The translations under genes were made by a program, and so were the position numbers. From UHGV virus genome UHGV-0209651: a stretch of 48,107 bases of DNA. One strand, written 5' to 3'. Positions 1-48,107 of the stretch are shown here, one piece after another. Position 1 is the stretch's first letter; each line of letters starts with the position of its first letter. The notes beneath the pieces are model-generated. The model worked only from the letters and a program-made list of their open reading frames with translations, searched no databases and was not told the origin of the DNA. The DNA is from a virus.

Positions 1-840
1 ATGTCGTTTTCTCTGAATGTCTCGACAGTGCTATCCGCCATTCAGGGAGGAAGCCTGTTATCCGTCCTTAACAGCGCCCTGTCGCCAACTTACCGGATCA
101 CCTATAACACCGTTGACGAGTCGCTTTTGACGGCTGCAGCCGGGCAGGAGGTTTTCTCTCCTTCCGGCTGGGTTAGCGTTGATCGCTACGGTGATGCGGC
201 AGTGACTAAGGGGCCGGTAGAAAAGGGCCGGTACACGTCCTACAACAAAGTGAAACAGCCGTCTGAACTGAGGATCATTTTTGCCCTTGAGGGATGGACG
301 GCTTTTTCCGGGTCACTGCCTAACCTGACCAATTTCTCTTTGCTGAGCCGGAACAATTTCATTCAGAAACTGGATGAGATGAAAAACACGGCCAGCACCT
401 ACAACATCGAGACGCCGGACACGGTGTATTACAGCTACGATCTGACCCACTTCGATTATTTTGTGGGGTCATATCGCGGGCAGACGTTGTTGATGGCGAA
501 CTGTACTTTCGAGGAGATCATGGACGGCGGGGAGGTCATGCTTTCAAATGCTGTGATTGAAGGGCCGCCGACCAGCAACGCGAAAACCAACAATGGCGCC
601 GCAGCCTCAACGCAGGTGATCACCGGGGCAACGAAAGAGGTGACATTGAGCGATGTTAAGAATGCCTGGTCAAGTGCAGACACAACCTTATCAGACGCTC
701 TACAGACGACCGGGGCTGCGATTGTGTCCAACGTTAACTCGGCAGCCGAGTCGGTCTCTAAGGCGTGGGACAGCTCTTCTACTGCAGTTTCTAAGCAGAT
801 AAAAAGCACCGTCTCCGACTTTCTGGAAAAGGTGATGTGA
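1..840 (+). CDS. phage tail/baseplate-associated protein (possibly Mu gp43-like; function uncertain)
   Basis: 279-aa ORF. Begins 3 nt after the tape-measure stop if the window is circular. First gene of a Mu-like baseplate module. Confidence 0.4.
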   Translation: MSFSLNVSTVLSAIQGGSLLSVLNSALSPTYRITYNTVDESLLTAAAGQEVFSPSGWVSVDRYGDAAVTKGPVEKGRYTSYNKVKQPSELRIIFALEGWTAFSGSLPNLTNFSLLSRNNFIQKLDEMKNTASTYNIETPDTVYYSYDLTHFDYFVGSYRGQTLLMANCTFEEIMDGGEVMLSNAVIEGPPTSNAKTNNGAAASTQVITGATKEVTLSDVKNAWSSADTTLSDALQTTGAAIVSNVNSAAESVSKAWDSSSTAVSKQIKSTVSDFLEKVM

Positions 841-841
841 C

Positions 842-1147
842 ATGCAGGAAATTAGCTTATCACCGTCACTATCTCAAAAGGTCTATGTCACGCTTGGCGG
901 CCAGAACTGCGCGATCAAGTTACATCAGCGTTCAACCGGGTTTTACGCCGATCTGTATGTCGATGACAAGCCGATATTTCAGGGTGTTCTCTGCCTGAAC
1001 TGCGTTTACCTGGTTCGGTATAAATATCTGGGGTTCAGTGGCGATCTGGTTTTCGTTGACTCAAAAGGTACAGCCGATCCTTATTACGACGAAATCGGCA
1101 CCAGATTCAAGCTGTATTATGCGACGAGCAGTGAGGTCGGCAGATGA
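842..1147 (+). CDS. hypothetical tail/baseplate protein
   Basis: 101-aa ORF, translationally coupled to its neighbours inside the tail module. Confidence 0.4.
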   Translation: MQEISLSPSLSQKVYVTLGGQNCAIKLHQRSTGFYADLYVDDKPIFQGVLCLNCVYLVRYKYLGFSGDLVFVDSKGTADPYYDEIGTRFKLYYATSSEVGR

Positions 1148-2013
1148 GTTACAAGGAGAGAGAGCTTACCGTATCGTTCACGCTGGCCAACGGTACGTTT
1201 GACGGCGACATTGGCGACACCTTGACGGTTAAAGGTTTCAAGTGTGAGGCGGCTATATCAGCATTTGGCGGCGCTACCGGCACGATTCTTGAACTTAGCC
1301 TCTGGGGGCTTTCCCTGGAAAACATGTCCAAGCTGACGACCAACGCGCAAAAGATAGTCGCCTATGCGCAGAACTCAATTGTCGTTTACGCAGGCGACAC
1401 TCGTGTTTTTTCCGGGTCAATAACATCTGCCAGGATTAACCTGAACCAGATGCCGGATGCGCCGATTGAGATAACCGCGGCTGCCGCCGGCAGGGAGCGC
1501 CTGATCCCCTGTGAGCCTACATCCATTCGCGGCGATGTGGATGTGGCTGATATGATTCGCGCTCTTGCCTTTAAAGTTGGTCTGAAATTCATCAATGTCG
1601 ACGTCAAAGCGACTCATCGGAATCCGTATTTCGATGACAACGCAATAATCCAAATATTAAAAATTGCGGCAGCGCATGACATATCTGTTGATATAGATTT
1701 TGGCACTGTCACAATTTATACAGGTAAAACACCGTCGGATTCAGTTGTTCCGTTAATTTCGCCAGAGCATGGACTTATTGGGTATCCAATATTTTATGAG
1801 ATGGGGATTAACTTTAGGTGCATTTATTCACCGGCGCTAAAATTGAATACGAAGATCATCCTGAAAACAGACTTGCCACACGCTAGCGGCGAGTGGGTGG
1901 TGCAGGCGGGGACTACCCACTATCTGTCCTGTAAAGTTCCTGGTGGGCTTTGGGAGACGTTTGTTGTGGCATCTCCGGCATCTGTCATCGGAGGGGAAAG
2001 CAATGGCAACTAA
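1144..2013 (+). CDS. baseplate hub protein (late control gene D / Mu gp44-like)
   Basis: 289-aa ORF lying between the tape-measure/circulation-like gene and the spike gene, overlapping both. Confidence 0.45.
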   Translation: MSYKERELTVSFTLANGTFDGDIGDTLTVKGFKCEAAISAFGGATGTILELSLWGLSLENMSKLTTNAQKIVAYAQNSIVVYAGDTRVFSGSITSARINLNQMPDAPIEITAAAAGRERLIPCEPTSIRGDVDVADMIRALAFKVGLKFINVDVKATHRNPYFDDNAIIQILKIAAAHDISVDIDFGTVTIYTGKTPSDSVVPLISPEHGLIGYPIFYEMGINFRCIYSPALKLNTKIILKTDLPHASGEWVVQAGTTHYLSCKVPGGLWETFVVASPASVIGGESNGN

Positions 2014-2593
2014 CCAAAAAGCTTCTGATATCTCCTGTCAGGGTAACGCGATCTTGTCCCTTATAGCCACGGCATCAAAGGGAAATGTTTTTGCTGATAT
2101 TGTTCTGGTTAAAGATGTTGGTGATGGCGTTATGACTGTGCTACCTCTTGTGAGCGGCGCGAACGTTTCCGGGGGGGAGATTAAATGTCAGGAGGTGTAT
2201 GACATTCCCTTCATTCGGTATCAGGCCGGGAACAGCGCGGTAAAAATGACGCCCCGCATTGGCGATATTGGTCTGGTAATCGCCTGTGACAAAGACACAA
2301 CCAATGTCAGAGCGTCAAGGCAAAGCGGGCCACCGCCAACTCAGCGTCGCCACTCATACTCGGATGCTGTTTACATCACTGCTATCGCTAGTTTGAACGA
2401 TGAACCCACGGAGTTCGCTGAGTTTACAGGCGGCGGAATAAACATACAGAGCCCTGGTGTGGTTAACATCAACGGACTGAAAGTCCATTCAAACGGGCAG
2501 CTTGAGCTTGTCGACGGTTCTATCGTTGATGGGCATACTCATGGTGGGGTAGTATCAGGAGGAAGCCGAACCGATCCCCTGGCACCGGCATAA
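2003..2593 (+). CDS. baseplate spike protein (gpV / Mu gp45-like)
   Basis: ATG at 2003 with GGAGG 8 nt upstream. The N-terminal OB-fold-like region resembles gpV spikes (from memory). The track ORF starts upstream at 1943 and overlaps the previous gene. Confidence 0.55.
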   Translation: MATNQKASDISCQGNAILSLIATASKGNVFADIVLVKDVGDGVMTVLPLVSGANVSGGEIKCQEVYDIPFIRYQAGNSAVKMTPRIGDIGLVIACDKDTTNVRASRQSGPPPTQRRHSYSDAVYITAIASLNDEPTEFAEFTGGGINIQSPGVVNINGLKVHSNGQLELVDGSIVDGHTHGGVVSGGSRTDPLAPA

Positions 2594-2604
2594 AGGGAAT
2601 AAAA

Positions 2605-2985
2605 ATGTCGTTCTTAGTCATAGCTGCTCTACTTGGATTAATTCCTGCCTTTATCGCTCAAAGTAAGGGTAGGTCATTCGGCGCGTGGTGGTTGTATGGA
2701 TTCCTTCTTTTTATCGTTGCCATTATTCATGTTCTTTTCGTTACGCCACGCAATACAGTAGGTACCGTTGCCAGTGACTCAACCGGCCCTATGCGAGATT
2801 GCCCATATTGTGCAGAGCCAGTGAAGTATCAGGCCACAAAATGCAAGCATTGTGGTAGTGAGATAGAGTCTATGCCGATCCCTGAGCCAAAATATAATGG
2901 AACCCAGATAGCCTGGAGCAGAATTGCAATTTTGATTGGAGGCATTGTGTTGCTGGCTATCATTTCAGGAATCATAGGCAAATAA
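2605..2985 (+). CDS. membrane protein with CxxC...CxxC zinc-ribbon; moron in the baseplate module
   Basis: 126 aa with hydrophobic helices at the N-terminus, middle and C-terminus and a CPYC...CKHC motif. Followed by a strong terminator. Confidence 0.5.
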   Translation: MSFLVIAALLGLIPAFIAQSKGRSFGAWWLYGFLLFIVAIIHVLFVTPRNTVGTVASDSTGPMRDCPYCAEPVKYQATKCKHCGSEIESMPIPEPKYNGTQIAWSRIAILIGGIVLLAIISGIIGK

Positions 2986-3011
2986 ACCCGCTAAAAACTC
3001 AAAAATAAAAA

Positions 3012-3037
3012 CCTCGCTTCGGCGGGGTTTTTTTATG
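3012..3037 (+). terminator. rho-independent terminator
   Basis: Hairpin cctcgc-ttcg-gcgggg followed by a T7 run. Confidence 0.8.
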
Positions 3038-3047
3038 GGCGAAATCC

Positions 3048-3404
3048 ATGAAAACAATATCTCTCAAACTTGACCCCGATACCTGGGATCTTGTCCTTGA
3101 TGAGCTGGGTAATATCGCCACGGTTGAAAATCCCTACGCCTGCGCTCAGGACGTAGCGACGGCATGCCTGGCCATACGCGGCGAGTGCATTTACGAAAAA
3201 GACACCGGCGTTAATTACAAAGAGCTTCTGAACGTTAAGGCCAGCACCGGCGCCATGGCGGCCGCGCTTCAGGTTGAAGCGTTGCGGATGAGCTATATCG
3301 CGCGCGCTGAGCCGACGCTGATTAACAACCGCGATACGCGCCGCACTACCGGCGTTATTGCGATCGTGGATACAAACGGCCTGGATTCCAGCGTCACCCT
3401 GTGA
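3048..3404 (+). CDS. baseplate protein, Mu gp46-like
   Basis: 118 aa, at the position expected for gp46 (immediately before the baseplate-J gene). Confidence 0.6.
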   Translation: MKTISLKLDPDTWDLVLDELGNIATVENPYACAQDVATACLAIRGECIYEKDTGVNYKELLNVKASTGAMAAALQVEALRMSYIARAEPTLINNRDTRRTTGVIAIVDTNGLDSSVTL

Positions 3405-3411
3405 GGAAAAA

Positions 3412-4644
3412 ATGACGACAATCTCTACGGCGGTACCGGCCGTGACATTTTCCACCACTGGCCTTGATGTTCCAGATGAGGGAGACATTCTTGCCGGGCG
3501 TATAGCGGATATTGGTTCTGCATTCGGGACGGCGATGAGCACGAACCTCAAGACGCCGCAGGGGCAACTGGCTGTCACTGATACTGCAATCATCGCAGAC
3601 AAGAATGATCAGCTTCTGGCTATCGTCAACAACATGAACCCGGACTTTTCCTCCGGCAGATTTCAGGATGGCATCGGCAGGATTTACTTCCTCGATCGCA
3701 TTGCTGCTGCGGGTACGGTTGTAACAGCCACATGTTCCGGCGTGCCGGGAACGGTTATTCCGGCACAGTCTTATGCAACCGACGATAACGGTTATATGTA
3801 CGTGTCCCTGGCGGCCGGAACGATAGGCGCAGACGGGACGGTAAAAATTGAGTTCCAGAACCTGACTACCGGGCCGATAGCTTGCCCCATCGGCACGCTT
3901 ACAAACATCTATGTCGCGGTAAGTGGCTGGTCGAGTATCACCAACGAGACCGCGGGTGTACCGGGCTCGAATGTTGAAGGGCGATCTGCATTTGAGTATC
4001 GCCGTCGCCAGTCAGTGGCACGTAACGCCTTCAACACGGCAGCGGCTGTGCGGGCTGCTGTCCTGGAAGTCGACGGGGTGCTTGATGTTTATGTGATCGA
4101 CAACAAAGAGCCCACTTCCGTCGAAAAAGGTTCCACGAATTACACGCTGCTGGCCAGCTCGATTTATATCGGGGTTTATGGCGGGGCAGTGGCAGACATT
4201 GCAGCGGCCATCAATAAAAAACTTCCCCCGGGCACCGTTATGAACGGTGACACCACCGGAACCGTGCAGGATACCGAAAATTATGACGCCCCTTATCCGG
4301 AGTACACCTACAGGTGGAAAACGCTGGATGCGGTGAGCGTTCATATCAAGGTGGAATACGAAGCGAATGATGGCCTTCCCTCAGATATCAACGCGCAGAT
4401 CAGAACGGTCGTCCTGAATGCCTTTACCGGCGCAGATGGCGGTACCCGGGCGCGTGCCGGCGCGCGAATTTATGGCAGCCGGTATATCGGCCCTATCCAG
4501 GCGCTCGATGCACAGAACATGAACGTTCTTTCGGTCCAGATATCCCTGGACGGAACAACCTGGTCTAGTGCGCTGACTATGGGGATTGATCAGGAACCGA
4601 CTCTCGATGCGACAAACATCATAACGGAGGCGGTAAGTGAATAA
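3412..4644 (+). CDS. baseplate J-like protein (Mu gp47-like)
   Basis: ATG at 3412 with a GAGGAAAAA RBS. About 410 aa, at the baseplate-J position. Confidence 0.7.
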   Translation: MTTISTAVPAVTFSTTGLDVPDEGDILAGRIADIGSAFGTAMSTNLKTPQGQLAVTDTAIIADKNDQLLAIVNNMNPDFSSGRFQDGIGRIYFLDRIAAAGTVVTATCSGVPGTVIPAQSYATDDNGYMYVSLAAGTIGADGTVKIEFQNLTTGPIACPIGTLTNIYVAVSGWSSITNETAGVPGSNVEGRSAFEYRRRQSVARNAFNTAAAVRAAVLEVDGVLDVYVIDNKEPTSVEKGSTNYTLLASSIYIGVYGGAVADIAAAINKKLPPGTVMNGDTTGTVQDTENYDAPYPEYTYRWKTLDAVSVHIKVEYEANDGLPSDINAQIRTVVLNAFTGADGGTRARAGARIYGSRYIGPIQALDAQNMNVLSVQISLDGTTWSSALTMGIDQEPTLDATNIITEAVSE

Positions 4645-5224
4645 TGTCGACTGGACGATCTACGCGCAGTACGTGAACTCAACCAGCCTGCGGTCACTGA
4701 TTGATACCTTTAACGCTTCCGTAGCGCCAGAGGACTGGATAGACACGTTCTATGACCTCGTATTCAACATCGAGACCTGTGGAGATTACGGGCTGATGTG
4801 CTGGGGTAAAATCGTTGATGTAGAGCGTTTGCTGACTGTGACGCCATCCCAGCAGTTTCTGGGGTTTGGCGAAGCGACCAGCACCCCGGCAGAACTCACC
4901 GACCCGCAACCCTTTAACCAGGCGCCTTTCTATACCGGCGTGCAGGACACGAACACTGTGGTCCTGACCAATGATGCATACCGCAAGCTGATCATGTGCA
5001 AAGCGATGGCGAACATCAGCGACTGCACCGTTCCGGTCATGAATCGCATGCTGATGTACATGTTCGGCGCCAGCGGGCGGGCTTACGTGCGTGACGATGG
5101 CAACCATGTCATGAGCTACGTATTCGAATTCCAGCTTTCCGATTCTGAGCTGGCCATAGTGCAAAGCTCCGGCGCGCTTCCTTCCCCTCCCGGGGTAAAA
5201 GTTAACATCGTTCAGGAGGTCTGA
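4637..5224 (+). CDS. tail protein, Mu gp48-like (DUF2313-type)
   Basis: 195 aa, overlapping the J gene. Precedes the fibre gene as in Mu-like tails. Confidence 0.6.
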   Translation: MNNVDWTIYAQYVNSTSLRSLIDTFNASVAPEDWIDTFYDLVFNIETCGDYGLMCWGKIVDVERLLTVTPSQQFLGFGEATSTPAELTDPQPFNQAPFYTGVQDTNTVVLTNDAYRKLIMCKAMANISDCTVPVMNRMLMYMFGASGRAYVRDDGNHVMSYVFEFQLSDSELAIVQSSGALPSPPGVKVNIVQEV

Positions 5225-5225
5225 A

Positions 5226-6395
5226 TTGAATAATTCAGCTATACCGTCACGTCTTACGGTTGTCTTTTCTGTGGGCGGCGATAAAAACACGATCCCGGTC
5301 AATTCCACTTCTGAAACGCTGGCTAATGGCCTGGCGGCGATGGATTCCGGATTTCCCCCTCTGACTCGGAAAGCACTTTCTGCCGGCGGTAAGCCACCAA
5401 GAGGGGAGGATTTTAATGGTATCTACAACGACATCTACACTCGCCTGCAGTGGGGTAGCGCGGGAATGGGATTTCCATTCAGCGCAGATTTTAGCGAGGC
5501 TATTGCGGGCTATCCAAAAGGTGCGCTTATTCCGAACTCTGATTATACGGGCCAATGGTTAAATCTTAACAATGGCAACCGCTCCTCCCCCGAATCCACT
5601 TCGGGCGCTAATACCGGGTGGGTTCCTGTGGGGGGATATGGAATTTCTACTATTTCGTCTCTGTCAAATTCCAGTGTTACGCTATCTTCGGCGCAGGCAT
5701 CAAAGGACCGCCTGATTCTTACCGGTTCGCTGACAGGGAATATCAATATGATTTTCCCCGCTTGGATGAAGTCATGGACTATTGAAAACCGCTGCTCTGG
5801 AAATTTCTCTGTCACATGCAAAACAGCATCCGGAAGCGGCATTGCCGTTCCGTCCGGTCGAGTTGAAAAACTGTATTGTGATGGCGTGAGTATCCTGCGC
5901 GATTTCGGCACGGCAGCAATGAGGAATGTTGGCACCGCGACGTCGCGAGATGTTCCTGACATGAGTAATTTCCCACGAGATGATAATCCTGAGTCTGGCT
6001 ATTTTTACCTGCCAAATGGACACCTATCGCAGTACGGAACTGTCAATTTACCCGCAGTAGGCACATTTAACCCGGCGTCGTTCGGTGGTGTTACTTATTA
6101 CACCAGGTACTACATTGTCGATTTCCCTGTGGCATACCCAAATGCGCAGATATCAACCGTCGTTAGCCTGGCCGGTAAGACTTTTGACTCACAGTCAAAT
6201 GAGTTCGGTTCATGGGCAAACAGCAACCGAACCTTAAATTCAGGGCAGCCAGTTTCCAAAAATCAGTTTGTTGGTAAGCGTGCAGCGAGAACCGTATTGA
6301 CGGGGATGTGTTATTCAGTTGGCAGTGCTACGCGCCAGGGGAGTAGTTCGCTGACCCGGTTTATCGGCCAGTCAGCAATGACGTCAAGGACATAA
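5226..6395 (+). CDS. tail fibre protein whose 3' end is interrupted by IS66
   Basis: TTG start 7 nt after GGAGG. The native reading frame is 5226-6273 plus 8736-8798, ending ...NQFVVSVTSNNPNLVPVIHYKSEGY*. In the window the last 21 native codons are replaced by 40 IS-encoded codons. Confidence 0.6.
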   Translation: MNNSAIPSRLTVVFSVGGDKNTIPVNSTSETLANGLAAMDSGFPPLTRKALSAGGKPPRGEDFNGIYNDIYTRLQWGSAGMGFPFSADFSEAIAGYPKGALIPNSDYTGQWLNLNNGNRSSPESTSGANTGWVPVGGYGISTISSLSNSSVTLSSAQASKDRLILTGSLTGNINMIFPAWMKSWTIENRCSGNFSVTCKTASGSGIAVPSGRVEKLYCDGVSILRDFGTAAMRNVGTATSRDVPDMSNFPRDDNPESGYFYLPNGHLSQYGTVNLPAVGTFNPASFGGVTYYTRYYIVDFPVAYPNAQISTVVSLAGKTFDSQSNEFGSWANSNRTLNSGQPVSKNQFVGKRAARTVLTGMCYSVGSATRQGSSSLTRFIGQSAMTSRT

Positions 6396-7849
6396 CGGAG
6401 GTAGCTTTCTGGCTCCACGCCGTTCAGTTTGCATGTCCCGATCAGGCTGTACAGCAGCGCTCCCCGCTCTCCTCCATGATCCGAACCGAAGAACAGGTAG
6501 TTTTTGCGGCCCAGGCTGACCATCCGTAGCGCATTCTCAGCTATGTTGTTATCTGCCTCGGCCCAGCCGTCGTCAGTATAGTAAGCCAGCGCCGGCCACT
6601 GGTTCAGTACGTACGTGAACGCTTTCGCCAGTTCTGAGTGTCGCGACAGCGTTTTCACCTTTTCACGCAGCCAGCTTTCCAGGGATTTCAGCCGCGGTTT
6701 AGCTTTTTGCTGACGTTCTGCAAGGCGTCGCTTCGCCGGCATCCCCCTTATTTCCGCCTCGATGGCATATAACTCACCGATCCGTTTCAGGGCTTCCTCC
6801 GTCAGCGCTGACGGGGTGCGAACGTGCACATCGTGGATCTTGCGGCGGGCATGAGCCCAGCAGGCAGCTTCCGTTATCTGTCCATTGCGGTACAGTTCGT
6901 TGAACCCGGCGTACGCATCCGCCTGCAGCACTCCGCTGAACCCCGCAAGATGGGTCTGCGGGTGGATACCTTTTCTGTCCGGGCTGTAAGCGAACCACAC
7001 TGCCGGCGCCAGCTCTGACCCGGCGTTACGGTCGTCACGAACGTACGTCCACAACCGCCCGGTCTTCGTTTTCTTATTACCTGGCAACAGCACCGGGACA
7101 GGCGTGTCATCAGCATGGAGCTTACCGTCAGTCAGCACATAGTCCTGAAGCGCCCCTTCCAGCGGTGACAGTAGCCGGCAACACGCATCCACCCAGCCCG
7201 ACAGCAGTGAGCGGCTCAGCTCCACACCCTGGCGGCCGTATATTTCAGACTGGCGGTACAGCGGGGTGTGCTCTGCATACTTTGAACTCAGCACGCGGGC
7301 CAGCAGCCCCGGTCCTGCGATACCCCGCTCGATGGGCCGTGAAGGCGCGGGGGCCTGCACGATGGCATCGCACTGAGTACAGGCATGCTTTTCACGTACT
7401 GTCCGGATAACCCGGAAGGCGCTGCGCATCAGCTCCAGCTGTTCGGCGGCATCTTCACCCAGGTAACTCAGCGCACCACCACATTCCGGGCAGCATGACG
7501 CTGCCGGCAGCAGCCGTTTTTCGTCACGGGGAAGTGATTCAGGGAACGGTTTGCGGGTACGGGTCTGCCGCAGCGGGCGCTGCACGGCCGGGTCATCCAC
7601 CCGGCCGGTAAGGGTATCGCTTTCTTTCTGCAACTGCTTAAGGTCGGCTTCCATCTTCGCGATACGGCGGGAGACTTTTTCGGAGCGGCTGCCGAAGTTC
7701 ATCCGGCGCAGCTTATCCAGTTGCGCCTGCAGGTGATCTATTTCGCGTTCACGCTCGTTCAGCTTTTCCAGAAGGGCACGGTTCAGCGCCTCCTGTTCGG
7801 CAAGGAGACGTTTCAGTTCATCGATATCGTCAGGAAGTAAGCTGTTCAT
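6311..7849 (-). CDS. IS66-family transposase
   Basis: 512 aa. Coiled-coil N-terminus, a CCPECGG zinc motif and a DDE-type core typical of IS66 transposases. Confidence 0.9.
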   Translation of the reverse strand: MNSLLPDDIDELKRLLAEQEALNRALLEKLNEREREIDHLQAQLDKLRRMNFGSRSEKVSRRIAKMEADLKQLQKESDTLTGRVDDPAVQRPLRQTRTRKPFPESLPRDEKRLLPAASCCPECGGALSYLGEDAAEQLELMRSAFRVIRTVREKHACTQCDAIVQAPAPSRPIERGIAGPGLLARVLSSKYAEHTPLYRQSEIYGRQGVELSRSLLSGWVDACCRLLSPLEGALQDYVLTDGKLHADDTPVPVLLPGNKKTKTGRLWTYVRDDRNAGSELAPAVWFAYSPDRKGIHPQTHLAGFSGVLQADAYAGFNELYRNGQITEAACWAHARRKIHDVHVRTPSALTEEALKRIGELYAIEAEIRGMPAKRRLAERQQKAKPRLKSLESWLREKVKTLSRHSELAKAFTYVLNQWPALAYYTDDGWAEADNNIAENALRMVSLGRKNYLFFGSDHGGERGALLYSLIGTCKLNGVEPESYLRYVLDVIADWPINRVSELLPWRVALPTE

Positions 7850-7897
7850 ACCGGGTATATTACCAGGCTCATTCAGCGTCGACCAGGATAAAGAGGC

Positions 7898-8245
7898 CTA
7901 CAACATAGTCAGTGACGTAAGCAGTCTTTTAGGCTGCCGCCAGTCGATACCTTCAAGGAGCATCGCCAGCTGTGCCGGTGTGAGGAACACTTTGCCATCC
8001 CGGGCTGACGGCCAGGCGAAGCGGCCGCGCTCCAGCCGTTTGGTCAGCAGACACAGTCCATCGCCGGTAGACCAGAGGAGCTTTACCTGACTGCCATTAC
8101 GCCCACGGAAGATAAAAACGTGACCTGACATCGGATCGTCTTTCAGCGTCGTCTGCACCTTTGCCGCCAGGCCGTTGAAGCCGTTTCTCATATCGGTGAT
8201 GCCAGCGACCAGCCAGATCTTTGTCCCTGATGGTAATGGGATCAA
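7898..8245 (-). CDS. IS66 Orf2 (TnpB-like accessory protein)
   Basis: 115 aa with conserved IS66 orf2 motifs (IWLVAGITDMRNGFNGLA...). Confidence 0.85.
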   Translation of the reverse strand: MIPLPSGTKIWLVAGITDMRNGFNGLAAKVQTTLKDDPMSGHVFIFRGRNGSQVKLLWSTGDGLCLLTKRLERGRFAWPSARDGKVFLTPAQLAMLLEGIDWRQPKRLLTSLTML

Positions 8246-8646
8246 CGTTTGAGCTCCCGTATCAGCAGGTTCAGGATATTTTCGCTGATGGCACCATTCA
8301 GACGGAGTGATCCGTGCCGGAACGTCACTTCACAGCTGATATTGAGTGATTCAGGTGCCGCAGCAGCTACAGGTTGTGACCGGGGGGAGGTTGCAGGAAC
8401 AACATCTTCGGCATCAAGTGTTATCGGGAGCAGCTCAGGCACGTTGTTTTCTGTTGTTGAAGGAGGACGTAGTTTTCCTTCGCGCCAGTACTGGCGCCAC
8501 TTGAACAGCAAATTATCGTTGATCCCATGCTCACGAGCGAGTTGCGCTACGGAGATCTCTGGTCGATGCGAGAGTTCAACCATTTTGATTTTGAACTCAA
8601 CGGGATAATTAGGGCTTTTTTTACGCACTACGGTTAATGATTTCAT
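8242..8646 (-). CDS. IS66 Orf1 (HTH accessory protein)
   Basis: 134 aa with an N-terminal HTH. Overlaps orf2 by 4 nt. Confidence 0.8.
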   Translation of the reverse strand: MKSLTVVRKKSPNYPVEFKIKMVELSHRPEISVAQLAREHGINDNLLFKWRQYWREGKLRPPSTTENNVPELLPITLDAEDVVPATSPRSQPVAAAAPESLNISCEVTFRHGSLRLNGAISENILNLLIRELKR

Positions 8647-8799
8647 GGATAGCGTCCACCATATTTGGTGTCCACTATCCTCTCAGGAATATCAGGATCT
8701 GCCAGACGGTGCTGAGACGACGCTTACGTTTGTTGTATCCGTCACTTCAAACAACCCGAATCTTGTCCCTGTTATCCACTACAAATCAGAAGGCTACTA

Positions 8800-11433
8800 A
8801 TGGCTACTACAGACACCCAACAGGCCGCGCAATTTTCTGCTGAGGCAGCAGTTAGTGCTGCCGAAGCAAAACAATATTTAATTGAAGCTCAGCAGGGTTA
8901 TCAGGATACCAGCGCAGCGGCGCAAGAAGCTAAAGATGCTGCCGCAGCAGCAGCAACATCAGAGCAAAATGCCACATATTCAGAGGCTAACGCAGCTCAG
9001 TCAGCAGCGGCAGCAGTGGATGCAAAAGATGATGCGGAGGCGGCTGCTAGTAGTGCTTCAGACTACGCAAAGAACAAATTCACATTCTATAAGACTGCCA
9101 GCGATCCTGATGGCACCATTGCAGGGCTGGCAGCAACTACTGATGGCCAGTCGTTCTGGGTATCCCAGGGCCCAGATGCGCTTTCCGCTGCATGGCAGTA
9201 TCAAAACAAAGCAGGCGTGGCCGTATTGCAGGCGAAGCAGCCGGGTACAGCGGCCATAACAGGGACAATCCGCGAGTTTCCGACGCTGGCTGCGGCGCAG
9301 GCAGACGCAGATGCTGGCAACATACCGGTAGGATCAACTGCGTATTACCGTAGCCCGGACGACAGCGCGCTCGCGATCGAAGTCATGAACATTGGCGGGA
9401 CGCTGGAGGCTACCGGCAGAGCAGTGCCGTCACAACAAGCCGTGGATAATAAAGCCATCACCTCCGGGGATATTTTCAGCTCACTGTCACCGAGAGGTGC
9501 TGCACTGAACGGCGGCTCCGTCATCACTGACGCGTCAAACAGAACTATCGGGCTGCTGGTCCCTGCGGGCTCTACAGGCGGTTCGTCATATTTCTGTTCA
9601 GACATTCCCGCTGCTGCGTTGCGCGGACGAACCGTAAAAATCACGCAGATTTACACGGCGACAGAGGGGTGGCTGAGCACCGTCAACCTGAACACGTTAC
9701 GCGCTCAGTCTCGTGTAGGCGGTACGGTTTCCACCCTGGAGGTAACAGATTACTCGGTATCCCAGACCGGTGCAGTTATTACACAAACAGCGACAGTGGT
9801 TGTGCCTGCTGACGCTGATTACGTGGGCCTGGCTTTCCAGTACGCGTCAAATGCCGCCGTCAAATCGGCCGATATGTCTGTTCAGCTCGCGCAAACCGGC
9901 TATATCATGCAACCGATAGCGGGCAGCATGGTCACGCAGAATGACGGAATGCTCGCCCTGCGGCTCGCGCCGTTATCTGCTGCGGTTATTGCTGCCCAGG
10001 CCACAGCAAACAGCGCACTACTGACGTCTGGTGACGTGTGGGGTGACAATGTGTCGGCCAAGGGGACAGGCGCTGCTCTGAACGGGGCAACTACAATTCT
10101 GGACTCATCCGGAAACGTTGTCGGCCTGAGCATTCCCGCTAACGCTGGTACTGCACAGGGGAGCTATGTGACCTCATGGATGAGCGCAGAGGGTCTGTCC
10201 GGACATACGCTCAATATCACCGCGACGTTTACCACCTCGGCAGGATGGAACGCTGACCCAGCACCTAACACGCTGGCGCTACAGGTCAGGCGTAGCAGTG
10301 GTCAGGTCAACGTCGCTGTCGGGAGTGGCGCTACGCGTACAATTACGCAGAATGGCACCACAATGACGATTGCCATTCAGTACACAGTTGACCCGGCCGA
10401 CATTGATATCGGTGTGTGCTATCAGGTTGCGGGCGGTAATTCTGCTAAATCCTATGACCGCAGCATGCAGACCCAGTCCATCTCGTACACGGTGGTGCCT
10501 GCGGCAGGTGAAACCCTCAATAAAACGATGCTCTCAATCTTTATTGATGAGGCTATTCGTCAGATGCAGAACGGCGGCGAGACAATCACCGTTACCGTAA
10601 AGCCAAGCGGTGGCGACTATACACACCCGAAATTGGCGCTTGACCATATCACTGACGCTACGGCGATGAAGCGTTACGTAATCGCCGTTTACCCCGGCAC
10701 CTACACTGGCTATGCCGAGTGGGCCACGAAAAACTATGTCGATATTATTGGCATGGGCCGTAAAGAGGAGGTCATTGTCAGTTATGACAGTGGCGATGAC
10801 GCAGATCAGGCAACGGTGCGGGGTACATCTCTGTTCTGGATGGCCTCAGAAACTCTGCTCAAAAACCTGACGCTGAAAATCAAAAACGGTCGCTACTGTA
10901 TCCACATGGAGGGTAACGGGGCCACGCCTGATGTCACGATGGCTATTGAGGATTGTTCTGTCATTCACGAGGGGAACGCCAGCGACACATACTGGTGGCA
11001 ACCGTCGCAATACGGTGTCGGCGCCGGCCTGTCAGCAGGTAACACGGTAAGACTGCGAAATAGTTATTTCGAGGGCCGTGGTGGCGGGTTTAGCTATCAC
11101 ACTCCTAATAACCGGGTAGCTTACACGAAACCCATAACGGTTGACGCGGAGGGATGCACTTTCAAGAATACAGGTACTCTGCCGAATACAGGCTATCCAT
11201 ACGACGGCTCATTCTGGATCAAGCCAATTTGCATCGGTGCGGCAGATACATGCCGGCTCGTTGGCAACACGTTTATCGGTGGTGGGGTTTACTACTCAAC
11301 AGGCGAATGGCTTGATACTGCAGATACCACAACAAACAGGGCACAGGTTCAGGTGTGGGGTTACGGTAACACTGGATTTTCGTTCTACAGCAATGAGGAC
11401 TACACGCCCAATATGACAGGGATAAATAGTTAG
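8800..11433 (+). CDS. tailspike/tail fibre protein with a beta-helix depolymerase-like domain
   Basis: 877 aa. The N-terminus is an Ala/Gln-rich anchor region. The centre and C-terminus are Gly/Thr/Ser/Asn-rich and repetitive, like pectate-lyase-fold capsule depolymerases. Its ATG overlaps the native stop of the upstream fibre gene (TAATGG). Confidence 0.65.
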   Translation: MATTDTQQAAQFSAEAAVSAAEAKQYLIEAQQGYQDTSAAAQEAKDAAAAAATSEQNATYSEANAAQSAAAAVDAKDDAEAAASSASDYAKNKFTFYKTASDPDGTIAGLAATTDGQSFWVSQGPDALSAAWQYQNKAGVAVLQAKQPGTAAITGTIREFPTLAAAQADADAGNIPVGSTAYYRSPDDSALAIEVMNIGGTLEATGRAVPSQQAVDNKAITSGDIFSSLSPRGAALNGGSVITDASNRTIGLLVPAGSTGGSSYFCSDIPAAALRGRTVKITQIYTATEGWLSTVNLNTLRAQSRVGGTVSTLEVTDYSVSQTGAVITQTATVVVPADADYVGLAFQYASNAAVKSADMSVQLAQTGYIMQPIAGSMVTQNDGMLALRLAPLSAAVIAAQATANSALLTSGDVWGDNVSAKGTGAALNGATTILDSSGNVVGLSIPANAGTAQGSYVTSWMSAEGLSGHTLNITATFTTSAGWNADPAPNTLALQVRRSSGQVNVAVGSGATRTITQNGTTMTIAIQYTVDPADIDIGVCYQVAGGNSAKSYDRSMQTQSISYTVVPAAGETLNKTMLSIFIDEAIRQMQNGGETITVTVKPSGGDYTHPKLALDHITDATAMKRYVIAVYPGTYTGYAEWATKNYVDIIGMGRKEEVIVSYDSGDDADQATVRGTSLFWMASETLLKNLTLKIKNGRYCIHMEGNGATPDVTMAIEDCSVIHEGNASDTYWWQPSQYGVGAGLSAGNTVRLRNSYFEGRGGGFSYHTPNNRVAYTKPITVDAEGCTFKNTGTLPNTGYPYDGSFWIKPICIGAADTCRLVGNTFIGGGVYYSTGEWLDTADTTTNRAQVQVWGYGNTGFSFYSNEDYTPNMTGINS

Positions 11434-11446
11434 AAACGAGGTGGAG

Positions 11447-11596
11447 ATGGTTATCTGGAATTGGTGGGGTTATGCATATCCCTTCGCATTTATAGGGCTG
11501 GGAACAATGCTGCAGGAATGGTTTGGTCATGATGCGTGGATTGCAGTTCTGATTGTTTCCTTTTTACTCGTATTCAGATTGCAACGACGCAAATAG
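11447..11596 (+). CDS. small hydrophobic protein (49 aa)
   Basis: The ORF (under 60 aa) is not in the supplied track. RBS GAGGTGGAG, two hydrophobic segments and an RRK tail. Confidence 0.3.
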   Translation: MVIWNWWGYAYPFAFIGLGTMLQEWFGHDAWIAVLIVSFLLVFRLQRRK

Positions 11597-11634
11597 CACT
11601 AACCTTTCATAAATTCTCTTTTTTCGCGCCTGAC

Positions 11635-11658
11635 TTAACTAGCACACCTGCTAGTTAA
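11635..11658. repeat. perfect 10-bp inverted repeat with a 4-bp spacer (TTAACTAGCA-cacc-TGCTAGTTAA)
   Basis: Sits directly upstream of the invertase remnant. Possibly a relic recombination site or a hairpin. Confidence 0.5.
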
Positions 11659-11671
11659 GCATAGCTGCCGG

Positions 11672-11761
11672 ATGATGGAGAACGGCGCTACCCGGCAACA
11701 GATCGCAGATGTGATAGGAGTGAATGTGAAGACGCTATATAAGTACCTGCCAGCCTCTTAA
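11672..11761 (+). pseudogene. remnant of a Hin/Gin/Cin-family DNA invertase (C-terminal HTH only)
   Basis: Encodes ...ENGATRQQIADVIGVNVKTLYKYLPAS*, which matches the C-terminal HTH of serine invertases (Hin ends ...STLYRYFPAS). There is no catalytic N-terminal domain. Confidence 0.5.
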
Positions 11762-11831
11762 AATCATTGCGTTGCGTCGGTGCGTCTGATCGATAGCTGT
11801 AACCTGTATTGATCAGATCTCTCAATGAATC

Positions 11832-11851
11832 TACTGTATATAAAAACAGTG
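11832..11851 (+). promoter_or_regulatory. LexA (SOS) box TACTGTATATAAAAACAGTG
   Basis: CTGT-N8-ACAG with an AT-rich spacer, one or two mismatches from the TACTGTATATATATACAGTA consensus. Overlaps a TATAAA -10-like element 19 nt upstream of the ATG at 11870. Confidence 0.6.
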
Positions 11852-11869
11852 TTTATCAGAGGGCAGATC

Positions 11870-12154
11870 ATGCTTAGGCAGTCAGACATCGCCGCGGCGT
11901 TCCGCGAGTCCATTTTGCGCAGTTCCAAGGGGTTCCAGTACCTTCACACCCGCGACTTCGTTACCGCGCTTCGCCGGCGCGGGCTGCACTTTACCGAGGT
12001 GGAAGCTAACTCCTGGACAGCGCGGGAACAAACGTATTTCGTCGATAAGACGCCTGACCATAGCGAAAACAGGCTGTGGATGATGGCAGGGATGGGGAGG
12101 GGCTCTGATGGTGCTAGTCAGGGTTGTTGGAGACTCCAATCCATAGTTTTATGA
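11870..12154 (+). CDS. putative SOS-regulated hypothetical protein (95 aa)
   Basis: ATG at 11870 with an AGAGGG RBS. The track ORF starts upstream at 11825, which would read through the LexA box. Confidence 0.45.
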   Translation: MLRQSDIAAAFRESILRSSKGFQYLHTRDFVTALRRRGLHFTEVEANSWTAREQTYFVDKTPDHSENRLWMMAGMGRGSDGASQGCWRLQSIVL

Positions 12155-12218
12155 CGCTTATGGTAAATAGTGCGAGGATGACAAATACAACGCTTGAGGT
12201 GATCAGAAGAGTAGTCAT
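12114..12218 (-). CDS. small hydrophobic peptide (34 aa, MTTLLITSSVVFVILALFTISVIKLWIGVSNNPD)
   Basis: ORF not in the track. Converges on and overlaps the last 41 nt of the 11870-12154 ORF. Weak RBS. Confidence 0.25.
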   Translation of the reverse strand: MTTLLITSSVVFVILALFTISVIKLWIGVSNNPD

Positions 12219-12363
12219 AGTGAGCCTTATTAATAGTGGTTATTATTCAGGCAGCTCATTTAGTGAATAGTTCAAAGTGTGTTGCACATAGGCCCACCTG
12301 GCAGCTAATGTATGCTGCTGCCTGGTGGGGGTAGTGACTCAGGCAGGAGATCACCGCGAATGA

Positions 12364-12637
12364 TTATATAGACCGATCAACGCACAAACCAGTCGTCAGC
12401 CGTCTCCCAGGCGTCTTTAAGAGTGGTCTCGACAAATTCTTTGGCGATTTCCTTATCAGTCGCCCACGTGACGATCGGGCCGTTATTGCTGGCGCAGCTC
12501 CCGGCTCCGGTGGTGGTGGCGCGTATGACCTCGGGTTTACCAGCACGGCTTATACCGGCGGCGATGGCGCGGATGGCATCCTGATCCTGGAAGAATTCGC
12601 GTAATGGGTGTGTCGTAGTTGTGGCGTGACAGGAATG
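12364..12637 (-). CDS. DinI-family protein (start uncertain)
   Basis: The C-terminus ...LKDAWETADDWFVR matches the DinI signature ...ETWESADDWFV. No in-frame ATG is present; candidate GTG or TTG starts lie at 12637, 12670 and 12682. Confidence 0.55.
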
Positions 12638-12702
12638 CACGATAAAGACAGGGATGTATTCAAACGACACGAAACGACACAAAACGGGATGCGAACGCGG
12701 AA

Positions 12703-12718
12703 AACATGTGTGATTACA
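12703..12718. promoter_or_regulatory. weak LexA-like box (ACAT-N8-ACAG) upstream of the dinI-like gene
   Basis: One half-site is perfect (ACAG) and the other has one mismatch. The spacer is not AT-rich. Confidence 0.2.
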
Positions 12719-12730
12719 GTGTGTTATTTA

Positions 12731-12787
12731 ACGCTCTACTTTCTTCTAAGCCGTAGGTCACAGGTTCGAATCCTGTAGGGCGTGCCA
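12731..12787 (+). other. attP-like core: 3' portion of tRNA-Arg(UCU) ending CCA
   Basis: Contains the CTTCTAA anticodon loop, a T-arm (cacagg-ttcgaat-cctgt) and an acceptor 3' strand with CCA, but no matching 5' acceptor strand. Lies immediately upstream of int. Confidence 0.6.
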
Positions 12788-12802
12788 TTAAGAAACAATA
12801 AC

Positions 12803-13966
12803 TTACGCCAGTTTTAAACCAGCCTGATTTCCTCCTTGTGTCGTATTTGTGTCGCTAGCGCCAAAAATGGCGTCAATTTTCCGTGCGTGTTCGGTCAGGT
12901 GGTTCGGCGCCAGGTGAGCATAACGACGTACCATCTCGATGCTCTCCCATCCTCCCATTTCCTGTAAAACAGAAAGCGGGACGCCGGACTGAATAAGCCA
13001 GCTCGCCCAGGTGTGCCGGAGGTCGTGAAAACGGAAATCCTCGATCCCGGCTTTTTTCAACCCGGCGCGCCAGGCGTTATTGTCATCCACCCGCATTTTT
13101 CTAACCGCGGGCGTTAGTGTTCCATCAGGGCGATGTTTTGCCGTGGTGTGAACGAACACCCACCGGGAGTGCTTCCCTATCTGATCCCTTAATACCCTGC
13201 ATGCGGTATCATTCAGAGCCACGCCAATCGCCTTGCCCGCTTTTGCGTTCTCCGGATTTACCCATGCAACCTTTCTCTGCATATCGACCTGCTGCCACTC
13301 AAGCCCGATGATGTTTGAGCGGCGCAGGCCGGTTGCCAGTGCAAATATCACCACTGGTTTAATGCTCTCCGGCATGCACTCGATCAACCGCTCAGCTTCT
13401 TCTCTGGTCAGCCACCGTATCCGCTTACTGATCGGCTTGCGGGTTTTGATAACAGGAGCTGTTTTTATCCAGCCCCAGTCATTCGCCGCGGCCCTGAGAA
13501 GGGATCGAATGAAGGAAAGGTGTTGCGCCTTCGTAGCCTGCGAAACCTGCCGTGGTTTGTACTCCGGAACCGGCTTTCCCTTCCTCATCGCGGCATCACG
13601 CTTACTCTCCCACACCTGCAGGTGCTTACGGTTGATCATCCCGTTAACGGCTTCATGAACTTCCTCCGCCGTTATCTTCGAGACATCACGGCCGGAAAAA
13701 TGCTGCAGCCAAAACTCAATTTTTGTTTTGTCATCATCCAGCGATCGCTTATGGTCTTTTTCGTGCAACCACCGGATGCAGCACTCTTCGAAGGTTCTGA
13801 CGGGCAGATCGCCGATCTGATCAACCCGCCACGCTTCCGCCTTCAGCTTGTCGTGGAGCTCCTGAGCCTGCTTTTTGTCCCCCGTGCCAAGAGATCGCCT
13901 AACTCTTTTTCCTGACGGCGTAAAGAAATGACAGTGCCACACGCCGCCCCTGAGGGTGATTGACAT
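12803..13966 (-). CDS. int: tyrosine integrase
   Basis: 387 aa. C-terminal ...[11 protein letters not shown]...Y motif set (R, HxxR, Y) typical of lambda/P4-type integrases. Confidence 0.95.
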
Positions 13967-14178
13967 AAAACTTCTCCTTTATGTTCACCCGCGTTCGCGA
14001 TGACAGGATCGCGCGGGGTTTTCAAATATGCAATACACGCCGCCTCAGTCGTTCTGTACTTGTTGCCGACCTTGCGGCCGGCGAGTTCTCCAGAATCAAT
14101 CAGGCGGTAGATCACCCGCGCCGACACGATGAGCAAATCGGCGGCCTGCTGTGCTGTTATCGGTTTGTCAGACGCCAT
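13843..14178 (-). CDS. xis: excisionase (HTH_17/AlpA-like)
   Basis: The HTH ...[25 protein letters not shown]... is directly upstream of int, which its 3' end overlaps. Confidence 0.6.
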
Positions 14179-14190
14179 ATTTCCTCCCGG

Positions 14191-14433
14191 TTACGCCGCC
14201 CGCTGCGAGCGCAGTTTCTTAATGTGTTCGCTCTGCTCCAGATCTGCCTTTATCTGCTGGGACTCTTCGTGAGAGAGCGGCTCGAAATCATTATTAAAGC
14301 GGTCTATGCTTGCTGTGTTGATCCGCCCCTGGCGCCAGTAGCGAACCACCTTAGCGTCACTGCCGGCGACAATTACCGGCCATCCGTGGCAATCAGCAAA
14401 GACCTGACCTCTCTGAATTAACTTGAACATCAC
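14191..14433 (-). CDS. hypothetical early protein
   Basis: 80-aa ORF in the early-left operon. Confidence 0.45.
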   Translation of the reverse strand: MMFKLIQRGQVFADCHGWPVIVAGSDAKVVRYWRQGRINTASIDRFNNDFEPLSHEESQQIKADLEQSEHIKKLRSQRAA

Positions 14434-14648
14434 GCCCTCCGATGCTTACCACGTAATTCCTCTTCTTCTTGGCAATCAGCGCAGCGCTGACAGCCCGCCA
14501 CCAGTTCCCGGCGCCGCTCGGGTATCTCTTCCCCGCAGTCGCGGCAGTGAGTAGCTGAAACCGCCGCATGGTTGATGCGACATTTCGCAATGGCGGCTTC
14601 CCGCTGGAGTTCCTCTAACTCGTTGGCCTGATCAATGATTTCTGGCAT
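14430..14648 (-). CDS. TraR/DksA-family C4 zinc-finger protein
   Basis: 72 aa with CRDCGEEIP...CQRCADCQ. Confidence 0.7.
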   Translation of the reverse strand: MPEIIDQANELEELQREAAIAKCRINHAAVSATHCRDCGEEIPERRRELVAGCQRCADCQEEEELRGKHRRA

Positions 14649-14649
14649 G

Positions 14650-14868
14650 TCAGCGTTCCTTTATCTTTCCGTTCAAAATGCCGATTTCCACATAGAGATG
14701 GCTTGGCGTTAACCCAAGCTGCTTTATCAGCGGCATGCATCCGTTGAGGATCGGTCGTGATATCTCGTCGCAACTTAAAGCGGGAGATGACCGCCGTTTT
14801 GCCTTAACCTCATCGTTAGCCCTGCGTGCTATGCTTCTGAGCGCATTTTTCTTTTCTTCTGGCGTCAT
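14650..14868 (-). CDS. hypothetical early protein
   Basis: 72-aa ORF, coupled to its neighbours. Confidence 0.45.
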   Translation of the reverse strand: MTPEEKKNALRSIARRANDEVKAKRRSSPALSCDEISRPILNGCMPLIKQLGLTPSHLYVEIGILNGKIKER

Positions 14869-15392
14869 GCAGCCTCCAGATTCCCGATCCGCTTTAACTC
14901 AGCCAGCGATACAGTCGTGATGATGTGTCGCGGGGTGATGTACGGACGCCAGATAAACAGAAGCGAGCCTTTGGGGTTGCTCCGGCGCTTTCCTGTAACG
15001 GATGCCGGAACAAACTGAACACGGCCGCCGGTTATGAGTCTGAGTTCATCAGCTGATTGCATGGCTGAAATAAACCAGCCGGTAGAAATGTCAGCCGGTA
15101 ACAACATCACTACGGCCTGAGACTGCGCCCGGGATTGCTCGGCTGCCTTTTCCACCCACGGCCCAATATCGGAATAGGGCGGGTTACACCAGATCGCCCC
15201 GTATGACGTCCATTCATTGTTCAGCGAGTCATCCAGCTCAGTGAGGTAGTGAGCGCATAGCGCATTACTCTCAGAGGCTGCAGCATCAAGCCAGAAGCCA
15301 AACTCGCGATCGAGCGCGTTGAAAATTTCAATCGGCGTTTGCCAGTAGTCACGTTCATTTTTTGGAGTTTTCGATCCGCCGAAATCAGTCAT
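14865..15392 (-). CDS. phage DNA N6-adenine methyltransferase (Dam-like)
   Basis: Has the NPPY motif (WCNPPYSD). ATG at 15392 preceded by an AAGAGGTG RBS. The track ORF starts further upstream. Confidence 0.8.
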   Translation of the reverse strand: MTDFGGSKTPKNERDYWQTPIEIFNALDREFGFWLDAAASESNALCAHYLTELDDSLNNEWTSYGAIWCNPPYSDIGPWVEKAAEQSRAQSQAVVMLLPADISTGWFISAMQSADELRLITGGRVQFVPASVTGKRRSNPKGSLLFIWRPYITPRHIITTVSLAELKRIGNLEAA

Positions 15393-15420
15393 TGCGCACC
15401 TCTTTTCGTGTCTGCCTTTC

Positions 15421-16044
15421 TCATGCGGCATGGTCGTGGTTTTTTATGCTGTAAATTTCTTTCTCCAGCTCTTCCAGGAACTTTTTCACTTCGGACTCAA
15501 TCTCATTTGCCAGTGCTTCGTCGAAGTGAATGCGCTTTTTGAAATAGGCGAGGTCTGGCGGTAGACGATCGTCGAAACTAACGAAATCACACCATTTGCG
15601 CCCTGTGCACATCATCTGAGCGTGCATCTGCAACAGGTACTGGCGTTTTGGCTCGCCAGTTTTTAAGGTCTCAAGATGAGTCCAGGTGTTGGGGCACTTA
15701 ATTTCGATAAGCCCATCACCATTAACAAGCCCATCAGGACTTGCTGCGAATCCTGATATAGTTGGGTGATCGATAAGCCCCACCTCAGTGATTTCGGCAT
15801 CGAACTCATTCAGCGCATACATTTCGCGCGCTACCGGCTCGAGTTCTGTTCCGCGCATCATTGCGGCGTTGGAGAAACCTTCTTCAAGCTTCCCGGTGAG
15901 GCGCTGGCAAATTAGCTCGGCCATGTAGTTCTGTCGGCTTGCTGCATAGCCAGACTTGGTTCTGGCCATGACGTCAGCAAGGCGGCTGGCTGTGACTTTT
16001 CCGCAGCGAGCGGCAAACCATTCTGGGGTGCGTTGTTCCATCAT
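15421..16044 (-). CDS. YqaJ-type viral recombinase exonuclease
   Basis: 207 aa. The MMEQRTPEWFAAR... and ...GLIEIKCP... motifs are typical of YqaJ/lambda-exo-like nucleases. Paired with the RecT gene. Confidence 0.75.
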   Translation of the reverse strand: MMEQRTPEWFAARCGKVTASRLADVMARTKSGYAASRQNYMAELICQRLTGKLEEGFSNAAMMRGTELEPVAREMYALNEFDAEITEVGLIDHPTISGFAASPDGLVNGDGLIEIKCPNTWTHLETLKTGEPKRQYLLQMHAQMMCTGRKWCDFVSFDDRLPPDLAYFKKRIHFDEALANEIESEVKKFLEELEKEIYSIKNHDHAA

Positions 16045-16787
16045 TTATCCTCCGGCGCCGCGGCATCGACAGGTTCTGCGTTGTCGACTGCAAGGCTCAT
16101 GTCATACATGCGGCGCTTTTCAACCGCGCCGATAACCTGTTTCTCTTCGGCGCTTAACGCCACCCAGAATTCCTGATACTTAACAGTTCCAAGGCGTGCG
16201 GCAGACTCGCCTTTTGCGATCAGTTCCGGGCGGCGACTATCAGATTCATGCCCTACATGAACCTCTGCCGCACTCCCTTCAATCACACGCTCGGCTTCGT
16301 CCTGATCGAAGATGCCAGCAAACCCAAATGCGAGACGCGCACACTGGATCAGCGTCTTGTGACGAAGCATACGGGTAGGATGGGACTGCCATGGCTGAGT
16401 GTTGCGTTTACACTCTCCCATGTACTCAGTAACGATGGTCGGGTGTGTGCGGTCTTTCCGGTATATCTTGCAGGTACACGCGCCTTCTTCCTTGTCGTAG
16501 GTAAACTCCATTCCATCAAACTGAGGATGTTCGTTGATAATTCGAGCCCAGCCGTCAACGCCGACCACTGGAACAATTCCGCCTTTATCCGGGAATGCAT
16601 AAATCTCCTTCGTCCACGGATTTAGTCCGTACTGGTTGGCGACGATCAGCAGTGCCGTGAACTGCTCATCAGTGACATTCCCACCCTTAAATGCTGTATT
16701 TTTCAGAGTGTTCATCAGGTCAGTTCCGGCATCCATGCCGAGGCGGGAGGCAAGCTTCCCGGCCATTGTAGAAAGTGCTGTGCTCAT
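16041..16787 (-). CDS. RecT/Bet-family single-strand annealing protein
   Basis: 248 aa, directly upstream of and overlapping the exonuclease gene. Confidence 0.75.
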   Translation of the reverse strand: MSTALSTMAGKLASRLGMDAGTDLMNTLKNTAFKGGNVTDEQFTALLIVANQYGLNPWTKEIYAFPDKGGIVPVVGVDGWARIINEHPQFDGMEFTYDKEEGACTCKIYRKDRTHPTIVTEYMGECKRNTQPWQSHPTRMLRHKTLIQCARLAFGFAGIFDQDEAERVIEGSAAEVHVGHESDSRRPELIAKGESAARLGTVKYQEFWVALSAEEKQVIGAVEKRRMYDMSLAVDNAEPVDAAAPEDK

Positions 16788-16803
16788 AGAATTCCCCTCA
16801 AAG

Positions 16804-17088
16804 TTAAAACGGGCAGCCGGTGCGGTGATCCCAGTCGTATTCCGCCTGGGCGTAAGCTACTGCCGAAATGAGATCGTTATATGCCTCGCCAGCTGCATCG
16901 CTGCGGAGGCCTTCGTATGGGCTTTTGTCCATCGGTACAGAGAAGCGGAACAGGCCTGACGGCTCTTTCGGCAGGGCGTCGATAATTTCCTGCGCCCGAT
17001 CGTCAATCCACTTTTCCTTCTCTTCGTCCAGCGTTTGCTCAGCCCACTTACGCTCTTCGATCACGTCGTATGCGCGGTATGCGTTCAT
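16804..17088 (-). CDS. hypothetical early protein
   Basis: 94-aa ORF. Confidence 0.45.
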   Translation of the reverse strand: MNAYRAYDVIEERKWAEQTLDEEKEKWIDDRAQEIIDALPKEPSGLFRFSVPMDKSPYEGLRSDAAGEAYNDLISAVAYAQAEYDWDHRTGCPF

Positions 17089-17177
17089 AGCTCGCTCCTG
17101 AAATTTGGTTGTAAGAATCCCCGGCGCGATGAAAGCCGCCTGATAGCTCAGTTAAATTCGTGCGCTGATATGCTCGG

Positions 17178-17372
17178 TTAATGCGTCCCGGCTGGTACCA
17201 GGTTCGGCAGCAGGTCGCGTGCCTCAAATGCTTTGCGAATGTGGCGCAGGTTGCCTTGCGGCTCGAACCAGAAGGTTTCTTTCAGGTAGTCACGTGAAAC
17301 CTTCCAGGTGGCGCCAGTTTTAGCGTTACGCATCATCACGGCGCGTCCGCTGTTAGGAATTGAGTTAGCCAT
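17178..17372 (-). CDS. hypothetical early protein
   Basis: 64-aa ORF. Its ATG overlaps the stop of the upstream small ORF (ATGGCTAA). Confidence 0.4.
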   Translation of the reverse strand: MANSIPNSGRAVMMRNAKTGATWKVSRDYLKETFWFEPQGNLRHIRKAFEARDLLPNLVPAGTH

Positions 17373-17475
17373 TGAACACCCCCGTAACGTGCAGAATTTT
17401 GATAATCAACGCTGTCCAGATAACGCCGCAGATCAGCAGGCAGTAAATCAGTGAACGAATGCCTTGTTTGCTCAT
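17365..17475 (-). CDS. small membrane peptide (36 aa)
   Basis: ORF not in the track. MSKQGIRSLIYCLLICGVIWTALIIKILHVTGVFNG, with its stop overlapping the next ATG. Confidence 0.35.
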   Translation of the reverse strand: MSKQGIRSLIYCLLICGVIWTALIIKILHVTGVFNG

Positions 17476-17839
17476 GCGACACCCCAGCAAAACTCAAAGC
17501 TTACCCATGCAACCGCAATCACAAGCAGAGCAACCTTTAAGCAGAACCGGTGCCATGCAGGTACTTCGTGTTCTCGGATCATTCTTCAGTACCTCGAAAA
17601 TTAATCTCATGCAGCCTGAGAAGCCCACGCCCTTGCGTCACGACGATTAAGCCATGCCAACTTAACCCACAGGTCATGAACCCCATCACCTCGGCGAGTA
17701 TTGCGGCATTTCTCGCGGTACCGGAGATACTCGGAATTGCACTCAAGGGCATATTTTTTTGCGGTCATCTCTTCACCTTTGCCTTATCGCGGCTAACGGG
17801 ACGTTTTGACTTCACCCCGGCGTTGCCGGTGTTGTTTGT

Positions 17840-17945
17840 ATGATATGATAATGTACTAATGGTTCATCAATGTAAAGTACCAAAAGTACATTTTTGATTT
17901 GGTAATAGTTCATTTCAATGTAAGTCAATGAACTTAAAGTATATT
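17840..17945. promoter_or_regulatory. putative oL/pL operator-promoter region
   Basis: A very AT-rich block with repeated (A/G)GTTCAT / ATGAACT and GTAC motifs, including the inverted repeat AGTTCAT-N13-ATGAACT. The same GAACT/AGTTC motifs occur in the cI-cro intergenic region. Confidence 0.35.
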
Positions 17946-18036
17946 TATTTTGTGTTTTGTTTTTGGTAGGGGTTGTTTGGCTGTGGAGCTGGCACTGGAC
18001 GTGCTGATGCTGAGGGAAGAGTAGGGCAGTAATAAC

Positions 18037-18056
18037 CCGGCACGAGGCCGGGTTTT
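18037..18056. terminator. hairpin terminator (aacccggc-acga-gccgggtt, then TTTTGTT on the plus strand)
   Basis: An 8-bp GC-rich stem sitting between the cargo gene block and the oL-like region. Confidence 0.4.
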
Positions 18057-18057
18057 G

Positions 18058-18165
18058 TTACTGCTCGTTGTAATTTTTAGCGTTCGTTTTCTGAGGGGGT
18101 TGAGAGCTAAACTTCTGGTTTATAATTATTTTATAAGCGCTATCAAGAGCTTGTTTAACGGACAT
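18058..18165 (-). CDS. small ORF (35 aa) downstream of the cargo gene
   Basis: ORF not in the track. AGGAGA RBS at a 6-nt spacing. Confidence 0.3.
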   Translation of the reverse strand: MSVKQALDSAYKIIINQKFSSQPPQKTNAKNYNEQ

Positions 18166-18193
18166 TTGATTCTCCTAAAGTTGGTAACTGTTG

Positions 18194-19495
18194 TTAGCGT
18201 TTGAAAAAGTTAGAATTTAACTCTTTCGGGAAATAGTGCTTTCTTTTAACCCAAACAAAGCCATCTACTTTTGATAATACAGCAACATCGACTGGACCGC
18301 CAACAGTCTCATATTCATGAGATACTTTTCGTTTGAAAGCCGTTAGGTTAACCAAAGATTCCGCCATATATGCTAAGTCTGCCTTGCCAAGAGACTGAAG
18401 CATCGATGTCATCTTCTTGGTATGATTGTTTTCAATGTAACTGTTCAACTTATTATCGTAATCACTCATAATTAAATTTTTGAGTTGAGAAACTTCGGTT
18501 TTAAATTGACCTTCTAGTAGTTGATTGTTTAAACTCGGGTATATATTACTTTCAATAAAATTATTGAGTCTGTCGAATATTTCTTCGCTGAGTGTGTTGG
18601 TGAAAACATTAATGTTAGGGTTGCAACCATCAATAAATGTTAGCACTTCATCTTCTTGGGCGAATGGTATTACATATCCATTATTCGAAATATTATTGTG
18701 TGTTTTATCTTCAACGTATCTAAACATAATTCTGTCTTTGTATATGCCGAATACATGGAGTGTATTTATAGATGGGTAAAATTCATTATCACCGTAACCG
18801 GTGATGACTATACCTGAGTATGTCCGACTAGTGTGCACCTTACATATTAAATAAGAGGAATATAATATTATTTTGTCAATTAAATCTTCCTCTAAACTCT
18901 CAAAGTTATCAAGCACTATAACCGACGGGATTAATGGTTTTATTACATCTGAGATATATGTGATGATTTCGCCTAAGTCGCGCTCATCAAAACCTTCAAA
19001 GAAAGGGTTGTTTCGCAATGCGTTGATTTCATTATCAATTTGTTGTTTTACTATGCTTTGAAATATATTGTTATTTATGTTAGTTCCAGGGTTTAAAGTT
19101 AAATAGTTAACAATGTTGTTACTGTTAATGTGTTGCATCAACCCTTTTATATTATCTATAACTAAATTTATTACGCACGATTGGCGCATGCTGGGAGTTA
19201 TTAAGTCCTCGTTTTTATTGATGTAATGTAGGAAATCATGAACATAATCATTAACGGTACCAAATTTTTCGGTGCCAAGCTGCTTTCTATATGATTTTAT
19301 AATCAGTTCCCAGGGGGCTCCCCCTAGAGCAGCGTTATTATAAACCATAATCCCAACAGGGTGATGCTTTGATAGTTCAAACAGCTTTTCAGCGCTGTTA
19401 TTAATTTTTATAAGCCTATTGTGTTCAGTCGTAACAGCTGAATCAGCTGCTAGGGCGATCCCTGTGTTATTAATAACTACTATTTCAGCTGTCAT
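18194..19495 (-). CDS. AT-rich 433-aa cargo protein with a putative N-terminal Ntn-hydrolase (proteasome-beta/HslV-like) domain
   Basis: AGGGAG RBS. Very low GC and a codon usage unlike the rest of the phage. The N-terminus MTAEIVVINNTGIALAADSAVTTE..K..PVG matches the Thr1/Asp17/Lys~33/Gly47 spacing of proteasome-type Ntn hydrolases (pattern match from memory). Co-oriented with and downstream of cI. Confidence 0.6.
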   Translation of the reverse strand: MTAEIVVINNTGIALAADSAVTTEHNRLIKINNSAEKLFELSKHHPVGIMVYNNAALGGAPWELIIKSYRKQLGTEKFGTVNDYVHDFLHYINKNEDLITPSMRQSCVINLVIDNIKGLMQHINSNNIVNYLTLNPGTNINNNIFQSIVKQQIDNEINALRNNPFFEGFDERDLGEIITYISDVIKPLIPSVIVLDNFESLEEDLIDKIILYSSYLICKVHTSRTYSGIVITGYGDNEFYPSINTLHVFGIYKDRIMFRYVEDKTHNNISNNGYVIPFAQEDEVLTFIDGCNPNINVFTNTLSEEIFDRLNNFIESNIYPSLNNQLLEGQFKTEVSQLKNLIMSDYDNKLNSYIENNHTKKMTSMLQSLGKADLAYMAESLVNLTAFKRKVSHEYETVGGPVDVAVLSKVDGFVWVKRKHYFPKELNSNFFKR

Positions 19496-19791
19496 ACATT
19501 ACTCCCTTTCATCATAGATTTGTGGAAAGTCTAATCATTGTTGCGGAATCAACTCTACTCAAATGTGAAAGCCCATTAATAACAAGATATGGATCCAGAT
19601 TATTCAGATCACCTATTGCCACTTCTTCAACTCAAACCTCTTTTACAGGAAAATAATTGGAAATTTCCTTGGCGGGGCGATATTGGCTTTATCTCATTAA
19701 CCATTTGATTTTCCTTGTTAAATTGTGGCGGGCAAACGCCATTTTTCGTCTTTCTAGATCACCCAAACATCTCTTCAGGCCACTTGCTGGC

Positions 19792-19820
19792 TACCCATGC
19801 TTCCTGTACGTCTTCGGCAT
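19792..19820. repeat. 29-bp direct repeat, copy A (TACCCATGCTTCCTGTACGTCTtCGGCAT); copy B lies at 19995-20023 inside the cI 3' end
   Basis: 28 of 29 bases identical. The copies bracket the 40-aa membrane-peptide gene. Confidence 0.8.
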
Positions 19821-19848
19821 TACCAAAAACACATCGAACTACCGGTCT

Positions 19849-19971
19849 GGCTCACTCAAAGTCATCCCGCTCATCCCTTCGCTTGAAGAAAATCTTATCC
19901 AGCCTGAGCACTATCCCAACCAGTCCGATAATCAGTAAAGTAATGAGTATTGGGATAATCAGATCAGACAT
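19849..19971 (-). CDS. small membrane peptide (40 aa), immediately downstream of cI
   Basis: ORF not in the track. AGAGGAAGC RBS. MSDLIIPILITLLIIGLVGIVLRLDKIFFKRRDERDDFE. Starts 22 nt after the cI stop. Confidence 0.4.
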
Positions 19972-19993
19972 GCTTCCTCTGCGTGCTAAAGCT

Positions 19994-20716
19994 TTACCCA
20001 TGCTTCCTGTACGTCTGCGGCATGCTGCCGATCACCTTGCCGAACACGAACACCCGGTTCATCTCGTCTTTCTCGATCGGGTCCCAGGCTGCATAGCTCT
20101 TGTTATCTGAGATAACCAGCAGCTTGTCCTTCATCTTCTGCAGGCGCTTGACGTGAGCAGTGTCGTCGTACAGGAAGGCGTATATCCCGTCGCCGTCGAA
20201 GCTCTTAACGCTGATGTCGACGAACAGCAGATCACCCGGCTCAATCGTCCCAGACATGCTGTCGCCCCGGACGTTGATGATCCGGATGTTCTCAGCCTTA
20301 CGCCCATCGAACATGTGCCGGGCTTCCGCTGGCGCATACTCAACGGAGTGGAGAATCTCCACGAACTCCTGATTGATAATGCCTGGTCCAGCGCTAACCG
20401 TTATATCCAATAGGTCAATGCGAAAGACATCCTTAAGGGTTTGGGTTGCCTCTGTATCGATTCCGTCCTCATCGACATCACCGAGCAGATACGACGCTGA
20501 CGTACCAATGTGAGACGCCAGTGCTTTCAGCGTTCCGCGTCTTGGAATCGACTCTCCATTGAACCATTTGCTTACGGCCTTAGGGGTCAACTTCATCCTC
20601 TTGGCGATCTCAGCCTGTCGACCATGTGGTATCAATCCAGCTTTATCGCAGGCCAGCGCTAGCCTCTGAGAGAATTCTTTTCGCGCTCTTTCTTCATGAA
20701 CCATATGTTCAATCAT
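19994..20716 (-). CDS. cI: CI-type repressor (HTH-XRE plus S24 LexA-like peptidase domain)
   Basis: 240 aa. An N-terminal HTH and a C-terminal ...RGDSM...K autocleavage module. The ATG sits directly at a TATTAT element, so the transcript is probably leaderless as in lambda. Confidence 0.9.
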   Translation of the reverse strand: MIEHMVHEERARKEFSQRLALACDKAGLIPHGRQAEIAKRMKLTPKAVSKWFNGESIPRRGTLKALASHIGTSASYLLGDVDEDGIDTEATQTLKDVFRIDLLDITVSAGPGIINQEFVEILHSVEYAPAEARHMFDGRKAENIRIINVRGDSMSGTIEPGDLLFVDISVKSFDGDGIYAFLYDDTAHVKRLQKMKDKLLVISDNKSYAAWDPIEKDEMNRVFVFGKVIGSMPQTYRKHG

Positions 20717-20724
20717 AATATCAC

Positions 20725-20754
20725 TTGCGTGAACTATCAGTTCCGACTTAATAT
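20725..20754 (+). promoter_or_regulatory. putative PR promoter with an embedded operator (TTGCGT-N18-TAATAT; GAACTatcAGTTC palindrome in the spacer)
   Basis: Lies between the divergent cI and cro-like genes. A second AGTTCAT-containing site follows at 20755-20770. Confidence 0.4.
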
Positions 20755-20784
20755 GTACTTACAGTTCATTATTGAGGGTTAAAC

Positions 20785-21012
20785 ATGGCACCGAATAGTC
20801 TTGGCGAAATCATCAAAAAGATTCGGGTTCCTGTCGTAGCTGAAGCCTGTGGTTGCTCGCCGCGCGCAATTTACAAATGGATTGCTAACGGAAGCCTGCC
20901 GAGGACGGATTACACCGACGAAACCAACTACGCAGAAAAAATCGCTCTCGCTTCTGGCGGCCAGTTTACCGCTGCTCAGATCCGGGAAGTCAGCAAGCCT
21001 AAAGCCGCCTAA
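20785..21012 (+). CDS. Cro/YdaS-like HTH regulator
   Basis: 75 aa, divergent from cI. HTH ...VAEACGCSPRAIYKWIANG... Confidence 0.65.
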   Translation: MAPNSLGEIIKKIRVPVVAEACGCSPRAIYKWIANGSLPRTDYTDETNYAEKIALASGGQFTAAQIREVSKPKAA

Positions 21013-21051
21013 CCGGCGGTATTTCAATCAACACCAGAGGAAGTATCACAA

Positions 21052-21273
21052 ATGGAGAGTTCAACGACACGCAACAAAGTGGAGGCTCGCAGGATAGAAA
21101 GCTGGTTACACAGCCAGATAGCTGAACTGGGAACCACGAATATCGCCAAAGTGGCCGGAGTGAATAAGTCGACGGTGAGTCGCTGGCGGGAAAGCCTGCT
21201 GCCGAACATGTCGCTGCTGCTGGCCATCCTGATTTCTAACAGGCCGGGAGATAAAGGTGATTTTGAAGCATGA
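21052..21273 (+). CDS. cII: CII-like transcriptional activator
   Basis: Aligns with lambda CII through ...RIESxLxxxIAxLGTxxxAxxVGVxKSxxSRWxxxxxPxxSxLLAxL... Confidence 0.8.
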   Translation: MESSTTRNKVEARRIESWLHSQIAELGTTNIAKVAGVNKSTVSRWRESLLPNMSLLLAILISNRPGDKGDFEA

Positions 21274-21400
21274 GTGGAAACAGAAAGGCGAAAGCCGCAG
21301 TGCGCGAACACTAACGGCTTTCAGGTGCAAAAACGAAGAGGTAATTGCGAGGTAATTATGCCTGGTAAATCTGTAAGAGTAAACAACCCGGAGGTAGCAC

Positions 21401-22135
21401 GTGAGCATGTCACTTATGGCGAAAGCAATGGGGGTCAAAGTGGGAAACTCACTGCGTAAGCTCGTTCTTATCAAGCTGGCCGACAACGCCAACGACAAGG
21501 GCGAATGCTGGCCTTCGTATCAACACATTGCCGATCAGTGCGAATGCAGCAAGTCTGCTGTTCGCAACCATATTGATGCGCTTGAGGATATGGGGCTAAT
21601 CAAGCGTGAAAATCGCGTTGGGGTCAACAACGGGAAGGGTAATACATCCAACGTGTATTATCTGAACCTTGATGTCACCCCTATGCCACCAAAAAGCACA
21701 GGGGTATGCCATGAAATAGCACCCCCTATGCCATCTGATGGCACACCCCCTATGCCACCAGATGGCACCAGAACCAGTCACTCTTTTGAACCAGTCACTG
21801 AACCAGACTCTCTCTCTGCGCGAGGGCAGTTTATCAGCGAGGCTGCAAAGCGACGGATCGGGATTTCACCCAACGGGGAAATACCTTTCCCTCCTGCCTT
21901 CAAGCCACTGGCAGATCACATTGCGATTGCCTCGGAGAAAGGGATCAACATTGAAACCGAGTTGCTGAACTTTCGTGATTATCACCAGGCCCGCGGCACA
22001 AAGCTGATCGACTGGAACTCGGCATTCCGGGTATGGCTCAGGAACGCGAGAGTTAATCCGCTTTCCGGGCGCCAGAGAAGCGAACCGGATTCCCCACACT
22101 GGAACAGCCCTGAAGGCTGGAAGGACTTCATATGA
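21401..22135 (+). CDS. replication initiator (lambda O-like, HTH_36-type N-terminus)
   Basis: A GTG at 21401 or ATG at 21407 after GGAGGT. The N-terminal wHTH ...CWPSYQHIADQCECSKSAVRNHIDALEDMGLIKRE... and a Pro-rich linker resemble lambda O. Confidence 0.75.
   Translation: MSMSLMAKAMGVKVGNSLRKLVLIKLADNANDKGECWPSYQHIADQCECSKSAVRNHIDALEDMGLIKRENRVGVNNGKGNTSNVYYLNLDVTPMPPKSTGVCHEIAPPMPSDGTPPMPPDGTRTSHSFEPVTEPDSLSARGQFISEAAKRRIGISPNGEIPFPPAFKPLADHIAIASEKGINIETELLNFRDYHQARGTKLIDWNSAFRVWLRNARVNPLSGRQRSEPDSPHWNSPEGWKDFI
21675..21770 (+). repeat. four TATGCCA-containing direct repeats spaced about 24 bp apart inside the O-like gene (candidate ori iterons)
   Basis: Copies at about 21681, 21705, 21728 and 21752, with TGCCA-N5-TGGCA dyads (tgccatctgatggca, tgccaccagatggca). 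Confidence 0.4.
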
Positions 22136-22908
22136 CCGCACAGCTTATGACCGCGATCGGCAATCGCGATGGTGATGCGCTGGCCAGAATGGCTGCAGGG
22201 CGTGCGGAGCCACAGCGGCTTCTCGATTTCGAAGCTGAAAGACTGGTTGATTCTCTGTTCCGTCAGCTGAAGCAGATCTTCCCGGCGTCTACCCAGACTA
22301 ACCTGCGGACCGACGCCGAAGAGAAGACAGCGAAGCGCCAGTGGATTGCCGCTTTTGCCGAAAACGGAATCCGCACCCGCGAGCAGTTATCCGCAGGAGT
22401 GCGACATGCGAGAGCCAGCGAATCGCCGTTCTGGCCATCGCCGGGCCAGTTCATCAAGTGGTGCAAGGACAGCGGCACCGTGCTGGGAGTGACTCTTGTC
22501 GACGTGATGAACGAGTTCCACCGTTACAGCCGTGAAAAAGGGCTGCATACCGGCGGTGCTGAGCGCTTCCCGTGGTCTCACCCTGTCATGTACTGGGTTG
22601 TTACCGATACCCGGCGAGCAATGTACCAGCGCCAGCTCAGCGAGGCAGAAACCGAGAAATATGCCGCTAAAAAGCTGGAAGACTGGGCGCTGAAAGTCGC
22701 CGCCGGAGAACAAATACCGTCGCCGGTACTGGCTCTGGAGAACAACCAGGAAGCTATTCCGACAAACCATGTCAGCCGTCAGCAGGGGTTTCACCCTGAA
22801 GGCAAAAGCTTCGGATGTATGCCAAGCGCGGCATCGCTCGGCGCGTTAACTCCGGCTCAGTGGCTGCGGGATGAATACCTGCGCGGGAAAGAGAGAGGGC
22901 TTATCTGA
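22132..22908 (+). CDS. lambda P-like replication protein (DnaB helicase loader)
   Basis: Clear similarity to lambda P: ...FPAS..., ...RQWIAAFAENGIRTREQLSAGVRHAR..., ...PFWPSPGQFIKWC.... ATGA overlap with the O-like gene. Confidence 0.85.
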   Translation: MTAQLMTAIGNRDGDALARMAAGRAEPQRLLDFEAERLVDSLFRQLKQIFPASTQTNLRTDAEEKTAKRQWIAAFAENGIRTREQLSAGVRHARASESPFWPSPGQFIKWCKDSGTVLGVTLVDVMNEFHRYSREKGLHTGGAERFPWSHPVMYWVVTDTRRAMYQRQLSEAETEKYAAKKLEDWALKVAAGEQIPSPVLALENNQEAIPTNHVSRQQGFHPEGKSFGCMPSAASLGALTPAQWLRDEYLRGKERGLI

Positions 22909-23210
22909 TGAAAAAGAACTCGGGCAAACAAGCCGTTATTAACTTCATCGGCCAGCATCCAGGCTGCAGCTTTCAGGATATCCGCCGCGGTACCGGCCTT
23001 GACTCTTCAGTGGTCAATTCCTCCCTGTGGCAGATGCACCGTGACGGCCAGGTTAAGCGAGAAGGTGAGTGCAGGAGCTACCGCTACACCCTGATTGACA
23101 CAACAGCCGTAACCGAAAGCGATCCGTCTGTTCAGTATCGCCAGCGTCCTGGCGGCGTAAACCCAATGACCAACCTTTTTAACCAGTGCCTGGCGGGAGT
23201 AAGAAAATGA
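22908..23210 (+). CDS. hypothetical protein
   Basis: 100-aa ORF, coupled to its neighbours. Confidence 0.45.
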   Translation: MKKNSGKQAVINFIGQHPGCSFQDIRRGTGLDSSVVNSSLWQMHRDGQVKREGECRSYRYTLIDTTAVTESDPSVQYRQRPGGVNPMTNLFNQCLAGVRK

Positions 23211-23626
23211 ACATCGAAACAGTAAAAGAGCTCATCGCCTCCCTGGAGAGCGCAGGCGAGCCGTCGATAAGAGAGCAGACGTTCCTGAAGCTGGCGAAAG
23301 CATACCAGCAACTGGCTGCGGAGAATGTGGCGCTGAAAAAATCAGCGCCGGCACCGTTCAGTAAGCTGATGATGGAAGCGCTTGATACTTATCATTCGAA
23401 AGCTGACGACGTGCCTGAGTTGGCCATGCTGAGCGCATACGTAAAACTGCGCGATGGGCTAAAAACCCCCGCCACCGATCGCATCGTAGCCGGAATTAAG
23501 GCTGATGGGGTGGAAGAGTTTGCAGCGCATCTTCGCGCTAATGATAACGGGGCATCAGTTTGCAAAATGATTGCGCTCGGAGCCGAGGATTTCGCCAAGC
23601 AACTGCGCGAGGGGGCCGGGAAATGA
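23207..23626 (+). CDS. hypothetical protein
   Basis: ATG at 23207 (GGGAG RBS) overlapping the previous stop. The track ORF starts at a GTG at 23186. Confidence 0.45.
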   Translation: MNIETVKELIASLESAGEPSIREQTFLKLAKAYQQLAAENVALKKSAPAPFSKLMMEALDTYHSKADDVPELAMLSAYVKLRDGLKTPATDRIVAGIKADGVEEFAAHLRANDNGASVCKMIALGAEDFAKQLREGAGK

Positions 23627-23898
23627 GCATCGCCACTTATCTCAATACCGGTTTAGCCCTTCTGGGGTGGGTATACATCATGGTTAAAACAGGCCAGTGG
23701 ATTACCAAAAATGCTCTGAGGCAGTGGGACAAGCGTCGTAAGGAGTCTCGCCGCCAGAAAGCTGTGAATGAGTTTTATGACGCCTTTGAGCTTAACAGCC
23801 TGGAGCCTGGCTCTACCGTTCGCCTGGCCACTAAAGGCGACCTGACAATCATGATGTTCCGCAGCGAGGGGACGACAAATGATAACCAGGACTACTAA
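23623..23898 (+). CDS. small membrane protein (91 aa)
   Basis: ATGA overlap with the previous gene. One TM helix (LALLGWVYIMV). Confidence 0.45.
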   Translation: MSIATYLNTGLALLGWVYIMVKTGQWITKNALRQWDKRRKESRRQKAVNEFYDAFELNSLEPGSTVRLATKGDLTIMMFRSEGTTNDNQDY

Positions 23899-23988
23899 CT
23901 ATGACGATGTTCCTGATGTTCTCTGCGCCTTTTGCGGCGGTTATTACAAAGCCGACGATCCGGAAAGTCACGAATGTGAGGATGCAGC

Positions 23989-24375
23989 ATGACTGATATC
24001 ACCGAACTGGCGCAGAGGTTAAAACTTGAGGTCCATCGCGCGGTAAGCAATTTCAACCCTCAGATGAATATTAAAACCAGAGACCTAAAGGAGCTGGTAG
24101 AGGCGCTGGAGAAGGCGAAGGGGAGCGAGGAGTTGCAGGCACGCATCGCCGAGCTGGAAGAAAGCAACGCTCAGGTCATCCAGTCACGCGACCACTACAA
24201 ACGCATGACCGAGGAAGGGTTAAAGCAGTTGGCGGAGGCCCGCACCGTGAAGCTGCCAGACTTAAGGCAGATTGTATCTGGGGACAGATATGTCTGGTCT
24301 GATGGTGTTTATAACTACAGCCAGGACGTAAAGGTAGTGCTGGCCGCCGCTGGCATCAAGGTGGAGGATGAGTGA
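23989..24375 (+). CDS. hypothetical coiled-coil protein
   Basis: 128-aa ORF. Confidence 0.45.
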   Translation: MTDITELAQRLKLEVHRAVSNFNPQMNIKTRDLKELVEALEKAKGSEELQARIAELEESNAQVIQSRDHYKRMTEEGLKQLAEARTVKLPDLRQIVSGDRYVWSDGVYNYSQDVKVVLAAAGIKVEDE

Positions 24376-24755
24376 TGGCACTGACCAAAAAACAGCGCGC
24401 AGAACTGCGCATGAAGTTTGGCGGGCGCTGCGCTTACTGTGGCTGTGAGCTTGGCGATAAATGGCACGCTGACCACGTCGAAGCAGTACGAAGGAATATC
24501 AGTAACGGCTACGCAATGGACAGACCAGAAAACGACACTGTCAGCAACATGGTTCCGGCATGCATACCCTGCAACCTGTTCAAAATGTGCAGCACGGTTG
24601 AGGATTTTCGCAATCGTATTGCAACTCAGGTCGATGTGACTCGCCGGGCATCGAGAAGCTACCGCACCGCAGAATCATTCGGCTTAGTTCAACCAACTCA
24701 CGCGCCGGTGGTGTTCTGGTTCGAAAAGTATCAGGCAGAAGGAGCCAACCAATGA
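24372..24755 (+). CDS. HNH endonuclease
   Basis: CAYCGC...HADHV...CIPCN pattern (an HNH zinc-finger nuclease). Confidence 0.7.
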   Translation: MMALTKKQRAELRMKFGGRCAYCGCELGDKWHADHVEAVRRNISNGYAMDRPENDTVSNMVPACIPCNLFKMCSTVEDFRNRIATQVDVTRRASRSYRTAESFGLVQPTHAPVVFWFEKYQAEGANQ

Positions 24756-25753
24756 CCAAATCAACCATAACCAGAGAGCGCCTGGAAGAAATTGTCAGCG
24801 ACCCAATGATTAATCAGGGTAGCGAGTTTGCGATGATGGCCCGCATGGCGCTGGCCGCAATGGACAGCGAGCCTCACACAGACGACGAATTATCTAATTT
24901 GCTGTGGTACTCACAAGAGGCCGCCTGTCATTCTGACCCGAACTACTACTGTGAATTTCAGCGTCTGGCAACGCCCGGATTAATTGCCGGTATAATTCGT
25001 GAGCTACATGAACGCCGCAAGGTCGACAGCGAGCCGGTGGCGATAATTGACCAGGCTAACCTTGACTACCTCCGAAGTGGTGCTGATGCCGATGTGTGGC
25101 CTCCTGAGCGCGAAGAGATGGGAGATGTGCTTCTCTATCGCCACCCGCAGCCAGCGCCGGTAGTGCCGGAGGAAAAACCAATTCCAAATACACTGAGCAT
25201 GTACGCCGTGGATGCAGTAGCAGCCATCGCAGAGGTGAAGGGCTGGAACGCCTGCCGCGCCGCCATGCTACAGGCTGGCAACCATCCGGCGCAATCCGAT
25301 TTCTGCCCGGCGCAAAACAGCATCAATCCGGCGCAAGGCGGCAACTCTCTGGTAATTCCTGATGAGATGACATCAGGGCAGGCATATGAAATAGGATATT
25401 ACTATGGAGACCCAGTAGACGTGTTTGCGCGTGGGGCTAACTGGATGCGCCAGCATATCATCGACTCCACATTAGCAGCCGCCCCGCAGTCACCCGGCAG
25501 TGAGCCGGCCACCGTGCCGGGTAGCTGGATTCCGGTAAGCGAGAGGATGCCGGAAGTTGGCGACATCGTGCTTACCGCAATGGGAGGGGTAGTTAACGTT
25601 GGCGAAACGGAGTGCTCTGCTGCAAATTGTCGTTTCTTCACGTCAGTTATTTCCGGTAGAGAGTTACCGGCGACTCACTGGATGCCGCTGCCGGCAGCGC
25701 CACAGGAGCCAAGCCTCGCCTGCATATCAAAGCGCAGCCAGCATCTAAGTTAA
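24752..25753 (+). CDS. hypothetical protein with a DUF551-like C-terminus
   Basis: 333 aa. The C-terminal ...WIPVSERMPEVGDIVL...THWMPLP resembles DUF551 phage proteins (from memory). Confidence 0.45.
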   Translation: MTKSTITRERLEEIVSDPMINQGSEFAMMARMALAAMDSEPHTDDELSNLLWYSQEAACHSDPNYYCEFQRLATPGLIAGIIRELHERRKVDSEPVAIIDQANLDYLRSGADADVWPPEREEMGDVLLYRHPQPAPVVPEEKPIPNTLSMYAVDAVAAIAEVKGWNACRAAMLQAGNHPAQSDFCPAQNSINPAQGGNSLVIPDEMTSGQAYEIGYYYGDPVDVFARGANWMRQHIIDSTLAAAPQSPGSEPATVPGSWIPVSERMPEVGDIVLTAMGGVVNVGETECSAANCRFFTSVISGRELPATHWMPLPAAPQEPSLACISKRSQHLS

Positions 25754-25862
25754 AACATGATCTCACTTGAGTATTTTTATTTTTAGCAACGCTATTATAG
25801 GGTGTTTTCTAAAGTAGGGAACACCCTGAATTTTTATATAAATCAAAGGAATAAGCATAATC

Positions 25863-26789
25863 ATGCCACAGCAGAGATCGACCTATTTGAGGACAATTCC
25901 TCTCGATTTAGAGGTTAAACAAGAAGCGGTAATAAATGGTATTGAGATGGGGGTTCTTGATAACGGGATTCCATACCTCACACAAAGTGGGCTTGCAAAC
26001 GTCTGTGGTGTTCAGCGATTAAGGATTAAGGAAATTACTGACGAATGGGCACAGTCAGTCGAACATGGAATCTTCCGGAAAGGAAGGATGACATTTATTG
26101 GTACATACCTTCTGAATGAAGGGTTTACTGATGAAAAATTGTATATCCCGGTCATTCGCAATGGTGTTGAGTATCATGCTTATCCAGATATCGTCTGCAT
26201 GGCAATTTTGGAATATTATGCATTCGAGGCTAAGCAGGCTGAAAGTGAAACTGCTATCAGATCATACCGTGAACTGGCAAAAAAAGGCCTTAAAGCTTTC
26301 ATCTATGAAGCTCTAAAATATCAGCCTGAAGACCCATGGCGGCATTATCACGACAGGGTTTCTCTGCTCAAAGATAAGGGCTCAATCCCTGACGGCTACT
26401 TTATCATCTTCAACGAAATTGCAGGTATGATGGTTGATCTTATCAACGCTGGCTTGGCTATAAACCAGCACACTGTCCCTGATGGAAGTGTCGGAAGTTG
26501 CTGGGCTCGCCATTGGAACAGCCAAGAGTTGAGCCGCGAATTTGGTGAACGGGTGGATTGTGAGCATTATTACCCCGAAGATTTCCTTCAAGCTCGGTCT
26601 AATCCACAAATAATCAATGCTTATCCTGACGGGGCCCTATCTGAATTTCGTCGATGGTTCAAACATCAGTATCTTACAACTAAATTCCCCCCGTATATTC
26701 TTAAAAAGTCAAATGTACTTCCTGGGGGGAGAGAAGACGCCACTCGCTTGATCGAGGCATTTAAACAGGCAGGTATCGAAGGTAAATAA
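25863..26789 (+). CDS. moron: 308-aa protein with a possible Bro-N/ORF6N-like N-terminal domain
   Basis: Lower GC. Preceded by an AT-rich region containing the dyad AGGGTGTT-N13-AACACCCT (25797-25825) and followed by a terminator hairpin. The PYLTQSGLANVCGV segment loosely fits the Bro-N/ORF6N motif. Confidence 0.5.
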   Translation: MPQQRSTYLRTIPLDLEVKQEAVINGIEMGVLDNGIPYLTQSGLANVCGVQRLRIKEITDEWAQSVEHGIFRKGRMTFIGTYLLNEGFTDEKLYIPVIRNGVEYHAYPDIVCMAILEYYAFEAKQAESETAIRSYRELAKKGLKAFIYEALKYQPEDPWRHYHDRVSLLKDKGSIPDGYFIIFNEIAGMMVDLINAGLAINQHTVPDGSVGSCWARHWNSQELSREFGERVDCEHYYPEDFLQARSNPQIINAYPDGALSEFRRWFKHQYLTTKFPPYILKKSNVLPGGREDATRLIEAFKQAGIEGK

Positions 26790-26838
26790 TACCTGACAGG
26801 TACGCAAAGCCGCGCAGTAAGCCAATCCGTGATATAAA

Positions 26839-26864
26839 ATCCCCTCTACAGCAGAGGGGATTTC
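26839..26864 (+). terminator. hairpin terminator (atcccctct-acagc-agaggggat-ttct)
   Basis: 9-bp stem with a short T run. Separates the moron from the next gene. Confidence 0.45.
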
Positions 26865-26865
26865 T

Positions 26866-27123
26866 ATGTCTGATTTCAACATCGCATCAAAGTCAAAAGA
26901 CGAGCAGGACAAGGTCAATGTCGACCTGGCAGCGTCCGGCGTCGCCTATAAAGAGCGCCTGAACATGCCGGTTGTCGCCGAAGTGGTGGCCAGAGAGCAG
27001 CCCGAGCATTTACGCGAGTATTTCATGGAGCGCGTCCGCTACTACCGCGAGCAAAGCATCCAGCTACCAAAAGCATCAGATCCGCGCTACATCGAAATGG
27101 CTGAACAGAACGCCAAAAAATAG
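26866..27123 (+). CDS. hypothetical protein
   Basis: 85-aa ORF. Confidence 0.45.
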
Positions 27124-27229
27124 CGATTTTCTCGTATATGCTCATTTTGCTTTTATCCCCGGGAAGGGCGATAATTACTTAGTCAGTCTGGACAACTGAC
27201 AACTTTACCCCGGCGCCAAGTGGGGACAC

Positions 27230-27826
27230 ATGGCGCAAACACTGCAATTTGAGAAGAGTTATCAAAACGTACTGATTCCCGCAGAACCGGGAACCAGCGA
27301 ATACCTGCAACTTATCCCCGTAGGGCAACTGCTTTGCGGTGAGTTCCGCAAGCCCCGGAATTACGCATTCCACAAGAAGTTCTTCAAGCTTCTGACTCTC
27401 GGGTATCACTACTGGACGCCTTCCGGTGGCCTCATTGAGCCCGCTGAGCGCACCCTCATATCCGGGTTTATCGACTTCCTCTCATCCGACTTCGATCAGC
27501 GCGCTGCGCTCCAGAACGCCGCGGAGATGTATCTCTCCTCTGTCGGTATTTCTCGTTCCCGCGATATGGCGCTTCTGAAACACTTCGAATCCTTCCGCGA
27601 GTGGGCAACCATTCAGGCTGGCTTTTACGACGAATACCAGATGCCTGACGGCAGCCGTCGTCGTGTCGCAAAGTCGATCTCCTTCGCCAGCATGGACGAC
27701 AGCCAGTTTAACGGCGTCTACAAATCAGTGCTGAATGTGCTCTGGAACTACATTCTGCGTCGCAAGTTCCACTCGCCAGCTGAGGCTGAAAACGCCGCCA
27801 GTCAGCTGCTGAGCTTTGCGGGGTGA
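27230..27826 (+). CDS. nin-region protein (DUF1367-like)
   Basis: 198-aa ORF placed ahead of the ninG-like gene as in lambdoid nin regions. Family recalled from memory. Confidence 0.45.
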   Translation: MAQTLQFEKSYQNVLIPAEPGTSEYLQLIPVGQLLCGEFRKPRNYAFHKKFFKLLTLGYHYWTPSGGLIEPAERTLISGFIDFLSSDFDQRAALQNAAEMYLSSVGISRSRDMALLKHFESFREWATIQAGFYDEYQMPDGSRRRVAKSISFASMDDSQFNGVYKSVLNVLWNYILRRKFHSPAEAENAASQLLSFAG

Positions 27827-28002
27827 TGGCTATGCAATGTCTTCTCGCCAAAGTAATGGAGCGCGGCATCTTCCGCGTGCCGGCGCGCCGCAAGCGCAAG
27901 GTCGAAGTTAAGCCTTCCGACATCCCGACCCTGAAAGACTACACCGCCCGCCTGGTCGATAAGAAGTGGCTACGCCTGAGAGCAAGGAGGCCACATGCGT
28001 AA
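27826..28002 (+). CDS. small basic protein (58 aa)
   Basis: ORF not in the track. GTGATGG start overlap with the upstream stop and an ATG...TAA overlap with ninG. Confidence 0.3.
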   Translation: MAMQCLLAKVMERGIFRVPARRKRKVEVKPSDIPTLKDYTARLVDKKWLRLRARRPHA

Positions 28003-28633
28003 ACCTTCACGTCGTAAATGCGCCCACTGCCGCGAATGGTTCCATCCTGCCCGGGAAGGGCAGGTGGTATGCAGTTTTGAATGCGCCAGCGCGATCGGCA
28101 AAAAACAGACAGCAAAAGCCCGGGAAGTGGCGAAGGCCAGGGCGGTGAAGCGCCAGCGCGAATCCGAGAAAGAGGGGCGCCAGCGTCGCCGAGCTAAGCG
28201 TGAGTCATTCAAGACAAAGGCCCAGTGGGATAAAGAGGCTCAGTCAGCCTTTAACCGGTACATTCGCATTCGTGATGAAGGTAGGCCCTGCGTCAGCTGC
28301 GGAAGCCCGCTTATCGGCAAGAGCAACTACCTGACCGGCAGCGCCATTGATGCCAGCCATTACCGTTCCCGCGGTGCAGCGTCTCACCTGAAGTTCAACG
28401 TGTTCAATGTCCACTCCGCCTGCACCCGCTGCAACCGACAGTTGAGCGGCAACGCCGTTGAGTACCGCATTCACCTGATTGAACGTATTGGCCTGGACCG
28501 CGTAGAGCGCCTTGAGGCTGATAACGAGCCGCGGCGGTTCGACATTCCCTACCTGCAGCGCATCAAATCCATATTCACCCGCAGAGCCCGCGCGCTGGAG
28601 AAGCGCCGCGCCCGCCATCAGGAGGCCGCATGA
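27995..28633 (+). CDS. ninG: NinG/Rap-family recombination endonuclease
   Basis: Strong similarity to lambda NinG (CxxCREWFHPA...C..C...RPC.SCG...DA.HYRSRGAA..L.FN..N.H..C..CN...SGN...YR). Confidence 0.85.
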   Translation: MRKPSRRKCAHCREWFHPAREGQVVCSFECASAIGKKQTAKAREVAKARAVKRQRESEKEGRQRRRAKRESFKTKAQWDKEAQSAFNRYIRIRDEGRPCVSCGSPLIGKSNYLTGSAIDASHYRSRGAASHLKFNVFNVHSACTRCNRQLSGNAVEYRIHLIERIGLDRVERLEADNEPRRFDIPYLQRIKSIFTRRARALEKRRARHQEAA

Positions 28634-28770
28634 GCCGTGACGTTATCGAACTCGTCCGCGACCGCTGGCAAAAGCTCCGCCTCTGCCGTCACCGCGGCAC
28701 CGTACTGGTTGACTACCGCATACTGAGAAATTTCGTTCGCATCTATCAGACCCTGGGAGAGACAGCATGA
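28630..28770 (+). CDS. small protein (46 aa)
   Basis: ORF not in the track. ATGA overlaps with both flanking genes. Confidence 0.3.
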   Translation: MSRDVIELVRDRWQKLRLCRHRGTVLVDYRILRNFVRIYQTLGETA

Positions 28771-29456
28771 CAGCTCAATACTTGGAATTTGTTCGCCAGC
28801 AGCTGATAGTGGCCACCGCCGATCTGAGCGGCGCGACGAAAGGGCAACTGGTGGCCTTCGCAGAAAACGCACAATTCACCGCTACGGCGCGCAGCCGGGG
28901 TAGGAAGAAAGTTTATAGCGAGGTCAAACAACGCATGGTTAACCCGGATGGCCCGCCGATGAGCGGCAGCCAGTCCCGCGCTAAGGGTTCATCAATCGCT
29001 CTCGTTCTTCCCGTTGAGTATTCGACGGCAAGCTGGCGCCGGGCTCTGCTGTCGCTGGAAGAGCATCAGAAAGCGTGGCTGCTGTGGAATTACAGCGACA
29101 ATATCCGTTGGGAGCACCAGGAGACGATCACCCGGTGGGCATGGGAGCAATTCAGCGAGAAGCTGGCCGGCATACGCATTGCGAAGAAGACTGTCGATCG
29201 CCTTCGTCAACTTATCTGGCTGGCAGCGCAGGACGTGAAAGCAGAGCTGGCGGGTAAGTATGTATACCAGCACCAGGATCTTGCAGCCCTGTCTGGCGTT
29301 AAACCTGATAACTGGTGCCATAACTACGCTGATTACTGGCGGGCTATGTGCGCCATTTTTAAGCGGCTTGATAGCGACTCTCTTCTCTGCGCTGTGAGAA
29401 CACGATCACAACAAAAAGCGACTTTTTCGCAGCAGGGTCTTGCAAAAGTCAATTAA
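28767..29456 (+). CDS. putative late antiterminator (Q-like)
   Basis: 229 aa. Last early gene, followed by a 600-bp leader with terminators and then tRNAs and lysis genes. The assignment rests mainly on synteny. Confidence 0.45.
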   Translation: MTAQYLEFVRQQLIVATADLSGATKGQLVAFAENAQFTATARSRGRKKVYSEVKQRMVNPDGPPMSGSQSRAKGSSIALVLPVEYSTASWRRALLSLEEHQKAWLLWNYSDNIRWEHQETITRWAWEQFSEKLAGIRIAKKTVDRLRQLIWLAAQDVKAELAGKYVYQHQDLAALSGVKPDNWCHNYADYWRAMCAIFKRLDSDSLLCAVRTRSQQKATFSQQGLAKVN

Positions 29457-29544
29457 ATGCGTCATATTTGAGTCTACTTTGATATGCTGCCTTAACTTTA
29501 AGTGGCGGCATGAAGATGATAGTCACATACCAGTTTGTAAAATT

Positions 29545-29572
29545 AGCCTCGGCATCCCGCCGGGGCTTTTTT
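29545..29572 (+). terminator. rho-independent terminator (tR'-like) about 90 nt after the Q-like gene
   Basis: agcc-t-cggc-atccc-gccg-ggct followed by a T6 run. Confidence 0.55.
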
Positions 29573-30018
29573 ATGCCTGCGATCCGGTCAGGGCTCTTGG
29601 GTAGAGACGTGCCGCACGACACGTTAAAGCCCTACACGCGCAGAGCCCTGAACCAGATTGAAGTTACTCAGCAATAAGAAAACTGCATGTCATCATTTGC
29701 TTATATCTTATTGACCAGAAAATTAACATGTTGTTAATCTATTCGTGTGGTGAATCCCCCTATGCGGAGGGGCGACCAGTCACTTACAGTGATCTGTAAA
29801 TGCAGCGCGGGCCATGTCGACTGGGACATGCTCACCGGGAGGCACCCGGCACCATAATGCAATGCTACATAAGCTATTTGGTAGTGGGGTTGCCGTTTCG
29901 GCTTCTCCAGCTATGTTTAAAAGGTAGTAACGGAAAACGAGCGCTCTCCTGGTAAATCGGTAGCTCGGACTATTAGGTGCGCCTCGAACCGTTGAAGAAT
30001 CAGTATTTCCTACCTTCT

Positions 30019-30045
30019 GCCCGCCCCTCTGAGCGGGCTTTTTTT
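30019..30045 (+). terminator. rho-independent terminator
   Basis: gcccgc-ccctctga-gcgggc followed by a T7 run. Confidence 0.8.
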
Positions 30046-30078
30046 CGCCTAATTCAGGCAAAACCATAAAGCATTAAG

Positions 30079-30103
30079 GGCTGCGCTATTTCGCGGCCTT
30101 TTT
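30079..30103 (+). terminator. terminator-like hairpin before the tRNAs
   Basis: ggctgcg-ctattt-cgcggcc followed by a T5 run. Confidence 0.55.
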
Positions 30104-30110
30104 CATTTCG

Positions 30111-30185
30111 GGGTCAGAAGCACAGCGGTTGTGCGTTCGGCTGTTAACCGAATGGTCGAAGGTTCGAATCCTTCCTGTCCCGCCA
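30111..30185 (+). tRNA. tRNA-Asn(GUU)-like (possibly a pseudo-tRNA)
   Basis: Hand-folded cloverleaf. D stem gcac/gtgc, anticodon stem ttcgg/ccgaa, anticodon loop ctGTTaa, T arm gaagg-ttcgaat-ccttc, discriminator G, CCA. The acceptor stem has one T:T mismatch and position 8 is A. Confidence 0.5.
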
Positions 30186-30190
30186 AATTA

Positions 30191-30267
30191 GCGCCATTAG
30201 CTCAACCGGAGAGAGCAATAGCCTTCTAAGCTATCGGTTTCAGGTTCGAGTCCTGAATGGTGCACCA
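30191..30267 (+). tRNA. tRNA-Arg(UCU)
   Basis: Canonical cloverleaf. Acceptor gcgccat/atggtgc, anticodon loop cTTCTAa, T loop ttcgagt, CCA encoded. Confidence 0.8.
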
Positions 30268-30400
30268 GATAATGGCCTGACCTGATGACGGGCTCATAAT
30301 CCAATCCATCGGGGCGTTGTTGCCGCAACGCAACAGGCCGCCAGACCCAGCCAGGGTATTTTCGGTCATCACCGACATTGCTATTACCCTCATGCTTATT

Positions 30401-30424
30401 GCCCGCCTTTTGCGGGCTTTTTTA
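30401..30424 (+). terminator. rho-independent terminator
   Basis: gcccgc-ctttt-gcgggc followed by a T6 run. Confidence 0.75.
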
Positions 30425-30535
30425 TTATCAGGTCCCGCGGGAATCATCACCGACACGCTTCGTTGTTAAATCCAGCCCGACGGGCCTGACCTTTTCAAAC
30501 ACGCACAGCACCCGCTAACAACGCGAGGTGAGAGT

Positions 30536-30760
30536 ATGTATCGCATGGAAAAGATAACCACTGGTGCTGCCTATGGCGCTTCAGCCGGGAGCATCCTTAA
30601 CGGCATGCTTAATGCCTATAGCCCAGAGCAGTGGAATGCCATCGGCGTACTGGTGGGCATTGTCATCGCCGTACTTACGTATCTGACGAATTTGTACTTC
30701 AAGATTCGCGAAGACAATCGACGTAGCAGGAGCCGAGATGAACCCGACGCTGAGGAATAA
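30536..30760 (+). CDS. class II holin / pinholin (phage 21 S21-like)
   Basis: 74 aa. ...[17 protein letters not shown]... closely matches the C-terminal region of S21. Confidence 0.8.
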
Positions 30761-31232
30761 GCTGATTGGTGCGATCGCCGGCGGTTCGGGCGCGATAGCC
30801 ATTGCTTCCGTCATGCTTGGTAATGCTGACGGCCTGGAAGGAAGGCGTTATTACGCCTACCAGGATGTTGTCGGCGTCTGGACTGTTTGTGATGGTCACA
30901 CTGGCGCCGATATTCGCCGCGGCCACCGCTACACCGACAGGGAATGCGACAACCTGCTGAAAGCCGATCTGCGGAAGGTGGCAAGCGCCATTGATCCCCT
31001 CATCAAAGTCCGCATTCCTGATCCTACCCGTGCCGCGCTTTACTCATTCACCTACAACGTTGGTTCTGGCGCTTTCGCCAGTTCCACGCTGTTGAAGAAA
31101 TTGAATGCTGGGGACGTGCCGGGAGCGTGTAAGGAACTGCAGCGCTGGACGTATGCCGGTGGCAAGCAGTGGAAGGGATTGATCACCAGGCGCGAGATTG
31201 AGCGTGAAGTCTGCGAGTGGGGCCAGAAATGA
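30738..31232 (+). CDS. SAR endolysin (T4-lysozyme-like, R21-type)
   Basis: N-terminal signal-anchor-release segment [19 protein letters not shown]. The ...GLEG..Y.AYQD.VGVWTVC.GHTG... catalytic region and the C-terminus ...[28 protein letters not shown] match phage 21 R. Confidence 0.85.
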
Positions 31233-31579
31233 GCCGATTAACCGCAATCATCAGCGCTGTAGTCATCCTGCTGCTTTCCTGCTTTTTCTCGTGGCGTTCT
31301 GGCTGGAATTCTCACGCTGACCATATCAACGCCCTCGCGGCGAAGAGGAAAGAGAAAGCCGAAAAGACTATCCAGCCGGTAGAGCAAAAGGCCGCTGCCG
31401 CTACAGAAGAGGGCAAGGTCATTTACCGAACCATAACCCGCGACGTGGTGAAATATGTCCAGTCTCCGAATCGTACTGTGTGCCGGTTTGACGATGATGC
31501 TGTGCAGTTGCGCCAGCGAGCTATCGACGCTGCCAACGCCATCCCCGGATTTGATGACGGCGCCGTGCAAAGCAAGTGA
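31229..31579 (+). CDS. i-spanin (Rz-like)
   Basis: ATGA overlap with the endolysin. N-terminal TM helix then a coiled-coil periplasmic domain. Confidence 0.65.
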
Positions 31580-31697
31580 CGCAGGGAAAGATAGCGACGA
31601 AGACCTGCAGTCAGACGTCGAAACCGCTCAATGCCTGCGCCAACTGCGGTTAGATAAATACCGTTGGCAGGCCTACTACCGTGCAGTGAGTCAGTAG
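31455..31697 (+). CDS. o-spanin (Rz1-like lipoprotein), +1 frame, overlapping the Rz 3' end
   Basis: Signal-like N-terminus with Cys residues ([19 protein letters not shown]). Pro-rich mature region. Exact start and lipobox uncertain. Confidence 0.45.
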   Translation: MSSLRIVLCAGLTMMLCSCASELSTLPTPSPDLMTAPCKASDAGKDSDEDLQSDVETAQCLRQLRLDKYRWQAYYRAVSQ

Positions 31698-32017
31698 CGG
31701 GGCTACATTGCCGTTCCTGCATGGCAAGGTCGGCGTGATAAAAAACCCCGAAGAGGATATCCAAAAGTAAACGGGGCGCTGAATGAACAGCTAATGACTA
31801 AACAATACATCGTGTATCTAAATATGGTTAATCATTTCGCAACCCAGACCATATTGCGGAGGAATACACCTGTGTTTTGGCGTAGGACTGCTATCAGCGC
31901 TGGGGCAGTGCAACCGTGATAAGGCTGACATCAGGCAGGCGGAAAGGAGAAGAGGATTGCAGTAGGGATGAAGGCTTTGAGGCAATATGTATTATTGCCT
32001 CAAGGTTGATGTGTATA

Positions 32018-32287
32018 TTAATTGGTTTCTTCACTCTTTGAGAGAAGTGAAAGAACACGCTGGTGAAGAAGCTCTTCGTAACCTTCTGGCGTAGGAAAGT
32101 CAAACTCTATCGGGCCGGCTTTGGCGGCTGCATCAGCATAGCTTTGAGCTAACAATCCAGGGGTCTGGGACATGCTATTCACAACTGAACTAAGAATGGT
32201 GATAGCGATTCTTGATGCATGTTCGCTAAGTTGCAGGTCGCTAACGATTCCTTCAAGATCAGCAATGCGCTCTTCGAGTTCAGACAT
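32018..32287 (-). CDS. hypothetical protein (89 aa) in an AT-rich island between the lysis and packaging modules
   Basis: Opposite strand to all flanking late genes, with lower GC. Confidence 0.45.
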   Translation of the reverse strand: MSELEERIADLEGIVSDLQLSEHASRIAITILSSVVNSMSQTPGLLAQSYADAAAKAGPIEFDFPTPEGYEELLHQRVLSLLSKSEETN

Positions 32288-32726
32288 AAATACTCCTTTC
32301 AGATAATTGTGGTGGCCTTCCGTTGAAGAATAACAGCTCCAGTATGTAGCTGATCAGATATTCATCACTAATAGCTAAAACTCAGGTATCAAAATGATTG
32401 CCTAGGTATTACAGAGCCACTTCCAGAGGTGGCTCGATAATGTCACAACGAGGTAAGTCATATGCGCACTACTGGAACTCTGACGGCGGAAATTACGCTT
32501 CGCCCATACATGAAGCCGCTGCTCATCCTTTCGGTGCTTTTGCGCTGGGGCTGGCTCACTAAGAAGTGTATCCGGATTGGCCCTGTAATTGGCAAGCAGG
32601 CGTAATTATAAAGTTCTGCAAATGGTGCGTTAAAAGCGCCATTGACAGAGTTTTATATAAGTTTCACAACTTACCGATCAAAAAATTCCCCGGTAAGCAT
32701 TCGAGCAACCCAGAGGAATATTCTGT

Positions 32727-33359
32727 ATGGCGTCGAAAAAGCTTACAGCTGATCAGCAGCAGCTTTTCGATGCTCTGACTCCGCTGCAAAAAAGATTCGC
32801 ACTTGCAATCATCAAAGGGAAGAACCAGACGGACGCCTATAAGGCTGCGAAGGGGAAGGCTAAGACGCCAGAAGCCATTCGCAACTCGGCGAGTCAGATC
32901 TTTACAAATCTTGGTGTGCAAGCCTTTCTCAAATCAGTGCAGGGCGAGATTGTCGACGAGGCAATCATGACCCGAGAGGAGGCGTTAAAGCGCCTTTCTA
33001 AGATGGGTCGAACATCCATCGCCGATATAGCCGAGTTCAGCAACAGCGTAGTTGGCGAAGATGACGATGGCAATCCTGTGTTCCAGGCCGTATGGAGCTT
33101 TAAAGATTCCGCTCTTCAGAACCCTGACGCAATGAGTGCAATCTCTGAGCTAACTACGGGAAAGGACGGCATCAAGCTGAAGATGCACGATCCCAAAGCG
33201 GCAATTAAGCAGCTTGCCGAAATGCAGGGTTGGGACGCTCCGAAGAAAACCGAGTTGACCGGTAAAGACGGCGGCCCGCTGAATCAGGTGACGTACACCG
33301 CTGAAGACTATGCGAAGGCCCAGCAGAAGCTGGAGGGAAGGTTAGAAGGGCTGGACTGA
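32727..33359 (+). CDS. terminase small subunit
   Basis: 210 aa. N-terminal HTH-like region ...QKRFALAIIKGKNQTDAYKAA.... Immediately precedes terL. Confidence 0.75.
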   Translation: MASKKLTADQQQLFDALTPLQKRFALAIIKGKNQTDAYKAAKGKAKTPEAIRNSASQIFTNLGVQAFLKSVQGEIVDEAIMTREEALKRLSKMGRTSIADIAEFSNSVVGEDDDGNPVFQAVWSFKDSALQNPDAMSAISELTTGKDGIKLKMHDPKAAIKQLAEMQGWDAPKKTELTGKDGGPLNQVTYTAEDYAKAQQKLEGRLEGLD

Positions 33360-33360
33360 T

Positions 33361-35037
33361 ATGAGCGGAATTATCGAATGGGATGACCTGTCATTCCCGG
33401 AGCGCGTGATCATCCGTTCAAAGTCCACGAAGTCATTCCTGAACTTCACCCGGATATGGTTCGAGCTGATTCAGGGCGACCGGTTGCTGGTTAACTGGCA
33501 TCACCGCCTGATGGCTTCGAAAATTGATGATCTGCTTGCCGGGCGCCTTGTCCCGCGAAACCTGATTATCAACATCCCGCCAGGCGGTACGAAAACTGAG
33601 TTCTTCTCCATTCACTTCCCGGCGTATGTCAACGCCCTGGTGCAGGAGAAGCGGCTTAAACGCTTTCGCAACCTGAATATCTCTTTTGCTGACACGCTGG
33701 TAAAGCGTAACAGCCGGCGCACCCGCGACATTATCGCCAGCCGTGAATATCAGGAGTTCTGGCCCTGCTCGTTTGGTGTCAACCAGGCAGAAGAGTGGGA
33801 GATAAAGGACGAGCGAGGGCGCTCTATAGGACAGACGGTATCGCGCTCAAGCAACGGGCAGATCACCGGTGGTCGTGGTGGATACTACGGACCAGAGTTC
33901 TCCGGCATGGTGATGCTGGACGACTACAACAAGCCGGTGGACATGCTCAGCGAGTCCCGACGCAAAAGCGCGAATACGCTGCTGGTTAACACCATTCGAT
34001 CGCGGCGCGGCGATAAGTCGAAAGAGCACCCTACGCCATTTGTGAGCATTCAGCAGCGTCTGCACACCGACGACGCAACGGGCTTCATGCTTGCCGGCGG
34101 AATGGGCGTGCCGTTTCACCATGTCGCCATACCAGCCATGATCGACGAGAAGTACATCCAGTCGCTCGATGAGCCATGGCGTTCGCTTTGCTGGGAAACG
34201 GTCAAAGATACCGATTCTGTGGTCGTTGGTGGCGTTCGCTACTGGTCCTACTGGCCGCAGATGGAAGACGTTAACGACCTCCTGCAGCTGTGGGAAAAGG
34301 ATCGCTATACCTTCCTGTCGCAATACCAGCAAAACCCGATGGCGCTGACTGGCGGGATCATCGACACCAGCTGGTTCAGAACGTACACCACTCTGCCGAA
34401 ACTTACTCACCGCGCTGTGTACGTCGATACGAACAGCGGGAAGGTAGAGGACTGGCTGGATTACACCGTGTTTACGCTGGCTGGCATGGGCGTGGACGGT
34501 AATCTGTACATCATCGACGTCGTTCGCGGTCGGTGGGACCCGGAAGACCTCCTGAAGAAAGCGGAAGAGGTTTGGGAAAAATGGCGCCTGTCTGGCTCCA
34601 TGCGGGTTATGCCGCTCCGCCACATGGCCATTGAAGAGAAGCAAGCCGGACAGGGCCTCATCACCACTCTGAAAAAACGTAGCCAGACGCCCGGGCAGCT
34701 CGCCATCCCGGTGAGGGAAATTCCGCGCGGTACCGGGCAGAACAAGCTCGTTCGCTGCCTTAACGTCATCCCCCAAATCAAAACCGGGAAAGTGTTTGTC
34801 CCCGCGACGCACACCGACGACGGACAGAAGCTTTCCAGCATCTTCTACGAGGACGGCACGATCGCAGGCTCAACGGAGTGGGTTCTGACGGCGATGACGG
34901 AATGCGCTGCTTTCTCCGCTGATGACAGTCACGACAACGACGACATCCTCGATACCTGGATGGACGCAATCGACGACAACCTGATTTCCGGCCCGCAGCC
35001 GATGGTTATCGACCCGAATCAACTCAGGAGAATTTAA
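33361..35037 (+). CDS. terminase large subunit
   Basis: 558 aa. ATPase N-terminal domain with a deviant Walker A and a C-terminal nuclease domain. Sits between terS and the portal gene. Confidence 0.8.
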   Translation: MSGIIEWDDLSFPERVIIRSKSTKSFLNFTRIWFELIQGDRLLVNWHHRLMASKIDDLLAGRLVPRNLIINIPPGGTKTEFFSIHFPAYVNALVQEKRLKRFRNLNISFADTLVKRNSRRTRDIIASREYQEFWPCSFGVNQAEEWEIKDERGRSIGQTVSRSSNGQITGGRGGYYGPEFSGMVMLDDYNKPVDMLSESRRKSANTLLVNTIRSRRGDKSKEHPTPFVSIQQRLHTDDATGFMLAGGMGVPFHHVAIPAMIDEKYIQSLDEPWRSLCWETVKDTDSVVVGGVRYWSYWPQMEDVNDLLQLWEKDRYTFLSQYQQNPMALTGGIIDTSWFRTYTTLPKLTHRAVYVDTNSGKVEDWLDYTVFTLAGMGVDGNLYIIDVVRGRWDPEDLLKKAEEVWEKWRLSGSMRVMPLRHMAIEEKQAGQGLITTLKKRSQTPGQLAIPVREIPRGTGQNKLVRCLNVIPQIKTGKVFVPATHTDDGQKLSSIFYEDGTIAGSTEWVLTAMTECAAFSADDSHDNDDILDTWMDAIDDNLISGPQPMVIDPNQLRRI

Positions 35038-36984
35038 GTGTGGTGGTTTAAAAAGAAAGAAGTCGCCGCGCCTGAGCCGGCAAAAGAACCTGAAGCACCG
35101 ATGGTCGGGATCAGGCCCGAGGCCGTGGCCGAAGTCCGCGCATTACCGAAAAGAGAGTTTCAGCGCTACGAGCCGCCGAAAGGGGTGATCCCCGAGGCTA
35201 TCAAAAGCGCCATTCTGGCAATGGACTCCACGCCTTACGATGCTCTCAATGCTGCATATGGCGGTTACGGCTACGGCGACTTTGATAGCTTTCCCGGCTA
35301 CCCGTATCTGGCCACGCTGGCGCAGAAGCCTGAATATCGCAAGATGGTCGGCACCATCGCGGAAGAAATGACCCGCAAATGGATAAAGCTCAAAACTGTC
35401 GGCGATGAAGACAAGGCGGATCGGGTAAGAAAACTTGAAGAGGCCATGAAGCGGTTTAAGGTGCGCGAGCGCTTTAAAGAAGCCGCAGAACACGATGGCT
35501 ACTTTGGCGGCGGCCAGATTTACATCGACGTTCGTTCTCCGCGGGGAATCTCCGCATGGATGGATGACAACGAACTGCAATCGAAGCTCTTCATGAGCGA
35601 CAAGAAGATCACGAAAGGCAGCCTGCAGGGGTTCAGGGTCATCGAGCCCATCTGGACCTATCCGGGGATTTATAACTCCGACAACCCGCTGAGCCCGGAT
35701 TTCTACAAGCCGACGCAGTGGTTTGTCATGGGCCGGACCGTACATGCAAGCCGGATGATTGATTTCGTCTCGCGGCAGGTACCTGATCTGCTGAAAGCAT
35801 CGTATAACTTCCGCGGACTGTCTCTCTCGCAGATTGCTGAGCCATACGTCAATAACTGGCTTCGCACCCGCGACAGCGTCAGCGACATGATTCACTCGTT
35901 CTCTGTTCCGGTAATCGGAACAAATATGAGCACGATTCTGCAGGGTGGGGCGGCAGATGGCCTTCTGGCAAGGCTTGATGTCTTCAACCGATGCCGTGAT
36001 AACCGTGGCGCATTCGCAAAAGACAACAACCCTACCCAGCCAGAAACGGTTGAGTTCGTTAACGCCCCGCTTAACGGCCTTGATGCCCTGCAGGCACAGT
36101 CGCAAGAGCACATGTCTGCGGTTTCGAGCATCCCGCTCGTCAAGCTGCTGGGCATTACTCCAAATGGCCTTAACGCAACGTCTGACGGCGAAATCCGCGT
36201 TTTCTACGACTACATTCACGCCCTGCAGCAGTCTGTTTTTAAAGACAACCTGAAGCGCGTGATGGACATCATTCAGCTCTCTGAGTTTGGCGACATTGAC
36301 GATGGCATAACCTTCGACTTTGAGCCGCTGTACGAAATGAGCGCTAAAGAGCGGGCGGAAATTCGCAAAGTAGACGCTGACACGGACGCTGTCTATGTGG
36401 CCGCCAGCGTGCTATCTGGCAATGAAGTCCGCGAAAAAATTGCCGGTGATCCGGATTCGCCCTATCACTCTCTGGACCTGAATGATGACCTCGAAATCGA
36501 AGACGACTACGACGAAGAGGAAGAGCCCACCGTGACAGCTAATGACTCGAATCAGATGAATGGGTATGCAAGTGTCAAGCCCGATGCAGAAACGGCGTCT
36601 GCCATATATTCGCACCTTGAATCTCTTGGCATAAATAATTTAATCGCCCCGAGTGACATGCATGTAACGCTCATGTACTCACGCAACAAGCCAATCACGG
36701 TAGATGCTGACCCTGTTAGGGTTTATGAGGCACAAATTAGTGGCGATGTCGAAATTATGGGCAAGGAGCCTTGGCGAGCCTTGGTTATGCATCTTGAAAG
36801 CCCTGACCTGCAAAAGCGTTTTGCGGAGCTGAAGGCCTCTGGTGCAGAACATTCATACCCAGAATATCGCGCTCATCTTTCCATTAAATACAACCCCGAA
36901 AATGACGACTTGCAAAAGCTGAAAGATACTCCGCTACCCATCAAGGTTATTCGTCTAGATGGAGAGGAGTTTAAGCCAATATAG
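35038..36984 (+). CDS. portal protein (DUF1073-like) fused through an acidic linker to a C-terminal 2H-phosphoesterase-like domain
   Basis: GTG start after AGGAG. 648 aa. The body is portal-like by position and composition. The last ~145 aa carry HVTL (nt 36661-36672) and HLSI (nt 36874-36885) 71 residues apart. Confidence 0.7.
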   Translation: MWWFKKKEVAAPEPAKEPEAPMVGIRPEAVAEVRALPKREFQRYEPPKGVIPEAIKSAILAMDSTPYDALNAAYGGYGYGDFDSFPGYPYLATLAQKPEYRKMVGTIAEEMTRKWIKLKTVGDEDKADRVRKLEEAMKRFKVRERFKEAAEHDGYFGGGQIYIDVRSPRGISAWMDDNELQSKLFMSDKKITKGSLQGFRVIEPIWTYPGIYNSDNPLSPDFYKPTQWFVMGRTVHASRMIDFVSRQVPDLLKASYNFRGLSLSQIAEPYVNNWLRTRDSVSDMIHSFSVPVIGTNMSTILQGGAADGLLARLDVFNRCRDNRGAFAKDNNPTQPETVEFVNAPLNGLDALQAQSQEHMSAVSSIPLVKLLGITPNGLNATSDGEIRVFYDYIHALQQSVFKDNLKRVMDIIQLSEFGDIDDGITFDFEPLYEMSAKERAEIRKVDADTDAVYVAASVLSGNEVREKIAGDPDSPYHSLDLNDDLEIEDDYDEEEEPTVTANDSNQMNGYASVKPDAETASAIYSHLESLGINNLIAPSDMHVTLMYSRNKPITVDADPVRVYEAQISGDVEIMGKEPWRALVMHLESPDLQKRFAELKASGAEHSYPEYRAHLSIKYNPENDDLQKLKDTPLPIKVIRLDGEEFKPI

Positions 36985-36993
36985 GAATTCCTG

Positions 36994-37791
36994 ATGACCG
37001 GAAAGAAAAAACCAAAAACTATCCGGCCTATCAGGCCTAACGCTGGCGTCGAAGCATGGTACCGCCGACAGCTTGATAAGCAGGTGCAGGAAATGCAGGC
37101 ATCTGTTGTCTACTGGCTGTCAGCAAACTATCGAGCCAGCGGCGCGGCTGTCGCCATGGATGCATCACCTGCAGTGATGATGCGTAATGCCATGCAGAAA
37201 CTGGCTAAGCGCTGGACGCGGCGGTTTGATGACATGGCGCAAAAGCTGGCCGACAGGTTCGCTAACGACGCCATGAAAAACGCGGATGCTTCACTGGTCA
37301 CAGCCTTCAAAGATGCGGGGTTTACTGTCGAGTTCAAGATGACCTCGCAGATGAATAACGCTCTTCAGGCGACCATCGCCGAGAATGTCGGCCTTATCCG
37401 ATCCATACCCGAGAAGTATTTCACCGAGGTGGAAGGGCTGGTTATGCGGTCGGTAGCGCGTGGGCGCGACTTGTCCTATCTCACCGATGAACTCCAGAAG
37501 CGATACGGGATTACCCGGCGCCGTGCGGCGTTCATTGCCCGAGATCAGAACAACAAGGCCACCTCAGTCGTTCAGTCTGCTCGACAGCAGGCGCTCGGCA
37601 TTACCCAGGGTATATGGAAGCACTCCCATGCAGGCAAAAAGCCTCGCCAGTCCCATGTGAAAGCTAATGGCAAGATGTTCGACCTCTCGGAAGGAATGCT
37701 CATTGATGGCGAGCACATCATGCCAGGCGAGTTACCAAATTGTCGTTGCACCTGGGAGGCTGTCATTCCAGGGCTTTCAAAACAGGATTGA
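36994..37791 (+). CDS. head morphogenesis protein (SPP1 gp7 / Mu F-like)
   Basis: 265 aa with the C-terminal ...PNCRCT... motif typical of this family. Confidence 0.75.
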   Translation: MTGKKKPKTIRPIRPNAGVEAWYRRQLDKQVQEMQASVVYWLSANYRASGAAVAMDASPAVMMRNAMQKLAKRWTRRFDDMAQKLADRFANDAMKNADASLVTAFKDAGFTVEFKMTSQMNNALQATIAENVGLIRSIPEKYFTEVEGLVMRSVARGRDLSYLTDELQKRYGITRRRAAFIARDQNNKATSVVQSARQQALGITQGIWKHSHAGKKPRQSHVKANGKMFDLSEGMLIDGEHIMPGELPNCRCTWEAVIPGLSKQD

Positions 37792-38964
<1,173 letters not shown>

Positions 38965-38965
38965 C

Positions 38966-39448
38966 ATGGCAGGTTTTCAGACACGAATTAACCAGTATCC
39001 GGCCCCCGGCGTCGAAGGGGCCTTTGCTGGCACCAACCCTCACGCGACCTATCAGGCTGGCGAGGGCGCTCTGGTTGCTGGCGAGGATGGCCTGACTGTC
39101 GGCCGCTTCGCCTGGGATGTTGACGGTGTGGCTTCCAATGCCGGTAGCGGTGTTCCGTCTGGCTTTGTCCATCGTGATGGTCAGGCCTCGATCACCGTTT
39201 GGCTGGGTCAGGCATCCATGCTTATCCAGCCCGGCCGCGAAATCACCCTGATGGTAGCCGGTGACTTCTGGGCCAAAACGTCAACCGCTGCCACCCGCGG
39301 GCAGAAGGTTTTTGCATCCCTGACCACCGGTGAGGTGCAAGTTGCCGCAGCCGGCGCAACCGTGGCCGGTTTTATCGAGACTGCATTCTATGCCGCAAGC
39401 GATTGTGACGCTGGCGAGCTGGTCAAAATCAGCACCTGGAGCAAGTAA
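38966..39448 (+). CDS. capsid-associated protein (possible decoration/cement protein)
   Basis: 160 aa, Gly/Ala-rich, immediately upstream of the major capsid gene. Confidence 0.35.
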
Positions 39449-40485
39449 TGAACGAATTTCAGCGACACTACGCCGCAGCCAGCGGGAAATATGGCATTGT
39501 GCTTCCCGGCGCGAAGGACTACCTGAAGCCGGAGTTTGCGGAGAATTTCGCGCTGGCGATGGATGCCCAGCCGCAAATGGTTACTGCGAATAACGCCGGT
39601 ATCCCGGCCTACTTCACGAACTACGTCGATCCGGAACTTATCCGCGTTCTCGTAACGCCGATGAAGGCTGCAGAGATTATCGGTGAAGTGAAAAAAGGCG
39701 ACTGGACGACGCTGACCTCGCAGTTCCCGATTGTCGAGTCGACTGGTGAAACCAGCGCTTACGGCGACTTCAACAACAACGGCATGACGTCCGCCAACGT
39801 CAACTGGGTACCGCGCCAGTCGTTCCATTATCAGACTCACACCCGCTGGGGTGAGCGCGAGCTGGACATGTACGGCGCCGGGCGTATCGGCTATGCCGCC
39901 GAGCTTAACGTGGCCTCTGCGCTTGTGCTGAACAAGTTCCAGAACAAGTCCTACTTCTACGGCATCGCCGGACTGGAAAACTATGGTCTGCTCAACGATC
40001 CGTCTCTGAGCGCTCCGGTGACGCCGGCGGCGACTGGTTCCGGCGGTAGCGTTACCTGGGCAACTAAAGACGGGCAAGCCGTATATGACGACATCTCCGG
40101 TCGCCTCTATAAGCAGCTGGTCTCTCAGACCAAAGGCCTCGTAGAGCGTACCGATCGCATGGTGCTCGGCATGTCGCCGGAAATGGAAGTCAACCTGACC
40201 AAGACGAACCAGTACAACGTGAACGTCACCGATCAGCTGAAGAAAAACTTCCCGAACATGCGTATCGAAACCGCTGTTGAATACAGCACCGACGCAGGCG
40301 AGCTTGTGCAACTGATTGTTGAGCGTCTGGGTGAGCAGGACACCGCTTACGCAGCGTTCACCGAGAAGATGCGCGCCCACGCTGTCGTGGTGGAAGAGTC
40401 TTCCTGGCGGCAGAAAAAATCCGGTGGCACCTGGGGTGCAATCATTCGTCAACCGCTGGGCATTGCCAGCATGATCGGGGTGTAA
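39448..40485 (+). CDS. major capsid protein
   Basis: 345 aa. Follows the scaffold and decoration genes, with high expression signals. Composition typical of a DUF2184-type major capsid protein. Confidence 0.7.
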
Positions 40486-40486
40486 C

Positions 40487-40813
40487 ATGGCCGAAACAGT
40501 AACTGTAGGATGCAAACTGCCGAACGGCCTGATCCTGGAGCAGGGCGGGTACAAAGTGGAGCTTAACGGCTCCAACTCCTCTATCGTTGTCGGCGGCTAC
40601 GGCCTGACCGAAAACGTGGACAAGGAAGCCTTTGAGGCGTGGCTGGCAGTACATGCTGATCAGCCCTACGTTCGCAAAGAGCTGGTGTTTGCCCAGGCGA
40701 AAACCAGCAGCGCCCAGGCGAAAGCGAATGAAAACGCTTCGGAGAAAACTGGTCTGGAAGGACTGGATCAGAACAACCCGGCTCCGGGCATTGAGAAGGC
40801 GGACAAAAAATAA
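40487..40813 (+). CDS. hypothetical head protein
   Basis: 108-aa ORF. Confidence 0.45.
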
Positions 40814-41256
40814 TGGCGATCGTTGTCTTTGATGTTGCCGCATTTCGTGAGCGTTATCCGGAGTTCGATGCCGTAAGTAATACGCTGCTTAATGCGTACT
40901 TCACGGAGGCAACGATTTACCTGAATAACACGGACAGCAGCCCGGTAAAAGATATCTCTATCCGGGCTCTTTTCCTGAACATGCTGGTTGCGCACATTGC
41001 GGCGCTAAATTCAGGCGTAAACGGCGAAAAGGCTTCTGGTCTGGTTGGCCGTGTGGCAAGCGCATCGGAGGGGTCAGTGTCAGTATCAACTGATGCAGGG
41101 CCCTCAAGCGAAAGCTCCTGGTGGTATAAGCAGACTACTTACGGGTCAGCTTACTGGGAGGCCACAAAGCCTTACAGGACCGGGTTTTATGTCCCTGGCT
41201 CATCCCCTTCGATGTACCCTGGCCATTATAACCGTCGTTCATTCATCCGGAGGTAG
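40813..41256 (+). CDS. putative head-tail connector/completion protein
   Basis: 147-aa ORF in the expected position. Confidence 0.4.
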
Positions 41257-41258
41257 CT

Positions 41259-41822
41259 ATGGATGGAATGTCAGGCGGCGATAAGCTGATGGAGCATCTG
41301 CAGTCTATCGCAAAGGGGTTGTCCTCTGGCGATGATTTGAAGGTGGGGTTCCTGGAGGGGGCTAAGTACCCAGACGGGACGCCGGTAGCACTTGTGGCAG
41401 CCACCAACGAATTTGGCGGCACTGTAAAAATCCCGGCGCATACCCGGGATTTGAACTTTTACGTTCGCCGTGACGGTGTTTCTCGCTTCGCAAAGCCATC
41501 AAAGGCCAATTTCGCGCAGTCAGTAATGATACCCGAGCATATCGTTACGATCCCATCCCGGCCGTACTTCAGGAAGACTATTTCTGAACATGGTCCGGAG
41601 TGGGGCGGAGAGCTCGGGAAACTCATGAAGGCAAACGATTTTGACGCCCGCAAAAGCCTGGCGCTGATGGGGGAGCGGATCAAGGGGCAGATTCAGTCGT
41701 CAATCATCGCTTTTTCTGAGCCGCCGAACGCAAAAAGCACGGTCGACAAAAAAGGGTTTAATGACCCGTTAATCGACTCGGCCCACATGCTGAACTCGGT
41801 CGACTACGAGGTGAAAGAGTGA
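41259..41822 (+). CDS. hypothetical morphogenesis protein
   Basis: 187-aa ORF. Confidence 0.4.
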   Translation: MDGMSGGDKLMEHLQSIAKGLSSGDDLKVGFLEGAKYPDGTPVALVAATNEFGGTVKIPAHTRDLNFYVRRDGVSRFAKPSKANFAQSVMIPEHIVTIPSRPYFRKTISEHGPEWGGELGKLMKANDFDARKSLALMGERIKGQIQSSIIAFSEPPNAKSTVDKKGFNDPLIDSAHMLNSVDYEVKE

Positions 41823-42187
41823 ATCTTCATTCCATAGTGCGAAGCGCCATTAGCGCGGTTAATCCTCGCGTCGAGGCGCAGATTTACCGCTCGATCGGAC
41901 CAATCAAAAACCCGGATTACTCGACTTCTCCTGGCTTCGCGCCGCCGGTAACGATGATGGTGCAAAAGCAGGCGCTGAGTCAGGCTGATATCAGGCACAT
42001 GGATAACATGAATATCCAGGGTGTGCTGGTCAGTATCTGGACGGATGGCAACTGGTGCGGGATTAACAGGGATCGGCAGCAGGGCGGCGATAAGTTCGTT
42101 ATCGGCAATGAAACGTGGCTGGTCGTGGATGTGCCTGAAATCTGGCCGGACTGGACGAGGGTTATCGCATGTCAACAATTGACGTAG
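41819..42187 (+). CDS. hypothetical morphogenesis protein
   Basis: 122 aa, overlapping its neighbours. Confidence 0.4.
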   Translation: MNLHSIVRSAISAVNPRVEAQIYRSIGPIKNPDYSTSPGFAPPVTMMVQKQALSQADIRHMDNMNIQGVLVSIWTDGNWCGINRDRQQGGDKFVIGNETWLVVDVPEIWPDWTRVIACQQLT

Positions 42188-42720
42188 GCCTGCAGGTCAC
42201 TGAAAGCGATCTGTTTAAGGCGACTGGCGATTTCCTTTCTGTCCTCTTCCCGGATTCAGAGATCACGCAGACTCAGCAAAATCATACCCCCATGCCGAAA
42301 GGCGGTTTCATTACTATGACGCCGCTTTTTCTGACGGACCTCTCAACCAGTGCTGTCAATTACGAGTATGACGGCGTTAGCGATTACGGGCGGGCAGAAC
42401 TTTGCCGCGTTGATGAATGGCAATGTCAGCTCGATTTCTACGGAGATCAGGCGCAAAACAATGCCACCATCTTTTCGCGCATTGCCCGCTCCGAATTCGC
42501 ATGCACCTGGTTCAGGGAAAACGCAAATGTCCTGGTACCGCTTTATTCCGGCCCCCCGCGGCAAACCTCGATGATCAACGGCGAGAAACAGTGGGAATCC
42601 CGCTGGACGCTTGAATTCCACGCAAACCCGCTGATTGTCGTCAGCGTTCCTCAGCAGTTTATGACAGGCGCAGATGTGATATCGCAGCCGGTCGACGTGA
42701 GATTTCCTCCGGAGAAATAA
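42169..42720 (+). CDS. hypothetical tail-completion-like protein
   Basis: 183 aa, immediately before the sheath gene. Confidence 0.4.
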   Translation: MSTIDVGLQVTESDLFKATGDFLSVLFPDSEITQTQQNHTPMPKGGFITMTPLFLTDLSTSAVNYEYDGVSDYGRAELCRVDEWQCQLDFYGDQAQNNATIFSRIARSEFACTWFRENANVLVPLYSGPPRQTSMINGEKQWESRWTLEFHANPLIVVSVPQQFMTGADVISQPVDVRFPPEK

Positions 42721-42723
42721 TAA

Positions 42724-44205
42724 ATGGCAATTTCGCTATCAAAAATCGCCCAGATGCTTCCCGGCGTACTGAAGGCGACAGGGACAGCTATTGATCTCAA
42801 TGGCCTGTTCCTGACCGACAGCGCATACGCGCCGGTTGGTGCAGTACCCTCATTTTCCAGTGCGGATGAGGTAAAGGCGTACTTCGGCAGCGCGTCGATT
42901 GAGTACACCGCCGCGGTGCTGTATTTCGCCGCATTCACCGGTAAAACACAGATGCCTGGCAAGCTGTATTTTAGCCGATTCAATACCGCAGCAGTGGCGG
43001 CATTCCTTCGTTCCGGATCGCACGCCGCGACCACGCTGGCACAGCTCAAGTTGCTTTCGGGTACGCTGACTCTGACCGTTGACGGTACGGAGGAGACTTC
43101 TGCGGCTATCAACCTCAGCGGTGCCACCAGTTTTGATAACGCGGCGGAGCTGATTGAAACCGGCATTGGCTCCTCGGTTGTAGTGACCTGGGATAGCGTG
43201 CTGAAGAAATTCATCATCACCTCTGCCACCACAGGCGTGGATAGCACCATTACCTTTGCCGATGAAGGTACGCTGGCCACAGGTCTGAAACTGACCGAAG
43301 CGACCGGCGCGGTGATCTCTCAGGGTGCGGCGCCGGCAGTGGTTGACGATATCTTTACTGCCATTCTGGCCAAAGAGCAGGACTGGGTAACATTCTCCAC
43401 GACGTTCGCTGTCACCAAAGACCAGGCTAATGCGTTTGCTCTCTGGACAAACAGCCAGAACCACCGCTTTGCCTATGTCCCATGGGACGCATCAGGAACG
43501 GCAATCGTGGCGGGCAGCTCGAATGCACTGGTGTACGACATCATCAACACCTACGCCTATAACGACATCTGCCCGGTGTATGGTTATCCGAACCACGCAG
43601 CAAACGCTATGGGGTTTGTGGCTGCGCTGAACTTCACGCAGGCCAATGGGCGCTGTTCTCTGAATGGTCGTCAGGTGTCCGGCCTGCTGCCGATGATCAG
43701 CAACGATACTGATTACGAGGCGGCTAAGGCCAACGGCTATAACTTCTACGGCAACTATGCCTCGAATGCGGTCGAAACCAACCAGTGGGCGCCTGGCTCT
43801 ATTACCGGTGATTATGCGTGGCTTGACGCCTGGGCTGGTCAGGTATGGGTAAATGCTCAGCTTCAGGCGGCTCTCGTTGCGCTGTTCCAGCAGGCGAGCA
43901 ATCTGCCTTACGCAGCAGCCGGGAAAGCTCGTATTGAGTCGTGCATGAAGCCGACCATTGAGCAATTCAGGGCATGGGGTGGCATGACTGCAGGCACCGA
44001 TCTTGACCAGTCGCAGATCGACCAGATTAACGCCATCGCTGGCGTCGATGTTACGGATTCGCTTCTGGCTGAAGGGTATTACGTCTATATCGGCCCGTTC
44101 ACCCCGGCAATGCGCGCCGCGCGTACCAAGCCAACGGTTTACTTCTGGTACACCGATGGCGGGATCATCCAGGGTATCACCGTTAACAGCGTGGAGGTGC
44201 AGTAA
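42724..44205 (+). CDS. tail sheath protein (DUF3383-like)
   Basis: 493 aa, followed by a 147-aa tube-like gene and a strong terminator. Confidence 0.7.
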   Translation: MAISLSKIAQMLPGVLKATGTAIDLNGLFLTDSAYAPVGAVPSFSSADEVKAYFGSASIEYTAAVLYFAAFTGKTQMPGKLYFSRFNTAAVAAFLRSGSHAATTLAQLKLLSGTLTLTVDGTEETSAAINLSGATSFDNAAELIETGIGSSVVVTWDSVLKKFIITSATTGVDSTITFADEGTLATGLKLTEATGAVISQGAAPAVVDDIFTAILAKEQDWVTFSTTFAVTKDQANAFALWTNSQNHRFAYVPWDASGTAIVAGSSNALVYDIINTYAYNDICPVYGYPNHAANAMGFVAALNFTQANGRCSLNGRQVSGLLPMISNDTDYEAAKANGYNFYGNYASNAVETNQWAPGSITGDYAWLDAWAGQVWVNAQLQAALVALFQQASNLPYAAAGKARIESCMKPTIEQFRAWGGMTAGTDLDQSQIDQINAIAGVDVTDSLLAEGYYVYIGPFTPAMRAARTKPTVYFWYTDGGIIQGITVNSVEVQ

Positions 44206-44648
44206 TGGCCGGTCAAAATATTACGTCGGCAGACGCCATCATTGAGCTGGTAATCGCTGAACTCTACCCATCCGGGTTTAACCTGGAGCAGTTCGAAGCG
44301 CAAAACATCTTCGAAATGGGTGATACCGACACGGCAGAGTACCAGCGTACTGCTGACGGTAAACTGCTGGGTGGTTTTGTTTATGGTGATCTGCCGTGGA
44401 CTTTCCATCTGGCGGCATCATCCCCGTCGATTAAGTACATCGACAACTGGCAAACCACGCAGATGACCACGCGGTCTGTGCTGCGTGTTAATGGGACGGT
44501 GATCCTGCCGTCGCTGGGCAAAAAGTACATCATGACCAACGGCATCCTGCAGCGTGCACGCCGCATGCCATCTGCCGGCCGTGTTCTTCAGCCGGTAACT
44601 GGACTCATCCAGTGGGAAACTGTTACCCCAGCAGACTACTCAGCATAA
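44205..44648 (+). CDS. tail tube protein
   Basis: 147 aa. ATG...TAA overlap with the sheath gene. Confidence 0.6.
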   Translation: MAGQNITSADAIIELVIAELYPSGFNLEQFEAQNIFEMGDTDTAEYQRTADGKLLGGFVYGDLPWTFHLAASSPSIKYIDNWQTTQMTTRSVLRVNGTVILPSLGKKYIMTNGILQRARRMPSAGRVLQPVTGLIQWETVTPADYSA

Positions 44649-44655
44649 AAAAATC

Positions 44656-44681
44656 AGCCCGGCTAAGTCCGGGCTTTTTTA
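44656..44681 (+). terminator. rho-independent terminator
   Basis: agcccgg-ctaagt-ccgggct followed by a T6 run. Confidence 0.85.
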
Positions 44682-44827
44682 TACCCGCAATACCCCGCGC
44701 TTCACACGCGCACATCACAACACAGAACCTTTCAGGATGACCCTTGAGGATACCGGTTTGGCTATCGGTGCCTTTCTGTGGGCCGGATTCCTGTGTGACA
44801 AGGTTCATCACTAAAAGGTAAGCCGAT

Positions 44828-45385
44828 ATGAAATATCCAACAGTAATTAATGGGTTAGACTTCCGCGATCTGATTTTTGTGGCCGATAACGACCCGGTAA
44901 CTGACTCGTTTATGGTGGCTAAGGCATTTGGAAAGCGTCCTGACAACGTTATTCGTGATATCGAAAAAACTATTAAGGCATGCCCTGAAGAGTTCGATAC
45001 AAAACTCAATTTTGAGGTTTGCTATAAAAACAATGAGTTGCAGAACGGAAAGCCGCAGAAGTTCTATCGCCTCCGCAAAGATGGATTGATGCTTCTGGTT
45101 ATGTCCTACACCAAAAAAGAGGCGATGCGTATCAAGATCGCCTACATCAACGCCTTCAACTGGATGTACGCGATGCTTCAGGTTGGGCGGCGCCAGTTTG
45201 AAGAAGAGCGTAACGCCGTCATGCTGGAGTTCCTGAAAGAGAAGGATGTTGCCAGTATGTCTGGTCGCCTGTTACGCCGGTGGGGGAAAGAGAAGAAGCC
45301 CCAGCTACTTTCACGCATTGAGCAACTGGACAAGCAAGGTCAGTTGGCATTGCCCGGTTTTCCTGGTGCGCTTACCGAATCATGA
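44828..45385 (+). CDS. Rha-family phage regulatory protein (moron within the tail operon)
   Basis: N-terminal ...LIFVADNDPVTDSFMVAKAFGKRPDNVIRDIE... resembles the Rha (Phage_pRha) domain. Lower GC. Flanked by terminators. Confidence 0.65.
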   Translation: MKYPTVINGLDFRDLIFVADNDPVTDSFMVAKAFGKRPDNVIRDIEKTIKACPEEFDTKLNFEVCYKNNELQNGKPQKFYRLRKDGLMLLVMSYTKKEAMRIKIAYINAFNWMYAMLQVGRRQFEEERNAVMLEFLKEKDVASMSGRLLRRWGKEKKPQLLSRIEQLDKQGQLALPGFPGALTES

Positions 45386-45435
45386 AAACCACAAATTCGT
45401 GGTTTTTGAATGGCCCACTACGGTGGGCTTTTTTA
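45385..45435 (+). terminator. tandem rho-independent terminators
   Basis: aaaaccac-aaattc-gtggtttt and gcccac-tacg-gtgggc followed by a T7 run. Confidence 0.8.
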
Positions 45436-45464
45436 TTGCCAGATAACTCATTCAGGAAACAAAA

Positions 45465-45941
45465 ATGGCTCGTAAAAGCATCGTATTCACGGTTGAAGCA
45501 GATAACCGTGACAAGGGTAAGCAGTTCAAAATCACCGAAATGCCGGCGAGAAAGGCCGAAGAGTGGGCGATCCGCCTGGCGTGTGCCGTGATTGGCGCCG
45601 GCGTTACCGTTCCCGACAATATGATGATGGCCATCGGTGCTGCGGTGGCGCCGGCCCCAGCCGAGGATAACGCAGAAGCTCGCGAGTTGTACGAAAGCGT
45701 GATGGCCAGCGGCATGGCCGGACTTGCTCAGTGGGGTATCACTTCACTGGCTAAAGTTCCATTCGAACAGTCAAAGCCCCTGCTTGATGAGTTGCTTGGC
45801 TGCGTGAAATTCCTCGGCGGTAACGGTATCGAGACAGCGCTTGTTGACGAAGGTCAGATCGAAGAAATCAGCACCTGGTCGCGCCTGAAAATCGAAGCCT
45901 TCAAACTCCATATCGCTTTTGTAGCAGCCACCGCAAGTTAG
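45465..45941 (+). CDS. tail assembly chaperone
   Basis: 158 aa, immediately upstream of the tape-measure gene. A -1-frame ORF extends its 3' end. Confidence 0.55.
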   Translation: MARKSIVFTVEADNRDKGKQFKITEMPARKAEEWAIRLACAVIGAGVTVPDNMMMAIGAAVAPAPAEDNAEARELYESVMASGMAGLAQWGITSLAKVPFEQSKPLLDELLGCVKFLGGNGIETALVDEGQIEEISTWSRLKIEAFKLHIAFVAATAS

Positions 45942-46165
45942 AAATCCCCTTATCCGTTCCTGAAGATTCAGATCGCGGCTTTATACAGTATGCGAATGTA
46001 CCGCGCACCATCGCCGCGGTGATCTCCGGGAAAATGGCGACACTCCACGAACTGGACACGGTGTACAGCGTTCAGGATATGTGGTGGCTAATTGAAATAA
46101 TGACCGTGGATAACACCAACAGAGCCATAGCAGCGGAGAGTGATCATGGCAGCAACGGTAATTGA
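45848..46165 (+). CDS. -1-frame ORF overlapping the chaperone 3' end (possible programmed-frameshift extension, G/GT-like)
   Basis: Open from 45848 to the TGA at 46163-46165. It overlaps the chaperone's last 94 nt and runs into the tape-measure start. No canonical XXXYYYZ slippery heptamer was identified. Confidence 0.3.
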   Translation, partial: RRSDRRNQHLVAPENRSLQTPYRFCSSHRKLEIPLSVPEDSDRGFIQYANVPRTIAAVISGKMATLHELDTVYSVQDMWWLIEIMTVDNTNRAIAAESDHGSNGN

Positions 46166-48104
46166 CGCCCTCCTGGTGACGCTGGGCCTTGATACTTCTC
46201 AGTTCCGCAAAGGCCAGCAGGAAGTCAGTGATGACCTGAAAAAGCAGCGCGAAGATGCCAAAAATACCGCCAAGGAAATGGCGGAGCAGGGCAAGAAAGC
46301 CGCTTCGTTCTTCAGCAGCATAAAGACGGAGCTGCTGGCACTGACTGGCGTAACCGTCACTGCCGGCGGCCTGATGAGCTTTGTGAAAAGCACTACCTCA
46401 GGGCTAATGGAGTTGTCCATTCAGGCTAAATCTTTGGGGATGACAGCCAAAGAGCTTGACGGCGTGGGCAAGGCGGCAGAGGCGGCCGGTAGTTCTGTCG
46501 AGAAAATAAGTGCAGCATTGCAGGGGTTTCAGAACGCAAAGCAACTGGCTAAGGTCGGGGTGTACGATACGCCAGTGCAGGAAGCTGCGATCCGGCTTAA
46601 TTCTCTGACCCATGATTCTTTCAATATCAGGGACGACTCAGCACAAACCACGTTCAGGAAAATACTGGAGTCGGCAAGGAAGGTTACCGATCCAGATATC
46701 CGCCGTCAGATTCTTCAGTTGGTTGGTATTGATGATGCTATCAATCAGCGTAACCAGGAAGGCAAATTCCTGACTGATGTTGATCGCCTGACCAAAAACT
46801 CCGGCATTACAGACGCCTCAACCAAAGGCGCAAAGGAATTTACAGCCGCATGGGCGGAGCTGGGGCAAAATCTCGACACGGTAAAAAACCAGATTTACGT
46901 GGGCTTGATACCAACCATTCGCGATCTGAATGGTCTCCTCATAGAGTGGTCGTCTGGTAACGCAAAATCCTCTTCATTCTTCAAAGAGCTGAAGCGGGAC
47001 ATTAACGACATTACTGGTATTGACCTTGGTAGCTGGACGCTATCAGGCGATCTGCGCAACCTCAAAGATAACTTTTCCATGCTCGGAAAAGTGCTAAACC
47101 ACCTGGGTAACGCTTTAAACGAGCTCAATAACGGCAACTTCTCCAAGGCTGCCGATGAGTTTAAAAAGGCGTGGTACGGCACTGAAGACGGAAAGCCTAC
47201 CGGTAATGATGCGCTGCCCGGAGTGACCAAGGCAGCCGAGCAGGCGCTGAAGAAAAACGGCGGCACACTGGATTTTAAACCTGATCAGGACTCTGCGTAT
47301 CTAAGTCCGCAGCAGCAGGCAACACAGAAAATGCTGGATGCAGTTAAGTTTCAGCCGCTTCCTGAACAGCGCAGACAGCAGCAGGATGAGAGAGACTACT
47401 GGGAAAGCACCAAAAATCTCCTTTCAAAAATCGCTGATGCCCTGATCTCTCCAGCGGGCGCGGCAACAATGCAGCCGGATACCTCTGGATACCAGCCAAA
47501 CGTCCCGCTTAATGCGCAGGCTGCTCGCCTTGGCGCTAAAGGAAAGGCATTTCTTCAGGCAATGGCTGGGGAATTCGGGGCGCTGGAAGGTAAATATGGA
47601 CTGCCTGCTGGATTGCTTTCTTCGTTATCAGCCGCTGAATCTGGTGGCGATCCCTACGCAGTATCACCCAAAGGAGCAAAAGGCCCATTCCAGTTTATGG
47701 ATGGAACTGCCAGAGACCTGGGTTTGAAGGGGATGGACGTTTATGACCCCCACAAGTCAGCTGATGCCGCTGCAAGATACCTGCGCTATCTGCTGGATGC
47801 TACCGGTGGCGATCTGGAAAAAACTCTTGCTTCCTATAACTGGGGGCTCGGAAACGTCCAGAAGAAAGGAATGGATAACCTGCCGTCGGAAACTCGCAAT
47901 TACGTCCCTAAAGTCATGGCCGGAATGCGCCCCGGCGCCGGGATGGCCGTAGACCGAGCGATGCCCGGGCAGTCCGGTGCGACTTATCAGTTTTATGGCA
48001 CCAAAATCACCACGCAGGCCCAGAACGTGGAACAGCTTACCAGCGACATTAAAAAGCACGGCGACAACCGTGTCATGCTTTTGGCTGGCTACTCAGGACA
48101 ATAA
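46146..48104 (+). CDS. tail tape measure protein with a C-terminal lytic-transglycosylase-like motif
   Basis: ATG at 46146 after GGAGAG. Long coiled-coil/Ala-rich body. The ...AESGGDPYAVSPKGAKGPFQFMDGTARDLGL...YNWG... segment is SLT-like. Stop at 48102-48104. Confidence 0.8.
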   Translation: MAATVIDALLVTLGLDTSQFRKGQQEVSDDLKKQREDAKNTAKEMAEQGKKAASFFSSIKTELLALTGVTVTAGGLMSFVKSTTSGLMELSIQAKSLGMTAKELDGVGKAAEAAGSSVEKISAALQGFQNAKQLAKVGVYDTPVQEAAIRLNSLTHDSFNIRDDSAQTTFRKILESARKVTDPDIRRQILQLVGIDDAINQRNQEGKFLTDVDRLTKNSGITDASTKGAKEFTAAWAELGQNLDTVKNQIYVGLIPTIRDLNGLLIEWSSGNAKSSSFFKELKRDINDITGIDLGSWTLSGDLRNLKDNFSMLGKVLNHLGNALNELNNGNFSKAADEFKKAWYGTEDGKPTGNDALPGVTKAAEQALKKNGGTLDFKPDQDSAYLSPQQQATQKMLDAVKFQPLPEQRRQQQDERDYWESTKNLLSKIADALISPAGAATMQPDTSGYQPNVPLNAQAARLGAKGKAFLQAMAGEFGALEGKYGLPAGLLSSLSAAESGGDPYAVSPKGAKGPFQFMDGTARDLGLKGMDVYDPHKSADAAARYLRYLLDATGGDLEKTLASYNWGLGNVQKKGMDNLPSETRNYVPKVMAGMRPGAGMAVDRAMPGQSGATYQFYGTKITTQAQNVEQLTSDIKKHGDNRVMLLAGYSGQ

Positions 48105-48107
48105 CTC

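Follow-up and report, generated by a model that had tools for sequence, protein, structure and literature searches.

Prokaryotic proteasome homologues other than HslV and the 20S proteasome are abundant and almost none of them has a known function. Among those catalogued by Fuchs, Alva and Lupas in 2021 is the group designated PMI, for 'Proteasome homolog with Multiple Insertions' (PMC8665760). PMI-4, the most abundant PMI type, is found in most bacterial phyla, in Euryarchaeota and in phages, has no AAA+ partner and is of unknown function (PMC8665760). The catalogue reported no informative gene context for proteasome homologues, and its authors argued that long insertions after helices H1/H2 would clash within a ring (PMC8665760). 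The 20S beta subunit and HslV (MEROPS T1 threonine peptidases) are compact proteins of about 175-220 aa, and HslVU is recognised by a subunit of ~175 aa with an adjacent hslU gene (AAA+). Connectase, an archaeal proteasome-like protein ligase confined to methanogens, is without H1/H2, carries an insertion at S3/S4 and has no small adjacent partner gene.

With respect to genomic position, the closest systems are RexAB of lambda and BstA of BTP1, which, like the cassette described here, occupy the slot directly 3' of cI with presumed lysogenic transcription. RexAB consists of a sensor and a membrane ion channel while BstA is a DNA-replication-targeting Abi protein; neither is a protease, and neither has a sequence or fold relationship to our cassette. 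Lit of the e14 prophage causes abortive infection by cleavage of EF-Tu. It is a single-gene system whose product is a zinc metalloprotease, whereas the protein described here belongs to the Thr-type Ntn family; under the logic proposed below, the two would have in common the use of a dormant prophage-encoded protease as anti-phage effector.

We analysed a 48,107-nucleotide stretch of viral DNA (UHGV-0209651), referred to in its entirety as the window. A gene of 433 aa for a proteasome-family hydrolase (Ntn, Thr nucleophile) lies on the minus strand at 18194..19495, its product beginning with MTAEIVVINNTGIALAADSAVTTE and its start being preceded at a distance of 6 nt by the Shine-Dalgarno sequence AAGGGAG. 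The GC content along the gene is 0.31-0.35 compared to 0.50-0.56 in the flanks. The preliminary description of this DNA had pointed out an AT-rich ORF on the same strand as cI, and the values of 31-35 % against ~53 % for the flanks bear this out.

The predicted model of the protein, computed as a monomer, is an alpha-beta-beta-alpha sandwich with the topology of a proteasome subunit, in which the core fold is made up of aa 1-94, 223-292 and 369-433. Two helical insertions, both hypervariable, separate these parts. Insertion 1 (aa 95-222, positions 18830..19213 on the minus strand, model helices 101-218) comes past core helices H1/H2, and insertion 2 (aa 293-368, positions 18392..18619 on the minus strand, model helices 293-368) lies between core H3 and H4; S3-S4 of the model is short except for a 3-residue loop. 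The mean frequency of the major residue is 0.25 in either insertion and 0.65-0.81 in the N- and C-terminal core. The preliminary description had proposed an Ntn-hydrolase fold, and the predicted structure agrees with it in showing a fold of the proteasome type. The fold is not limited to the N-terminus, as was then supposed, since the C-terminal half belongs to it as well: the ~230 C-terminal residues that were said to match nothing are in fact the second half of the fold (S6-S11, H3-H5) together with the second helical insertion. We also considered the C-terminal half as an unrelated domain and ruled this out, because strands S6-S11 and helices H3-H5 complete the same proteasome fold.

The residues of the putative catalytic triad are invariant. 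Among 336 distinct relatives, all 332 that are ungapped at position 2 have T2, and D18 is found in 335/335; K37 likewise occurs in 335/335, where it forms part of a KLF motif that the Thermoplasma beta subunit also has. Every protein of the family starts with Met-Thr. The proteasome-like N-terminal residues singled out in the preliminary description are thus conserved far above chance. Judged by sequence, T2, position 1 of the mature protein, fits an N-terminal Thr nucleophile, and D18 and K37 appear to be the equivalents of Asp17 and Lys33. The glycine proposed as Gly47 fares less evenly. At the corresponding position 48, 306 of the 336 relatives have G and 28 have A. Position 53 is an alternative candidate for the oxyanion Gly, with G in 237 of 336 relatives and N in 77, the window protein having N. 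By alignment to the Thermoplasma beta subunit, the oxyanion Gly may match position 53 rather than G48.

In the mechanism we envisage, the initiator Met would be cleaved off so that Thr becomes residue 1, the situation found in HslV; we propose this because of the established specificity of MetAP. Asp18 and Lys37 would then complete a proteasome-type triad. The conserved beta-sandwich core is broken at two sites by the hypervariable helical bundles, which most likely form a lid or a specificity or sensor module and which probably make assembly into a classical closed proteasome ring impossible. This sets the protein apart from the 20S beta subunit and HslV, which are about half its length or less and lack its helical insertions, one of about 130 residues and one of about 75; ring assembly is probably hindered in it. 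Its layout also differs from that of connectase.

Conventional searches barely recognise the family, which has no name in Pfam, NCBIfam or PADLOC. The 433-aa protein gave one chance match in Pfam (Death_Lrrd1, E 0.21), chance-level matches in NCBIfam (E 0.02-0.07, far short of the curated cut-offs) and a single PHROGs match, phrog_5990, of unknown function. No match was found in the PDB with the protein alone. With the family profile the top three PDB matches were Thermoplasma beta subunits, aligned at GGxIDVAVIxKxDG, but with E of about 1. Using hhalign, the family alignment and E. coli HslV were in register (AADSA opposite AGDGQ) but not significantly so (E 0.44), and the top match of Foldseek in BFVD was weak (E 0.03), to a protein labelled 'proteasome beta' from a phage.

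Of the described types, PMI-4 (representative HDY66466.1) is the best fit for the 433-aa protein, judged by the insertion layout of the model and by the described distribution. The secondary structure of the model has the PMI-4 arrangement, with a long insertion after H1/H2, another at H3/H4 and none at S3/S4 (PMC8665760). The proteasome beta-like core, the triad of Thr1/Asp17/Lys33 type, the absence of a propeptide and the absence of an AAA+ partner are also shared with PMI-4. The breadth of the family, which comprises 6,022 clusters at 50 % identity from bacteria and archaea, is that of PMI-4 as well. Family members lie at no fewer than 550 loci in archaea and across bacterial phyla, and they are also found in phages and satellites. 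Within a species it can be rare, with the gene present in 13 of 5,426 complete E. coli genomes. These findings fit a family that was already catalogued bioinformatically as PMI-type homologues in 2021 (PMC8665760). The paper provides no informative context for PMI-4, whereas we find a conserved small gene at the 3' end and repeated cargo positions in prophages and satellites.

The second gene of the cassette is a 35-aa ORF, MSVKQALDSAYKIIINQKFSSQPPQKTNAKNYNEQ, at 18058..18165 on the minus strand, with AGGAG 6 nt upstream. This short form of the partner is kept in E. coli, where it is a called gene of 34 aa, and in Rahnella, and at the DNA level the E. coli cassette is homologous from the ATG of the large gene through into the 35-aa ORF. 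In nearly all loci a small ORF is present at the equivalent position 3' of the large gene. A profile made from 14 partners was searched against 11,285 ORFs of 89 other loci and all 31 matches with E<0.05 were located at the 3' end of the large gene; a jackhmmer search for the partner likewise placed 41 of 41 matches there. In most relatives the partner overlaps the large gene by at least 4 nt, indicative of translational coupling. Partner proteins are hydrophilic, 35-80 aa long and have no recognisable DNA-binding fold. By jackhmmer the gammaproteobacterial class joins the main partner class, and neither the Bacteroidota class nor the enteric short form could be linked to it by sequence; the 35-aa ORF of the window may therefore be analogous rather than homologous to the majority partner.

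The near-universal presence of a small ORF after the large gene leads us to conclude that the cassette is an operon of two genes. It spans about 18056-19583 and was acquired horizontally, and its gene 1 encodes a cytoplasmic proteasome-family N-terminal-nucleophile hydrolase. This two-gene organisation is new relative to the 2021 catalogue. Among 134 flanking proteins we found neither a conserved third gene nor a conserved AAA+ neighbour, and the family corresponds to HslVU neither in subunit size nor in the presence of an adjacent hslU. The tiny hydrophilic product of gene 2 would bind and regulate the hydrolase, either as an inhibitor or pseudosubstrate or as an adaptor.

In the window, a lambdoid prophage of Klebsiella type, the cassette occupies the immunity region. 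A cI-like repressor at 19994..20716 on the minus strand (Pfam Peptidase_S24, E 1e-17; HTH_3, E 9e-9) heads the lysogenic transcription unit. Overlapping its stop codon is an ORF for a small membrane peptide (19852..20001, minus strand), of 49 aa from the first ATG and 39 aa from the second Met, a 39-aa homologue of which is annotated 3' of cI in sister phages. This ORF and about 350 nt of remnant DNA separate cI from the 433-aa gene. The remnant at 19584..19820 on the minus strand derives from a BTP1-like immunity region and consists of a duplicated c1 3' end and the 5' end of bstA, now a pseudogene; it is 82.6 % identical to Salmonella phage BTP1 across c1/bstA (E 3e-59), and the motif at the 3' end of cI occurs a second time. 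A 36-aa ORF at 19512..19622 matches residues 24-56 of the BstA N-terminus in both PADLOC and PHROGs; we rejected it as a real gene, as it is a frameshifted fragment of bstA. A sequence scan from cI to the 433-aa gene found no terminator-like site or sigma-70-like promoter on the minus strand, and from the operon layout we infer that the cassette is co-transcribed with cI in the lysogen.

On the other side, a GC-rich hairpin at 18034..18054, picked up in a scan for terminator-like sites, ends the immunity-left transcription unit. Homology of this flank to Klebsiella phages covers 17800-18055, and the sequence places the hairpin in the conserved phage backbone, outside the cassette. Beyond it an oL/pL-like operator-promoter block (17840..17945, promoter-like sites on the minus strand) bounds the slot; it contains TGxAC-N5-GTxCA inverted repeats that are also found in the cI/cro intergenic region. 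The position had been described as equivalent to that of rexAB, which is supported by a sister Klebsiella phage that has RexA/RexB between the same flanks, and by the bstA remnant immediately upstream here. In other sister phages with the same flanks the slot is empty in one and holds other small genes elsewhere. In operational terms it is a variable defence hotspot between conserved phage genes.

The cassette is not confined to this slot. At least five mosaic prophages of Klebsiella encode an identical protein, in each case with cI on one side and the early-left operon on the other, and a 70 % homologue directly follows a different repressor in a Rac-like prophage of E. coli. In Enterobacter and Salmonella prophages the cassette is located on the opposite strand, flanked by Q and the holin gene, the Salmonella copies adjoining HicAB. 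It adjoins lysis cassettes in phages of Klebsiella, Stenotrophomonas and Providencia, and is present in int-alpA-primase satellites of Serratia and in satellites of Streptococcus. This recurrence as prophage and satellite cargo in accessory slots is a new observation. The hypervariable insertions, low GC and rarity fit an accessory gene under conflict-type selection.

Taken together, the two-gene operon, its recurrence as cargo, the bstA remnant and the presence of RexAB in the same slot make defence or abortive infection the best-supported function, and the cassette a good candidate for a phage-defence module of a novel type. The preliminary description had proposed a lysogen-expressed defence or toxin module. 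On the basis of genomic context we consider it most likely to be a prophage-borne conflict module acting in anti-phage exclusion or abortive infection, a view we hold at about even confidence. The protease would stay inhibited until superinfection by a phage lifts the block or provides the target; once freed it would cut a phage protein or an essential host protein, a working logic that we liken to that of the Lit protease of e14 or of the RexAB and BstA cargo of the same slot. Surroundings elsewhere speak less clearly. The preliminary description had looked to defence neighbourhoods for support, and at 70 chromosomal loci a mild defence flavour is indeed present, with methyltransferases, a type III REase, Upx and a PD-T4-6-like kinase making up a minority of the immediate neighbours, but most neighbours are unrelated genes, many of them housekeeping. 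PADLOC-DB v2 models, candidate systems included, gave chance-level matches only, to short helical stretches (JetB, E 0.007; PglZ, E 0.035). Our literature search found no report of a defence role for proteasome-like or Ntn proteins and no experimental work on a phenotype of the family. More specifically, it is conceivable, though we would put it somewhat below an even chance, that a PMI-type hydrolase and a fast-evolving gating mini-protein constitute the first proteasome-family threonine-protease immune system, spread through bacteria and archaea by prophages and satellites. A phage component would be sensed by the hypervariable insertions, and the protease activity thereby set free would abort or block infection.

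A toxin-antitoxin or addiction pair would likewise form a compact operon of two genes, the second of them small and coupled in translation to the first. The protease would then be a toxin that cuts an essential host protein and the small protein its labile antitoxin or pseudosubstrate; the pair would stabilise the element, with defence being incidental. Toxin-antitoxin and abortive-infection roles are compatible with each other. Carriage by prophages and satellites, the adjoining HicAB in Salmonella prophages and a Zeta-toxin neighbour at two loci are in line with addiction, but partners of this size, hydrophilic and without a DNA-binding fold, are unlike classical type II antitoxins, and slots exchanged with RexAB and BstA point more to exclusion functions. 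We regard addiction as unlikely. Alternatively, the small protein could be the specific substrate of the hydrolase, cut to a bioactive peptide or ligated or transpeptidated to a target in the manner of connectase, with no role in defence. We find this improbable: the neighbourhood has neither an exporter nor a modification enzyme nor a conserved third gene, the enteric short form is without the Pro of the motif, and the partner classes are unalignable and diverge fast, not what one usually sees in a substrate whose recognition site is fixed.

Membership of the proteasome family, a location in the immunity region next to cI and the housekeeping surroundings of some chromosomal copies raise the question of whether the protease assists the prophage or its host, either in stress degradation as proposed for Anbu, BPH and HslV or in lysis-lysogeny control through cleavage of a regulator. 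The distribution is patchy, rare and marked by horizontal transfer, the base composition is foreign and a conserved AAA+ unfoldase is absent nearby (see also PMC8665760). Moreover, the same cassette is found in unrelated slots (post-repressor, Q/holin, satellite ends) of unrelated elements, and a role tied to the regulation of one phage is therefore disfavoured; we judge this explanation quite improbable. Finally, the gene is phage-borne and a protease could in principle inactivate immune proteins of the host, so that the phage might use the hydrolase to destroy them. Such an anti-defence function seems to us extremely improbable, considering that the slots are of the lysogeny type or opposite-strand morons rather than early lytic operons and that the gene is also found in satellites and at many bacterial and archaeal chromosomal loci outside prophages.

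The context of this proteasome homologue is now concrete: a self-contained two-gene operon in lysogenic-conversion or defence slots, encoding a conserved core with hypervariable insertions. If the defence reading is true, Thr-Ntn proteases would be a new enzymatic class in bacterial immunity, and the 1.5 kb system of Klebsiella and E. coli prophages, which is easily cloned, would be available for mechanistic work. Proteasome-type proteolysis would be tied to prokaryotic antiviral immunity and one of the largest orphan families among proteasome homologues would gain a function. Should the cassette instead prove to be toxin-antitoxin-like or a peptide-processing pair, this would still be the first function for a family of several thousand sequence clusters.

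The AT-rich 433-aa ORF of the preliminary description is real: this large gene (18194..19495, minus strand; N-terminus MTAEIVVINNTGIALAADSAVTTE) has the ribosome-binding site AAGGGAG 6 nt 5' of it and a GC content of 0.31-0.35 compared to 0.50-0.56 in both flanks. Upstream on the same strand lies a cI-type repressor gene (19994..20716; domain matches to HTH_3 and Peptidase_S24), whose stop codon is overlapped by the ATG of a small single-pass membrane-peptide ORF (19852..20001, minus strand; ATGGGTAA) that could belong to the immunity operon. On the 3' side, the large gene is followed by a 35-aa small partner ORF (18058..18165, minus strand; AGGAG 6 nt upstream), a GC-rich hairpin found in a scan for terminator-like sites (18034..18054) and an operator/promoter-like block with inverted repeats similar to those of the cI/cro intergenic region. 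The lambda-like order cI-rexA-rexB-tIMM-oL/pL proposed earlier matches this order of repressor, cassette (large gene plus small partner), hairpin and operator block. A 53-aa Arg-rich ORF (17607-17768, minus strand) follows the pL-like promoter closely, at the site where an N-type antiterminator would sit. Sequence scanning of the minus strand from cI to the large gene detected neither a terminator-like site nor a sigma-70-like promoter, and we therefore infer, as the simplest reading, that the large gene is co-transcribed with cI.

Searches with the large-gene protein gave only a chance match in Pfam (E 0.21), only chance-level matches in PADLOC and NCBIfam 2026, and no match by sequence in the PDB, while phrog_5990, whose function is not known, matches over the full length. 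In an alignment of 40 homologues, the N-terminal MTAEI...AADSA...K..N.A.KLF and a C-terminal block, ETVGGP-DVA--SK-DG-W--RK-YF, are invariant. The top three PDB entries for the profile of this alignment are Thermoplasma proteasome beta subunits, matched at GGxIDVAVIxKxDG with E about 1. The secondary-structure order in the predicted model is S1-S2-(S3-S4)-S5-H1-H2, insertion 1, S6-S9-H3, insertion 2, H4-S10-S11-H5, with helical insertions at about aa 95-222 (between H2 and S6) and aa 293-368 (between H3 and H4). Since this order maps onto the proteasome elements, the 230 C-terminal residues previously considered unrecognisable belong to that fold: they form its second half, with an insertion.

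We counted residues in 336 distinct members drawn from loci and database matches. Thr2 (332/332), Asp18 and Lys37 (335/335 each) are invariant, Lys30 is found in 333 of 335, and Gly228, Gly233, Gly235, Asp403, Gly412 and Trp415 are present in all 336. The mean frequency of the major residue is 0.65, 0.47 and 0.81 in the three core segments compared to 0.25 in both insertions, which are hypervariable. All family proteins start with Met-Thr, without a propeptide. Methionine aminopeptidase tolerates Thr at the second position and HslV matures by such processing, so an exposed Thr1 nucleophile is expected after Met removal. A sequence-only comparison with E. coli HslV places MTTIV opposite MTAEI and AGDGQ opposite AADSA without reaching significance (E 0.44). 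The proteasome-family assignment is confirmed by predicted structure and active-site conservation; the model and the invariant Thr/Asp/Lys at the extreme N-terminus both uphold and extend the earlier suggestion of a proteasome-beta/HslV-like fold.

This is a very large, uniform family. We found more than 6,375 matches in a 90 % clustered database, every named one 'hypothetical', and 6,022 clusters at 50 % identity (E<1e-3), nearly all with lengths of 415-445 aa and alignments that begin at residue 1. At least 550 loci, 31-37 % identical to the query, come from species-representative genomes that cover most phyla of bacteria and several lineages of archaea. The catalogue of 22 new proteasome homologues by Fuchs, Alva and Lupas (2021) includes PMI-4 ('Proteasome homolog with Multiple Insertions'), which has a long insertion after H1/H2, another between H3 and H4, and no propeptide (PMC8665760). 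PMI-4 is the most numerous PMI group, occurs in most bacterial phyla, Euryarchaeota and phages, lacks an AAA+ partner, and showed no genomic context or co-occurrence pattern suggestive of function (PMC8665760). Compared by published description rather than by sequence, PMI-4 is the best fit. The protein family itself is probably already catalogued as an orphan proteasome homologue; its operon structure and mobile-element context appear to be undescribed; we found no later literature linking such homologues to phage defence.

Distant phage and satellite homologues also carry a small ORF immediately 3' of the large gene. At 80 genomic loci a same-strand small ORF begins a few nt from the large-gene stop codon, often with a 4-nt overlap. 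As a non-circular test, a profile of 14 small ORFs was run over all 11,285 ORFs (25-200 aa) of 89 other loci. Each of the 31 matches at E<0.05 was the ORF at the large-gene 3' end, with none elsewhere. A single-seed jackhmmer search placed 41 of 41 matches there. Members of the majority class share a basic N-terminus, an [FY]xSxxE[FWY]xxx[YF][FL]P motif and an amphipathic helix at the C-terminus. A gammaproteobacterial W..K[FY]LP class joins this majority by sequence, but neither the Bacteroidota class nor the enteric short form does. The 35-aa ORF of the window is of the short form, with conserved counterparts in Rahnella and in E. coli, where it is a called gene (MSIKQALNNAYKIIVNQKFGNKEQQHSPKGFNQQ). 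The DNA-level homology that the window shares with the E. coli cassette starts exactly at the large-gene ATG (19495) and extends into the small ORF (18109), and 134 flanking proteins yielded only singleton or doublet Pfam families, with no third conserved gene. The cassette is therefore a two-gene operon whose small neighbour is almost always present. At loci L087-L091, public calls place a 128-aa antisense ORF (locus 7292-7678, minus strand; about 17818-18204 of the window, plus strand) across the small partner, hairpin and oL/pL region and leave the 35-aa gene uncalled; the matching frame in the window is just a 49-aa ORF. This call is probably an annotation artefact hiding the partner gene.

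The window, a Klebsiella-type lambdoid prophage, carries the cassette in a variable slot. Klebsiella phages and E. coli prophages share the flanks of this slot but differ in its content, with RexA-RexB in phage ST101-KPC2phi6.1, no gene at all in phage 2 LV-2017 and a pair of small hypothetical genes in E. coli Ec1117. Several sister Klebsiella phages have a 39-aa version of the membrane peptide annotated after cI, regardless of downstream cargo. A decayed BTP1-like remnant separates the resident cI operon from the cassette; it consists of a c1 3' end and about 56 N-terminal codons of bstA, apparently with a frameshift. Its 19584..19820 stretch (minus strand) is 82.6 % identical (E 3e-59) to the part of Salmonella phage BTP1 from the c1 3' end to the bstA 5' end. 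This similarity explains both a duplicated cI 3' end and the weak BstA matches of a 36-aa ORF (19512..19622, minus strand). By sequence, the slot formerly held bstA, truncated where the AT-rich cassette now starts, and the remnant is a record of successive cargo replacement at a hotspot. At least five mosaic Klebsiella prophages encode an identical large-gene protein, and in each its gene lies between cI and the early-left operon.

More distant family members occupy other accessory sites. One with 70 % identity directly follows a different repressor in a Rac-like prophage of E. coli; the E. coli variant is rare, with only 13 carriers among 5,426 complete genomes. In Enterobacter and Salmonella prophages the gene lies on the opposite strand, between Q and the holin gene, and in Klebsiella, Stenotrophomonas and Providencia phages it adjoins the lysis cassette. 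A Serratia int-alpA-primase satellite has it after the primase gene and before a terminator, and Streptococcus satellites and prophages carry it at the element end. Salmonella prophages L107-L109 (locus 7131-9441) have a 427-aa homologue and 44-45-aa partner immediately downstream of a hicA-hicB toxin-antitoxin pair in the same orientation; this composite accessory island is inserted on the opposite strand, between Q and the lysis genes. The Serratia element (L099-L102, locus 3414-9500) is small and integrative (integrase, AlpA, Toprim/VapE primase), lies next to fis-dusB and looks like a P4/PICI-type satellite whose cassette ends in a strong intrinsic terminator. Some chromosomal neighbours in other phyla are of defence type (restriction-modification, DISARM/BREX-type methyltransferases, Upx, a PD-T4-6-like kinase), but the neighbours are heterogeneous and many are housekeeping genes, so defence-island association outside mobile elements is modest at best.

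The earlier proposal of a defence module is better grounded by the exchange with RexAB and BstA, exclusion systems that this slot holds in relatives or formerly held in the window, by satellite carriage and by the two-gene architecture; a role in phage defence is plausible though unproven. Alternatively, the pair may serve as a toxin-antitoxin or addiction module or be dedicated to peptide processing or connectase-like ligation, or the enzyme may be an anti-defence protease or one with a physiological or regulatory role. The [YF][FL]P of majority partners could conceivably be a pseudosubstrate signature, an aromatic P1 followed by Pro being expected of a poorly cleavable one; we give this speculation little weight because the enteric short form lacks the Pro.

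For a defence role, we start from the proteasome-type fold, invariant Thr/Asp/Lys triad, hypervariable insertions and cargo status in exclusion-system slots established here. Met removal would make the large-gene protein an active threonine hydrolase. The helical insertions may gate or specify substrate access and would probably block a closed ring, which Fuchs et al. argue such insertions hinder (PMC8665760). Translational coupling would supply stoichiometric amounts of a partner that binds and regulates the enzyme. Both proteins would be expressed with cI in the lysogen, and a superinfecting phage would trigger proteolysis of a phage protein or an essential host protein.

Follow-up and report, generated by a model that had tools for sequence, protein, structure and literature searches.

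Known Acb1 proteins, including gp57B of phage T4, are stand-alone products of approximately 150 amino acids which are expressed early or midway through infections. Solved structures include those of Erwinia phage FBB1 Acb1 (7T26/7T27) and of the Burkholderia phage BCSR5 phosphodiesterase (9Q2G/9Q2Y). To our knowledge, all anti-CBASS nucleases and sponges that have been characterized are indeed made after infection onset. With P1 DarA/DarB, MuF-toxin fusions, polyvalent proteins, and T4 Alt and internal proteins, an accessory enzyme is joined to, or accompanies, a capsid-internal protein. Portals are essential 12-mers that stay in the capsid, i.e., they are not ejected, and their C-termini (crown, barrel) face the capsid interior.

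Fusions of 2H domains to portal as well as MuF proteins have been noted previously, along with a hypothesis of packaging and injection (Iyer, Burroughs, Anantharaman, Aravind, Viruses 2022, PMC9503650). These are of exactly the architecture class considered here and share its logic, that is, of acting against nucleotide immune signals. That treatment, however, is a single comparative-genomics sentence, one without the Klebsiella lineage, the gain/loss module, phage Pam3, or experiment, and a literature search combining Acb1 or anti-CBASS with portal, fused, virion, or packaged returned no experimental study of a portal-Acb1 fusion. The ejectosome protein gp15 of T7/ICP3 is similar in being virion-borne and in countering CBASS (10.1101/2025.07.23.666291), but it does so by binding and inhibiting CapV, without a lowering of cGAMP, and it possesses no 2H domain nor is it a portal.

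The fusion described here was found in a window, i.e., the whole stretch of DNA that was analyzed, of 48,107 nucleotides (UHGV virus genome UHGV-0209651), and is a genuine and conserved gene of a Klebsiella prophage (Table 1). In comparison with known Acb1, the putative enzyme here makes up the C-terminus of a structural protein that is expressed late, while in comparison with the above-noted head-packaged cargos it is the portal which serves as carrier, such that ejection would require cleavage and the number of copies is always 12. The first-pass annotation was correct in its domain call but had supposed that portal-2H fusions were undescribed. The architecture in fact is already annotated, with 'anti-CBASS Acb1 family protein' being the name under which NCBI lists precisely this sequence, and, as indicated, has already been remarked upon.

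Table 1. Features of the portal-Acb1 locus, with positions counted from the first nucleotide of the window.
Feature	Position	Strand	Details
Large terminase	33361..35037	+	558 aa, phrog_38 E 7e-100, directly upstream of fusion
Portal-Acb1 fusion ORF	35038..36984	+	648 aa, GTG start, TerL stop directly 5'
Portal core, PF06381 Phage_portal_3 / DUF1073	35302..36390	+	aa 89-451, Pfam E 2.7e-91
Acidic linker, predicted disordered	36445..36564	+	~aa 470-509, ~40 aa, ...DPDSPYHSLDLNDDLEIEDDYDEEEEPTVTANDSNQMNG
Replacement module, 499 bp	36537..37035	+	blastn vs Klebsiella phage RCIP0114
Acb1-family 2H phosphodiesterase domain (predicted)	36565..36981	+	aa 510-648, PF23474, phrog_755, and predicted fold
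First catalytic motif (putative), H542-V-T544-L	36661..36672	+	aligns with FBB1 Acb1 H44/T46
Second catalytic motif (putative), H613-L-S615-I	36874..36885	+	aligns with second HxT of FBB1 Acb1
MuF / SPP1 gp7-like minor head protein	36994..37791	+	265 aa, PF04233 E 1.4e-14, phrog_324 E 3e-99, TIGR01641
DUF2213 / Pa193 gp24-like protein	37795..38964	+	389 aa, PF09979 E 1.9e-47, phrog_2229 E 1e-167

That the open reading frame encodes a DUF1073-type portal of 648 amino acids, as had been proposed, is borne out by its coordinates and by a Pfam match spanning nearly the full profile (positions 2-356 of 357), as well as by similarity to the phrog_146 portal (E 1e-136). It adjoins the terminase gene and is homologous to structurally proven portals, matching by sequence, within the PDB, Pa193 gp19 (E 7e-34), E217 gp19, and Pam3 gp3 (PDB 8HDS), phages with which it has in common both portal family and head-gene set (cement protein, DUF2213 protein). 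The GTG start is backed by relatives possessing ATG-MWWFKKKE at this point. As the portals of unfused close relatives are of about 506 amino acids, the C-terminal extension amounts to 142. Pa193 gp19 possesses a different C-terminal extension, with residues 94-528 of its 765 amino acids having been built (PMC11456595). Position 36478, from which the first-pass annotation took its stretch of interest, is codon 481; that stretch thus begins near the end of the linker and takes in the whole of the domain along with the stop codon.

The linker sequence that had been reported, ...LDLNDDLEIEDDYDEEEEPTVTANDS..., is present as given. It is common to unfused relatives as far as ...EEEE, and over residues 479-509 is predicted with a pLDDT of less than 50 in an AF2 model of the full-length protein. 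That model is mediocre overall (pLDDT 66) and was used with regard to linker disorder only. Placement of the short Acb1 rows by MAFFT is probably wrong in the underlying alignment (A4), as identity of these rows to the query, 19-44% in a separate alignment (A2), dropped there to 12-22%.

With regard to the terminal domain, the claim of a LigT/Acb1-like 2H fold stands up well, and it is specifically Acb1 that is favored. PF23474 (Acb1) matches amino acids 510-637 with an E of 3e-24, scoring 85.8 bits with the whole protein and 89.8 bits with the domain alone (cut-off 27), an assignment with which precomputed Pfam annotation of database copies agrees. The domain also matches phrog_755 (E 2e-30) and, by sequence, PDB Acb1 7t26 (E 5.7e-9). 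A domain-only AF2 model has a pLDDT of 91.7, the first ten or so residues being lower, and its five best Foldseek matches within the PDB are all Acb1 (E 4e-8 to 6e-7, TM 0.67-0.76), i.e., 9q2g and chains A and B of 9q2y (E 3.8e-8, TM 0.71-0.74) along with 7t26 and 7t27 (E 7e-8 to 6e-7, TM 0.67-0.76). PADLOC returned no match for the domain. Pfam match, predicted fold, and a conserved catalytic tetrad (below) together support an Acb1-like 2H phosphodiesterase domain, one that is joined to a DUF1073 portal by an acidic linker.

The putative active site appears to be intact. H542 and T544, as well as H613, are invariant in each of three alignments (A1, A2, A3; these include ones of 16 and of 25 sequences), and the 2H tetrad is held in common with solved Acb1 enzymes, with which the domain nevertheless is only 23-26% identical. 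The second motif of FBB1 Acb1 is H114/T116 in that protein's sequence, or H113/T115 in the numbering of the paper describing it. The family-invariant residues R594, Y618, and E643 are also present, with F645 following the last of these. The first-pass annotation placed HVTL (542-545) and HLSI (613-616) exactly, 71 residues apart, but the pair on its own makes for weak evidence: About 1.15 occurrences of H-x-[ST]-x are expected from composition and four are seen across the whole protein, and for that reason the motif pair is not used here as evidence. FBB1 Acb1 stacks nucleobases against aromatics Y12, W74, F107, and W147, and contacts adenine via a glutamate, along with a C-terminal lid (Hobbs 2022). 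Y510 aligns with the first of these, which is a conserved aromatic, as does Y607 with another, FBB1 Y108 (F107 in the paper's numbering), while equivalents of W74 and of the lid (W147/E141) have no reliable placement at 23% identity. We judge the domain probably to be an active Acb1-type enzyme.

At least 24 contigs, derived independently from NCBI genomes and ENA metagenomes, encode the identical 648-amino-acid protein, with Klebsiella pneumoniae assemblies among the carriers (NCBI HBQ2246608.1 and others). Of the 80 IMG/VR relatives that were retrieved as closest to the portal, 13-14 likewise possess the fusion and 66 lack the domain, which hence is accessory. When the domain instead was used as query, all 22 IMG/VR loci found were in-frame fusions, as established by ORF tracing for the four divergent types and a sample of the close copies, and by the portal-body scan for another 14. 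An artefact of assembly or annotation, i.e., a missed stop or frameshift joining two genes, about which the first-pass annotation had worried, can be given next to no credence given so many independent contigs and relatives. What could be cited in its favor is a database entry (P0001; 152 aa, Cronobacter, 76% identity) that resembles a stand-alone gene, but this is an internal GTG call within a 650-amino-acid in-frame fusion (L032/L035). A recent fusion with a downstream moron was also considered, and was dropped on the same grounds, P0001 having been the closest seemingly stand-alone version. A scan of genome contigs for P0001 gave no match.

Independent lineages possess portal-Acb1 fusions as well, namely Vibrio phage PP270, Aminobacter phage Erebus, and cyanophage Pam3, with one more on a second portal family, of PF04860 type. 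Related Acb1 domains are fused as well to DarA_N, to MuF, to an SLT/ART polyvalent protein, and to an Alt-like ADP-ribosyltransferase, carriers which are known or proposed to be head-packaged, injected proteins. Packaging within capsids is plausible for the domain studied here, in-frame as it is on a portal C-terminus, and by analogy is reinforced by these other head-internal associations.

Gain or loss of the fusion is modular. In comparison with Klebsiella phage RCIP0114, nucleotide homology ends at 36536 and restarts at 37036, with the intervening module standing in for 16 bp. It runs from the end of the linker through the Acb1 domain and stop codon, and then, following a spacer of 10 nt, supplies a new ATG plus 14 initial codons to the MuF-like gene directly 3' of the fusion, i.e., the 5' end of MuF belongs to the module. 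GC content is 45.9%, versus 54.5% for the portal body. Relatives of 97% identity are without it, and this clean, low-GC replacement is what distinguishes the domain-less relatives among the 80.

The best explanation of these observations, to which we assign a probability of roughly 0.6 as a whole, is that the gene product is a functional portal, the normally short acidic C-terminal tail of which here continues, via a flexible linker, into a catalytically competent Acb1-type domain, with the result being a capsid-targeted anti-CBASS enzyme. As portal C-termini face inward, procapsid assembly would place twelve copies of the enzyme inside of each head. The most likely substrates would be the 3'-5'-linked cyclic di- or trinucleotide alarm signals of host CBASS-type systems, with hydrolysis presumably employing the metal-independent His/Thr acid-base chemistry of T4 and FBB1 Acb1. 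Given that portals stay in the capsid, delivery would need cleavage of the linker, following which the freed domain might leave via the tail together with the DNA and act prior to phage gene expression. We infer, that is, an activity and its substrate, a location in the head, a release, and an exit through the tail. Incorporation into heads we consider to be probable, whereas release and ejection we hold only tentatively, with the odds somewhat against.

With regard to release, the only candidate is possibly the DUF2213 protein, for which a protease role is putative. It is a "head maturation protease" by PHROG annotation only, and its Pa193 homologue is a putative scaffold (PMC11456595). As a search of the literature for protease activity of DUF2213 proteins found none, a prohead-protease step is speculative.

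Readings of the domain that dispense with immune signaling fare poorly. It is improbable that this is a LigT/CPDase-like 2',3'-cyclic phosphodiesterase, healing tRNA or mRNA that has been cut by host anticodon nucleases, even though the 2H fold and catalytic motifs would be identical in kind, homologues are labeled 'RNA ligase' in PHROG as well as in many GenBank records, and RNA repair was proposed for many phage 2H domains by Iyer et al. (PMC9503650). LigT, Usb1, and plant CPDase are indeed among the fold matches, but rank behind Acb1, with E of about 1e-3 or weaker (TM about 0.5 for LigT and Usb1) versus E of about 1e-8 and TM of about 0.7. Pfam 2_5_RNA_ligase2 similarly reaches 12 bits (E 0.21) against the 89.8 bits of Acb1, nor was an RNA ligase or kinase partner seen within the head/lysis region plus two other ORFs, these being what was scanned. 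Very improbable is an inactive or structural appendage, i.e., a decayed relic or an internal head or portal accessory affecting, for example, DNA packaging. Most close relatives do without the domain, implying that it is dispensable for assembly, and this would fit such an appendage. Both HxT/S motifs along with R594, Y618, and E643 are intact, however, dN/dS is 0.08-0.10, i.e., selection is purifying, and is equal to that of the portal body, and the domain is kept across fusions down to 50% identity.

A more serious contender, though still an unlikely one, is that fusion serves expression rather than delivery, i.e., that it supplies only late-operon timing, with the domain acting in the producing cell and never being injected. 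It would do so while still attached to portals that are free or in excess, or following cleavage, once structural proteins trigger CBASS. The gene order is TerS-TerL-portal-MuF, and from the adjoining upstream terminase the fusion can be assigned to the late operon for head morphogenesis, where it follows the Q antiterminator, lysis genes, and terminase. Portals themselves, moreover, are not ejected, and the majority of Acb1 homologues are cytoplasmic and stand alone. Titles of work on CBASS escape point to proteins of virion assembly as triggers (preprint 10.1101/2023.05.21.541620). A separate ORF at this location would be equally well timed, and yet every one of the 22 loci is an in-frame fusion. 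In addition, the nearest relatives of the domain are found preferentially on capsid-internal carriers (DarA_N, MuF, polyvalent), with matches of more than 200 amino acids making up 13 of the 25 best but 25 of the next 125, which favors capsid targeting over timing.

Should this capsid-targeted enzyme be both packaged and released, then phages would be pre-loading signal-degrading enzymes into their virions. What P1 Dar and the T4 internal proteins do against restriction would, if so, extend to nucleotide-signaling immunity, and the portal C-terminus would represent a cargo address. A broader and speculative reading, which taken jointly we consider to be doubtful, is that portals of this family possess, in their acidic C-terminal tails, a general loading dock for anti-defense cargo. 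Here the twelve Acb1 domains per head would be clipped within the disordered linker by the DUF2213 protein during maturation and expelled along with the DNA or ahead of it, destroying CBASS signals prior to expression of any phage gene. The 499-bp cassette, with its own MuF start, would then be mobile, carrying this capability from one portal background to another.

Residues 478-610 of Pam3 gp3 match a profile of the Acb1 domain (E 1.2e-12), with both His motifs present, and this structurally solved portal, as judged from that match, carries an Acb1-family domain which has gone unremarked. The C-terminal domain is unmodeled in the Pam3 entry, 8HDS, and was absent from fold matches to that entry, which fits equally with its being removed or disordered. 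The question of packaging and release is a tractable one, as Pam3 is a cultured phage possessing the same architecture, and as the prophage and Klebsiella phage RCIP0114 supply a natural, 97%-identical pair with and without the domain.

An intact Acb1-type domain is encoded in frame as part of the portal protein of the window, and this domain is, as judged from sequence and a structural model, a selected and probably active Acb1-family enzyme. Pfam places PF06381 Phage_portal_3 (DUF1073) at aa 89-451 (E 2.7e-91) and PF23474 Acb1 at aa 510-637 (E 3e-24, 85.8 bits versus a cut-off of 27). PHROGs concur, with phrog_146 portal spanning the whole protein and phrog_755 spanning its C-terminus. PDB matches of the portal half are Pa193 gp19, E217 gp19, and Pam3 gp3; those of the C-terminal half are FBB1 Acb1 (7T26) and Burkholderia phage BCSR5 Acb1 (9Q2G). 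The linker, aa 479-509, is strongly acidic and predicted to be disordered. The first-pass annotation had quoted this linker correctly, its coordinate 36478 is codon 481 of the portal ORF, and its HVTL and HLSI motifs do lie at 542-545 and 613-616, that is, 71 residues apart. Its argument that such pairing identifies a 2H phosphoesterase holds only as to the assignment, which the Pfam Acb1 match carries. By itself the motif pair carries no significance, as approximately 1.15 H-x-[ST]-x motifs are expected in the fusion from composition and four are present.

The 2H fold is borne out by an AlphaFold2 model of aa 496-648 (alignment of 25 sequences; pLDDT 91.7, pTM 0.84), whose five best Foldseek matches in the PDB are Acb1 structures (E 4e-8 to 6e-7, TM 0.67-0.76), followed at E ~1e-3 by Usb1, LigT, plant CPDase, poxvirus cGAMP phosphodiesterase, and MHV ns2. 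Residue correspondences (table) were taken from alignment to the full FBB1 Acb1 sequence. In Acb1 the HxT/HxT tetrad is the acid-base catalyst and base stacking involves Y12, W74, F107, and W147, plus a C-terminal lid (Hobbs et al. 2022). Equivalents of W74 and of the lid have no confident placement in the window domain in this alignment.

Features of the late region and its surroundings, with active-site correspondences
Feature	Position	Strand	Detail
433-aa ORF	18194-19495	-	within 35-38% GC island
CI-like repressor	19994-20716		HTH + S24 peptidase
tRNA-Asn(GTT) + tRNA-Arg(TCT)	30111-30267	+	side by side, upstream of late region
Small terminase	32727-33359		
Large terminase (TerL)	33361-35037		
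Portal-Acb1 fusion ORF	35038-36984	+	648 aa; remaining head genes follow
DUF2213 protein	37795-38964	+	389 aa; repeats around 38553-38624
H542 / T544	portal aa		H44 / T46 of FBB1 Acb1
H613 / S615	portal aa		second HxT motif of FBB1 Acb1
Y510	portal aa		Y12 of FBB1 Acb1
Y607	portal aa		Y108 of FBB1 Acb1

Phrog_755 is labelled 'RNA ligase', and an RNA-repair role for the domain might be read from that label; the generic 2_5_RNA_ligase2 model reaches E 0.21 at best on the fusion, and such a role is unlikely. That the domain is instead an inactive relic is similarly unlikely: H542, T544, R594, H613, Y618, and E643 show no variation when 16 sequences of nearest relatives are aligned, and dN/dS versus two diverged fusion lineages is 0.08-0.10, equal to that of the portal body, which is evidence of purifying selection on the domain. 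Nor is the fusion likely to be an artefact, as it is in frame in independent assemblies and in relatives. The identical 648-aa product is found on at least 24 contigs; one of these is 1.05 Mb long and belongs to an NCBI assembly, and several metagenomes contribute others. K. pneumoniae proteins (HBQ2246608.1 and others) are this same sequence. All nine IMG/VR loci traced by ORF extension, and all 14 fusions picked up in the portal-body scan, are in frame as well.

The C-terminal crown and barrel of portals sit inside the head, and twelve copies of the domain would, going by portal architecture, occupy the capsid interior. Since related domains are joined to DarA, MuF, and polyvalent carriers, this one may be cargo for the next host, an idea already put forward by Iyer et al. 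2022 (PMC9503650). Delivery would require cleavage of the domain from the portal. The adjacent DUF2213 gene bears the PHROG label 'head maturation protease'; the Pa193 study treats its homologue as a putative scaffold and leaves undecided whether that protein is cleaved (PMC11456595), and a literature search on DUF2213 found nothing beyond that study. The main rival explanation, a less likely one, is that fusion just couples synthesis to late expression, when CBASS is triggered, with the enzyme working in the producing cell; against this, the in-frame fusion is consistent throughout and the carriers chosen are capsid-internal.

The first-pass annotation took a portal-2H fusion to be undescribed. 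A single sentence of a 2022 paper (PMC9503650), however, already sets out the architecture class and its interpretation, and the domain call is already in the Pfam-based annotation and NCBI product names of this very sequence ('DUF1073 domain-containing protein' and 'anti-CBASS Acb1 family protein'). Hobbs et al. 2022 mention neither fusions nor virions, and literature searches turned up no experiments on a portal-Acb1 fusion. Added here are natural phage pairs with and without the domain, a 499-bp cassette carrying its own MuF start, evidence of the purifying selection, the frequency of the domain in its lineage (present in 14 of 80 portal-body relatives, the closest retrieved from IMG/VR, with the other 66 being 504-518-aa portals), and a structurally solved phage, Pam3, with the same domain, previously unremarked. 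The packaging-and-delivery hypothesis is now easy to test.

The domain profile matches residues 478-610 of cyanophage Pam3 portal gp3 (PDB 8HDS chain A, 621 aa; E 1.2e-12), with both His motifs present (LHVTIAYSK, SHISLSL). The Pam3 structure paper is silent on this domain. Entry 8HDS is not among the Foldseek matches of the domain model, and the Acb1-like domain therefore is not in the deposited Pam3 model. Pa193 portal gp19 (PDB 9B41 chain L, 765 aa) also has a long C-terminal extension, with residues 94-528 modelled and approximately 237 residues remaining; C-terminal add-ons may be common on portals of this head type.

Up to 36536 the window is 97% identical to Klebsiella phage RCIP0114, and this identity resumes at 37036, with the 499 bp in between standing in place of 16 bp. 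GC content of this module is 45.9% versus 54.5% for the portal body. Where the fusion is absent, the MuF-like ORF can begin at an ATGATG that lies out of frame within the codons of the portal's acidic tail (MMTSKSKTTTTKRKKQTLTIRAVHPNAGVEAWY...; 3122-3198 of the RCIP0114 locus, L003), overlapping the portal 3' end by ~77 nt; in GenBank, the annotated MuF is shorter, starting from an internal ATG. The window retains the ATGATG (36482-36487), its frame broken by the module, which brings a new ATG (36994) and 14 codons for MuF. Domains 98-99% identical to that of the window occur on portal bodies that are either 94-95% or 98-99% identical to the window's, which is consistent with exchange by recombination.

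Scanning IMG/VR with the domain gave 22 loci, and its fusion loci are of four types: 648 aa (domain 98-99% identical), two 650-aa types (76-77%), and one of at least 600 aa (50%). P0001, the one close homologue that seemed to stand alone, results from a GTG call internal to a 650-aa fusion. The domain is missing from 119 of the 120 best database clusters. The window protein's 90% cluster is a 3922-member portal cluster which also holds 229-232-aa 'phage head morphogenesis / minor head' (MuF) proteins, and phrog_30637 (1119 positions) matches both portal and DUF2213 protein; together these hint at portal-MuF-DUF2213 polyproteins in some relatives.

More widely, the domain has 843 relatives at E <=1e-3 among 1.84 billion cluster representatives scanned with HMMER. 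Stand-alone proteins of 140-190 aa make up the majority of the best 150, with nearest neighbours enriched in longer ones (>200 aa in 13 of the top 25 versus 25 of the next 125). Fused representatives combine Acb1 with a PF06381 portal (P0006, P0016, P0018, P0070), a PF04860 portal and pyrophosphatase (P0149), MuF (P0010), DarA_N (P0005, P0008), SLT and ART in a polyvalent protein (P0108), an ADP-ribosyltransferase (P0142), or GNAT (P0022, P0041). In P0149 the pyrophosphatase is inorganic, and a weak, sub-threshold HiPIP-like match is also present. The make-up of P0149, P0022, P0041, and P0142 suggests multi-enzyme anti-defence cargo proteins. In two GenBank phages, Vibrio phage vB_VpM-PP270 and Aminobacter phage Erebus, the matching region is inside an annotated 'portal protein'.

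The late region of the window is lambda-like, with gene order in the identical region of database contigs being Q antiterminator, holin, lysozyme, small terminase, large terminase, portal, MuF-like protein, DUF2213 protein, cement protein, major capsid protein, tail terminator, and sheath. The portal GTG start is one base past the TerL stop, a position at which relatives have ATG-MWWFKKKE. The DUF2213 protein contains an internal Asp/Glu/Lys-rich repetitive segment, which varies in length since the version in sister prophages L010 and L011 is 521 aa versus 389 aa. These two prophages, which encode the identical portal-Acb1 protein, also have an opposite-strand gene for a 238-aa ClpP-family protease between lysis genes and terminase (L010 2231-2947 (-), L011 442-1158 (-)), a gene uncalled in variants L005-L009 and L012. 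Elsewhere in the window, the 433-aa ORF had no match in a Pfam search and has a marginal PADLOC JetB-like match (E 0.007). It lies ~500 bp from the CI-like repressor, a spot that is the usual site of a prophage-borne defence or exclusion moron.
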